Shown here: positions 1 to 64,000 of the stretch, one piece after another | Layout: each line of letters opens with the position of its first letter | Position numbering within the stretch: the stretch's first letter is position 1 | DNA from: Catajapyx aquilonaris | Taxonomy: Eukaryota | Direction: 5' to 3' | NCBI GenBank assembly: GCA_000934665.2 | Contig: JYFJ02000087.1 | Span: forward strand, 124,001 to 188,000 | Length of the DNA: 64,000 nucleotides | Notes under the pieces: model-generated | What the model saw: only the letters and a program-made list of their open reading frames with translations | Told to the model about the DNA's origin: nothing | The model's database searches: none | Program-made: the position numbers and the translations under genes

Positions 1-1177
1 GGTGTGGAAGGAATTAAGTAAACTCACACGATCGGTAGACAAGGCCAAGTGCGTTTCAATATTTCAAAATAATAACAGCCATTCGTGTCCTTATGTGACA
101 CCTTGCAAGATTTGACTACAGATGCGCGTGTTTCTTTCCAGGGATTGGTTGATTCAGCCATTGGTAGTGAATGCCTTTCACAATCCAACAACTAATGAAA
201 TAAGTAGGTACACTTCCCTAAGCATCCCATACGTCTATCTCAACATTGTAATATTTTCACTTTTTTTTTTTGCAGTTATTCCACTAGGAATACTTCGGAA
301 ACCTATTTACAATGTGAACTACCCAATGTAAGTAGTACATGCAAATGAGACCAGCAGAAATTACCCTATACTTTCCAATATTATAGGTACTTAAATTTCG
401 CAAACTTAGGAGTTGTAATAGGTCATGAAATAACTCATGGGTATGATAATCATGGTAAGTACATATTTAGTTATCAAATTTCTGAAGTTGTAAAAAATTA
501 ATTGACTTATTTATCTTACAGCACTGGTGGCAAGAAGGTATGATCGAAACGGAAATATGACTCAAAGATGGTCTGATGACATGATGGTTGCATTTCGAGA
601 AAAAGCAGTTTGTTATGTAGACCAATATGCTGAATTTAATATGCCTATGGTTGGTAAAAAGGTGAGCCTTACAATTCATTTTCAAATATTTTACTCGGAC
701 AGTTCCATCCTATAAATCTATCACATCATGTCCTTTGCAGGTGGATGGGAATAACACACTTTCTGACAACATATGTGACAATGCTGGTTTACGTCACAGT
801 TGGGTGGCCTATAAAAACTGGGAAAGAGATCATGGTCCTGAACCTGTGCTTCCTGGACTGAACTTTACTGTGGATGAAATATTCTTCGTTACTTATGGCC
901 AGGTAGAATCTGACATTCATTTCCTATTCATAACTAACTTGAGTGGTTGAGTTACTGTTGTTGTTAATAACCCGCAATTACATACCGAGTAATTTTTCAG
1001 ATTTGGTGTGAAGTTTTAAACAAGGAAGGATACGAGCAGTATTCAAGAGATATGCACAGCCCAGGAAGATACCGCACATTGGGTGTCCTGCAGAACAATC
1101 TGGAATTTTCTGACACATTTCATTGTGAATCCGGAAGTGTCATGAACCCAGACAAAAAATGCCACCTCTGGACGTGA
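1..1177 (+). CDS. M13 family zinc metallopeptidase (neprilysin/ECE-like), 3' part; exons <1-48, 142-203, 276-327, 387-454, 522-661, 741-902, 1001-1177
   Basis: The phase-compatible GT-AG spliced translation gives VNAFH, GHEITHGYD (HExxH, 424-438), TLSDNICDNAG (GENIAD-like), HSPGRYR and C-terminal MNPDKKCHLWT*. These are the M13 catalytic-domain motifs. AATAAA at ~1786. Confidence 0.93.
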
Positions 1178-4151
1178 GGCAACTAAATTCAACATTGGTC
1201 CAGACCTGACATCACTCGAGGCAATTTCGCTTCTGTGGACAGACTTATCACTTCATCCACAAAGGTTAAGAAAGAAGTCGCACCTCTCTATATCCAGATA
1301 CAATCACACACAGTTGCATAGGGTTGCATTACCACGCACAATAATATTGTTCTAAAGGTCACCTTCCGGTAGGTAAGCAGTTCACTTACTGGCAACTACA
1401 GCTGTTGCCTCTTATTACCGGTACCTTTATTTGATGGTTGTTAACAAGCACAAAATGTGCCCAGGTATCATTTTGTGCCTTGAAGATGTCATGCACGAAC
1501 TTTTATGTCACATGCAGTTTACTGCAGAAATATACCACATGGAATCAAGGTCATTTGAGACCTGTGCTCCAGTCAAAAAATTGAACAATACTTACAACTA
1601 GGAATCACACCAGGATGAATCTCTTACATAATAGAAACGCACAAATTCAAATTCATCTATACTTGAGTCATTCATCTTTTTCAGGTAGTCATTTACTTAA
1701 CTCCTTTCCTGTACGAAGGAGATGTGAATCATTCTCGATTGACTGTTGCATTCAAGTTAAGGTTGCAACACTCTATACTGAAGTGAATAAAATACTGTAC
1801 GAGTATATATCGGTACAGTCACTCCAAAGCTGGAAGTCGTGACTCGAACTATGTCACATTCTTGGCACTTGCACACATGCAGGGACCCGCCAAAGTGCCA
1901 GCACATCAACCAAGCTCCACTAAATGGGATCATCCTGTTTTAACTAAAATAGTGACTCAATTATCCCAATTGTCCTTTAATTAGAATAAATCATGTCATC
2001 AATTAACAAATTACATGGTACACAGGTCAAGAATTATTAAATCTAACTCTTCAATCCAAAAGTTACCCACAAACAAAAAAAATAATTAATCAACATTAGC
2101 ACTTATTGGTAGAAAATCGATAAATATGTGAATGGTATAATGTTCAGCTATTAAAAATAATGACTAACTGAATTTCAAATCTGTAGCCATTGGGAAAGTA
2201 TTTTGTGATACAGTGGTAAGTGGTTTAACAAATATACAGCTGTTTGTTTCCATTAAAATGTGCACTCTGTGCAGTGTACAAACCTATGAACTATGTATGG
2301 TTACTGTCATTGATGTTCAGTATGGTCCAACTGCAGAAGAGATTCTGTAATGCAGGTGGGTTGACTTTTGTTAAACAACTGTAAATGTTCTGGTAGATTT
2401 TGCGCTGGCGCATAGTACCTTATGTACAATATCTTGTTTAGTGAAGGTGACTAAATAAATAATACTACACGAATAAACAATGCCCCACACTTAATCAAGC
2501 CAATTGAATTAGTAGTATTAATAACGTAGTGTCAAACACTAGTCTGGCATATTGGCTGTTCTCTTTGGAGGCTAATCAAAAATATCAGCCTACTGGTACT
2601 GCCAGGATGATTATTTTGTAATGCCAACACTCATGTTCCTTACTTTTACCTTACCTGCACTGCAATGCACATATGAACAGCTGATGGTCCAGCACATCTC
2701 AACATTTGCTGCTGTCTCTACCCAGGGAAACCCTTCATGGAAATCAAGTAATCTCGATCGCTGCTGAAGTTGTGCATGTGACGTTTTGGCTGATATCTGT
2801 GTGAATGCATTTTTTTAAAGTTTTTTGCTTCCATAAGTCAATGTTAGTAGGTGAGAGTGGAACAGGTTATATTGCAGGGTAGTTTTATTATGGTGGACAG
2901 AGGAAAACTGAATCTGGAAGGCATTTGAAATTGTGGAATACTCTTCCGAATCTGAAACTTACAAAGCAATCAATGACAGTATGATATAATTATCATTAGC
3001 CAAATATTATTGTCAGCATTTCTTCCTTCATACATCCAAGTGCCATCACCTGCAACACACATCTCACATGCCACATGTGAGGCGTGAACTGCAGATTGTG
3101 GAACTCATCAGATGCAGGAAAGAATGAGCTCCCACAATAATATTCAGCTGGCAGTAACGTGCAATCCATCCATCAAAGACAGCCTGAAAAATTAAGTATG
3201 GTTTTCCTACTTTTCTTCTACAGTTAAAATACTGTGTTCCCAAAAACACTGCATAAGTGCAAATCTTTTATCGGAAAATGGTTGGTGTTACAATTGTAAA
3301 CATGTATGATGTGAGAATTCTCTCATCTGCTGACCCTCACTTACAGGGTAAAACAAGGTGGAAAAGTAAGCACTAAATTACATCAGTTGTTCCGTCACCT
3401 CCAGTAGTAACACATATTGCATCATCTTCAATTTGGCCACAAATGTCAATCAAATTGTCTTGGAAGTTTCACCAACCGTAAGTAGTACTGCACTTCACTC
3501 TTCATTCATCTAAAACCAAACTTTCAGAGGCTCATCTCATAAATATTCTAAAACCTGTGGTTTATATTATAGTTGTAAATGACTGAAAATCCATTGACAT
3601 GAAAGAGCTACACTTTCACCACAGAAATGTACAAGGCTGCAGTACAACAGAGTTACGCCTTCACCTGGAGAGGGTTGGAGAATGACTAGAGTAATGGCCT
3701 GATCAGCAAAAATAGTTTTCCAACATTTCACACAACTAAGTCCACAATCAGGCATAATCAGTACCTTCACCATGTCTATCCAACAGATTCTCTCTCAGAG
3801 CATGTGCAGTGCTGTAGTAGTACGTGGCATGACTTTTAGGCCATGATTGTTTGTAGGATAGTGAATGGTACTCTCCAATCCCAATCCAGAAATGGTTCAT
3901 TTATCCCCCACTAGTAGGACTGCATGTCAGCCAAATTATGAACTGCTGGCGTACCTATATTACTCTTTAACATTATCTAGAAATATTGGTTGTTGCCGTG
4001 GGAAATAATAATTCTAAGTACTTTTCAGATCAATGTTATTCAAAGTGTTGAACATGGCAGTGGTTCTGTGCAAACCTCCCAATCCCACCTTTTTTGGTTT
4101 TTTTATCAGACCAAACTCACTCAACTTGTCACATCCCCAAAACCTTTCCTT

Positions 4152-7062
4152 TTATTTCCCCTTCTTCTTCTTCTTTTTATTTCCCGCACCAAGCCCCGCC
4201 CTCTGAGCCGCTTTGTCCAACTCATCTCCCCGTGGATCCCTAAACATCCACAAACCACCCAAAATGAATATGTGGCAAGCATGCAAAATGGCACTGCTCC
4301 ACACAGTTGATGGATAGCAGTTCCAGCACAACTCAATCACACCTAAAATAAGCAACCTGAAATGCAATAATGGTCTCAAGTCATATTCATGTTGTTTGGA
4401 AAATTATCAGTTCACTTCAACCACAATGTAGCATGCTTTCACAGCTTATATCACTAGTCTGCTAAAAATCTGACCCGTTAAAATAATAATACCCCATTTA
4501 TATTTGCTTCAGTTGCAAGGCTGGCTCCGAATTGAACCTAACAGTTTACCAATCCAATTTAGAAACAACTGATTCTGCAACATTCTGGGAACAAAGCATC
4601 TTTACAAAAGAACATTTTTGCACAGTGGATGCATCTTTACTATAGCCCTGTCCATTTCAGTGCTGTGAACTAGTTTTGGTGCACACATCAGACTCCCAAA
4701 GGCAATGTCCCACTGTTTACCATTTACCCCATTGAGATGAACCCCACTGCTGTCAAATGGACACTCAAGAAGATTTGGCCAATCCAACGTGGCTTACCCT
4801 GCGATTCAAAACTGGTCGAAAAGAGCCAAATGGACAAGACTAATGAATCAGCAAACCTCTTTATTGTTGATGGTGGCAACAGTGTTGTAATCATCCACAT
4901 TGAAGAAGAGCACTGATTCACAGCTGCATCAGCTGTGAAGAACTTACTCATGTAAAGTGGCTTAGTAACAATATTCTATAAATTAAGTAAAATAAATTTT
5001 TCTTACCTCCACAGGGGCTTCATGGGGATACTCCAAAGCACATATGGGAGTGAGTGAAAGTACCACACATAGAACTGGTAATGAAGTGAGCGGCTCGCAG
5101 CAATCCCAATAAAATTAGCTGTGAACATCGGAAGAAGAAACAGCTGGCAAGAGACAGATATTCCGGTCCCTTCCAAGGTATGGTAGCTCCTCAGATGCCT
5201 TGTAAAAATTTAAAAATTTGACACATCATCCAAATGGTTGAAATGTTATTAACATACCTAATCCAAGTCTTGAGGAACATTAGTATCATCAATACGTGCA
5301 GAGCGAGCAGCAACAAATGAAATCGCCTATCCAGGAAGATCTCCTCTGGAAGAAACCTCCAGTTCACAGTCCACTGGTAGAGGAAGACCCGACCAATGTT
5401 GAAGGCACGCATCACGTACCCCACAGGATTTACCGCCAGGAATGGAATCGCCAGTGTCACCTAAAATATTTCACACGCTATAGCACCAAAAATCAAGTCT
5501 TTGCAAGTGAATCCAACCTGAACAAGAGCACAGATGGTAAGCTGCTTCACAGTTGCTGGTAGTCCAAGACATAATAGGTAAGCAACGAGAAGTGCAGGAG
5601 CAAAGAGGAGGACATTCATCTTGACAGAAACACCCAAACTGCAATTAGAGTTACAAATCAGTGCTATTACGTGTTCTAAAATAATAGGTTGCAATACAGT
5701 ATTTCCAGTGGGTGTTCCTAAATAACCTAGATAAACCAACACTCAACAATTGGCAAGTATCCTATACATTAATCTCTGGGATTGGAGATTCTGCAATTCA
5801 GGGGCATCTCCTCATAAACCACAGTACACATGCATATTCTGTAAATATTCACTGGGGCTAAAGCCAATGTGCATGCACATTACAGCCTATGGAAATGCCT
5901 CTCGAATCATGCAGTTTAATCATTAAGGTTAGACGAAAATCACTACTTAATAGGCACACAGTATCCAGTTATGTTCGCAACTAAGCATTGTCAGAAAACT
6001 AGTGCATGTCACAAAAGCACCCCACAGGGTGCACATTTGGAAAGTGAAATCATGTACTACAATTGGCAATTGAACTGAACAATGACACATGCTCCCTTCA
6101 TCTTTACCAATACTGTCAAATCTAGAAAATGTGGGACATTACTGAAGGGGTTATGCTGAATATTTTTGTGCTCCTACTTTGTCAGTTTACAAAAGGGTCT
6201 TCTAAATCATCAAGCCATTCCAACAGTACATCGAGTGTGAATTGCAGTTTTTCTAGACAATGCCTACAAAAAGAATACTATGCCATTCATCAAGCGTTAT
6301 ATAGTTATACCTGAACAACACGCTTCCCAAACTCCAACGCTCATCTATGAATGCATTAAGGGCAGCGTAGAGAAAGATCATGGCAATAGGGTCGTTGAAG
6401 AGCCGCAGGACAAAAATCGAGTGGATCCTGTACGAAGTGCAGCACAAGAAGACTAGCACATAGGGTGGCACTTTTCTGGACTTGTGGTAGATGCGAAACA
6501 CAAGCGCAATAAGCAGCAAATAGCACCCAGCAAATATGTACTGCGCCAGGGCAATATTGGTTCCCCGGTTGGTTATTAAGTACAGGATGCTGTATATGTA
6601 CACAAATCCAGCGGGGTAAACCAGCGGACCAGTGTCACCTTTCAGCTCCTCATAATCCAAGGTTCCATTCAGGAATCCTTCTACTTCTTGCATATAAGCC
6701 ACCCAGTCAATCTCCGTGTCTGTGAAAAGTGAGAATATAAGTGTCAGCCACCGGGCCCGTTCTAACTGCGTCTCCTGCCCCTCACATTTGACTCTCTGTA
6801 TGATGGCCAGGTTGACAAAGGCCTCCGCCACCAGCAGGACGCAGGCGGCCAGCCAGACGAAGGAGGGGTCTGTGACCAGCCTCCTTGCGAACTCCATGTT
6901 GAAGTACTTGTTGACCAGGTTGGACGCCCTCCTCCTGACCTGCGCCAGCTGCTGCTTCCATTTCCCCTGGCCGCCTCCAGCCTGCCCGTGGGAGCCGCCT
7001 CGACCACCCGGCAAAAGAGGAGGCGGACCAGACCCCGGCGTTCGATTCCTGGGACGCGCCAT
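4152..7062 (-). CDS. ALG3: Dol-P-Man:Man5GlcNAc2-PP-Dol alpha-1,3-mannosyltransferase, 468 aa; exons 7062-6786, 6719-6311, 5638-5518, 5460-5258, 5198-5007, 4356-4152
   Basis: Motifs [48 protein letters not shown] and [11 protein letters not shown]. All introns are GT-AG and in phase. The C-terminal KKGK fits a KKxx ER-retrieval signal. Confidence 0.97.
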
Positions 7063-7224
7063 CTTGGACACGTTTTTTATGCCCCTCGAAGAAAATTATG
7101 CGGTGGCGAGCGGAACTACAAGGAGAAAATGAAGGCGATCGGAGCGACACGCGCGGGATGGAACCGAACAGCTAGAAGCGGGATATTCGATACGTTCACC
7201 AAATTTTGTTTTAATTTTAACGCG

Positions 7225-7279
7225 TTTTAACCAAAGGTTTTAACACGGGTTGGTGTCTGGTTAAAACCTTTGGTCAAAA
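7225..7279. repeat. Short inverted repeat (20-bp arms, 19/20 match, 15-nt loop) in the ALG3 promoter region
   Basis: ttttaaccaaaggttttaac (7225-7244) and gttaaaacctttggtcaaaa (7260-7279). Confidence 0.8.
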
Positions 7280-7299
7280 GGAAATTGTTGCATCCACCC

Positions 7300-7370
7300 C
7301 ATTGCGCATGCTCGGAACGGCGGCCAATGGGAAGAGTCGCGGTAACAACAATATGCGGCCAATCAGAGGG
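7300..7370. promoter_or_regulatory. Probable ALG3 proximal promoter: two CCAAT boxes and an NRF1/EWG-like site
   Basis: cggccaatgg (~7321) and cggccaatca (~7356) are 35 bp apart; tgcgcatgct lies at ~7303. All are 240-300 bp upstream of the ALG3 ATG. Confidence 0.5.
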
Positions 7371-7686
7371 CATAACCATATAACGTAGGATTTTAATATT
7401 ATAGAAGAAGACTGCGCCATTTACATGTACATAAATAGACAATTGAGAGGATTTAAGGATCATTCACACGGCAGAGGAAACCAGACCTGGTCTTGAACCG
7501 GTTCACAATAATGGCTGCTAGTCACAATGTTGCCAACCCTGGATAATACTGCAGTTGCAGCTGAATATTCTGGCATACTCAAGTGTTCAAGGCGGTTGTT
7601 AAACTTTATTCGGCAGTAAGAGTATATAAATTATTCGTCTTCCACTTGTATATTTTGATGCCGAAAATAATAGTGCAGGCAATAAT

Positions 7687-9702
<2,016 letters not shown>

Positions 9703-12700
9703 TTTGGATTTTGCTGCCTAGATATAGCTGAAACGTGACGTTGATCAAATTATTCTCACGTTTATAGATATGCAGTTACGACCCATCTCCCAAAAGGATA
9801 ATAGCTTGGATCATGAAAGGACATGCTAATGCCGCAGCATGAACAAAGCATGAGCCAGCACAAAGTTTACTGAGATCTGAGATAAAGTAATTTGCTCCTC
9901 AGATGCTGAGGGCAGATAATATCTTGGGCAGGAGCAGAATTCGTACAAAGACATGTGCACAATTCCTATAATTCAGTTACCATTGCAGTAATTTCTGTGT
10001 GCTTAATGACGGTTAGCAACCTTCATCCTATAATTTCTACATCATTGTAAAGTCTTTCATCAAACAAAAAGAACGAAATTTTCCTAATTCAAGGGTCAAA
10101 TAGACCTAAACTGTAGGACACTTCAATTTATTCATGTTGTACGCAAAAATACGATACAATTTAGTACTGCAAGTAAATACAATAGGCACTTACCTCACTA
10201 AAATTTAGAAATCAGAACCTGCCAAGAGGTATCCGAAATGAATGAAAGGCTGATTGTTTTATAGTCAACAAGCTTGGTGGCCATGGATTATCATGGCAAC
10301 CACCTGGTAGTTTGTAAACACCTGTCATATATTGTTATTATATTGTTATTTTATTGTGGTCAGACATTCTATTATTGCTGTATTGACAGTATATTCCCAG
10401 GGGCACCAGGGAAAGATTCAGGTACGGGCAGGTACCCTTGTTATTAATAATTGTTCGCAACAACGAACTAACAATAATATTGATATCTGCGGGGGATTGC
10501 TAATAAAATTTAAACAATATTAACTGACACTGTGTTCTTCACTTGATGCAATTGGCAGTCGACACGTATCCTGACTATTCACACCCACCCAAGAGCCTCC
10601 CAAGTTTAACGGGCAATCTAACTGTCAGGATAAATATGAATTTATCAAGAAATGCCTCTGTTTCTTGACTGATAATAATTAACAGCCCTGTAAAGCTGTA
10701 AGGCGTGTTAGAAATTGGCAGGAAGACGTCATTTTTTAAGAGCTGGTCTTGGGATGGCAAGTGATCGAATTGTATAGCGGCTAATCTGCCAGACAAGTTG
10801 AGCCTTGGGTCTGATCGAACATGTGGAGTCTCAGATATGTTGGTCTGCTCTGCCGCCCTGAAGGTCTATACTTGGGGTCAGGACAAGCTCATCTTCATCA
10901 GGGAAGCTGTCTGAAGCAGCGATCCATGTCCCAGCATCAGATGTATTCGGTGTCCCAGGCTGTCCAGTTCAAGGTAGTCTGCCTGGTAACGTCAGATTAA
11001 CCCAGATTAACCTGTGGTCAAAATTTAATGCAGGAATATTATGCAATAATGCTTGCCAAATGTTCTTAAGGTTGGGTTAATACGGTGCTGAAAAACTGCC
11101 TTGCACTTTCCAAAAAAATGCACTCGTGAGATAATTATGTGGCGAATAAAATATGCATTATCGCGTGCTATGCTGTTATGCGGAAGCGAAACACGATACC
11201 TTCAGGATCTTCTCTATATATTCACTTTTCTGCACGGCCTAGTGCTTGACAACATGCAATTTCTCTCTCTGTACTTCCACTAAGGGCTATGTGTTGCTAA
11301 TTATTAGAAGATATAATACACGCAAATGTATACACCGTGCAATTTAATAATTCCCACAATTAAAACACAATAAATTCTTGATCCAAATGCTTTGGGCCTT
11401 TTCGCTTCCCTGTTAATCCAGTCTCCCAGACAAGAACAACTCTGGAAAGTTCCTTGGCGACACTAACCATCCTTTACGTCTTAAAAGAGCCGGGGTCTAA
11501 GTAAGGGAAACAATGCCATTACTTAATTATGCGCACTAATCTCTCAAGCCTGTCCCATAGACCCTGCGAGGACGCCTTAGTAGTTGAAAAAGAGAAAGAC
11601 CTCTTCGTAATAATTGTATTATCGGAACCATTAGAGGGCCAGATTCAAGGTGGTGCAAAACACGCTCCTTCTCCTTAATAATAAGAGCTTGCAATTAGCG
11701 TAACAGCACGGGCAAAGCCACAGCCAGGACTTGAAACAATGGAAGACGAAGAAGCTGCCGAATGCTGATGCCATCCCTGGCTAACACTCGACTCGATCTC
11801 TCTCGATCACGTTAATTACACTGCAAGTTGAAAAGCATCGCTTATTCAAACCCACAGTCACCCTCTCTTCCACTCGAGTGTTTATTTACTAATCAGCATA
11901 ATTAAACGTTTGCTCTCGCACGCAGCATCATGTAGCTGATTTTGATTAACGATTACTTATGAATTATTGCTTTCTGTCACATTATGATGTGATGCATGAT
12001 CGATCGCGGGTTCATATACTGGTGTGAGTCAATGCACAGGTGGACGGTGGCATAATTTTCACTGCTGCAATAGGACCTATTAAGAGGAAAAGTCGATATG
12101 TCACACACCGATAGTCAGAGCGCCCACAAAATTTTCACTCAAAACTCAACATTGTTCATGATATTAATTTAGGCCTGATTGTACAATAGATTTGTTTAAT
12201 ATTGATGTAATTAAGTTACGGTCATAAAAATTACAGTACGTGTTCCGTACATAAATTATCATGACGGATATGCTGGAATGATGGCAGATAGGCTTAATGT
12301 AAATATGAAAAGTACATAATAGCATTGTAAATTAACACGACTCACTTAAATTCACTTCTTAAACAGCATTTTAAAAATTCCGAGTGAGAATTTAAAATAC
12401 ATGAGCTAATGTATGAAATTCAGCTTGAAGAATGACCATTACTCGTTCACTACTCGAGTAATTTGAACTAAAAAAAACTGCAAATCGCTCAAAATGGAAA
12501 AGGAACACCTCGTGTAAAACTAACTAAAAATGAAAACTATTCAAATTATTTTATAATGTACTCGAACATATTGGACTGGTCAAAAACTTAGTTCTGGTCA
12601 AGAGCAATTAAATTCGTAACACTGGAGGATATAGTGCCCTTTTTCACACCAGAATTTCTAGTGGAACGTGGCTGAGCATGCTATCGAACTATGGGCTAGT

Positions 12701-15700
12701 AGTAGTCCTAGAGGCTATAATAAGGATCGGCCCGTTGGATGGGAAGCGGAAGTGCGGGTGTGAAAAGGCTCCTGACGTCAGAGTAAGTCCAAACGAGGCG
12801 AAAGCAATTAGGGGGTACAAAGGCGGCAGGGTGTCACTTATGCATTGTACCCTTCGGCAGGTTCAAGCCCGGTTAATTAAGACCGCCCGCAGAGACGGAG
12901 AAGATCAGAAGAATCAAGATGATCACCACCAAAAAGGCGCACTTTGGAAATAAGTAGGCCAAGTGCTGTTCCGGAGTCGCACCAAAAACCGATGTTGCAC
13001 TAGTTTATGAATAAATGAATACGGGCATTACCGTAATGGAGCAGCTAGGCCGCAAGTTTCCGCTAAGCTTGGCTAGATTTTGGTTCAGATGTTAATGGTA
13101 AGTGCACCTCTTGTAAGGTGATTACACTGTTTAAATTCGTCCGATGCCATCTTCAGGCTGCAATATTTAATCAAAGTCGATAGAACAGGACAGTGTACTA
13201 CTATAGACATGGATTTTAATGGCATCCGCCAATAAAAAGTCACTGCAGTTCAATGCAGAATACAGAATGTAATCGTGTAATTATTACAAAAATTAGTTAT
13301 TGTCGACACTGTTATGCTGGGGCACATATTGCGCATTTTAGTATCCATTATGCATCAGGCCATGCAGTTTTAATACGTCGCAAAAATTTATTCAACGAAA
13401 CTGCCCCCTTTCCAGATTTTCGCCTAAAAAATTCCACCATATGTTCTGTCTTGTCCAGTCCGAGAAAATCAATTTATCAGTTCCAAGTTCTAACCCCTTG
13501 CAGAATACACGCTATTTGTTGCACCTGTCTAGTCGAAGCATTCCTGCTGTCTAATACCATCTTGCAAACGCAATATAGCAAACAAAATATAAAAAAGGAT
13601 GTCCCTCGGACACATATCTCATTTCCCCCACGTTCCTCTTGAGACCCGCTTCATTTTCTGCCGCTGTCAGATCCTCCCTCCAATAAGCACCTTTGAAGTT
13701 TGCCTAGCTCACCTCTGATCTATTTTGGATGAAACGGGGAAAAATTGCTACACTCTTTTGTTCTTCAGAACTCGTACTATGTTCAGGCTTCCAATACATA
13801 ACCACAAGATTACATCCACTGCGCATCTCCGGAATTTTATGTTTTTGAATGAGCTATAGGTAGTAAGATGGTTAGCGCGTACAAGCCTGATGGAGTATGA
13901 GAGCGGCATAAAGGTAGATGAAAGTGCGCCTGCTCTCTCACTGGGTCCCTGGAACCAACCGCTCCTCGTCTGCCCCCCCTTTTTAGCTGATGTACAAGGC
14001 GAACTACGAGCAGTGAACGCGCCACGACGACAAACGGACCGCACGCAAAAGCTGTCCCCCACATTGCCATCAACTATCAGGTAAGGCACTTAGTCGACTC
14101 ATACAAATTGTTTTTTAAGCAAAAAAAATGGTTTTATTTGTACCGAATATGTGGTACGTGTAGACAAAATTGAATCGTACGGTTCGCAAACTTTGTGGCG
14201 GGAATTATCATAAATAGCGGCACGCAGTTCTTCCATGCAAACTAATTCCTGGATTGTGTTTCGATTTCCGTGGATTTGACACGAGTTGCGTGTTTTTATT
14301 CGGGAGTCATTGCACGCATTGTGACGTTGGTTGGAATTGCTAAGTGACTACGGTTGTTATGCGATCTGTATATTTGGGGGAGAAATGCTGAAATTTTTAT
14401 ATGGTGGTGCATGGTTGTTCATTTCGGCAACAGTTTAAAAGAGAAGCAACAAGCTGTTGGCTTGACTCTTTACACTCCGAACATTTTTGCTAGCCCAAGT
14501 GCATATGAATAATCGTATCTAGCACATTTTAGCATTAAACTCTCAGTATCTGAATCAGCGGAAATGCTTACAAAAAGAACTTCATGACCAAAATAGACTG
14601 TTAGGTTCAAGGCCAATGAGGTTATCTAAACTAACGGTATCTTCTTCGTTCGGCCTAGTGCGCACAAAATATACAAAGCAGAAATATTCGGCCACTTTCT
14701 CTAAATTTTCGTGGAAGGCTACTAAAGGCGGATGCTCTGATATAGGAATCATCTGGAAATTAGCTACCTCAGCAGCATCCAAGGAAGGACGTGGGAGCAG
14801 CACATAAGCGAATCTGAGGCCAGAAAAATTTCACTCTGCTTTTATGGACGGAAACCAATTTTACTTCCCCAGTAACACTATTACCAACTCCTCCCTCAGA
14901 CAACTCTCTAATTTCAAAAAATTATATTGACAGTGTTTGGAAAGTTTGGAGCTTTGATGCAGACCAAACCCGGGTGGAAACCCTAGGGATGCGACCAATT
15001 GAGTGTAGGAGTTAAGTAATATATTCACCCTTATAGTAGTAGGCTACTGGAGTCGCAATTAATAATAATAACATCATGTCAAGGACAATTTTGAAGTCAG
15101 CACTCTTCTGAAGGTTCCTTCACTCAAGAAAGGCACAACAGCCCCTTCTTTTTTCAGTAAAAAGTTCAATTAAAATTATTATTAATATGTTAAAAGGAGC
15201 TTCTGAAGCTAACTGAGATCACTCCGAACAGTGCCTATACAAAATAAAACCGAGTATCAGAAATGCCCTATACATATTCAATATTGACTGTCGTATGACA
15301 GGTGCTCCTGTGGTGAAAAAAAGTGCAACTACTTTCACCGTAAGGTGTCCTAAAAGCTGCTTATAAAGGTTTCGAATGATTCACCGTGCCTGACTCGACC
15401 ATGGTGTGAAGACATGCCATCGTAAATATTAATAAGCCAAGCCATCAACCCTAGGCGAGCTATAACCACCTATACACGTAAAGTGAATAAGTGGTCGCTA
15501 TTTCCAATCAGTGTCGGTGAACTCTATCTGTTTTCGCAAGCCTCCCCTGAGATTCGGTCGCTTGTTCAGCGCTTTATGTGCAGCCGAGACCAAACCAAGT
15601 ACCAAGCCGGTTATCAAGTTGCACCCCAAGCTTTGTGTAGAAATTCCCTTGTTGAACTGTAACATTGCTCCGCTATATGGTCTCTTAGTCAGCCATACAA

Positions 15701-18700
15701 ATGGAAAGACGATGCAGGGGCAAATGGAAATGGTGAGGGTGCGGAGGGCGAATTTAGTGAGTGTCAACATAGGGACAAAGCTTTCGCCCGCCGTCGCCTG
15801 TGCTTGATAAATAATTCCTTAGCACACTGTCAGCTGGCTCTTCCAATAGTGCGAAATCGATGACCAAATCCTGCTTACTACTTCATAATCCGCAGAAATT
15901 AGAGCACACACCGGGCATTTAATTATTGCTGAAAATAGACGGATGTTGGGAAACTTCTGATGCAGCTGGGATTCGGATAATACCGAACACTTAATTACAC
16001 GAGAAAATAATTTTGGGCACTATTTTTGTAAACAAGTTTCTGTTGAATAGTTGCAAAACTAAGCCTCGAGATTGAGGAACCAAATTCATGAGAAAGTGAC
16101 AGGAAACGAATGGAGACATGTCTCAGCTGCGGATGTCACATGAAACGCGATTATCATAATTTTTTGGGACGAATGTCGTGAGGAATGAGGTTTTTCTTCG
16201 TTATTGACGAGTGGGCGTCAAGTTGGGGGGAAAAAAAGGTTGGAGAATAAACCTGCACTTTGACAATGAAGTGGATGGAGTTGAATTAGGAAATGGAAAA
16301 AAAAAGAGAGTGGAAATTGGAAATGAGTTCTATTCTTTGCACCGCCAAGAAATAATTGAACCGTGGAATATGCATCTGAGCACCTGTGGCTGGAAAATTC
16401 TGCGTGTTCTATGCCATCAAAGTCTTGGGATGCAGCGAATCATCATGGAGGTTAGTTTTAAAAAATGGCAATAAGTATTTGGCATGTCACCAGACATAAT
16501 GCAGTGGAAATCTGGGTTGGAACAACTCGTTAAATCGACCCAATAATCGCACCAAGTACATAAATTGCTAAACACGTGCCAGTGTACAGTACCGTATAGT
16601 GCAGATCGCAACGCAGTATTCGCACTCTTTTATTCCATTCCCGGCAATAGAGATGGTCATTTGGGAAATCAAACTAGTACAAACGGTCTTCATACAGGTA
16701 GGGACAAATGGTTGCGAGCCCTGCAAATAACTAGCATTGTTACGTATATTGACTGGGGTGCCGAAATCAATTAATGAAAAAGTATTTTGTTCGAAAGGTG
16801 GAGCATATTTTTTTTGCACTTCGCGCTTTGTCAGCAGTTTAAATCGGACACATGTCAATTTTGGCAAGGTCAGATCTGTAGTCTAAACTCTAAAGGATCT
16901 GTTCAATTAGGATTGATTTTGCTGCAATTTTTAAAGTTGAAGTTGCTCCCAATAATAACAGATGACAATGTGAAATTATGTTTATGTTTTCTACAAGTAA
17001 TTTGTGAAATTATGGGCTTCATAAAACTCCATAAATTTTCATTCTTTAGTGGAACAACTAGGAATAAATGGAGTTGCCATTTTAATTTATGATTAGGAAC
17101 AACTGTTGAAACAGACGAGTGCAATCAAAATCAATCGTGGAAAATGGCTCTGCGTTACTGCAGACACTAGGTTGTGTCGCGGTCATTCTGAAGATAATGG
17201 ATCATGTAACAAGTTGCACCTTTAGCTGCAGAGATCATAACCCGAGCTGGGTTTAATCTTTGTCTCTACTGGAGCTGGTAATATTACTAGCCCCGAGCAT
17301 TAACGCGGAATCAAATTGATTGTTATTTCCACCTTCGTTTCCTATCCTTGGATATTGCGCATAGAAATGGAAATCCATATAATATGCATTCGCCATTATT
17401 AAACCGAATATTTATGACACTCTTTTTGTCGAACGTTGTGTATATGTTGGGTGCATGTGCCAGTGGCTTTACCAGAACCGGGCGGAAATGATCGGTGAGG
17501 ACTAATCACATTACTGCAGCCGTATAACCTGCGTTTTATTACGTGCAATTTTCTGAGGGATTAATGTAGCTTAGCTCTCACCCTTTTATTATTAGAAATT
17601 ATTGTGTGGATAATCAAACGGCCTGCAAATTCCTTCGCTGTTTTTAATCATGTGGAATATCTAAAAGGATGTGGTCATTTGTGAAACAAATTATCTGCAC
17701 CATCAGTGCCGGCGTTCAACAGAACTTACTGCAACTTTTCCGCCAATGTAACCGGTACGGATAGCGCGAATCGGGGAAACAAACCATGTGTTACACTATA
17801 GTGCGGTACAGAACTTCAATTCCGGTAATTGCATCATTAACGGATTTTGCAGCCAGATAATACAAGCGGCCAAAGCACACCAGAGACCGCGAATATGAAA
17901 TGTACTGTAAGTATACACTTCCTTAAACTTGCTCGTTAGTTAGCCAATTGACGGTCCCAATAGCAACTTGTTAATAATTATTCCAACTTGTCCCTCCCTG
18001 ATTTATTTATTGGCTAACCTGCAGAGAATTTCTGGATTATAGCTTTCTGGATATGTTCCGCATCTGCCACCACTGAGGGATCAGCTTCAGGTCACTGTAG
18101 CAACCTCATTAGGCTCCTTGCACTCGGCATATACCTGCCCTTGACGTTTGCTCCAAAGTGAAGTACGCCACAAATCACATTTTTGACCAAAGATGACATC
18201 AGAGATGAGCATATCATATATAGGATACGGGTATTCCAAAATGTTACATGTCGTCGCAGAAATGCAGTCCTGAAATTCACAAAATGAACTGCGACCTCAG
18301 GCTGTCCTTCTCTCACGTCAAAGCAACATCTGGTATGCATATATGCATACTGTATTGAAAAAAGAACATTTTTACGCTAATCCTACCCGCAATTCATAAT
18401 TTAGGAGCAATCCCCTGCCTTTTTAATAGACTTCCGTCAAACGAAGCGATTGTTGACTCTGATTTCGGCCCGGTTTTTTCGCCCCCTCCAAAACTCCGAA
18501 TGCGCTCTGGAAAGTTGGGATTGCCGTATTTGCAGGGCTCTAATGGTGGCAACCATCGCCTCGTGTCATTCAACATTCAACCTTTGAAACCAGTTTGCTA
18601 CTCTTCCTCTCCGAAACAGTTCTTTACAACCCACGGAGTGGCCAGCCGCGTACAAAAAATTCAATTAGCAAAAAAAAAAAAAATCCAGCTTTGTCGCAAA

Positions 18701-21700
18701 TGAAAGTATGGTGGTGTCCTTAAATCAAGTTTAACCGGGACATGAAGTGAATAATTTACATCTTTCCGCCTAGGTAGATGCTATGTAAAAGAGAAGGAGA
18801 GAGAACCACGCCCTACCCAAAGGGCCATTACCTCCATGACATCGCCTTTCCTGTGGGAAATCAATTCACGGAAGCCTATCCGACCTATTCAGGTTAACTT
18901 GGGAATCTAAGCTAGCGGCTTAGTATATAGGGACTAGGGCTATTCCGACGCTCCAAACGTCCAGGGTGGACTTTTAAAGCTCGGGTCATTTGTTAGCTGG
19001 ACTGTGGTCCGTGTAGAAAAGCCTTTTTCTTCGTAAGTGTGTGCGACACAACTCTGCACTCGGATTGTAAGTGAATGACTGAAATAAGTTGTCATAAAAG
19101 AGACGGACATGATGACCTAATTTTTGGGGGAGCTACAAAAATGTCAACGGGCAGATCGTAATTTTAATTAGCAAATCAGAAAATATTTCATGTCTTTGAA
19201 CCATAAAAAATAGGGCACATTTTTTTTCTTCATGTCTATAGAGTGTGTAAGGAGAGAGAAAATAATAGGTCCGTACATTACAAGGCAGCCTTGTCGAATA
19301 TAAAAATAATTTGACGGCTTTTTGATGACTTTCAAGTTTGAGAGTTGTTCAGGGCTTCACACATTTTCAAAACTCTCTCGGAACAAAGAACGTCTCCAGA
19401 ACAAATGTCAAAAAAGGGGGAAGTTCAGAGAATGGAAGCAGAATACCACTTCCATTAATTTTTCATAACGAGTTCTGTAAAAACAATTCCTAGTTCTTTC
19501 TATATAAAAAAAGACAGAGAACCGTTAGATCAATCAAAAACTTATGGATCAGGACAGACACATACTCATGTTACTTATAACATATTACGATCTAGAAAAG
19601 CCCCAATCCAAAAGAGATTCGGTAACTTTAAGAGTCAATCTCCCAAATCGGATCATTGCGGATTGAAAAGTACAGTTCCCGGATTACAAATTAAAGACAG
19701 TTGCAGCAGCACCAAAGCGTCGAAAAAATCAAAGTGCCCGCGGTTGATGCGAGCTGCATTAAAATTTTAAAATCGACCTAGAACCCCCAAAGTCTCACAG
19801 GTACGTACCAGAGGCTCCGACGGGAATTAATCCTCACTTTAGGAAAAACCTCGAAAGGATCAAACGAGCTTAAGTCGACTACTGCTGGCTCACGAAAGTT
19901 TGTATAGAAAAGGGGGCAAAATAGGCAGACGGATCGTCTCCCTTTTATTTGAACCTTGGTCCATCCGGATTTTCCATTGGTCAAGCCCCAAAAAATCGGA
20001 TTAAGGTGTATATGCAATTTTTTACTGCCAATGTCTTGTGTCGTAACAATCAATAAATCTCACTGAAATTGCTTCGGAAGCAAGAATGAGAGCAGGCTCC
20101 TTCTGCGAATCCCGCACACGCCGGATCTTCGTATCCAATTTAATCAAGCAATCTCACTAAATCACACTTGGCATGCAGAAGGCGCTGTAATTGTCTTTGT
20201 TCTAATCAATACCGAGTTATTTATGGCTCACCTAATACCAGGTTCTAGGGGGGGAGAAAATTTTACAAGTGGCCGGCTCTCGACTCTTGATCCCATCTTG
20301 ACATTTTCTTATCGGATCTTGAGCTGCTCATTATTATAGCAGTGAAGTGAAAATAGAAGTCAAAATTACAGCAGTAGCACACGTGTCGAGTTGAAGATTG
20401 GAAATTGCTCGTTTTTTTCTGGCATAAAATGGCGCAGTGTTCGGCTCGGAATGAGATGCACTTTGACCTAAACCAATGGTCAGAGTATTGGAATATGGAT
20501 TGCGATTTGGAAGGAGGTGGAGAAAAAAAAATCTGGTGGAGGAAAAGAAGGCCCAAATGGATTCTGGGTCAAAGGCTTACTGGCTGTTTCCGATTGCTCA
20601 GCAGTCGTCTCTGCGAAAAAGTGTCACCTCGGCGCGTTTTTTTTTTCGTCGATGCACTTTACTTGAAACCCGCAAGGATTTTTCCAGTCTATGAAAAAAG
20701 TGGAGGCGAAGAACATGATAGCGACGGAGTGAGGGAATGGACCTGGGGAATATGCTTCCAAGAGGAAAAATATTTATATGGTTGTGGGTTTTCAGGAAGA
20801 ATAAACGGTTTTCCTTCATCTTCTGGGTTCATTCATCCGCCTACTGTAACCTGGTGCTAAAATTAGTTTTTGGCTCAGATTTCGAATGGCAGGACCTCTG
20901 AATCATAATGAAACCCATTAGCAAAACATTTTCGCAACAGACGATTTCTCAATCCGAAAACTTTTGTTAAACGCATAACTTTCGCCAACTCTCATAAATT
21001 AAACCAAGAATTCATACAATACTTAACAAAGGAATGTAGTCACTAAACGCCTCAGCAGTATTCAGTGCGAAGCATTCTTTTTGAAGAGGAATGAAGTGGT
21101 AACCGCAGCTCCGAAAAGCGTTAATTTACGTAGAGGATGGTCCTCCTACAGAAGTGCTTCTCTCAAAGTCATTAGATTCGTTAGTGTGACGCAGCCTCTC
21201 GTTTTGGGAGAGCTTGGACTTGTAGAGATAGTGAGGTAGCGACCTGCGCGGGATTTTCATTCAGAGTCCTTGTCAGTTGCATCGGGTGAAGGAGGTCGAC
21301 GTGGGATTCACTGCCTCTGCCTAGGACCATCAGATATTAAACAGCAGTGGTGTCTGCACACTGGCGATAACATGTCTCATGCACCTTTCCTTGGTGGGCT
21401 GGGTTTGCCCTCGGTACAGGCCAATGATATGCAAACGCTGCATCTATAGAGGAACGCACTGATAAGAAAGCAGCCATGATAATAAAAATAAAGTCAAAAT
21501 ATCATGCATCGTATATTTTTCATACAGGGCAACGCATCGTAATTATTTTGGTGGATAAAACATTATTATTTCATTGAATGTCATTATGTTTGATTGATTC
21601 GGAGTGCATTGTCACATAATTTTAAATTTCTAATTATGACTCACGTGTTTAGTAATAAAACGGGTGTCATCAATATGTGTCAGTCTGGCTCATGCAGCGT

Positions 21701-24700
21701 TTGGGGGATTTGCGCCTCGTCATTACACAATGCAGGTTCACCCAACACAATGCAAGTTACCCGAAGATCATCTCTTCCTATTGCCTACATACGCTGCACG
21801 TACGGTACGAGTATAGTCTAAAAATTCGTTAAAAATTATTCTAAAAAGCGGTGCAAGTGGAATAAAAACTTCTGCGCAAAAAACGAGCTTCGTGGAATTA
21901 TGATGTATGATAATTTCGTAGAGATTATCTCTCAAAATGCTAATGTGATGAAACCTCATCTCACGAGCTAGACCAGTAAAATTGGATATTTCCGGATAGT
22001 AATTTTTTGAAGACGCTGCCGGAAAATCTTAAATACAATATCTGCTTTCTTAAAAATAATTATTCATATTCCATGTGCATAATGTGTGAAGAAGGTGTGG
22101 ATTGATCATCCAATCAATTTAAAGATAAGGAACCTTCTCCAGAAGTGAATGTCGCTTAATTATATTTTCCAATACATCTCGAAACTTCCCAGGAGCTTTT
22201 GGCTACTTTAAAACAAGACCACGTTGAACGATCCTCCACGACACGGTTTCGACGTCTGTGTTGTATGAACCGGCATACATTTGGTTGAGACAAGCGACGT
22301 GAAGAACTCCATTCATTGCAAACTCTACCAGACTGAAAGGCGCGGGACTCATGAATTGTAAACCAGGTTTTCCAGCGAGCAAGAGTGTGTTCGCCACTTC
22401 GCCAGTTCCCGACATTCAAATGATTTTCAATTGGCTATACGACGGGTCTGAACGATTTTACTAAAGGGTTTCTGTCGGTTAGTCGCAAGTTATGGCGGAA
22501 ATAAACAGGACGACATTATGAAGTTTCGTATAAAGATTTACTCAAGTAGGAAGAAACTAATATTTAGTTAGCATTTTCTATACACATTTTCTGTGCTCTT
22601 TGTCCAGCCTGGTTAAAAGCTTTCAATGTGTGCAGAGACATTGGGACATTTATATCACTTCCGGCTAGGTTAGTTGTAAGTTCATCCGGTTACGGTGAAA
22701 CAACGTAGAAGCCCGCAAGGCAGTGATCAAATTTTCATTTCCAAACCTGCGCCTCTTAAAATGTTGAAAGCTTCCATTGTTTTACTAGAATGTGGCAAAT
22801 TGGATCCTACATAATTTGCTGGTTTTACACACACAAAAAAAGGGGGACCGAAGTTCTCGAAAAGAGAATCCGCATGATCATCAATCATTTTCACAGGTTG
22901 AATACATCACGTGAACACAGCACCAGTTATGCCCTAAAATCTTAACAAGTTTTTGGAACTTTTCCCACTAAAGAAGTTTATAACTTATCTAGCGTGCGGC
23001 TGGCCATAAAAACCTGTCTATTTGATTTGTTGCCCTGCAAGCTTTGTATAAAAAGTTATCAACATTTTTGCGCAAAAAGTCGCTAGTAACAAGCATGGCA
23101 AATGCAAAGGTATATGTTGGGCTGAGTCGCTTCAATTGGTGGAAAATGTTGGGAAGAGCAGCAGTTGGCACAGCCCCGAGCCATTAAAGATTCAACAAAT
23201 GGCACCAGGCAGATAAGGAAAATATATCGACGGTTCAACTTCTACAATGACCGGATAATTACCTGATGATCCGTCGAATGTAATCGAGTTGAAGCCTCGC
23301 GGCCTTATCATCAATCCTTGCCTTTCACATTTCTACTGCGCAGTGTACTTTACATCGCTCTTGAAAACGGTACAGAAATTATCCGGATTACATATCCATA
23401 CAGCCAATAAACCAAAGTTAATGTTACATGAAATAATTATTAAATATCTTACCTCGGCGTTTCAGTGCGGAAATGGCGTTAAAATGCCAAGTCAGCTTGA
23501 TAAATTATTTTGTAATTACTGCATGTCTAATTACGTACATATTTCAAGGAGTACTGTAGACAGTGGGTTCACACGAGGCTAATTGTTTACATAATGAGTA
23601 TACTAATGTGCATAATTTAGTTAGCCGTACTTGCCCTCAGAGCCTATGCTGCACATATGGATTTCGGCAAGTCGGGAAAGTTCTTACGAACACCAATCTA
23701 TAACTGATGCTCAGAAAAAATGCTTTGCTGCTGCTCAAGATTTTCATTTATTACACTTTTGATCTTTGACACCAATAAAGCTACTTGCATAAATCTCAAC
23801 AATTTTTCTTGTCCTCTCAATGGGGAAAAACATGACAAAAAATTGTGCTTTCAACCCCGCCTTAATATTCAGCGGCGTTAATACGGACCCGACGCTACCA
23901 CAAACAAGACCAGGGGGGTACTAGGATGTAAATACGTTAAAACGAAGTTAATTATATGCCACATGAGAGTGCGGTTAGCAGTTGCCCAGTAGTGAAACCC
24001 CACGCAGCAACATGGGGCGGAAACGAAATAAATGTCTGCCCGGACGGATTGGCCCTCCAGGCAAAAGGAAAATCACAGTTTCGCCATCACATTCCTCGCT
24101 TCTCGTCATTTTTTCGCCAGGTTTTTAATGACTCTAAACGGTCACATTTGCATTACACACTCCGAAATATTCTGCATGTGGACTCAATTTATGGAACTTT
24201 GCTGAATATTAGAAAATTGTCAATATAAACTAATTGATAAAGCTACTGATAAATAGCTAATATTTTTGCTACGATTTTAAATAGATTGGATGAACTTTCT
24301 CCCAAAAATTATTCAGAATGGCCACCGATGACTTAGAGGGCACATTTTTCACTCCTACGTTCTTAAATTCGGCATCCGGACTCTGTACATTTTCAAATTA
24401 GCGCATTGTGCATATTGGCAGGGGACCTGTGGGGTTCGTGGCAACAAAAGGGCATCCCCTACACGAGGTCCATTTGTGTCTGCGGTGCGGAAAAAGCTCT
24501 CGAGAGATTACTCACATTTGTGCTCCGAATAAAAACCAGGAAAATGTAGGGTAATTTCATATGGCCCATTAATTTGCATACTCCTCATAGGAATATACTG
24601 GCCTAAATGACACCCAAAAAATCAAGCTTCGATTGCAACGTAGTACAAAGAACCTTTTTCTATGACGGAAATTGGAAAAAAGAACTCTCCGGAAATGTGA

Positions 24701-27010
24701 TTTCGAAATAGATTCTTTCGAATTAGTACCTTGACATTTTGGGTCTCGTGTTAAGACCAAAGTAAATTCATGCATGTAGTAGAGATAGGCCCGGACTAAA
24801 TTATTCGAGGGCAACCTCAAACGCCTGCACGTCGTCCCCGGAAGTTAGAAGTAGATAAAACAAGCCTGCGGGGAAAGGGTAAGGAAGGAGGGAGCACTAA
24901 ATTTAAAAGCCTGGAAGCGTCCTGCTTACCTGGGGCACACGTTTATGGCCGGTTCAACCACACCGGGAAAAAAGGAGCTTCTCTACCTCCAAAGAGGGTC
25001 TTTTTACGATCCAGTACACAAGTTTCCTTCCTGTTTTATTTAAAGGATGTCGGAGTGTAGCGTGATGCATCAATGGGGGACACCAGGGCTGTTCATGGGG
25101 ATTTTTGGAACATTTTAGTCTTGAAAGGTCAAGTGTTCTAATTTTGGCCTCCGACAGTAATTTACCTGCATGTAATCTATAGTACAGCTAATAATTATTA
25201 TGAATGCACGGACTGGAGTATAACATTGGCCTGAAAAAATTGGGTTTATCCCTTGACTTAAGTTTAGCATCCAATGGCTTCTCCGATCAGTGTTCAGTTC
25301 AGTCCCAATATTGCAGGTTCCGGAGAATATTTCAAAGGAAAGGATACCCTTCGTTCACGTAATATTAGCAATAAGCTCTCTCCTAAAATGTAATTTTTTT
25401 CTACCAAAAATAAGCTTAGACCCAACATATTGATGACAAAAATATGCGTTGGAATACATTAGCATGCATTATGCATCATATTATTTTACTCTGCAGTACC
25501 CTGTAATGGAGTGTACGGCTCTATAGAGCGGATACACTCCCGGTATACTGTATAATGATGTTTTGACCATCCGTCATGTAAACATGACTGTCAAGTGTTA
25601 TGTAACAATACATTGTGCCCTAAGGCTGAATCCTCTAATGGAGTTGGTGCGCTTCAATTACGTGAAGTCGCGAAACAGGGTTTGGCATATGAGAATGTTT
25701 GGAATGCGCATATGAAAGTGCACCTCATACTGCAGAAAATGGAATGCGATGCCAATAGGACCCGAATGACAATATAACACAACGTGAACACAGGAGCCTA
25801 AGGCATAAAAGGCCTCTGCAGCAGACGAGCTGGCACGTGTTTTATTTCTCATCGCCGAATGCAATATCCTACAGCACTTTGCAAGCCCCTACGCTTTGCA
25901 TATTTGCACATTACACGTGGCTGCATTCGTCCGGATCTGTACCGGCTGGGCATAAGCAGTAATATTCAGGTATAAGGTATCCTGAGGCTATGCAACTTTC
26001 AGTGCTCTTTTTTTTTACCTTATCGAGTTCGCCATGACATGTTTGGCCGAAACATTTATTGGGGTATGTATGAAGCCGAATGTGACCATGGATGGTTTCA
26101 TGTATGCGTGAAATGCAATCGAAAGTCATCACAGGAACTTTTGCACCTCGGCACAGTCCACAAACTCTGCTCAAACAAAAAGGGCAGCCTTATCGACTCA
26201 CTTCTTCGACAAGGTGTGAGTGTCAGGGAGTGGTGGAAGCGGTTATTGGAGGATTGACTTTCACATTCTGAAACTCCGAAGCTTCAAAGAGAAGGCGGCC
26301 ATTCTCGCACTCTTGGCACTCCATGGCTGGGGCCGCGGTAATAATCAGGGCGCGTTTTCTGAAGTTAAGTTGCTTGTTTTCTACGAGCACAAACTCGCCA
26401 AATGAACGATAAAAAATTTTATTGCACCATTTACTGCCATGTCAAGCACTGATATCCACCATGTCGTTATTGGCTTTCGAGTTTTCTCGTGTCTATAGTA
26501 CCGAACGTGTACGTGGGCATATTAATGTTAGTTCGGATGTTTGCCAATTATTCAATCAAGGCAGGTAATGAATTTAGGGCTGATTTATTTGTTAGAACAG
26601 GCTTTGTTTGCTCCCTATGTGCATGCATCTAAAACCTCGCATGAAAACACTGCATAGATTCAGTTGACTTGTGTCTTAAGGGGCCTGTTTCCAGCAGCAT
26701 AACTTCAGTGGGAAATGTTTTGAACCCTATACGAGCGAGGAAAAGAGCATCTAGGCGACAACAATTAAAACTAAAATCCCAGGCTTCTGAAATTTCTCTC
26801 CGCTCATTACGCAACACTCATCGTCAGTTTAGATCGCATAATAGTACTTAAGTGCCACACAATGCTGGAGCTTGATTGCGTCTGTGTTACACAACTCTAG
26901 CTGGTTTACCTTTGAGCCACCCAACTTCCAGTGGTTCAGGATAAATTTTCTTGGAATCGTAGGTGACCTTAGCTGCAGTCCTTAGTGCTATAGTGGTCCC
27001 CAGCCCCAAC

Positions 27011-27167
27011 TCAGTCCCGAGGTTCGTTAGTTCAGTTCGGCAGGAAAGTTTCACAGTTGTTGGTGAGCAAAACCTGATAAATTCAAAGCATGCATCCCTA
27101 TTTGCAGGATGGAAGAGACGACGCGACGCGACGGCGTAAATTAAGAAGCTTAGAGATATTGGTCACT
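27011..27167 (+). promoter_or_regulatory. Candidate first exon/TSS of the downstream GPCR
   Basis: Insect Inr-like TCAGTC/TCAGTT at 27011 and 27032. ATG 27090 opens 26 codons up to a strong donor ACT|gtgagt at 27168, phase 0, compatible with the exon at 36334. Confidence 0.35.
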
Positions 27168-28564
27168 GTGAGTGAAAATCACGATGAAAACACAAAAGGC
27201 AAATTGTGGATGGTCGAAATACCGTCTCTACAATAATATTATATCATTAGACGAGGGATTTAACTGCGTATTATGAATAATCGTTCCTCTTCCCACCCAC
27301 CAGAGGCGCTGTCTCATCCCATTGCGCAGGCGCAAATTAACACAGAGGCATAAACTGACACCGTACTCCTCTAAAGTGTGCAGTCAGCGTGTTACACCCT
27401 TTCAAATAATAACCGGGTATTCAAGTAGACACCATCTATTAGCTCTGGAGCGATTCTGCGAGCAATGTTGACTTTGATTGAGAAGCGGGTTAAAAATACA
27501 CCAGGGTGCACCAGGGTCTCGAGTCCAATCCGCGACAAGCAGGAATTCTGCTAAGATCCCGAGAGAAGATCCTCCCCCCCCCCCTCCTCCCAAGCAGTAG
27601 TTTAGAATTGGAAAAAAGGAAAGGGTTTTTTTGAAGAGGGCTTTTTGGAGTGCGGTGAGGCGTGGTCTCGAATGCCACTGGGAGATAGATAGATCTATCT
27701 CTCCGACGAACCAAGGACACGCGAGCCCATCTTTTTTGCGTCTTCTCGCACACATTCGCAGATATTTGCTCTCTTCTCAGCAGAAGCACTCGCAGGGTTT
27801 CATCATCTTGGGTTTCGCAAAATATCAAATGATTGCATTTCCGATGGAAAACCGAGTTTACAGCACCACTTTTCTTGCCCTCATAATACGCATGGGAGCC
27901 CTCCCGCAGCCACACAGTTGCAGGTTCCAATAATTAGTTCCATGGAATGGGCTTATCGATATACGAAGGGGTTTCTTTCATATCCTGAGAAATTATTCGT
28001 TTTAATCAATTCTGACAATGAGAAGAGACTTTTGTATGGTTCGTGCTGCCATTGTTCTTCCTGGTGTGGGAGTCTCTGCTGGGTGCTTAATTATGCACAA
28101 GTTCTGCTTTCTCATTTGTCCAATAACCCAAAAATTATTAAATATTCAGAAACCTTGCCGTACCATACGGTTCCTAATATAAATTGGACCACAAAATTTG
28201 CTAGAGTCTAATATTTCTATGCATGCAAAGCAGCAAAAGCCACAGCAAAAGGTGGTAATTTCAGGTTGCAATAATGATGTCACTGATGGAATTGTAACTC
28301 CGGCTTATTCCCATGTACGGTACTACCTTATTTGACAAAAAGTATACGCAATTGTCATAAAAAACTGGTTGAAAACTGATTTGAGCCTTACCACAGAACT
28401 CTTCATATTACTGTTAAGTGAAGAATATACCATAATCTTGGGTTACTCATCAACTTTTTATTAGTGATTGAGAAAATATGAAAGCCAGCATAATTAATAT
28501 CTGATACACTTTCATTAAATTATTAAATTATGCTATCTGCCCAACAGGATCCATAAACAAGGTT

Positions 28565-28675
28565 AATGTCCTGCCGATGCTATTTTATGCTATCTGCTCA
28601 ATGTCCTGCCCATGCTGTTTTATGCTATCTGCCCAGTGTCCTGCACATGTTGTTTGATGCCATCTGCCCAATGTG
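28565..28675. repeat. Minisatellite, about 3 copies of a 35-bp unit
   Basis: aatgtcctgccgatgctattttatgctatctgctc-like units start at 28565, 28600 and 28635, with a partial unit at 28670. Confidence 0.8.
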
Positions 28676-31600
28676 TCTCAGGGATATGGCAACTAGCTTT
28701 TGTAGCTATTTGCAAGTGACCTCTAACATATAGCACTATTATAATGTAATTTGTATATGGCAATTTGTCCGACAACTTTAAAAACCGTGTTTGCAACTAT
28801 CCATTAAATCAAATTAATTAAACAAAAAAAATCTAGATTTTCGCAATAATATCATGCTTTAAAAACCAATCCCTTTCTCTTCAAATTGATTAGCTAAATT
28901 CGGATATGGACTGTCGACTTATAAGTTAAGATTTGGATGATTATTTTTAATTTGGAGAAAGATTCTTGTAAAGGACACCACACTTCTCATGCGGAAGCTA
29001 GGATTAACGTGCCAGAAAAATACATAAAGATAAAGAGCAATAATCCTGGCTAGTTATATACATCAGACAAACTATTCAAGTAAAGCTCCAAGATAATAGA
29101 TGAACCTTTTAAGCGAGTAGGTGTGTTCCGCGCTAGTAATCTTTCCAACGTGAAAATCCTCCGCCTGGAACATTTTTTTCTTCGGAGAGATGGATTACAA
29201 AGAATTTCTCTGTCGGAGACAACGCTCATTTAGCAGCAGCCTACCCCGACCAACAAAAAATTTATGTCATTCAAAAAAGAGATGAATGGAGCGGAAATTC
29301 GAACCCGCTCTGAATTTATTGCCGTCAAGTCGATAATCCTTTGCACTGCTCGGAATAATATTCGCAGATCAGGTGAATGGAATAAACCCCTTTTTAAAGG
29401 GAGAGTTAATAAAAAAATTGCATTAAAATCAGGAAGAATCACTGCATATTTAATTCAATATGCACGATTCACAATTCGTCAGTTCATTAATGTCACTTAA
29501 AGTTTACTAATGATCGGCACATATTAATTAACACCTTCTTAATGCGAGTGAATTTTTAAATGAAGTCAGCAGCCTGCCACCATTTTCACAGACGTTTTTC
29601 CAGCTCTGGTTTCACTCATGGCCTGTGCTTTGACCAACACTGCAACATGAGAAGTTTTAGGTGTTCATTTCTTCACCTGCAGTCACTAAGCCACAGTAAT
29701 GAAGCATTACCGGTGATTTCAGTTGAGAATATGCAGTCCTTCTTTTGGCACAGCAGGATCCTAATAATTTCCAAAATTATGGCATCATAAATCTAAGCCG
29801 TAATAATGGCCATAAATAGCTGGGCACTGAAATGGCAGCATTAAATTTTCATAACAGGACGAATTCATTTTCAGAAAATTCCGCTACCGTTGCCTCGGGA
29901 CGGAAGAAACACGGAAAATGCATCTGTCAGAAGTGACGAATATTGTGCGACATAACTCTGGAAATCCTCAGTTGAGTGGTACCACGCACATGATTTGCAT
30001 AACACAATGCCTTCTGTATCACAGGGTTAACAACATTCGCATTTTTAATTACTGGATATGGCAGTACATTACAAGCCTAAATATAAATTTTTAAAGAAAC
30101 GCATCATGCATACACGTTACTTCTCATAAAGTGCCTGGAAATTCTTCTGACATTTCCCTTTGAACTGATGATTTTTTTTTTTCATTTTCACAGTATTAAG
30201 ACGCACTGTAGCACATGAGTCACTGCACTTTTCGCAATCATACTGCTCCTGGCAAAATTCCCTCCAAAAAAAAACAGTAGAAAAGCAACTGTGGCCAAGT
30301 CAAGTGCGCGAGATGATGAGAGGGATAAAAAGAGGATGGAAAAAGGTCGAGCGCAAACATTCGACTTCCTTGATGGCAATTAAAGAGGCCTGTTTGCTTT
30401 CTAACAGTTGACGGACGGCAGGAAAATTAAAGTTTTAGCTAGATCGGGAGGAAATCCTTTTGATGTCGGAAGTTGCGCCTGGAAGTGGCAATATGTTCCC
30501 CAAAATTGTGTTCTTACTTTACTCTCCCAGCTATACTTTCCCCATATATTATTCATACCCAGACTCACCTCCTTTGCCTCAGCCGACTAGTTTCCCGCAA
30601 GAATCGAGTAATTAATTTTTTCCCCATCCTAAATTCAGCTAGCGATTTCTAATGCATTTTCAATCGATTTCAATTCCGGCTGACATGTCCACTTGAATCT
30701 GAGAAATGGCGAAGATGCCCTTGACTCTATACTTCGAAGTGTGACAACAATGGTTACAACTTACAAAAATCAGCCAAAAAATGCGCCATACTTTCAGTTG
30801 GGAATTTCTGCAGAATTAGTGCAAAGACATACAAATCCTGGCATAAGACGTAATTCCCTAAGCAACTAGAGAGGCTCAGGTAGACAGGATCTTGTCCGGT
30901 AGATGCAAGGAAGGTCTCTCGAGACTTTCCGAGCAGTTGACTAATAAACGGCGAAGGATACTTAATTAGCTGAAAGGACTCGGAGATAACAATGGTGAGC
31001 CCCAAATCTGTCTCTCCTGCTGCTTACAAGAGAAGGGGGTTACAAGGGGCGGGTTGCAGGGAACGTTTGGACAAAGATCCCTCATAAATTGCGTTTATGC
31101 GGTTGACATTGCGGGGCGATAAAACGGGGGACCTATTGAACGTGCGTCTCAATCAAGAGTGTGGAAGGTTCAATATTGAATTTCATCTATAAAAACAGCT
31201 GCAGCAACCAAGTGGCTGACACAAACCCCTTGCTGCAAGTTGCAGTCAAACATGCTATGAATTTTCAATGAAGTTGAAGCGAACATAGTGTGTGTTTTGT
31301 TCCCCACATATTCAGACTGTATGTGTATCATAGTATATATCATTTTAATAGCCTGCTTTGTAAGCCTTAGGTGCTTCAGTATAATATAATGGGAAATAGA
31401 TTATGAATATGTCTCAGTATAGTAGCCGTAAGGCAACTTTCATATTATCGGTCCATATATGGATGAAATGGTAATCCTATATATGTCGATGTAGCGTACG
31501 TAATTTCATAATAATTAAGCTCGCTTAAAAATTCGTCGGTTTTTGGCTCAACACGCAGTAATATTTTGGTCTGAGGGCATCAATAATTGACTTACTATCG

Positions 31601-34600
31601 TTCACATCAGACACCATTAGCCTTCCCTGATGACGTTTCGAATTTGCAAGCGTATTGTTACAAAATTTGCATTTGTTTTGCTTCGAGGCTTACCTTGGAC
31701 CATGCGCACTAGACCAATATTATCTCTCATCAGGCAGGCCATGAATATGATGAGACCCATCTCTCTATTGGATATATTAAACACGCACAACCTTATGGCA
31801 CACACGGTACTAATGTAAACCAAGCATTTCAGTTCAGCCGAGTGCAGTATTTTTTTAAAATCCCTTTCCGCCTGAATAGCTCAGGTGGCTGGGTTGTGAT
31901 GTACAGTACCTTGAACGCTCGATGTCTGATTAGATTAAGTGAAGCAGAAAGTGAATGAAGTCGGAAAGGTGGCGCGTGAATTTACCAAGTGCAACGTAAA
32001 CAAGAGATGGTAACTGGGGGGTCCCCCATCTCCTCTTTTTCTTCTCCAAATTCCCAAGTTGGGAAACATTTAAGTGGCAGCACCATTAGTCTTGGAAGGA
32101 GTTGTAGCCAAGTACTCGGAATACAACCGAGCGTTTTCCTCACGGGAAGTTGACGCTTTTCCTCTGCCCGCTCCATTTACTCTCTCCATTCTCGCCTGAC
32201 TGTTTTCCCTTCGCAGCACTCATTACCGATGGCCCTGCTTCAACCATTCGGCGTCTCCTCCCCTTTTCCACATCCAAATTGGCTTTTTATTGCGCTATCC
32301 AACTTCAAATAGAAAAGCAGCAGGTGGATCACGACACCCACGATATTAATATTGATTCTTTTAAAAATCATATCGACAGTGGGCCTCAATATTGCAAGAA
32401 AATGTACAAGGTTTAGATTAAATTTAAATTCGAATGAATTGACATAATGTCTTTACATAACATTCCCAGTCCCTACAGTAACATTTCATCCGGTTTAATT
32501 TAAACTTAATGGTATTCAAGCTGCGCGATAAAAAGTACTAGAGAAATTGCAGCTGCGAAATCGATTCTGTTTGCAGCTATATTCACGCGTCAGTGGGCCT
32601 ATACCTGTTCTGTGTGATGCAGTCCTTCAAAGGGCTTGCATTCTTTCGCGCGCAATTATGTGCCGGGTAAAATTAGAAAACCTGAGCTCGGAATATATCT
32701 GATGGGAAAAAATGTAAACGGCGACTAATGAGGCCAAAAAACACTGGGGAATAACTCCGATAATAAAAAGAGCCGGAAAGGCTTCATTAGGAGACTCCGA
32801 GTCACCCAAAGCTAAGAAATGCGTATAAGAGCGACTTTTTCTCATAATTTTCGTCAAACAATAGTGTAGTAATGTGAAGCCTGAAATATCCCGCGGCGCT
32901 TGAGTGGCAACATGCCTAATTTGCCTCTGAGATTAAGCAAGAGATGTAGCCCGAGGATACTATCCTGCTAACGATCCTTTTTCCAAGAATATCATCGAAA
33001 CACACTATAATGAGCGTGCCCCTCTTTCTCTTCCTTTCTTGCTTTTCATATCATAAAATTTTCAAGAAGCTGACATCCGATGGCATGCGGGCGGTGTTAA
33101 TGGCCCCATAATTATACCGTTTATTACACCAATATTGGCCCACCCGAATTGTTTCGGGGACGTTATAATATTCACACAAAAAAAGTTTTTGGCTATTTTT
33201 GTGGTTCTCTAACAATGTGGAATTACAAGGTTATGAATTATGAAATAATCTAGTGAGGAGAGAGGCTGGCTCTGTAATTGATTTTGGCAGATGGCAGAAG
33301 TGGATTGCGGAGGAGAAGACTTTTTCTTCGACGCTGCGCTGTGCAATAAAGTGAGCTTCCTTCATGAAATATTCTCATCCTGCTGGTAGCTAACCTACAT
33401 GTCTCTCTTGCTCGCATGACTGCATGTGTCCCAGGGGCAAGTCGACAAGTGCAGAATACAGTCTGTGTAGGACTGTAGGTCATGACGCCTAACCTTGAAA
33501 TTGCATGATTATTGGATGTGTTGGATTGATCCGGAATACTGTAGCAGTTTAATTCCGTTTTAACACTTATTAATTTACATTGTCACCTATACAGGTAGAT
33601 AATCGTTCTTACCGACTGAAACTATAAATATCTAGAAGTCCATAAACGACACTGGATGTGAGACAGGTGCTTTGACCTCAGAACCACTACTATGACAACA
33701 TTCACTGTGATTCTCGAGCACAAAAAATGTCCGGCGAGAGTGTGAGTGAGCTTACAGTATACACACTCTTGTCTGAAGAGGACTCATTGTAGCGTGAGCG
33801 AGTCTTGACGTGAGAAAGTTACGGGGCGTTTCGATGCACAAAGGACCTCGTTCATCATTGTAGGTACATAAGTTCAGTACCCTCAGATACAGTACACTGC
33901 ACTCCAACAGGTGCGTCTTTCAACACTTTTCCCACACCCTGTCTGATATCAAGTAGTAAATCTACTGTCTATTTCTTGTTTTTCTCACGTGGTGCACTAT
34001 CAGTTGTAGAGTTACAAAATACATCGTATAACACAGTAATCATTGACTAATATTCAACAGTCCTACAATTGAAGCAACTGTCAAAAAATAGGTCAAAGTC
34101 AAGCGACGTACTAGCCTCGTACTATATTGTAAATTCCTGCCTCTGCTGGCAAAAAATAGAGGTGTGAGTGCAAAAAAATGTGCGAATTTAATGGCGACAG
34201 ACCTTATCTCCATGGTGACAGTGTTGCTCGGTATAATGATGGGGTCGGGGTTGGATGGATGGATGGCGATGGGGGAAAAGCCTGCGGGCCATATTTACTT
34301 TGAAGAGTGAAGTGGGGAAGGGTGGGTTATGATTAGACTAAAGTCTATTACAAGCCCCGTCCCTGGCACTTTCTACTAATCTAGTCCTATCCTCCCTTTC
34401 TCCCCATCAGATTCGCGGAAAAAGCTGGATATAGAATCACGGGCATCACGCAATATCCCCATTTTTGCATTTCCTTAGACGCTTTTGTTCAGCCTCTAAG
34501 TTATTGTGACCCGATCAGGCAGTTGTTGCTCAGGCAACCGAGATTGGAAACCATTCGGGCTTGCTGGAAATCCGCGAGAGAAGTGCCAGAATAATGTGGG

Positions 34601-36333
34601 ACCTGTTCGGGCCTTTTGCCAATGCATATGGAGAAGCATTTCGGTACAGAGCTGAATTTATTCCTACATTTTTACAGGTAAAGTACAGTAAATCCTATTA
34701 ATTTCCGGAGAAAATTGGTTTAAAAATGCTTTTAGTCAGCAGGTAAACGCATATTAGAAAATTAATATTTTTGGCGTTTGAACGGAAATTATTTGTGGGA
34801 AGCGTATAATTCAAGACATAATGGCGTTTACTTAAACAAGGGCGTGCCCGCTCAATACTATAGCTACAAGGCCTCATTGCGTCTTTATAAACATATACAA
34901 GGACTTACACAATGTAAGAACCTTTTCTACGCCGCAATAGGACGGAAAACAGAGCCAGCAACAATCTTTCTAAGAGTCAGTCTTCAAGGCCATGCACTTA
35001 GCATAATGAAAATCAAAGCCTCACTTGTTGCTTATATTTTACTGTCAGCCCCCTAAGGCTTCATCCCACTCTAATCACGGCTGAAAAGTAGTTAGAGGCA
35101 GATTATTTTGGCCATTACTAATGAACACATTCAGTCATTATTGGGTGGCATTGAATAATGAAGCAAGCAAATTGGTGTCTCTTTCAAGCCCATTGCTGAG
35201 CCAAGTCCTTAATGAATTCATTTGCGAGAAAACAACTAAAATGACTCAATGTCTTAGACAACGTTGTAACTACTCGCACAACTTACAACAGTTCAGTATT
35301 ATGCGGATACTTGTAGCCCACTTGTCGGATGTATTCGCAAACCAGCATAATTAGAGACAAAGTACCATAAGTAATTTATTATAGGTCATGCATCATACTG
35401 GATTATGAATGCAACAATAACTCTGCCTTTGGTAAAAAGCCATCTGATTAAAAATATAACATGAAACGTTGTTATAGCTTGCCATAAATTACTCCGAATC
35501 CAGGTCCACGCACACGTTCTCGTACATTTTTTTCCCCCATGTTCCCTCCATTAAACCTAGTTATGACTATCATTCACGCGTGAGGCATAGATTAGACCTT
35601 CTCAGTTGCTCATTACACGGAAAATCCCATCATCTGAGCTTCTATCCCTATGCTCCCATTTCACTCGAGCAGCATCCAAACTTGTATAGTATATATACCC
35701 CCTGAAACCGAAAAAACATCTTTAAGTATATCTCTCCGGTGTAACTTCTTACGCCAAACTTGCGCAAACTTTTCCAAGGCACAAAAAAAAACAAAGATTG
35801 AAGCTGAAGCAGTAGAAAGCCACACTGTGTAAGCTAGTGCTTTTGAATCAGACCACAAGCTTACTCCAACAGCATTCTCATGTACTTGGGGAGGAATTAA
35901 GATCATATTTAGGAAGCTCAGACCTGACGCCTTTGATCCGAATGTACTGTACACGTATTCTGTATACTTGACTTGTACTTGTGGAGAAAACCTACTTTTG
36001 TTAGTGCTTGCTATTTTTTTTCAGCTCTCCAAGAATACGCTTTCATTTTGTGATTCGCGCGTTGATGACATAACGTCAAAGGAAAATGCCCGGTTTGTTT
36101 AATGCTCGGTGCGCCAGTTATCGGGAAACTCTGGCAACGTAATGCGACACGCTTAATGAGACAGGCTAGGAAGTAATTTGTCAACTTATTCTGCGAGGGA
36201 TGCCCGTAACAATGGAGGAATCGTCAAAGCGGACAGACTGCGTCGCGTCGGTTTGGTGTCAGAGGCGTGAGGGATAATTAAGCCGCTTTTTGGCCACCTT
36301 TCATTAATGCATGACAAATATTGCGTTTTTCAG

Positions 36334-39300
36334 ATACTCGACCTGCAATCGGAAAGTGACGCAACACAACTGGAGGAAATGGAGGAAGAAACGGTAAGAA
36401 CATTATTTTTGATGGTGTTTTGATATTGGATGTGACATCCTGTTATCGCAACAATATGAGCATTTTACCAATAACTTCCATAACGTCTATTACAGTCATT
36501 CTGATCGGCGATGAATGAATATGTGGAAGTCGAATTATACTTATCATTACTTATCATTAATTTCCGATAATAACAAGCAGCGCCGCCACTACGCATTCAC
36601 AAGAACTAATTTTTCCCGTAACTGTCATGGCGGCCACAGCCACCGATTTTCACAGAGTGTCCTTTTATATTTGTCAAAGACAGAACTACAGAAGTCACTG
36701 TTAGTGATGATTACAACGTAATTCAAATCATACTGATGTTTGCTTTTCATCCCGCAGCTGGAGGAAGCAGAAGCTATGGATGGCCTCTTACAACAAAGGC
36801 TTCACGAATGCTTGGATCTCCATTCGCACTCGCCTAATCTGAGTGAAGGTAACTGCCTCTTCGCTGTCATATGCGCATGGCTTATACCCAATCTTAGACT
36901 TCATATCCCGCAAAAGCCCTCCATCACGTATCGTATAATAATCAACTTCATTAACACTCCTTGACGAAGTGTAATCGACCTAGTTCCCCATCGATATTCT
37001 GCCTTCAGGGGGAAATAGTATCCCACTTTTAGAATTAGTTTTATCAACAAAGTTTCGGACTTAATTTCACATTTTTTCACAGTCAGCTCCTATTGGATCA
37101 GCACAATTTTAAAAAACCGTTTATTAATTATTAATTATTATCATTCTCAATAATATTTCACCTAATACTGTCAACAATGTTTGTTTGCATTGCGCTGGAA
37201 GTTATCTCTCTGCCCACTGGATGGGCCACCTCCCTGCTTAGCCCCCTCCCCACACACCTTACACCACCTTCCGCTAGAGGGTGCTCGACACGCTGCCAAG
37301 TGGCGCTCCTGTACAGTTACTGCTCGCTACGGGTACCCTTACCGCGTGCACCGAAGGTGCACCCACCACAAGCCCTGTTTATGCATTAACAGGCTTGTTA
37401 TTCTTAATTAGACACTTTGGGCTTAATTTATGTCCATACAACTGGCCATATGCATCTCCTCATGCACGAGACCGAGACAGTGACCTCAAAGGGAGGATGT
37501 TTTCATACCAAGAGACGTAAGCACACCTCCTCGAGCTACCACTGTCAAAACGAACATCAACAAAAATCTGGACACTAATTGCATCTACAAGTAATTTCAG
37601 AAGTTCTCCAAAGTTGGAGAGACTGCATGAGTAGCTTCTCGGTCCTGCAAAGACATTAGTTGAATAAAGCCTTTGTTCGACCCCGCCTTTGCATTTTCGC
37701 AACGCTGTTTACTTGTGCCTTACGAATCGTGAGTATAATGAGTTCATTACACTTGCCTCGCACTGCGTGTGAATTAAACAATAACTAGCTGCTGGAGGCA
37801 CAGCACAACGACATTATTATTCTCTTCCACATGCCTCAGAAACATTTCTGAACTGCTGAATTAAACATTCCTGGAGCTCGACCCGTTTTGACAGTGACGT
37901 GACCTGAGAACAGTACGTCAGAGATAGAATTTGTGCAGTGTTTAAAAAAATACAACGGAGTGTGCAGGGTTACTGACCACTGGTTGCGGAGCTTAAATCT
38001 CCACGTGAGAAATCATATGACATGTGCCCTTTGTGTTAATGTCATTTGCGGAACTCAGGATGGATGAGCAAATGCTGTGACGTCATGGATGCTGTGCAGT
38101 GGGCGTAATACCATGGGTCGCTGTTAATTTAGAACGCTCTTAATTAATGCACAACAAAGCGGCAAATCAAACGCACCGTTTCTGGAAGGCACAAAACATT
38201 TTAGAGCAAAAAATTGCAGGCAATAAAATCTCTGAAGCACAGCAGCTTACTTCAAGAATAATTTTAAACCATCCATATCTTGCATATGCTCAGTATTGCG
38301 TAACGAGTCCGGTTCAAGGTTTTGTACTATGCAAACGTAGACTTAGTGTCACCTGGCCTAGCTGAGTCCCGGGCAAAATGAATAATTTGGTGCTGCGATT
38401 ATTAATCATAATTAGTGAGTAACACTGAAGTGTGAAATTTCACTTGTTAGATTCAGTATGGGCATCGCCAATTGGCCAAGTGCGCTTCTAACTAATAATG
38501 AAATAAAGCCTGCTGCTTCACTAGAAATTAAAGCGTGCTTACATACACAAGTACTGTACAAAAAAAGGGAACCTCTCAACATTATTTTTACATTGAACTG
38601 CAATGCCATGATGAGTTTTACCGCATTCATAATGGGACCAAGGGGCACTTGAAAAGGTTGTTACCTAATGAGCAGTTTCAAAATGTGGCACACCTGACAT
38701 TTTTAATTCCACATTTTAGTATCCAGTTTGATTTAAACTATGATTACGTATGTCCAGCAAAGTCCTCGGAATTTTTCATGCATAAAATAAGGGTGTAAAA
38801 CAAAACTGGTTTCTGCTAGAACGCCCTCACACTTTTCATTAAGCCCAGGTAGCAATGAAAGAAGCAATTTTCATTATATCCAAGTGACGTGATATTATAG
38901 TCGAGGTCCCCATCCCTATGAAATAAGACCCCGAGTGGCTGCTCACATACCCTTGCACTTTATCGCTCTCCTAGATTTTTTTTAAAAAAAAGGTTATAAA
39001 ATTTCCCCACAACACTTGACTGCAGGCTCCAGCTTCATTATAGCCAACTTCCCCTCTATCCAATTTTGCTGTTGATGTTTGAAAGCCCGTACTAATAAAA
39101 TTTATGCCCTCCGCTCAAGCAAGGCTCTAAGCTTCCCAGATACGCCCTATCTATGTCAGAAGAATTCAAATTAACGTCAGTAAAATAAGATCTGTGGCAC
39201 ACGGATTCCAATTATGCGGTTGTTATTTCAGTTAGGTTATAAATCCCTTACGCTCGGCTTGATTTTAATAAACCCCTGCCAAGCTTTCGGTTTTTCCAAG

Positions 39301-41931
39301 GCGCACTTGCTCAAGTGGTTCAGATTGGAAAATTGCTTTGTATAGAGCTCTTTCTCGGGGAAAAAAATTTGCATTTTAACGGATTGTAGTTTTTTTTCTA
39401 GGAGAACTGTACTGTCCTGGAACCTTCGACGGATGGAGTTGCTGGAATGACACTCCAGCAGGACACACTGCACATACTCCCTGCCCATACTTTATCACCG
39501 GATTCGACTCTTCGAGTAAGTAACTATTCCATAAAACCTGTGTGAGCAAAACACACACACTTGCAGAAGGCTTCCATTTTGATTGCGCTTAATGCAAGTG
39601 GAGAGTAATCCTAGAGCGCACAGTAGGGCCGGAACAGGCCAAATCCGCTAGGCATTAACTAGATAAGTGCTGGCCACATGTTACCCCAAGACAAACATAG
39701 AGCCTGAGGCCAACATTTACGCTCGTAACACGGCCTTTATGTACACAGTCTGGATGACACTGCAGGGAGTAATAAATTGTGAAGGGATGATCATTACACA
39801 ATATAAGTGAATAGGGTCCGGCAAGACCAAGTTTTGGGTCCTAAATACCGCTTAGAGTCGAATTCTCCCATTGTGCTCGTTCCATATAGGAATGGCCCAC
39901 AAAGTCTGTAACGAGGATGGGACTTGGTTCCGCCATCCGCAGTCCAACCAGACTTGGTCTAATTACACCACTTGCATAGACCTGGAGGACCTCAGAGTGA
40001 GTTACTGCACATTTGGATTGTGGTAGAATACAGTTCATCAAGTCCATTCTATTTGCAGTGGAGACAAAGTATCAACACGCTGTACATAGCTGGATATACG
40101 GTCTCATTGGTAGCGCTGCTCCTTTCTCTCTTCATATTTTTCTACTTCAGGTATGGATTGTTGAACTTATTTTTGCTATGACTTATTTTGAGAAGCACTC
40201 ACATATGCAGGATGTTATTGAGATTTCATGGCGCACGCTTTGTGTTCAGCTTACATTGCAATTTGCAACCGATGCAAAGCACACCCAGGTTTTCCTTACG
40301 TATAACGTACAGTACGATATGCCTTAAGGCAAACTGCTTGGTTCATACTATCCATATTACAAGTAAACAAGAGGAATTATAACGTTACCTATAGGTTTGC
40401 ATTGCTAGCCTATATCAGTCAAAACCAATAGCGTCTGCCATTAACGTCAATATTAGTTTCTCTTTGTTATTCTGCATCCGCTATCTAATTAGGCAATTAA
40501 TAAAATAATTAGTGGTTAACCTGCATCCTCTTTGCGGCCAGATCCCTCAAGTGCACTCGAATTATAATCCACAAAAACTTGTTCATCGCCTTCATTTTCA
40601 ACAATTGCATGTGGATGATTTGGTACAAAGAAATAGTGTCCAAGCCTCAGGTGGTTCTGGAAAATGGGGTAAGTCATGCAGCATTTAAATTATGCAAATC
40701 ATCGTATTATTATAAATAATCCTGTTGAGAATGTTTCGCATATTTCAGGTCGAGTGTCAAATCCTACATGTGCTTGTCCAGTATTTCCTGGTGGCCAGCT
40801 ATTTTTGGATGTTCTGCGAAGGTCTTTACTTGCACACGTTGCTAGTTGTAGCTTTTGCGTCTGAAGAACGCATCATGTACGCCTGCTATGGTGTCGGATG
40901 GGGCATACCGACAATCATCACCATAATTTACGCAGCTTGCAGGGGATCTCAAGCAACTGAAAGCACATAGTAAGTAGCCTTGGTAACTATAATAACCTTT
41001 CGTGTCCAACTACTCACCAACATTGATTTTTATTCACTTTAGTTGCTGGATAGAGGAGAGTCACTATACATGGATCCTGTCTATCCCTGTTGCCATATCT
41101 ATGTTGACCAACCTGTTCTTCCTCATCAATATTGTTCGTCTATTAGTGACCAAACTTCGCTCAGGAGCTTGCAGGCCAACCTCAGACCCTTGCCCTTCTT
41201 CCCTCAGAAAGGCGGTAAGTTCGTTTCTTATATTCACAAAATGCAAATTTGCTGAAAATCACAATTTCAGGTAAGGGCAACTTTAATTTTGATCCCTCTA
41301 TTGGGACTCCACTACTTGGTCACACCCTTCCGACCGCAAAGAGATTCACCCATGGAAGTAGTTTACGAAGCCGTCTCCGCCGTCACTTCATCTTTTCAGG
41401 TAATGACTCGCTTACATTGAACTCGCCACCAAATTATAATCCTGAAAATAACAGCGCATTTAAAATTCCAGGGCTTATGTGTAGCGACGCTGTTCTGCTT
41501 TTGCAACGGAGAGGTAATTGATAATTTCCCTGCAAATTCAATATCCCGGCGAGTGTCAGCCCCGTAATGGTAATCATGTCGCACTTGCATGCAATCGCAG
41601 TTTACGTGTCCCAGATGTCAATCACGTGGCCCATGCAAACTTATTGTGTGCCCACAAAATGGGTGCTCCCGTTCACATCCCAACTTGTTGCAGGTTCTAG
41701 CACACGTGAAGAAGAAGTGGAACCAACTGTTATTACGAAATGACAAGGGGCCAAATTCGTATGCTGCGACCACAGTATCAGTAAGGGTGAATTATACCGC
41801 GCCTTACTCATTACTCGTTAAGTTGGCTTATTACACGCCATAATAAACTTATACTGTTTCCGTTTCAGTTTGTGAAATCAACTGCGTATCAAGATGGTCC
41901 CAGTTACGGGGCCACTGACGAGATGGTATAA
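36334..41931 (+). CDS. Class B (secretin family) calcitonin-type GPCR, DH31 receptor/Hector-like, ~419 aa from ATG 36379; exons 36334-36393, 36758-36848, 39402-39515, 39890-39996, 40059-40150, 40542-40668, 40749-40969, 41043-41214, 41271-41399, 41472-41513, 41694-41780, 41869-41931
   Basis: Hormone-binding domain motifs [31 protein letters not shown] and WSNYTTC. 7TM motifs [48 protein letters not shown] and [18 protein letters not shown]. All splice phases are consistent. The start codon is uncertain. Confidence 0.93.
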
Positions 41932-42699
41932 CAACCCAATCTGTGTTCCGGGCAGGTTCATATCATGAAAGTGTTAGCAATAACCAGGCCAGTCATACAC
42001 GACCACTTTATTTATTTGGTCCATATTCTGCTTCTTTTCTGGGTTTTTAAATACGTTTGTAGAAAATTTTCATAGAAGCAAATAAACAAATAAATCAATG
42101 TAGGAACCAGCTGATTTTGCAATCGAGACAAATGGCAATTTACGTCAAAATTCTAACTCCAAGCATACTCTAAAATCCAGAATATAAGCTGAATATGAAC
42201 TACTTTCTGTTCGCAAAAAGTATGCATTTTGGGGTCAGTGTCGGTGTGCTAAGAAGTATTTTGCCTTCTGAAGTCTTAAATAATCTGTCGCTACATGTGC
42301 GCCAGTTCAGCTTAAATATCATTGCATGCGGCTCTTTTTACCTTGCAATTAGATTTCAGATATGTCATACTGAACTCCTTGTGGCACGGGAGCTCTTATC
42401 GGTTTGGATGTCTTGTCATATATTTTGCGGACCTAGTTCAAAGAAATTTCTTATACAAAAAAAGTAGCTGTCCTTTAGGAGAAAATAATGCCACTATTTT
42501 TCTGTGTTCGCTGGATGCCATGTGTATAATGTACCTGTATTAGACGTTGATTAAACAATCCTAGCGTATTTCAACCCGAGACATTATTGTCATGCGTGTT
42601 ACACATTCGCAATAAACGTTGGCAGCATTTTAGGTCATGTGCCGGACATTCCAGTCCGCACTAATATTCTTTGCGTGTCACATTTACGCCACCTCAAAG

Positions 42700-42980
42700 A
42701 AGAACATGGAGCAAAACCACTGTCAGCTGACACTCCAGTGTGGTTTGGAAACTTTCTGAAGGCGATGAGCCAAAGGGACTCTCGACAAAACGGATCATAT
42801 TGGGCGAGACAGATCCTGTAACAAGATTTGCTCTCGGAACATAATATGCTGCGTAGATCTGGTCGGAAACTGGACCAAACTTTCAGATAGGATTTCCAGA
42901 GAATGACGATACAAGGAGAGAATGCCGTCAACAAGAGAAAAGTCTCTGGCGGATTACAGGACAACTGAGACCTAAAGAAA
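42700..42980 (+). mobile_element. Highly decayed non-LTR retrotransposon (RTE-like) C-terminal remnant
   Basis: Stop-interrupted translation VWFGNFLKAMSQRDSRQ...RRSGRKLDQTFR*D resembles the RTE C-terminal W.GH..RM...R.RGRP..RW.D pattern. Confidence 0.35.
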
Positions 42981-45379
42981 ATCCACCAGAAACTAGAGCA
43001 AAAAAAAATGTAATCCCGCAGATAACCTGAGATGTTATAGAGTGGACCTGAGAGAATAAGGTCCAATTAACTCTGAAGAAAGTTGGGCCGGGAAGTCGCC
43101 AATAGTGATTTATAGTATTGTTCTGAACAACCCACACAGAGATCAATATCTCATTCTTATGGCCATTTTCGCGAGTAGTGAGCATCATGAATGTAAGTAG
43201 GCTATTGTAAAGTGACAGAATATTATGCAGTTCAAGCACTTATAAAGTAGTAATTTAATTCGCACCATGTTATAGGCTCATGTGCAACCCAATTATCATC
43301 GTTTTGTTATTTTTATGAGATCTAAAGCAAACTTGATATATTAAATATACAAGTAGCTTACAATTTATATGGACATCTCTGTTAGGTATCGATAATCATG
43401 AAAGTAAGTTAAGTAAGTCACATATGATCTCATTTGTCTAGCTTGAATCTAATGCTCAGAATCAGTAGTAATATGTACCGGTGTATAGTTTTGCGAGAAT
43501 CAAAGCAGGTCCAAAGCAGGCGCTAACAAAATTCGGAATGAAAATACTTGTGGTAGGAAAACTATCGACCAGCAGAAGCCGCAGTAAATCCAATTAAAAG
43601 TGAGTTTCATCTGGCACTGCATGTCCCGTCAATAAATTCTCCTGGGTGCGTGATTGTTGTCGCACACGAAAATAACTAGAACAAGTACGGAAACGTGCTC
43701 ATGTTTCACCGTATACACTGGCTGTTAATTATTTCATTGTCACACAGCGAGGAAACAGGGACTATGCATTCGTTACATTTCAGAAACCAACCGCAGCGCA
43801 AGCTTAAACTGATAGGAAACAATAACAGGTTGCACTGGAGGGTGTATCAACTTGTGTTACATTTTTCCTCTACATGCCATAGAGGATTCAAGATATGATA
43901 TGACCATAATATGAAACAAGGTACGATTACACAACATTACCTTACGTCCAAAGACAACCATTTCTAGTTGGCGATCAGTCCGTCCAACTGCCCATGCGAC
44001 TCTAATAAATTCCTCTCCTGTAGCCTGCAACCCAGCAATAAAATCTAACTTTGACCACCACCTGGGCCCATTAGACTTCCAGCAGCAAGTCCGATCCTCT
44101 GCCCCAGAAGAACAAAGTTTATTCCCCAGGGAAGTTCTTATAATCAATATGAAGGCATTGGATATACGCCTACATGCTCCTGCCCCATACCTTTTCCCTG
44201 CAGCTCTGTGTAACCCACTTTACAGCAGCCAACGTCAACACTTACAGCGTCAGAAAATATTTTGTCGCCAGATGAGCTTGCGGGCTGTCATCGTGTCATC
44301 CTCGTAATTTTCTACTCGACTAGTTGAATATTGTGTTTGCAGGGGTGAAGAGAGGGCATGATTGCGCATTCCAAGCAAACCTTCACCACATTTTTACATG
44401 GAGATCAGAGCATATTTTAGTCGCGATCATAAGTTGTATCCGAGTATATTCTAGGCTCATGACAAGCATGTACTGTACTTGTGTGTTTTATTAAAACTAT
44501 ACACTCTAAGGATATAGGGGCTAGACCTCTAGGAATATTCAAAAGCTGTCAATCTGTAGTAGCTTTCGGATGACAAACACTCCGGTCTTAGCAATAAGTT
44601 ACCATCCTGCTTTAAGAGGTTACAGTCATATTTCAAATCCAATAACCCCTAAATATTGGTTGTAATTCAGCGATATCTTATCAGGGATATTACGTTCAGG
44701 ACTATAGACCGCCTATACAGCACGTACTGTATACCAAAAAAAGCTTTGCTAAGTTCCACATTTCTGATGTCAGTTGCTGTGACCGCAAGAGGACATTCAG
44801 GTGAGTACCTTAAACTCTTCAAAAAAATTATGTGGTTAATATCATCCCTATATTTGGAACGTGCACTTCTCCAGTGTTTAAAATTAAATGACGGACTAAT
44901 CAGATGGGGTAATCACCAAAACCATAACATGCCGACTGGGGCAAAAAGTAATGTAACACCAGGCTGCTAATTGTTCTCAAATGTCGTGGTTACAGTCAAA
45001 TCGGTACTGAAACCCACACTCTACATACACCGAGAGGTCGACCTCAACGACCAACCCCCATTCGTCACTCGCGTCACAGTAATCCGCATTTTGAGAAAAG
45101 CACGTTTCGGACAAATTGCAAGCACTGCACTGTAACATGCACGTGTAACGCACAGAAATGTTGATAAAACGTGCGAATTCACTCACAATCAGTACATGGT
45201 GCTTGAGTGTTTGCATATATACGTACAAAAACACTCCTCGATCATGGTTTGCACAGTTCTACACTACATGCTGGGCTATACTCAGAATGGGGGAAAAGGA
45301 ATGTGTTCATATACATTTTGTACAGACCTCATCAAAATCTCCCTAATACTATACGCTTAGTACGTAGTTAGCACTTATA

Positions 45380-45442
<63 letters not shown>
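45380..45442. repeat. (AAT)n microsatellite, about 20 units
   Basis: Uninterrupted aat run. Confidence 0.98.
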
Positions 45443-45443
<1 letters not shown>

Positions 45444-47749
45444 TCAGGTGCGAATAATTTTGGTACATCAGTTGCAGCACTTTGTTGTAGAGTATTGTTT
45501 TCCGGAAGAACGTAGTTTTCTGACTCTGTGTCCTTGCTTTTAAAGAGCTTGGTATTGTCCTAGGTCTTGGACCGGGTCCAAAGAACTTGGTGACTAATAT
45601 CACTGCAGCATAAGAGATAAAACTATCGATTCCAATGGAGATAAAAAGAGAGAGACCTTCAAAATATGCCTGGGTGGCCCTCATACACTCTCTGGATCGA
45701 GTACGAGCATGTGCATTCCATTGGGAGCGTAACGTAAGCCGAAAATGCGGGATGTGTAGTGCACCATCATTGTGCGGCGTGATTTATTTCTGTTGTGACC
45801 CAGTCCAAGGCTCTGCCAGTACAGTACAATTCGCCAAGTGACGGAAAACCGTTATGACGGGCCGTTGAAACGAAGCCAACTTGGCCAACTTAACCGCGAT
45901 CCCTAGATCTAGTCACAGCGGTTTGAAATCGGGCTTGAACTATGCTCGAATCCAACAAATAGTTCAGTGCAGTTTAGAAACCTCAGGAATTTCCATTCAG
46001 CACTTTAGAGTGGCAAAGTTACATTATCTGAAGTCCAAAGGTGTATAGCCCACGACCTACTTGTCGTAATGGACGCCAAAAATTGCATGCTATCAGGACA
46101 ATTAGCTAATTACTCGCGAAGGCTGACTTCATTAAAAATAGTAATTTTAAAAATAATGTCGCACATGATGTTCACCAGCAGACCGAGTGATATCCCCCCG
46201 TCCGCACATGCGGAATCCAAAAGCAGTTTGGCAGAGGGACAAGAAAGCATTGACGTTGAGTTTGCATCCACTTGGGAAGAGGCCGCAACACTCAGTTGTT
46301 CCTTTGCTTCCGTCCAAACGAGAAGTTGCACACACTACACTCACGACCATCCCATGACTCTTATTTGACCTTCGCTCGGTAAGAATTACCCTCTAATTAT
46401 CTACACTACTTTTTTCCCCCTCACTGTGCTAATTACACGTAGATGGAAAACTCTCAGTTGTTGAGTTGGACCAAGTGACACGTATGGTTTTGACATTGTG
46501 ATATGAGTATATGAAACATTAGGAGGTGTATTGGGCGGATTCCAATTGCTGGACATTGTACTCTGGACATGCACACAGAAAATAACCAAACCGCAGAGCA
46601 CCAGCTGCATCGAAAATCTATTTAAAAGATTGAATTGTTCATTGATTTCGTAGGATTAGTGGCAGGTCCTCGTCCCATGTTTAAAAGGCCATTCAATTCA
46701 TTATAACGTTATGACAAAAATTCAACGTGTTAAAAAAAAGAGCCACTTATTTCAAGCGTTTAAAAAACAATTTCGAAGAATTTTCTAAAGCACGAAAAAT
46801 AAGAGGCAAAATTACTTGAAAAATAATACCGAGTGTTTATATGTGTTTTTGTACAGCAATAGAAGCGTAAAGCACCGGAAGTGACTAGTTAAGGTCTCCC
46901 TTCAGCTGTCTATCTCGAATCAATTTGCATTCATTATTCCAATCAACACGATGACGCCAGCATTGCATAATATTTTCATACATCACCCATTCAATGTTGT
47001 AGCGTCGTGTTACAAACAATGTCACATTTCGGCTTTTCACGGCTGTTTGGCTACCACAAAGAGGAAAAACACGAACAACTATGTGGATACAATGCGTTAC
47101 ATGCGATGTGAATTTGCGACGCTTTAAATAACAATAACCCTGAAAATGTTATTTACATGACCTCAGTGCATGATTGATCACTTCTCCATTGCCTCCACGT
47201 TATTTAGTACGTGCATTGCGTTTGTACTGTAAGCTCCAATAATAATAAAGCAATAAGAACAGACGTTGTGGTTCATTGTGTTTTAAGTCACTCTCCGGAA
47301 ATCATGGAATAATATAAATTGCCCTTACCATTAGGCTATTCTAATATTACACACCAGAGTGACCATATTCATAATTAAGCTGTACAGTAAAATTAATTCA
47401 AAGCTTGGGTCGAATAAAACTTCGGACCAATAAAAAATGGTTTTTCTAAATACTGTACAAGTTCGAATACTTCCAGCACAATTAGTTGTCAAGGAATCAT
47501 ATCCTGCAGACCTGCACCATGCCTTCCAAAGGCTGCAGAATTGGTTTCGATGAATGACGCTGTAGGAATATCCCAGGTAACTGGACCTGCACTGCCGGAA
47601 TGGCACAGACACAATAGAATAGCGTATTTATATCACTGTAAGAACAGCTGGTTGCATGCTTCCCTCTCAGGTGTTTCCTTCCATACAAAATTAAAGCACT
47701 GTGTGTATGCACAAGATTCCGTCCTGGCAGATGAGCCAGCAGATCAGCC

Positions 47750-49586
47750 ATGAAGATACCTTGCGCCTGTGTCTCTACTTCCTATCTGATCCTAACCTTG
47801 CTGCTTGCCACCATCCTTCGACGAGTGACGGCTAAGATATTCGGAAGTTCCTTCTGGAAAGCAATGGCCGACGAGGCCATCTCCGCTGCAGAGCTGTGCG
47901 GATGCTGCTACGAACTAATCATCAGTAAGAAAACCCATTTTAGTTGTTTCCCCACCAAGAACCATCCTGCTCCAAACTATTCCGCCACAAGACATCACAA
48001 TGCTTAAAGATATTGTCGGCATGCAAATATTTGTGTCTTGAATCCTGCTCATTCCAACCGGGTGCCAAAAGAAGAATTAATCCGAGCTTGTTTCTAGTTG
48101 CTGACAATTACGGAGTGCTGATGTACGCAGCGTTCCTATTCTTGTTGACAATATGGTGGAGCATGAATTGGGGTGATGCCACGGCCTGTCCTTACAATCA
48201 CCTGGAGGACTACCTTGAAGGCAAGACTGACATTAAGTCTGTGATACTCAAAATCGCAGCAGAAATAGCCGGGGGACTTCTGGTCTTCAGGTGATTGCCA
48301 ACATTTACTGTCCCACTAGTAGGCTAGGTGGTTAACACGTGTCCTTTTTAGGTACGTCCAATTTTTGTGGAAGCTGGAATATGCAGAGACACACAAAGGT
48401 CGAGCGTTTGAAGACTGCACAGCAGATTTGCAGGTAAGCGATGTTAATTTTAGCTTGAAAGAGATACTTATGGTAGCAGCTGGTTCTTGGCCAAGGAGTC
48501 GAGCCTCAAGGTTTCCCTCTTTGGGACCTTCAAAGCTCAGCAATTTGTCCTTTTAGTCGCTTATATATAGCGAGAATCTCAAATATTCTAAGTAAATTGC
48601 AACAATTTATTCCACTTTGCCTTTAAAAATTGTGCTGAGAGGAAGGATGCGAGTTATTATGTCTATAGCATGTCCCGCTGCTTATTATTAATGCGAAATA
48701 CTGGTACAGTACACAGCAGGTAATGTTACAATCTGGTTTTCTCTTACGATCCCAAGTGCTCCTTGGGTGCAACAATGGGGGGTGGGAATGTTTAGTGGCT
48801 CAGTGGCACGTATTTAGTGTCGTAATAATGCTACTTCAGAAGCAAGTGGGTGGTGATGGATGTTCACAAACAAATGCAGCCAAGTTGTCTTTGGCCATAT
48901 TTCACTATGATGGAATGAGATGTCAGTGCACCCAGACGTGCGACAACCTTCTCACAACACTGCAGACCCGACCATTTAGCAAGACATAACCAGAATAGTT
49001 GTCGGCTAACCTTGCCAATGTCATCAAATCCACAAATAATAACAATTACTGTAATTGACAGGTAGCAGCCCTCTATGGAGCTCTGGTAGAATGCATAGCC
49101 ACTTGTCTATGTCGCCTTGCGTCGAGGGCAATCGAAGAAGAGGAGCCTCAGAGTGCAGCAGCCATAGATTCATTCATATCTACGGCTCTGGTGGTGGCAG
49201 GTATGAGGACATACACTTCTGTTGGTCTCGTTCTCTTGATACATTGTCTCGTAAAAGTTTACATGCTGCATTCATGTTAAGGAACGTGTAGCCAGTGTAA
49301 TTACGGAGAAAGAGAAATGGTGGCGCCAACATTTTGACGAGGTTTCTAACCCGTTATATTCTATTTCCATTCAGCTTTCAACTACTCAGGAGGATACTTC
49401 AACCCAGTTCTGGCCACCTCCCTCAAGTTCGGGTGCAAGGGGAACACAACAGTGGAGCACCTCGGTGTCTACTGGCTGGGTTCAATACTAGGATCGCTAG
49501 TCTCGGTCTACCTGTACAGGGTGCCTATTATTCGAAACGCACTTCGGAGGCCTTTCGTTCCTTTCAGTAGGCTCAAGACAGCGTAA
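47750..49586 (+). CDS. Unorthodox aquaporin (AQP11/12-like superaquaporin), copy A, 266 aa; exons 47750-47924, 48098-48290, 48352-48433, 49062-49200, 49375-49586
   Basis: AAELCGCCYEL, ADNYG, GDATACPY (first box CPY, 48187-48195), GGYFNPVLATSLKFGC (second box NPV plus the superaquaporin Cys) and VYWLG. This is the typical insect AQP12-like pattern. Confidence 0.94.
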
Positions 49587-49890
49587 AAAGACCGCATCGC
49601 CTTTGAAACGCCTAAGTGCTAAATACTCAATGATGTACCTGTTATGCGTACAATTACACGTTAATTGTCACATGTTGCTTGTTGGTAAAATATATTATTC
49701 TCTAAAATACAGCTTGTGTTTATTCTGACTTCCTAATCTGTCACATGTTACCACAATATTGATCATGAAGCACAACATTCATTGTTACAATCACCTAGGC
49801 CATAAGCAGTTGTTTACACGACGTGTTACACGACGTGTGAGTCCTAAATCACCCTCAAAAAAAAATCGGCGCTCCTCACCCGGGTCAGCC

Positions 49891-51216
49891 ATGAACTCGC
49901 TCGTGGTGTCTTTCGGGTTCTTGTCCCTGACGGTCCTGATCTCCAAGATGTTGGTCACCATAATTAGAAGGAACATCACTGACACAACTGTGAACAGACT
50001 CGCCTGCGAAGTCATCCAGACTGCGGAAGTCTGCGCCTGTCTCGCCGAAGTCGCAACAAGTACGCGCAATAAAAAGATGAGGGTCATTGACACAATCACG
50101 AAGCCAACTGGAGTTCAATCAACCTCTGGTCTCTTTCAGTAAGCACAGTCAGTGTCCCTTCGTCCCTGATAGCCCTGTTCTTGGTGGACTTCTGGTGGCA
50201 AATGCACCCACAGAGGGAGTCCTCACCTGCTGTCCAGATTGACGCTTTCCTACAAGGCCGACAGAACCTGACGGACATGGCGTTGGTCATATTCTCCGAA
50301 CTCATTGGAGCCTTCGCAGCTCTAGCGTGAGTACTAATTGTCTCAAAATATCCAGATGTGCTTGTAACAATTGCAAAATCCGTTACAGATACATCCACTA
50401 CTACTGGAATTTGCAACTGGCGTCTTCCCACGCAGGATTGAAATCCTCTTGCGTTCATGACGGTATGAAGGTAAGGAATCATGTAATTGTGTCTGTAGTT
50501 ATGCCATGCTGAGATTAGGTTTTACAAACTGTGCAGGTACCAGTGTTGTACGGATTTCTGGTAGAGTTTTTCGGCACATTCTTTCTAGAGATGTGCTCTG
50601 GCGCAAATGAGGGGACTCGTCACAAGAGCGCCGAAGCACTCAGGTCGTTGTGTGTGACAGCTGCATTCTTCGCAGGTAAAATGTCTCTACGGGCTATCAA
50701 TGACATCAATTCAACTGGACCCGATCTACTATTTGGTGTGTGCATATCAACCAAGCAGTGGACCAGGTCTAGACCAGGATTGCCAGATAGCCTTAGTTGA
50801 TTTGGCTCCACAAATCTTTGTAATCTAGACCGGGTCCAGTTTCATGTGCATATGAACCAAACAGTGGACCAGGTCTAGACCGGATTGCCTCAGTTGCTTT
50901 GGCTCCGCCAATCAGTCAATCTAGACCGGGTCCAGTCTTCCTTCTGGTGGTGTGATGGCCCTAGAAGGCATCATGTAACCAGTAGTCTAATGGTTTCTTT
51001 TAATCGTCAGGCATGAACCTGAGCGGTGGCTTCTACCATCCGATAGTGGCCTTCTCCCAGTGCTTCGGCTGCAAGAGCCACACCTCTGAAGAGCACTTCA
51101 TGGTCTACTGGGCAGGGCCAATTCTGGGCTGCATGCTGGCCACTGAAGCTCGCAAGTACCAGACAGTCAAAGATATCTTCGAGTGGCCTTTCGCCTTACA
51201 TGTCAAAGTTGAATAA
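49891..51216 (+). CDS. Divergent unorthodox aquaporin, copy B, 260 aa; exons 49891-50059, 50140-50326, 50389-50470, 50537-50675, 51011-51216
   Basis: Same five exons and intron phases (1,2,0,1) as copy A, with identical exon 3 and 4 lengths (82 and 139 nt). Motifs TAEVCACLAE, GFLVEFFGT, SGGFYHPIVAFSQCFGC and EHFMVYWAGP. No stops or frameshifts. Confidence 0.88.
50714..50936. repeat. Composite inverted/tandem repeat in intron 4 of aquaporin B
   Basis: Left end actggacccgatcta is inverted relative to tctagaccgggtccagt (ending 50840 and 50936). A ~100-bp unit is duplicated (50737-50840 and 50844-50936). Confidence 0.75.
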
Positions 51217-51711
51217 GTTGGAGTAGACCGACTTGGTTTCAGAGGAGTGCGAGTGATTGAAAGATAGTGACGAGTGATTCAAGATTGAGCGGAGGGATTC
51301 ATGGCTGAACACCGGTATCAAAATTGTAAATGTGAAGCAATATATTACTTCAAACTCTTGTTCTTTCATAGATGTCAGTTTCCAAAAACAAAGCTGTGGA
51401 TATGTGGGTTTCTTACCACAACAGCTTTGGGTTCGTTTTACGAAGTCCTTGCTTTCTTTAGTTTAAATGTAAAAATCCGGAGTCCATTTTTTTGGTTCGT
51501 GTTCAAAGACAGCCATGAGGTCAGAGCTACCGCCATACAATATTGAAAGAAATTAAATTATCGCAGGCTACTAGCGTGGCCTATACCTGTTGACATTTCA
51601 AACTTGCTAACACTCTGACCGCTTTATCTCAGCTCTTTCCCTAGTTTGCAATCAGTTGTTTCGAAAGGGCCTTACCATATTGATTTACTTTCCTTTTTTT
51701 TGCCACAAATA

Positions 51712-51990
51712 CAGTGAGTGCCCTTACAGGTCAGCAGATAGGCACACATTATGAATAGAATCCTCCTGGAGCCGAATGCACTGGTTCATGGATGTGGCAA
51801 CCTCTCCAGACCTTCCAGGCGGTGCACCCACTCCTGGAGAACTGTGCGCAGTTGTGTGGGAGTGTCCCCCCTCCAAAATCGGTTCCTGCGCTGGAGGCCC
51901 TAGAAAGGTTTGCCACAATCATGTCACGAGTGCATACGGAGGATTATATATCGATAAAGTGTGCCTATTCTGCTGACCCGTAAGACACTG
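51712..51990. mobile_element. Tc1/mariner-type MITE, 279 bp
   Basis: Imperfect TIRs cagtg..cttacaggtcagcagataggcacac and gtgtgcctattctgctgacccgtaagacactg, with TA on both sides (51710-51711 and 51991-51992). Confidence 0.75.
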
Positions 51991-52380
51991 TATTTGTAGC
52001 AAAATAATTGTTAATTAATATGGTGCGGCCATTATTATATCCGATGTGCTTACAGTATAGGAGGATTCCACTGTACTTTGTCAGTTACATTTACCTAAGC
52101 TTATGTGACCTTGAACAAATAATAATAATTTCGTCTGCTGTAGGCTTATTGGCACTTTGCTCATTTGCCTTATTACAAGTTGAACATGATTTTATCCGGT
52201 TATAAAAATTCATTAGAATAAGCTCTGGTAGCCTACAGTACTTCTGTACATTCGTAAACTACTTACTGGACTACTTCCTAGTAGTGAAGTAGTCGTAGTG
52301 CTTTCGTAGTGCCTAGATTGGGGGGGGGGGGGGGGGGGNGGGGGCTATCTCAAATTGCTTTCCAGAGGGCCCCGATGTGG

Positions 52381-52399
52381 CAAATGTTGAGAACCACTG
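52381..52399 (-). mobile_element. Solo hAT/Charlie-like terminus next to a poly-G tract
   Basis: Reverse complement reads CAGTGGTTCTCAAC, a typical hAT-Charlie TIR start. No partner end was found, and there is an ambiguous base nearby. Confidence 0.4.
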
Positions 52400-52443
52400 C
52401 ATTTTAAGGGTTGAAGTAAAGAATGTTATTTTCTCAGAAATGT

Positions 52444-52797
52444 TTATTATTTTATTTTTTTAAATTTACGTTACCCCACTGGAGAGTGGTGCTCTTTTAG
52501 GGGGTGGTAACCCACTGTAAATTCCATTTTTCATATTTTCTTCAACTCTGGTGCAAGGACAAAAGGACATGGGGGTACAGATGGGAATTTTTTGGGGAAG
52601 GGGCACAGGTGCAGGTGCAATGTTGGAAAATGGGTCATGTGCAGTCCCCCAGGAGGCTAGGTTGCCAGACACCTCCAAGGTGCAGGTACGAAACCCTCCT
52701 GACGCAGGTGAAAGGAAAGTTCCCCAGGCGGGGATCGAACCCGGACCTTTTCACTCAGCAAGCCAAGTCGTTACCAACTCGGCCACCACACCTCCCC
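52444..52797 (-). mobile_element. tRNA-derived SINE, ~350 bp
   Basis: Pol III A box TGGCCGAGTTGG (52785-52774) and B box GGTTCGATCCC (52741-52731) at tRNA spacing. There is no acceptor stem. A unique body and an A-rich tail (52465-52444) follow. Confidence 0.8.
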
Positions 52798-52822
52798 TTA
52801 TAAATGTATATTTTAAGGTGGT

Positions 52823-53093
52823 TTGGTTGGTTTGGTTTATTTGGAAGAAGCCAAAGCAACTGTGGCTATCTGGCTGTAAGAAGAAGCAAAGGTGGGACAG
52901 ACGGAGGGAGAAACGAAGAGGAAAAAGAAGAGAGGAAAGACTGGCATCTCTCTTAGTCTGTCTCCTATCCCAAAGACCTGTCCGGCTTGGGTGGCCCTAC
53001 CAGTAGACGAAGCTACCGCCGGCATAGCTCTTGGGGTCATGGGAGAAACGCAAACCCCACCACCACGATAAGGTGGAGATACCATCGGGGGGA
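52823..53093 (-). mobile_element. Short non-autonomous non-LTR retroelement with RTE/BovB-like 5' region and (AACC)n tail, 271 bp
   Basis: 11-bp TSD tttaaggtggt (52812-52822 and 53094-53104). The minus strand reads ccaccttatcgtggtggtgggg...gagctatgcc...agggccacccaagccggacaggtc, which I recognise from memory as RTE/BovB 5'-end sequence. Tail is aataaaccaaaccaaccaaa. Confidence 0.8.
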
Positions 53094-53124
53094 TTTAAGG
53101 TGGTAATGCATTTTCAATCACATA

Positions 53125-53496
53125 GGGGTCGTCCATATACCATGTGACCGATTTTTGGCCACTTTTTGACCCCCCCCCCCTCCCTCAGTGACCGACCGTG
53201 GTATCCATTGGAACCCCCCCTCCCCCCCTTTTTCAAGTGGTTTTTTAAAAATGTAAATGTTATCAGAAAAAACGCGTTCCAAAATGATAGCTCCTCAACT
53301 AAACTGTTTAAGCACGTAAAAAACATGTCTCCCCATGTATTCTGGGTCGCTGATTTCGAATTTTAGGTTATTTTGAACCCATGTGCATCTGCAAAAGCTC
53401 CCATATGTGCCAATTCACTGTGATCAGANGTGGTATATCAGCAGGACCCCCCTCCCCCCTCCCCCCAAAACGGTCACGTGGTATATGGACGACCCC
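53125..53496. mobile_element. PIF/Harbinger-like MITE, 372 bp
   Basis: 26-bp TIRs ggggtcgtccatataccatgtgaccg and cggtcacgtggtatatggacgacccc (one mismatch), with a 3-bp TSD ATA (53122-53124 and 53497-53499). The superfamily is inferred from the G-rich ends and the 3-bp TSD. Confidence 0.85.
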
Positions 53497-53605
53497 ATAT
53501 ATGGCAGTTCATAAAAATCAACCTATGTAGTAGTCATGAAACAATCATCTTTATCATTAGAAATGTTACAAAAATCTTAACACCCATTCATCCATACACA
53601 AAAGT

Positions 53606-56600
53606 TTATGACGGAGAAAACACTCCACTGGCTCCACGTGGGCTACGTATTCCACTCAGTGACAAATGGCCATTGCCCATAGATGTAGCTCCATAGCTGA
53701 ACAACATTGGGAAGTACTGAATCCGTCCACCAGACCACACCTGCAATTAGCAAGGCAATGATAAGTAGCAACCGACAACAAACACAGTTCTAAATGCTTA
53801 CCACAGCAAGAAGGGCTCCATTTTTATAGTCTTGCTGAAAGGTGACAGTCACAGGATATTCATCTTTCTGTCCTTGGATGAAGCCGCTACCCAAGAAACC
53901 AATTTAATTTGACAGGATAACTACTGTACCATTTCAAAGATGGCACTTTTTATAGAAACAATAACACGTGATTCATTAAATATTTTAAAATTAAATAATA
54001 ATGCTTTTTCATACCACCCTTCTGCCAAAACACTCGAGCCCAATAAGGGCAAAATATTATTGATTCAACCAGTAAATGGTACAGTGCTGGACATATTAGC
54101 CATCGCTGAATGTTTTTTTCCGGCGGCGGAGGCGGCGGTGTTACCTGGCAACCCTGTCTGGCGGGCCAATTCAAACATCAGCCCATGGAGAGCGCTTCCA
54201 TTGTTGCCACTGTTTACAAATCGAGTGAGTGACGCGGACGACCCAGCCACAGGTCTCTTCTGCCTGCGCACTCACTCACTCGATTTGTAAACAGTGGCAA
54301 CAATGGAAGCGCTCTCCATGGGCTGATGTTTGAATTGGCCCGCCGGACAGGGTTGCCAGGTAACGCCGTCGCCGCTGCCGGAAAAAAACATTCAGCGACG
54401 GCTAATATGTCCAGCACTGTACTGGTGTCACAAACATTTAAATATCTCACTGAAACAATAATATAAGTGTCCACTTACCAAGGGGTTACTTGCAGTACAG
54501 GGGATGTCTTGGTCCTAAATAAGGCAACGAGGGTACTCTCCCTGAAGCATACTGCTAGCCTCTCACCTGACGGATCCCAGGCCATGTCTAAAACAGAGCC
54601 ACCAACCAGACAACCATACCCAGCGTCCACCAGGGCCAAGTCGGCCACTGGTATTGCTGCTTTGGCCCCTCCCCCTTCAGACCTGTCCTCGTGTGGAAAA
54701 ATGAGTGCATATATCAAAGGATCATTTGCAGTGGCAAAAAGTAATGTGGAGCCACAAGGACTCCAGCAGGCAGCGCGCAAGTGGCCCTCCACAGTGCTCC
54801 ACCGCTCGTGTGTCCAGCTATGTGACTCCCAAACACGAAACACGGAACTAGGGGTTGCTGACAAGAGTCGTCTCCCATCCTGGGACCAGGTCAGGTATGA
54901 CACGCCGCCACCACCAACCCTTGTCATTGGGACACTTCGCTCAGTTGATGCCTCCCACACCACCATGGTTTTATCCAAGGCTGATCCAGTAACCAACAAC
55001 TTTCCATCAGGGTGCCAACTAAGAGTGCTCACTGGTGAATGCCCACTGCGGGTGAGGAGTGTGACACAGGTGGAAGACGGGCGTGTCACAACAGAGTTGG
55101 GGTCAACATGCCAGAGAAGTATGCCTTCCCGGCATCCAACTGCAAGCTCTGAGGCAGACAAAGGACGCCATGCCATGCAAGTGACGTCTCGCTGTTGCCG
55201 GTGCTTTAGGACTGGAACTAGTGAGGAGTGCAGGGTGTAGACATGAACAGAGTCGTCACGCAAAGCCACAGCCATCTTTGTCGAGTGCGGATGCCAGGCG
55301 AAACTGCGGACTGGGCTTGAGGGCCAGTCACGCACGTGGCCAAACTCCAAGGACAAAGCTTCAGGAGACATCTAAAAAACAAAGGACACATAGCAGTCAT
55401 CATTTGAAGTGAATAAGTCAGTCAGTTAGGTCATGCCCCTCAAAGCTAGGGAGTTGCCAACAGTCACAGGAAACTAGTTAGCCATATGACCATAGCTTTA
55501 CACTGTTATACACACCATTAGATGTGGATAGAGTGATGTATGTAGCCTCTGTGCCCAGCGAAAAAAGCTCAGCGCCTTCTGTGCAAACCATGACACAGCG
55601 CTTGGAACATCACCTTGAGCAAGTTCTTCCAGTGCTGGGATCATTCCAATCTCATACCTGAAAGGCAATCATTCAAGCAATTCAGAAACAAACAAAAAGG
55701 TGTAATGTATCAAAAGAGCATGACTAACAGCAAACTGACTAGTACTGTACCACCAAGTATTCAGCTCAAGAGAGCAGAAAGAGAAAGACATTGTCATGAT
55801 TATTTCCTGTCTTCTTTTTCTCTTTATACCATCATTACTCCATCTGCCCTATCTATGTATACCAGGGCAAGTCAACAAAGAATGAGAAGGAATTTATTTT
55901 TCGCGGAATACGTTAAGCAGGGTCCAGGTTGATATTGTGTTTTTCGAGTTAGTCCCCATTGAGTTATATGCACTTGGCCCAACACTTCTGGCAGTTGTGG
56001 AAGACATGCCAGAACCCCTTTTTTTGACATCGTCTTCAGAACCACCTTCTTCATAACGGCTGTTGATGATCCAAAACGGTGGCCCCGCAGTACCAATTTC
56101 AGACAAGGGAACAGAAAGCAGTGCAGGGAGCTAGGTCCGGGCTGTATGGCACACATTCGATGTTTCGTTGGGTCAAATATTGGGCAACAACATTGGCGAC
56201 ATGTAGCCATGCAGCAGGATGCAGCTCAGGACGCTTTCGTCGGATGTGTTCGGCCAGGACCTTCAAAACTGCCACGTAATACTTATCAGTGACTGTTGTA
56301 TGCAGGGACACCTCATACTGGTAAACCATTTCCCGGATTTCGAAGAAGGTAATGGTCATTGCCTTTCCTGCTAACTGAACAACCTCGGCCTGAATTGGGT
56401 TATTTTCAGACTGAGCTCGCCTGTTTGCATTCGGGATCTTAGTGGTGAAGCCAACTCTAAACACCTGTAATGATGGAATTCTGGCAGGCCTTGCCATACT
56501 CCGCTACCAGACGCTCTCTAACAATGCAACAGGGTAACATGCAATGGACTACTACTTGTGTACATGTAATTGTTCCATGTCGATGACTTTTCTGTATCAT

Positions 56601-57003
56601 ACAACGCATTTTTTCATGGCTGAAAATTCAGGCTGCAATGTGGGCCATGTGGGCACAACAACTGATGTGTCTGACGTACCAAGCATGCATGGCCCTCTTG
56701 AGAGGCGTCTCCTCGCTGGGCAGGAAGGCAGCCTTTGCGCTCTCCTTGGAGGCAGTGGGTCGCAGCACCTCCCTGGTGACATGTATCACAGGATAAGACC
56801 CCAGCTGCAACGAACGGTCCCAATCAGTCGGTTGAACCACTGCCAATAAACACACCATTTATAGTAGGAGGGAGGCATACCATAGGGCTGTACTTGGTGA
56901 TGTCCGCCGACTCGGCCGGCATGAAGTGCATCTTCCCTTCCTTCTCGCAAACGGTCACCATCCCAGGCCCCGGAGGTTGAGGGAATCCAGCCAAGGAGGT
57001 CAT
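53606..57003 (-). CDS. AAAS: Aladin, WD40 nucleoporin, 500 aa; exons 57003-56881, 56804-56680, 55657-55516, 55371-54479, 53886-53802, 53740-53606
   Basis: N-terminal MTSLAGFPQPPGPGMVTVCE, FAWHPH, LKHRQQRDVTCMAWRPLSASELAVGC, WDPSGERLAV, PCGFIQG and GALLAVVWSGGRIQYFP. Phases are consistent. Confidence 0.95.
54082..54419. mobile_element. Foldback-type Tc1/mariner MITE, 338 bp, in AAAS intron 4
   Basis: Near-perfect inverted arms of ~150 bp starting cagtgctggacatattagcc and ending ggctaatatgtccagcactg, a short central spacer, and a TA TSD (54080-54081 and 54420-54421). Confidence 0.92.
55862..56420 (-). mobile_element. Decayed mariner transposon (3' part of transposase plus one TIR) in AAAS intron 2
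   Basis: Translation GKAMTITFF...YYVAVLKVLAEHIRRKRPEL...PYSPDLAPC then frameshift to FLFPCLKLVLRGHRF. A TA-ccagggcaagtcaac TIR-like end lies at 55860-55880. Confidence 0.88.
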
Positions 57004-57362
57004 CTTCTTCGCCACAGGAAAGCTCGAAAAAAGGACAACCAAACCGACAAAGAAGCAACCGCCAATGGCCGCCACATAAAGTGCCGACACCTGCCCGACC
57101 CTTGTAACGACTGCCAGCACCGACACTGTTTAAAACTTAGAAGCATAATTAGTTTTTTAATTAGTTCGGCATTAAATTTGTTTAATTTTTAGAAACCGTT
57201 GGTGATGTGGCAGGAGAGGGAATGCGCCTTGTTGGGCGTAGGCAGCTCCTCGGCGCGGGTTTCAACCGAAGCTTCTTCTTCTTCCGATCATGATGATCGG
57301 ATCATCAGAAATGGAGGATGTGAGGTTGCTGCAAGGAGCGGCGAGAGGGATGCTGGAGGGCC
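57004..57362. promoter_or_regulatory. Bidirectional promoter/5'UTR interval shared by AAAS and PXYLP1
   Basis: The divergent start codons are only ~360 bp apart. An AT-rich core at 57130-57195 is flanked by CpG-rich sequence. Confidence 0.65.
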
Positions 57363-58987
57363 ATGGACCGGCGGTGCCTGGGAGGCCATGAGGAGGAGGA
57401 AGAGGGGGCCAGCATGAAGCTCACCACCAACAGGACTCTCTACTGCTACCTGGCTCTCACACTATGGATATTCATCGTGGTGGCCGGTCAGTGCACTTGC
57501 CGTACTCACTGGTATGCAGCGCTGAATCATGATTGTGTCTTGCTGCAGGTCTGTACCGATTCATGTACAGGGATGCCCTCCTGTCCACCCCGCATCCTGC
57601 CAGCCGACCCACTCTGGACAGCTCCATCTTGAAGCCTTTTCTGCGGTCGGGAGGACCAGTTAGCACCAAGAGGGTGGCTAAGCTGTGTAATGAGCCGGAC
57701 AGGATATCGGTTGGGTCAGAAGGGGACGTTCATACCAATTACACCTTGGAAGGGGTGGTTGTGCTTTTTAGGCATGGTGACCGGGGGCCTTTGTCGCACG
57801 TGCGCAACATCAGCTCCATACATTGCTCCGGGCACTATGATCCAATGCTGCCTCCATATTGGAGCTACTTGCAAAATGCGTCGAGAGATCCTGACTTTCT
57901 GCGGTTCCTCGGACCGTTCCAGACGTTTCCGTTGGCACCTGAGCATGATGAGTGTGCGCTTGGGCAATTGACACGACTGGGGGTGTCGCAACTGCTACGT
58001 ACTGGAGAGGTGTTGCGTGAAGCGTACCGCTCCCGGCTACCTACATGGCCACCTGTTACGGTCACGTACAGCACCAGGTATCGACGCACATTCCAGAGTG
58101 CACTGGCATTCCTCTATGCTCTGCTGGGGCCAGCCCACGTCACAATGGTGGCCCTGCGTGAATCACAGGCATTGAGCTTCTGCTTTGATGACTGCGTTTG
58201 CCCTGCAATTGAATCGCTGCGACGTCGCTTCAACAGAAATGCTGCGCAGTACCTCCGATCACATCCAGCCGTGCATGCCTTGGTTCGCTCCTTAGCTGCA
58301 GCCATTTTTGACCATGGTGACCATGCATCCGATATACAGAATCCACGTGTGGTGGAAGATGCATTGTTAGCATACCTTTGCCACAATGCACCACTCCCAT
58401 GTGTGACTCTAGGCACGTGCATTAACATGGAACACGTCAACAACCTACTGGCATACAACGAGTGGGAATCGAAGCAACATGTCAAGAGCAAGCCATTGGT
58501 CCGAAGTTTTGTGCTGCAGTCGTACGGACTGGTGCGAAACATCCTGCAACACCTGCTGAGAATGATGTCTGATGCAGATGTTCCACGAGTCATCGCTTAC
58601 TCTGGACATGACAAGACCATGCAATACCTGATGTTCTCAATGGGCGTTTCAGATGGTTCCTTGCCTCCGTATGCATCCAGGCTTGTGGTCGAGCTATACC
58701 GGCACGGGGCTGCCTCACATCCTGACCGCTTCTACTTCCGAGTGGTGTACAATGGGCGGGACGTTACCTCCAGGGTTGCTTTCTGTCGACGCACTGCATT
58801 CCCTGTCATGGGGGACCTCAACATTGTTGCACCTGACGAGAGGCGAAGACAGGCATACCTTTGCAGGATCGAGAACATTGTGAGGTTCCTACATGACGAC
58901 TACTTTCAACTATTCAATGGCACCAACTTCAAGGATGTGTGCTTTCCTAATGGATTCGCAATGCCGACGAGATTTACTGTGCTTTAG
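57363..58987 (+). CDS. PXYLP1: 2-phosphoxylose phosphatase 1 (histidine acid phosphatase, type II membrane), ~520 aa; exons 57363-57486, 57549-58987; alternative ATG at 57414
   Basis: N-terminal TM anchor LYCYLALTLWIFIVVAGLY, RHGDR catalytic motif, GQLT, STRYRRTFQSA, YSGHD and PYASRLVVELY. Confidence 0.88.
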
Positions 58988-59672
58988 TGATATTGACAGT
59001 GATCGAGAAACAGCCAGAAGGCAGCTTGATGACATTTTATCAGCCAGTTACCCATTAGTTCCCATGAGCTATTGCACATTAGGGAATTTAATTAATCGCA
59101 GCAAAGTGCATCAACAGTATTAGCACACCCCATACCAAAGTAATTGAGGCTTAACATAGTGCAAGCATAGATCTGTTCAGTCACTGTAGAAATGGCCTTC
59201 ACATTTTGTGTTCACCAAGTTTCAGTGAATGTAATGAACAAGTCGATCTACTTTCAGTCGTACAAAACTGTGCAGCTACCTGCCGCAGCACACGATAACT
59301 TTTGTCATTCCATTTTTAGGCTGAACTGTTTGTCAGTATTTTCCTTTCTATGCAATTCGATTCCACTGAGGGCATTGCTCTCTCAACTAACTTATGTGAT
59401 ACTGCTTTTGATATACACAATGTAGGCTGACTTTGACATTGCCTCACCTCAACCCTCATCCCTCACAGATAATTTATTATAGCACGCACTTCATGAACAA
59501 CCTTTGCCTTCCATGTTTTTCCATCATTTTTCTTATAAATGATAACAATATTCCAAATGTTGCAAGACAAGAGTTTCACCCTGCACATTTTTATCACATG
59601 TAACATGAACTGTGCACCACCTCTCCTCGTAAATAGGTTTTTTTAAATAAAAAAAAAGCCACATTAACTTGA

Positions 59673-59865
59673 AGGGCCACTGCCTCAAAAATTAAACCTG
59701 AAATGCTGCTTTTAACACGTGACCTTCAAACGACTAATGTAAGAAAAAAATTTAGTGAGGGTGGAGTAGGCATGGGCAATGCTTCTTATTTCCGTTTTCA
59801 AATACCAGGGACCTATGCACCACATTCCATTAATTATCTCAAGATATTTTGGAAGGAGTGGCCCT
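59673..59865. mobile_element. Kolobok-like MITE, 193 bp
   Basis: Imperfect TIRs agggccactgcctcaaaa and ttttggaaggagtggccct, flanked by TTGA and TTAA. Confidence 0.6.
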
Positions 59866-61487
59866 TTAAGACAACAAATGGGTAACGGGCTGCCTCACTG
59901 CATTACTTCAGTTGCCAAAAGGTGGTTTTCACCCGAGGGTAGAACGAGCAGCTAGTGTGGGTGCAACCCAAATTTATGCATAATGACATTCTAGTGATTA
60001 GCTTTTTAGGGATGCCTGACTGAGTATGAATTAGCCTTTTTGTAGCCCAGTGTAATTATAACTGGGTTCATCAAACTCTATCCAATTTTCCTCCTCTATG
60101 AAGAGACTTTCCCTCCCTCCCGATCTCTTTTTACTGCATTGCAAATGTAAATAACGTCATGTGAGATGCACACGTTTGATAGACATATCTCTTTTCCGTA
60201 GGCTGCGGAAAAACTCACCAAAATACGCTTGAGTCAGTATTATTGCCGTGTCTCATGTCCACTATCTGGTTGTGCTTTTCCATAGAACGTCTTTTTTTAT
60301 TTTCATAGGTACCACAATTTTTTATGGCAAGTCACCGATGAAAAGACTGCTTACTTAAGTCTGTGTCATGAATTGGAAGTGAATAAAGGAAGGAAGGCTT
60401 GCTAGTACAATCCCATTGTTTTATTGCATGAAATTAACTCTTTTGCCTTTGACTACGGTTTCGCCCATAAACCCCCCGACACAAAAATAAAGCTATGAGT
60501 TCCTAGCGAGTCACTGGTCACTTTTCAGGTGTCAGCCCCCCTTCCATGTGGCCGACAGGGAGTGTTTTAAGAAATGACTAGCACTTCAGTCGTGCATTGT
60601 TAAGGTTCATTCCAGAGATGTGATGTTGGAAGTTTTACAGGGACAGATCTGACAATCGAACCAAAGAAATTGCAGGCCAAAATGGAACGAAAATAAGGAA
60701 TGTTCCCTGCTTCATTTTCTTCCTTGCGGATCAGGACAGAAGACAAAATAAAAGTACTAGCACACAACAGATCAAAGCACAGCAACAAAGTGTCCAGAGC
60801 CAGTCGTACTTCCTCATGTGACTGTCCATAAACTTTGTCATGCTGCAGGAGAGGAGGGCATTATATTTAAGTACAAGGGATGGAAAACGACATAACTCAA
60901 GTGTATGTAACAGTCTACTGGTTACTCTCCACTTGACTTGCTGAGACTTGCCCTTGTATTTTGACCATGTCAAAAATTTTATTTTCATTTTTTATAACAG
61001 GCCTATCATATGTCCAAACTTGTACACACTGCAACATTACACAATTTATGGACGTCCCCTTCTCTGCTTAAGCGCCACGAGATGTTGCGTACAAGATTGC
61101 TGTGGAAGTTTGGTCGTTACCACTGTTGTAACTTATTGTAACTTCCTCAATGATTTGTTAAAACTGTAGTTAAAATGGGAATGCCCAAAGTTCTACAACA
61201 ATCTCGGAGTAGAAGGCCCATAACAATTGGCTGAGAAAATGTTACAACTGGACTCTGGTATACAGGAAAGATAAATCATTGGAATGGATTTTGTCATAAA
61301 CAATATTGAGTAAACAAAGCGTGGTAAACAAGGCAAGGGATCAATTACAGGCACTGTAAATTGCACCTTTTCCCCAAACCAACATATTCGTGCCGTAAAC
61401 GAATCAAAAAATATAGCTTTCTTTTCCACTTATGTACGTTGTTAACTTGTGTCGTGATTACTGGCTCGTTATAGTTTTACCTCTATC

Positions 61488-62696
61488 TCAGATTCCTCCT
61501 CCTGTCCCAACCTCTCCAAAAACAAGTCTCTTGTATGTCGCATTCATCTGCTCCAAGAATATGAATGTGAGGACTGTGTGAGGCCCAAGTCTGGCATAAT
61601 ATGGTGTGAACCCTTTCCAAAGGGAGAAGAACCCTTCGTGTCGAATGACCTTGCTCAGAACATCCATAGCTCCTCTGTACTCTGGCTTCCCGTCAATGAT
61701 CTTCATGTTCTGCACCCTGCAATTTGGAAAGGTGCATGCTGAGTCAACATCTCGTGATGCCTGCAACTAATTTAGCTCCTACGGCACAAAGATATGACAT
61801 AACCCGTGCAATAGGAATTAATCTCGCCCAAGGATGCACACCGTAGTTTAACTCACAGTTTGTTATGCATTATATTTGTCTCTCCCAGTGCAATGATACA
61901 GGGAGGTACAATAAATGAATGACTGACTGATTGATGGTTAATTAACATAACTTCCATCCTTTTTATGAAGCATTACATGATATTTAAATATCATTGCCAC
62001 ATCTGGACTTCCTGACAGATCAGAAAGGGCGCAAAGTTTTGGCGCACATGAACTCACCTAGTTTTCGCAATGTCTACAGGCATGGAGGCAGCCGTAGTGA
62101 TAAGTCCCGAGATCATGCTGCTGCAAAAGTGAAGAAAGATTCCCTCCCTGAAGTACCCAGTGTTAAACAATATCTGCTTAGCCTGAGAATAGGACGCCAA
62201 CTGAGCCGCATTGACCACCATTGCACGTCCCATGGTAGGAAGGGTTCCTCGCCACAACGTAGCCACTCCTTCCTCCTTGGCCATCCTCGCCAGAGCATTG
62301 ACCACTCCAGTGTAGTTTCTCCTCTGCTCTGGGGGTAGCCTCCCATCTGCAGTCATCCGGATCAGGCACACCTCGGCAGGAGTGCCCACAAAGGCACCTG
62401 CACATCCAGCCGCCATTCCCAAACCAGCCTTCATGGCAAAATTGGGTGGCTGTCCTTGCGGGCCTGAGAACTGCTCAAACAAATAAGTGTACACACCAAG
62501 ACGTGTGGTGGTGTAGGTGGCTTGTCTCAACAGCCCTGCAGAGAGGCCACGATACAGGCCAGACACACCCTCGTTCTTGACCGTCTCCTGGATGACCCTT
62601 AAGCTGGTCTTCCGCTCACCCTTCGTGCCCTCACCACTCAGCTGCATGCGGTTTTTAATCAGATCAAGTGGCTGGACAAATAGCGTTGCTGCCATC
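61488..62696 (-). CDS. SLC25A11: Mitochondrial 2-oxoglutarate/malate carrier, 3' exons 62696-62058 and 61716-61488; first coding exon not found in the window
   Basis: Three carrier signatures (PLDLIKNR, PAEVCLIR, PVDIAKTR), plus RQATYTTTRLG, RAMVVNAAQLASY and KGFTPYYARLGPHT. Confidence 0.96.
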
Positions 62697-63498
62697 CTAG
62701 TGGAATAAGACATGTTACATAAGATGGAGGTGTTTACCCATGCGCTGAATCTATTTCTAGACTCCCCACTCAAAACACTTCATTGCAATCTTGGAACGCA
62801 AGTCTGCAGGGCTGTTCATTCTCAGAGTCAAATATTTTTCAACCGTAATCTAAGGCAAGTGAACCATGCAATTTTTCCATCTCAATGACCACACCCTGAA
62901 TACAAAGCCTTGCACCTTATCTACCAGTGACACAGGGTGTAAATTTTGCATCAAGTTTTACCACATTGTAAAACCATGGTGTAAAAATGAGACTCACCTG
63001 GGGATAAATTTGCAAATAAAGGCGCACCTTTTAAGTAAAAAAAAAACAACAATATACAAGTGCACCTTTTTTTTTTTTGTAAATTCAACCCTGGTTTAAA
63101 AATAATATGATATCCTAAATGTTTTAAGATGTAAACAAGAGCAATTTATTCCTACTAAATTACACCCAGGATCACCATTCAAGGCCACCATATGGCTCAA
63201 TACTATAGGCACTATTGATGTCTATGAACAGGCCTTCCTCCTGATATAAGCAGTGCAACTTTCCTGTGCTAAATTCATTCTGTACAGTAACAAAAGAGAC
63301 AAAAAGACACCGTCATTTAATTAATTTCCAGCAGTATGTCACTTGCACTTTGCACAATTAAATACCTCTAAGAAAATGTGATAGCGTGCAAAAAATTTGG
63401 CATGAATTGTGAATTCACAAGCTACAACACAGTCATTGTGTTAGTTTTTCATTTACTCATGAGAAAAATATTTAAAAAATTAAACAAAACAAAATTAA

Positions 63499-63755
63499 CC
63501 CTGGAACGATAACGTGGCATCTTTTAGGACCCCAAAGGAATTAAAATGCATTGAAATGATAATTACACTGAACTTTTGCCATTTTTTAAAAGTGTATAAC
63601 AGTAAGTGCATGTTTATTTTGAATTCGCGATCATTTTAGGCATTGTTCAAATAATTATTACATTATAGTCAATACATGGCAAAGTATTATATAAAAATTA
63701 ATAAAAATTAAAATATGGATGGGGTCCTAAAAGACCCCACGTCACCGTTCCAGGG
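63499..63755. mobile_element. piggyBac-like MITE, 257 bp
   Basis: CCC...GGG ends. ~35-bp imperfect TIRs ccctggaacgataacgtggcatcttttaggacccca and tggggtcctaaaagaccccacgtcaccgttccaggg, flanked by TTAA and TTAG. Confidence 0.8.
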
Positions 63756-64000
63756 TTAGGACGTAGCTGAGGTAAAACACTGCCAATACAAACAATAAAA
63801 TACTATTTTAATTACTGGTATGCACTGTATGTGGCAGGTCACATATCAGGTGCTTTTACACTAAAAGACAAGTGCACTTGAGACGTGGTTTCAATAGCAT
63901 GTCGCATTTACATCAAGGTGACTGCGGCTGGAGAATGCCTGTCTCTCTAGTGAAACTCAGCGACAGGTCTCCATTTGCACGCGACTGTTTCCCTTATTTT

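What the first reader, a model, noticed from the sequence alone, without database searches (positions are those of the whole stretch)
49891..51216. Intact aquaporin paralog with no Asn in either NPA box (SPA / HPI)
Seen: this is a tandem duplicate starting 305 bp after the copy A stop, with identical intron phases, an open frame, retained TM Glu residues, the superaquaporin Cys and VYW.GP. Its boxes read SPA (50223-50231) and HPI (51037-51045), against CPY and NPV in copy A. Established: the NPA asparagines orient water and help exclude protons and cations; AQP11/12-like channels normally degrade the first box but keep Asn in the second. Inference: strong divergence without disabling mutations suggests a maintained, neofunctionalised channel, with a titratable His in the pore centre (pH-gated, altered solute range, or a non-conducting regulatory subunit of copy A).
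Basis: partly seen in the sequence, partly recalled or inferred. Interest (0 to 1): 0.75.

Follow-up and report, generated by a model that had tools for sequence, protein, structure and literature searches.

The report
Asparagine-free aquaporin-12-like gene duplicate
This animal has an intact, fast-evolving second copy of an intracellular water-channel gene in which histidine replaces the last pore asparagine, a rare swap that also turns up in a scallop and in unnamed lineages, so it is a real but not unique variant whose transport properties are untested.

Summary
Observation confirmed. Copy B (49891-51216, five exons, 260 aa) is an intact tandem paralog of a typical arthropod Aqp12-like superaquaporin (copy A), with boxes SPA/HPI against CPY/NPV. 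It looks maintained: open frame at 30% identity to A, pS above pN, GC-rich four-fold sites, both disulfide cysteines kept. Three corrections. (1) Box 1 already lacks Asn in this family, so B lost one Asn, not two. (2) N-to-H is one of 42 changes at 75 conserved columns. (3) It is not unique: box-2 His occurs in 6 of 88 aquaporin-type hits, including scallop XP_033762082.1 (SPL/HPA) and an Asn-free clade keeping His at 44-64% identity. Best reading: an intracellular channel with the AQP11 fold and a remodelled pore, where His is a bulkier helix cap tolerated by the wide superaquaporin pore; conductance and selectivity are probably altered. pH gating or a regulatory-subunit role is possible but unsupported. 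Expression, read support for the His codon and a sure ortholog could not be obtained. The scan noted NPA-less tandem aquaporin paralogs before, in archaea. New variant of a known kind.

The parts
47750..49586 (+). Copy A: typical arthropod Aqp12-like superaquaporin, 5 exons, 266 aa, boxes CPY/NPV
   Evidence: model; 41-61% identity to 64 homologues, matches 72 of 75 conserved columns
49891..50059 (+). Copy B exon 1: N-terminal hydrophobic helix (H0-like) and H1; Glu40, Glu46, Leu51, Glu53
   Evidence: (hhalign probability 95.9)
50140..50326 (+). Copy B exon 2: H2, loop B, H3
   Evidence: hhalign probability 91.4
50187..50189 (+). Asp73 in H2 (Thr in 63 of 64 close homologues; aligns to AQP11 Ser86); pore-facing by inference
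50223..50231 (+). Box 1, SPA (family CPY; AQP11 NPC)
50389..50470 (+). Copy B exon 3: end of H3 and loop C, with Cys140 (50450-50452), likely disulfide partner of Cys213; one column off the family Cys
   Evidence: disulfide Cys155-Cys227 in AQP11 (PMC12857728)
50537..50675 (+). Copy B exon 4: H4-H5; Glu156 kept; Glu164/Arg182 where 62 or more of 64 homologues have Arg/Asp; Phe190 at a filter position (Val in 64 of 64)
51011..51216 (+). Copy B exon 5: loop E, half-helix HE, H6, stop; Cys213 at 51070-51072
51037..51045 (+). Box 2, HPI; His202 at the N-cap of HE, position of AQP11 Asn216 (Asn in 64 of 64 close homologues)

Best explanation
B is an old tandem paralog of the arthropod Aqp12-like channel that selection has kept as an intracellular membrane protein with the AQP11 fold, while its pore lining was extensively rebuilt. 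Shown: intact gene, selection signatures, scaffold residues kept, His at the box-2 Asn position. His is a bulkier stand-in for Asn, one base change away, and fits because superaquaporin pores are wide (at least 4 A in AQP11), which would explain why it recurs in this subfamily. With Leu51 and Phe190 at the luminal filter, B most likely still conducts small neutral solutes in ER or vesicle membranes, through a narrower pore with lower flux and a different solute range than A. Sensitivity to acid pH would be a secondary property.
For: Open frame at 79/259 identity to A. Random decay of A to 31% identity left no stop in 0 of 2000 runs, and kept 33 or more conserved columns in 1 of 2000. pS 0.75 vs pN 0.49. 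GC at four-fold sites 0.59 vs window 0.43, p=3e-4. B=A at 34/74 conserved vs 43/183 variable columns, p=5e-4. Both disulfide Cys kept, and a possible Arg/Asp to Glu/Arg charge swap between H4 and H5. Scallop P0102 (SPL/HPA) models at pLDDT 88 with both half-helices starting at the box Pro; its best structural match is AQP11 9vxw, TM 0.74 by target. His is kept in all 29 sequences of the P0161 clade that cover box 2, at 44-64% identity between its three clusters, while the third box residue varies. Arthropod Aqp12L conducts with one Asn-free box family-wide (CPY: PMC4539701; Artemia transport: PMC13673172).
Against: No transport data exist for B or any His-box protein that I found. B lost 42 of 75 conserved columns, so it could be non-conducting. 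Changes at filter and box positions (7 of 9 differ) are not clearly denser than elsewhere (42 of 75). The best true hit to B exon 5 (P0083, 47% over 51 columns) keeps Asn, so if it is a B ortholog the His is not essential. Full-length B was not folded; pore-facing assignments rest on alignment at about 20-30% identity. The His-box hit rate is inflated because the query carried His.
Confidence: 0.5

Rival explanations
1. B is folded but effectively non-conducting: a structural or trafficking protein, or a subunit that co-assembles with A in a trimer and tunes it.
For: Scaffold residues kept while boxes and filter gain bulk. Hetero-oligomer regulation is known for plant PIP1/PIP2 (PMC6262540, passages). 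Adjacent to A, 304 bases away.
Against: Identity to A in the AQP11 interface helices H0, H2, H4, H5 is 7/27, 7/18, 8/21, 7/19, with no clear excess over the 30% average. His is conserved in another lineage while the neighbouring residue varies, which suggests a constrained pore position.
Confidence: 0.18
2. His202 is a selected titratable centre: with Asp73 across the pore it gates the channel by organelle pH or relays protons for weak acids or bases, as the central His of formate-nitrite transporters does.
For: His at the pore-centre position; new Asp73 in H2 where 63 of 64 homologues have Thr; the P0161 clade has His at both positions; His box recurs in four groups; FNT mechanism as described in PMC4150397 (passages).
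Against: Established electrostatics: the positive ends of two helix dipoles meet here (PMC4150397), which should lower the His pKa (inference). Scallop P0102 has Val at position 73. Gln and Ser also replace the box-2 Asn (4 of 88 hits), as tolerance rather than a special role for His would predict.
Confidence: 0.15
3. B is a largely redundant duplicate under weak constraint; N-to-H is a tolerated drift change without functional meaning.
For: End branch 2.5-4.5 vs 0.36-0.38 for A; 42 of 75 conserved columns changed; no close ortholog among 93 hits.
Against: Synonymous sites are saturated, so the frame survived a long time; conserved columns are preferentially kept; codon bias is stronger than in A.
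Confidence: 0.11
4. B is a recently dead gene, or the His codon is an assembly error.
For: One assembly only; AAT to CAT is a single base; no reads could be examined.
Against: No stop, frameshift or broken splice site; start context shared with A; the same substitution exists in other taxa; the other 41 changes do not depend on this base.
Confidence: 0.06

Closest known systems
Arthropod Aqp12-like superaquaporins (salmon louse Aqp12L1/L2, PMC4539701; Artemia Aqp12L, PMC13673172; barnacle Aqp12, PMC5513457)
   Same: Asn-free first box, no ar/R arginine, Cys nine residues after box 2; paralog pairs are known (louse). Copy A is a plain member.
   Different: B has His in box 2 (Asn in 64 of 64 close homologues), is only 24-30% identical to them, and is far more diverged from its partner (30%) than the louse pair (61.8%).
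Human AQP11 (PDB 9vxw; PMC12857728)
   Same: N-terminal hydrophobic helix, two Cys at the loop C / loop E disulfide positions, aliphatic residue in place of the filter Arg.
   Different: AQP11 keeps Asn in both boxes (NPC/NPA). Filter Thr/Val/Val/Ala/Leu reads Leu/Leu/Phe/Gly/Val in B by alignment. Trimer state of B untested.
Pecten maximus aquaporin-11-like XP_033762082.1 (P0102) and unnamed His-box groups (P0161/P0200/P0201; P0101/P0111/P0119)
   Same: His at the box-2 Asn position; P0102 (SPL/HPA) and the P0161 clade also have no Asn in box 1.
   Different: 18-22% identical to B for the full-length ones. B+P0102 as one clade is rejected only marginally (p-AU 0.047); kinship of B with the P0119 group is unresolved (p-AU 0.60). 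No functional data found.
Natural Asn-exchange aquaporins: Fasciola FgAQP1/2 (TAA) and Burkholderia SPA aquaglyceroporin (PMC5436202, passages)
   Same: Ser or Thr in place of a box Asn; FgAQP1 still passes water, twice as fast when Asn is restored.
   Different: One box is described as changed there; B has Asn in neither, and His is much bulkier.

Membership tests
Superaquaporin (AQP11/12-like) | Cys in the pattern box2-x8-C (PMC11316224, PMC8700629) | tested here: met
   Cys213 follows HPI by 8 residues
Superaquaporin (AQP11/12-like) | Loop C Cys for the disulfide (PMC12857728) | tested here: met
   Cys140, one alignment column from the family Cys; the bond itself is not shown
Superaquaporin (AQP11/12-like) | No ar/R arginine after box 2 | tested here: met
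   Val205
Superaquaporin (AQP11/12-like) | Deviant first box | tested here: met
   SPA aligns with CPY
Superaquaporin (AQP11/12-like) | Asn in the second box (usual, not universal) | tested here: not met
   His202; Asn in 64 of 64 close homologues, absent in 10 of 88 aquaporin-type hits to B exon 5
Superaquaporin (AQP11/12-like) | N-terminal hydrophobic helix H0 | tested here: met
   Hydropathy and profile alignment of exon 1
Superaquaporin (AQP11/12-like) | Phylogenetic placement with Aqp12-like proteins | tested here: met
   B falls in the SH-aLRT 97 group holding A and the insect and crustacean rows (quick tree, long branch, no non-superaquaporin outgroup); same intron phases as A
Superaquaporin (AQP11/12-like) | Intracellular location; permeation of water, H2O2, urea, ammonia | not testable with these tools
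   needs expression
Superaquaporin (AQP11/12-like) | Trimer | not tested
   no complex prediction was run
Canonical aquaporin / aquaglyceroporin | Two Asn boxes and ar/R arginine | tested here: not met
   Pfam MIP 13.3 bits on exon 5, cut-off 25; the typical homologue P0004 is also below it, 15.5
Pseudogene | Stops, frameshifts, broken splice sites or neutral divergence | tested here: not met
FNT-like histidine proton relay (works-like claim only) | Central His with a polar partner that titrates substrate | tested here: inconclusive
   His202 and Asp73 by alignment only; no coordinates, pKa or assay

The most novel reading that the evidence does not exclude
B is one of a recurrent, apparently undescribed class of Asn-free 'His-box' superaquaporins (this animal, a scallop, two unnamed lineages) in which a titratable His at the pore centre, here facing Asp73, turns an aquaporin fold into a pH-switched channel or a proton-coupled weak-acid/base conduit of acidic organelles such as yolk platelets.
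Probability: 0.13. Interest if true: 0.75.

Novelty: new variant of a known kind. Interest (0 to 1): 0.45.

Why it matters
The NPA asparagines are the best-known signature of aquaporins and are credited with orienting water and excluding cations. Maintained animal genes with neither Asn, and a His that recurs at the same site, offer natural test cases for what the boxes do in the wide-pore AQP11/12 subfamily, whose substrates are still debated. The A/B pair gives a matched control from one locus. If the His titrates, it would be a gating or coupling mechanism at the pore centre that I did not find described for aquaporins.

Tried and rejected
RNA evidence: no RNA holder listed for 47700-51300; this is no evidence on expression, and no reads could be laid. 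Ortholog search: the word-based search with B exon 5 gave 1 candidate and no hit; phmmer gave 93 hits, best true one 48% identity; its top hit P0082 and four others are unrelated repeats or chance. The His-box profile search returned only 6 proteins. Further Aqp12L copies in the genome: none beyond A and B (three weak matches at E 0.1-0.4 not examined). Alignments of separate B exons to full-length homologues were poor or partly wrong and were not used as queries. dN/dS as a number: pS is at the saturation limit, so the value near 0.2 is not reliable. Independent origin of the His: not proven; all full-length His proteins as one clade p-AU 0.062, B+scallop 0.047; on 94 columns neither B+A (0.31) nor B+P0119+P0173 (0.60) is rejected. 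The careful tree did not finish; quick trees were used. Full-length B was not folded; model coordinates are not returned, so the His-Asp geometry is untested. ESM Atlas gave only generic MIP clusters. Rejected: uniqueness of the His box; loss of two asparagines in B's own history; pseudogene status.

Full report
Observation. The window holds two five-exon aquaporin genes in tandem on the + strand. Copy A spans 47750-49586 (266 aa) and copy B 49891-51216 (260 aa). All introns are GT-AG with phases 1,2,0,1 in both, and 304 bases separate the genes. B reads SPA at 50223-50231 and HPI at 51037-51045. A and B share 79 of 259 aligned residues. Searches of the genome with B exon 5 and with a full-length homologue found only these two loci at significant scores.

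Family. A exon 5 retrieved 81 proteins, named aquaporin-11/12-like of insects and crustaceans where a name is given. I aligned the 64 of 81 that are 240-335 aa long. A is 41-61% identical to them and B 24-30%. Of 75 columns at least 90% conserved, A matches 72 and B 33. In quick trees B lies on a long branch (2.5-4.5 against 0.36-0.38 for A) among the Aqp12-like rows. A+B as sisters is not rejected on the full length (log-likelihood 1.07 higher, p-AU 0.545). On 94 C-terminal columns neither A+B (0.31) nor B with an unnamed His-box group (0.60) is rejected. So B is either a lineage-specific duplicate or a member of an older paralog group. CPY/NPV is the described state of arthropod Aqp12L (PMC4539701, passages), so box 1 in B changed from Cys to Ser and only one Asn was lost.

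Is B maintained? Between A and B pS is 0.75 (saturated) and pN 0.49. B equals A at 34 of 74 conserved and 43 of 183 variable columns (p=5e-4). Random substitution of A down to 31% identity left an open frame in 0 of 2000 runs and kept 33 or more conserved columns in 1 of 2000. Four-fold sites in B are 59% GC against 43% for the window (p=3e-4; A 47%, not significant), and both genes have the same six bases before the ATG. This supports long purifying selection. It does not show present expression, which I could not test.

Anatomy against AQP11. The only solved relative found by sequence is human AQP11, 9vxw. I read parts 1-3 of 6 of its paper (PMC12857728): trimer, extra helix H0, pore at least 4 A wide, filter Thr61/Val82/Val204/Ala213/Leu219, disulfide Cys155-Cys227. 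Mapped through P0004, His202 sits at Asn216 and Ser85 at Asn99. The filter reads Leu/Leu/Phe/Gly/Val in B against Cys/Leu/Val/Gly/Leu in A. Cys213 matches Cys227, and Cys140 lies one column from Cys155. Asp73 replaces a Thr found in 63 of 64 homologues. The H4/H5 pair Arg/Asp appears as Glu164/Arg182 in B only among 94 rows, which may be a charge swap; contact between them is inferred. A model of B exon 5 alone (pLDDT 71, pTM 0.41) starts a helix at the Pro after His202. Seven of nine box and filter positions differ from the family, not clearly more than the 42 of 75 overall, so the pore is not shown to be the special target of change.

Not unique. phmmer with B exon 5 gave 93 hits and no close ortholog. 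Five are unrelated; of the other 88, box 2 starts with Asn in 78, His in 6, Ser in 2 and Gln in 2. The query carried His, so this share is inflated; the set retrieved with A had Asn in 64 of 64. The His proteins include Pecten maximus XP_033762082.1 with SPL/HPA, and Agrilus planipennis XP_018333660.1 has SPS with a degenerate first box. An unnamed clade (P0161, P0200, P0201, 44-64% identical) has His in all 29 of 30 listed sequences that cover box 2, with HPV, HPM or HPG and no Asn in box 1; only 15 of the 67 members of one cluster were listed. A second unnamed group has HPV in 25 of 25 fragments. The scallop protein models confidently (pLDDT 88, pTM 0.80) with both half-helices starting at the box Pro and matches AQP11 best. 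Independent origins are likely but only marginally supported (p-AU 0.047 and 0.062). Against a fixed role for the His, the best true hit to B, P0083, keeps Asn.

Mechanism. Shown: an intact, selected gene with the scaffold kept and His at the HE cap. From the literature: the box Asn residues cap the half-helices and, with the helix dipoles, filter cations (PMC4150397, PMC6262540, passages); a Thr-for-Asn natural variant still passes water (PMC5436202, passages); Artemia Aqp12L is intracellular and passes water, H2O2, urea and methylamine but not glycerol (PMC13673172, abstract and section 6), as do vertebrate AQP12s (PMC13344155, first parts of sections 6 and 7). Inferred: neutral His can accept the cap hydrogen bond and donate one to water, like a larger Asn, and fits only a wide pore. 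I put 0.5 on a conducting channel with altered flux and range, 0.18 on a non-conducting or regulatory role, 0.15 on a selected pH gate or proton relay, 0.11 on relaxed drift and 0.06 on a dead gene or base error. From recall, not from a call: Wree et al. 2011 (PMID 21205205, title seen in reference lists only) found Ser interchangeable with Asn for permeation but leaky to sodium; Ishibashi 2006 (PMID 16579962, title only) shows nematode superaquaporins with His in box 1 or Asp in box 2.

What is known. Degenerate boxes and duplications in invertebrate superaquaporins are described in general terms (PMC12771848 passages and section 21; PMC8925068, PMC5513457, PMC8700629, PMC11316224 passages). 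Searches showed no paper naming a His at box 2, but the library lacks most subscription papers, and figures I could not see (Fig. S10m of PMC12771848, Fig. 5 of PMC8925068) may show bivalve His boxes. No supplement was read. PMC10622946 and PMC8836214 (passages) added nothing decisive. An earlier scan note (e1-3798914, not tested here) reports archaeal tandem paralogs without NPA motifs.

Verdict. The feature is real and the gene is probably functional. It is a new variant of a known kind: a strongly diverged Aqp12-like paralog and one example of a recurrent His-box state. Interest 0.45.

Noticed in passing
window 50739-50936 (intron 4 of copy B): A unit of about 100 bases is tandemly duplicated (spacings 96-106, 82-100% identity in its parts); no other copy found in the genome.
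   Followed up: partly
window 47744-47752 and 49885-49893: Both genes have the same six bases before the ATG although synonymous sites are saturated; a donor-like site at 49837 could open a 52-base intron in the 5' UTR of B.
   Followed up: no
window 49587-49890: No canonical AATAAA between A and B, only variants at 49689 and 49706; little room for a separate promoter, so read-through or shared regulation is possible.
   Followed up: no
window about 41000-41930, + strand: End of a secretin-family GPCR gene (Pfam 7tm_2) about 6 kb upstream of copy A; by recall it resembles calcitonin/DH31 diuretic-hormone receptors.
   Followed up: partly
window 51695-52007: Two nested inverted-repeat pairs (22 and 20 bases), MITE-like, just downstream of B.
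   Followed up: no
window 54478-55371 (-), 57533-58984 (+), 62057-62779 (-), 6256-7095 (-), 8109-8630 (-): Neighbours by Pfam: Aladin, histidine phosphatase, mitochondrial carrier, ALG3, GAPDH.
   Followed up: no
G000 contigs C203, C98, C2273, C1481, C5851, C70, C6526: 26 exon matches to Pfam MIP on 7 contigs, with a cluster on C203; the boxes my pattern picked up on C203, C98 and C6526 were canonical NPA.
   Followed up: partly
P0156 (Agrilus planipennis XP_018333660.1) and P0163 (unnamed): Other superaquaporins with no Asn in either box: SPS and QPM in box 2.
   Followed up: partly
P0083 (unnamed fragment): Best true hit to B exon 5 (47% over 51 columns), shares some C-terminal residues with B but keeps Asn; a possible B-type paralog elsewhere.
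   Followed up: partly

Follow-up and report, generated by a model that had tools for sequence, protein, structure and literature searches.

In the window (the whole 64-kb stretch of DNA analyzed here), the minus strand carries a short retroelement whose first 150 bases appear from their sequence to fold like the HDV ribozyme and are likely to set the exact start of the element's RNA by trimming it. Comparisons of copies and relatives show this feature to be real, and we consider it likely that the ribozyme family is active. The element itself, at 52823..53092 (−), is non-autonomous, 270 bp long and without a notable ORF, and it is flanked by target-site duplications (TSDs) of 11 bp on its 5' side (53094..53104, −) and its 3' side (52812..52822, −), both assigned with family D4. 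Copies are 81–100% identical and have both ends and TSDs in common. A DNA search of G000, an animal genome of 285.6 Mb, returned 1078 candidates, the best 40 of which were 97–100% identical, and exact patterns of the 3' and 5' ends matched at least 134 and at least 138 times, respectively. TSDs of the copies are mostly 11–13 bp (about 12 bp). Behind the head lies a pyrimidine-rich middle part (52876..52941, −) also found in the relative L101, followed by a 3' hairpin (52849..52875, −; −10.0 kcal/mol), which we infer is likely the signal for a partner LINE protein, and by AATAAA leading into an (AAACC)n tail (52823..52841, −), the repeat with which element copies end.

When 30 copies were selected for the presence of the 3' end, 19 extended to the 5' end and 11 were 5'-truncated; 5'-truncated copies with TSDs are a signature of target-primed reverse transcription. 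Without an ORF, and with variable TSDs, a microsatellite tail and 5'-truncated copies, the element is a non-autonomous non-LTR retroelement of the SIDE or bipartite kind. A tRNA-derived SINE was rejected: the pseudoknot occupies the head entirely, leaving no tRNA-like head with A and B boxes, and ARAGORN found no tRNAs in the 64-kb window. The LP-SINE, with its 70-bp head like Nimb-17_LMi, was also rejected, as the head in supplementary fig. S2 of its description is another sequence and the element's core words are absent from the three of the four supplementary files that were searched (PMC4758252). Two further arrangements were seen in the genome: at L091, two element copies stand in inverted orientation, head to head, and a MITE-like repeat with TACAGGGTG ends contains a 5'-truncated element copy (L036, L380, L396, L400, and L403).

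Read on the minus strand, the first 151 nt of the element parse as a full HDV-type nested double pseudoknot. P1 joins six C (53087..53092), of which C53092 is +1 and pairs with G53055, to GG-U-GGGG (53055..53061), with U53059 bulged. A 2-nt J1/2 (53086-53085) leads into the 9-nt 5' strand of P2 (53076..53084), a spacer C between P2 and P3 (53075), and P3, whose strands ACC (53072..53074) and GGU (53062..53064) close the L3 loop UUAUCGU (53065..53071); here the conserved U and G of the loop correspond to U53071 and G53066, and A53069 pairs with U53054 as a single-pair P1.1. J1/4 (53053..53054) consists of this U53054 and of U53053, which lies opposite U53070. P4 spans 96 nt (52957..53052) as one long branched hairpin of −32.4 kcal/mol, and J4/2, CUAAGA (52951..52956), carries the predicted catalytic C52956, a C in all 11 aligned rows and in 77 of 82 copies, before the 3' strand of P2 (52942..52950) completes the fold. 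The cut is predicted between 53093 and 53092, which makes U53093 position −1, a base that varies among copies. A preliminary description of this DNA had already recognized P1, P3 with its loop, a structured P4 of about 100 nt and the CUAAG just before the P2 3' strand, all of which lie where it placed them; its 8-bp P2 (53083-53076 with 52950-52943) is present and gains a ninth pair, U53084-A52942.

The parse contains the nested P1, P1.1, P2, and P3 of HDV-like ribozymes, in which P4 is optional, as well as a catalytic C in J4/2, then A, before the P2 3' strand, both C and A occurring in 11 of 11 rows. The L3 U and G and the C-G closing pair of P3 are also there, partly by construction of the search pattern. 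The canonical HDV/CPEB3/R2 consensus has G at +1 and a C-G pair in P1.1; the window copy departs from it with C at +1 and A-U in P1.1. A descriptor specifying P1 of 6–7 Watson–Crick pairs (one bulge allowed), P3, an L3 of the form U....G(C/U), a Watson–Crick P1.1, C-N-R-A, and P2 of at least 6 bp matched once in the window, at this site. Drawn up with the motif already in view, it gave three matches in 20 whole-window shuffles and, when the 350-nt region was dinucleotide-shuffled 2000 times, none. Plain minimum free energy (MFE) folding was no better than shuffles (z −0.72), as expected because the fold is a pseudoknot. Rfam yielded no matches at gathering score across the whole window and no ribozyme matches at E ≤ 10 in 52700-53200.

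We examined 5' junctions in 82 non-redundant near-full copies, 72 of them anchored and 55 with a TSD of at least 7 bp. In these 55, the TSD ended exactly before the six C in 28, overlapped one C in 15 and two C in 2, and was separated from them by one extra base in 6 and by more in 3, with one further case spurious. The base preceding the six C (n = 61) was T in 21, G in 16, A in 14, C in 9, and N in 1, giving no fixed G at −1. Together, the junctions and TSDs of these sequenced copies show a fixed 5' start at the six C; therefore, the template RNA starts at C53092, and U53093 is position −1. The preliminary description had counted this U as the first nucleotide and had let the cut site coincide with the element/TSD boundary. 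The TSDs instead place +1 at C53092, paired with G53055; in the window copy, a single additional base, U53093, separates the TSD from the element.

Because young copies differ too little for a pairing test, diverged relatives were sought. The local element L101 is 77% identical to the window element and shares its middle part. A decayed local subfamily in G000 gave about 100 pattern matches with a shorter P1 3' strand, inside another repeat; its members (L238, L290, and L300-L309 among others) have the L3 UUGCCGU and in every case the same flanks, and the subfamily is one old insertion amplified passively within that repeat. Metagenome pattern matches numbered 22, of which 16 were homologous loci and 6 unrelated. 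The module lies directly upstream of a 1064-aa APE+RT ORF in L110, which we take to be RTE/Expander, and precedes a gag-like ORF1 with CCHC knuckles in L104. In L246 (G000) it opens a complete LINE with two ORFs, lying before a gag-like ORF1; by its architecture, this LINE is presumably of I/Nimb type. Sequence comparison shows these heads on coding LINEs to be homologous to that of the window element: its head is 72–76% identical over about 110–136 nt to the 5' end of the single-ORF APE+RT elements L109 and L110, and heads on two-ORF I-group LINEs are as close as those on L109 and L110. RTE, named among other groups in the preliminary description, is just one of the two LINE groups that come into question.

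L246 (G000:C2786:15500-24500) carries its fold at 1896-1984 (+), with C1-G37 and a two-pair P1.1 (U-A, G-C). It has a CCHC ORF1, an APE-RT ORF2 whose RNase H part is apparently internally deleted, and a (CAAT)n tail; short tandem repeats of its own first bases lie upstream of the fold, and L296 and L299 likewise have their start at that C. P4 measures 96 nt in the window copy and 40 nt in L246 and is absent in viral versions.

For the covariation test, 14 candidates were parsed and 11 aligned; L113, L123, and L291, in which a P2 longer than 3 bp could not be located, were left out. In the 11 diverged rows, which are related to each other and among which L246 is one column out of register, 95% of the 120 cells of P2, P3, and P1.1 pair, and 31 are changed on both sides. 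None of 500 shuffles reached the observed level, and slid partners paired in 35–46%. The sequence of P2 has turned over completely while its pairing is kept. Invariance of P3/L3 among the rows is by construction, because they were found with the P3/L3 pattern, and 40 loci were picked by the P3/L3 motif, so its invariance within the family was set aside as evidence. Parsed by hand, P1 reads C6/GG(U)GGGG in the window, C7/G7 in L101 and L104, and CCCCUCC/GGAGGGG in L109 and in the virus, with CCUCCCC/GGGGAGG and CCCCGCC/GGCGGGG as further viral variants, and C-G opens P1 in every complete example. P1.1 is AU in 6 and GC in 4 of the 11 rows: the third nucleotide of L3 is paired to the one immediately following the G run, as A-U in the window copy and, by hand parse, as G-C in L101, the decayed subfamily, and the virus and as U-A in L246 and L291. 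P1.1, for which the preliminary description saw no canonical CC in L3, is thus present. In the relatives, P1, P2, and P1.1 are kept by compensatory change, while P3 is fixed by the search pattern. At the level of sequence, this covariation shows the fold and, with the 5' junctions of the copies, upholds the earlier proposal that a short retroelement carries an HDV-like fold exactly at its 5' boundary.

Within the family itself, the commonest P2 polymorphism, G/A at 52945 (55/22 of 82 copies), keeps the pair with U53081. Deviation among young copies was 4.5% in J4/2 and 8.5% in the P2 3' strand, compared with 2.6–3.7% in P4 and the 3' part; some of the deviation in J4/2 and the P2 3' strand is pairing-neutral polymorphism and short deletions.

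Viral pattern matches numbered 68, of which 66 lacked the fold and two had P4-less versions, on one IMG/VR contig. This contig (L289; IMGVR_UViG_3300033149_004566, minus strand) holds four P4-less folds within 6 kb, with L3 at 4992, 4539, 3021, and 2283; they have C1-G37 and a G-C P1.1, and P1, P2, and P3 covary among the four. One of these minimal versions, at 3041-2984, measures 58 nt. Compared with Rfam RF02682, the viral version aligns in the same register with C1 on model position 1, although weakly (15.4 bits against a gathering threshold of 44, E 0.99). The contig, from a prokaryotic virus, is 112.9 kb long; the folds lie between ORFs with a U-rich run before each, and one ORF has a weak primase-small-subunit match.

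A fold of this kind need not cut efficiently, and exact 5' ends cannot prove cutting because promoter start and cut coincide in L1Tc, where Pr77 is a promoter and a ribozyme with the same +1 (PMC3383444). The head may accordingly be a ribozyme relic, or a dual element serving mainly as an internal promoter that starts at C53092, with cutting slow or absent; we regard this as improbable, yet as the alternative to be taken most seriously. Some SIDER ribozymes with the fold are inactive (PMC4035085), and several features here weigh against activity: a window P1 limited to 6 pairs with one bulge, a very long P4, deviation among young copies that is no lower in J4/2 and the P2 3' strand than elsewhere, and a decayed subfamily that spread passively with its shorter P1 3' strand. 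However, the catalytic C, the loop U and G, P3, and P1.1 are intact in the 71 of 82 copies that pass the core test, the core is kept across LINE groups that have otherwise diverged, and the minimal viral versions keep the catalytic core only.

The register is a separate question. If the host supplied +1 (N53093, ideally G) to pair with U53054, the textbook G1.U37 pair would result, as the 16 of 61 copies with G at −1 would allow; activity would then be confined to copies inserted behind a G, and the window copy with its U would be dead. We find this very doubtful: daughter copies would then start with G, but the observed start is C, and it is with L3 position 3 (A-U, G-C, U-A), not with the upstream base, that the nucleotide following the G run covaries; the placement of C1 on position 1 of the Rfam model also speaks against it. 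That the arrangement arose by chance in an ordinary SINE head is hardly credible. The unremarkable MFE and the lack of Rfam matches would fit such an origin, but the descriptor's failure to match any shuffled 350-nt region and a P2 rebuilt throughout with its pairing preserved do not, and chance appears largely refuted by covariation.

We therefore favor self-cleavage, and think it quite probable that a host transcript is cut before C53092 and the freed RNA copied in trans by a LINE protein; catalysis, co-transcription, and a partner LINE are the steps that we infer. An element copy would be transcribed within host RNA, here probably by read-through from the aladin gene, which ends 514 nt upstream on the same strand. 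The host RNA would fold P1, P1.1, P2, and P3, and C52956 with Mg2+ would cut just before C53092, freeing an RNA that begins with six C. The protein of an autonomous LINE may then recognize the 3' hairpin and (AAACC)n tail and copy this RNA in trans, producing a TSD of about 12 bp.

Aladin (AAAS) occupies 57003-53606 (−), with its stop codon at 53608-53606 and the element downstream in sense; its closest relatives, at about 53%, are proteins of insects and chelicerates. Downstream of the aladin stop, no canonical AATAAA precedes the element's own (52841); weaker variants occur at 53555 and 53341. Other repeats share this neighborhood. A MITE-like stretch with 30-bp terminal inverted repeats (53125-53496) lies between the aladin stop and the element, a long near-perfect inverted repeat, also MITE-like, sits in an aladin intron (54097-54423), and a SINE whose head resembles a tRNA, with words like A and B boxes, occupies about 52795-52470 (−), about 15 bp past the 3' TSD; a copy of the same SINE interrupts an RTE-like ORF at L155. 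Farther away, ORFs at 6253-9063 read like what we presume to be ALG3 mannosyltransferase and GAPDH exons.

Among the matches listed for the examined RTE, I-group, and other RT loci of this fragmented assembly, no LINE had both element ends. Sequence following 5' motifs, examined in 40 stretches with a maximum length of 3.7 kb, held short elements and truncated or interrupted copies; the element ends found no match in 30 RVT_1 loci, 30 RTE-like loci, and 20 longer RTE stretches; and 37 further 3'-end loci without a listed 5' motif comprised truncations, 5 full copies, and the MITE-embedded group, with no ORF2 end. The LINE ORF at L083 was rejected as partner because a complete TSD-flanked element copy precedes it. 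The main RTE-like family of G000, with an RT 43–49% identical to that of L110, has a (GTT)n or (GAT)n tail and has neither element end in common among the matches listed. Comparison of the tail with LINE loci gave a best local alignment score of 32, against 30–44 for shuffled tails, a resemblance only; two of the top three alignments fell at I-group 3' ends, likewise not above shuffled controls. L246, which bears its own ribozyme version, has a similar-looking 3' hairpin before (CAAT)n, with a sequence match not above shuffled controls. We lean toward an I-group driver over RTE, and by analogy with R2/R1 SIDEs the head may have been swapped between LINE groups (PMC3414825). The I-group is absent from the list of bipartite-element makers and ribozyme bearers in the portion of PMC5786205 considered here.

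A broader proposal is tentative, and we put it forward as possible rather than probable: a C1-G37, Pr77-type ribozyme, regarded as typical of the ingi/L1Tc elements of trypanosomes, may be a widespread active subtype missed by standard G1/C-G descriptors. It would then stand at the 5' end of RTE-like and I/Nimb-like LINEs of animals, would have passed as a module from one of these groups to another, would power a dispersed short element whose driver is probably an I-group LINE, and would occur as tandem minimal copies between prokaryotic-virus genes. A common C1-G37 core would mean that the L1Tc-type ribozyme, known from trypanosomes, also exists in LINE groups of animals and in a prokaryotic virus. 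If cutting is true, a short element needs no Pol III head, host transcription and a ribozyme being sufficient genome-wide, and hundreds of dispersed copies are potential cut sites in host RNAs. The natural long-P4 and P4-less variants offer material for testing the requirements for the cleavage-site pair and P1.1. The literature searched here contained no published account of a C1-G37 build for LINEs of animals or for viruses; Ruminski 2011, which reportedly describes 5' ribozymes of RTE elements, may include one.

It is already known in general that non-LTR elements, and short elements derived from them, can carry 5' HDV-like ribozymes, and ribozyme-headed non-autonomous elements (R2 SIDEs, NARTc, RIME, and SIDERs) are known as well. 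RF02682, HDV-F-prausnitzii, shares the C-ACC-loop-GGU core, a loop ending in CGU, and CUAAGA with the window copy, but the model opens with G1, gives the window copy no score, and places the viral version far below its gathering threshold. Bipartite non-autonomous RTE LINEs similarly have a microsatellite tail and keep the LINE 5' end in their copies (PMC5786205), whereas the window tail is unlike the (GGAT)n end of L110 and the (GTT)n/(GAT)n of the main RTE family. R2 SIDEs and R2/R1 hybrid SIDEs also combine a 5' HDV-like ribozyme with a LINE-type 3' end and no ORF; they are moved in trans, and head and tail may stem from different LINE groups (PMC3414825). Unlike R2 SIDEs, the window element is not rDNA-specific, occupies at least 134–138 dispersed sites, and has a core that is not of R2 type.

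The closest likeness is to L1TcRz/Pr77 of L1Tc, NARTc, ingi/RIME, and SIDERs, a likeness of architecture and short motifs. Both have C at +1 after the predicted cut, a C-G base to P1 (C1-G37), a single-pair P1.1, an element start at C1, the series GGU, P1 3' strand, U, and CUAAG in J4/2, together with short non-autonomous carriers and TSDs of 11–12 bp. L1Tc ribozyme cleavage maps before C1, with a triple G-C P1 base at G37 and a one-pair P1.1; its published primers contain GGU, the P1 3' strand, and U, as well as CUAAG in J4/2, and L1TcRz is less active when P1 is lengthened by a G at −1 (PMC3185411). In the window copy, −1 is U, so P1 cannot be extended. The window element differs in its animal host and in its bulged 6-bp P1, and its fold measures 151 nt, compared with 77 nt in Pr77, because of the 96-nt P4. 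Trypanosomatid ribozymes as described in PMC4035085 differ from those of HDV and R2 in P1 G-C pair orientation and in P1.1, and earlier descriptors were too restrictive; in R2 ribozymes, P1 has 6 or 7 bp with mismatches, P4 is variable, and five positions only are rigid (PMC3774820). By the standards of these three sources, as far as the portions considered extend, the sequence of the window copy reads as that of an intact ribozyme.
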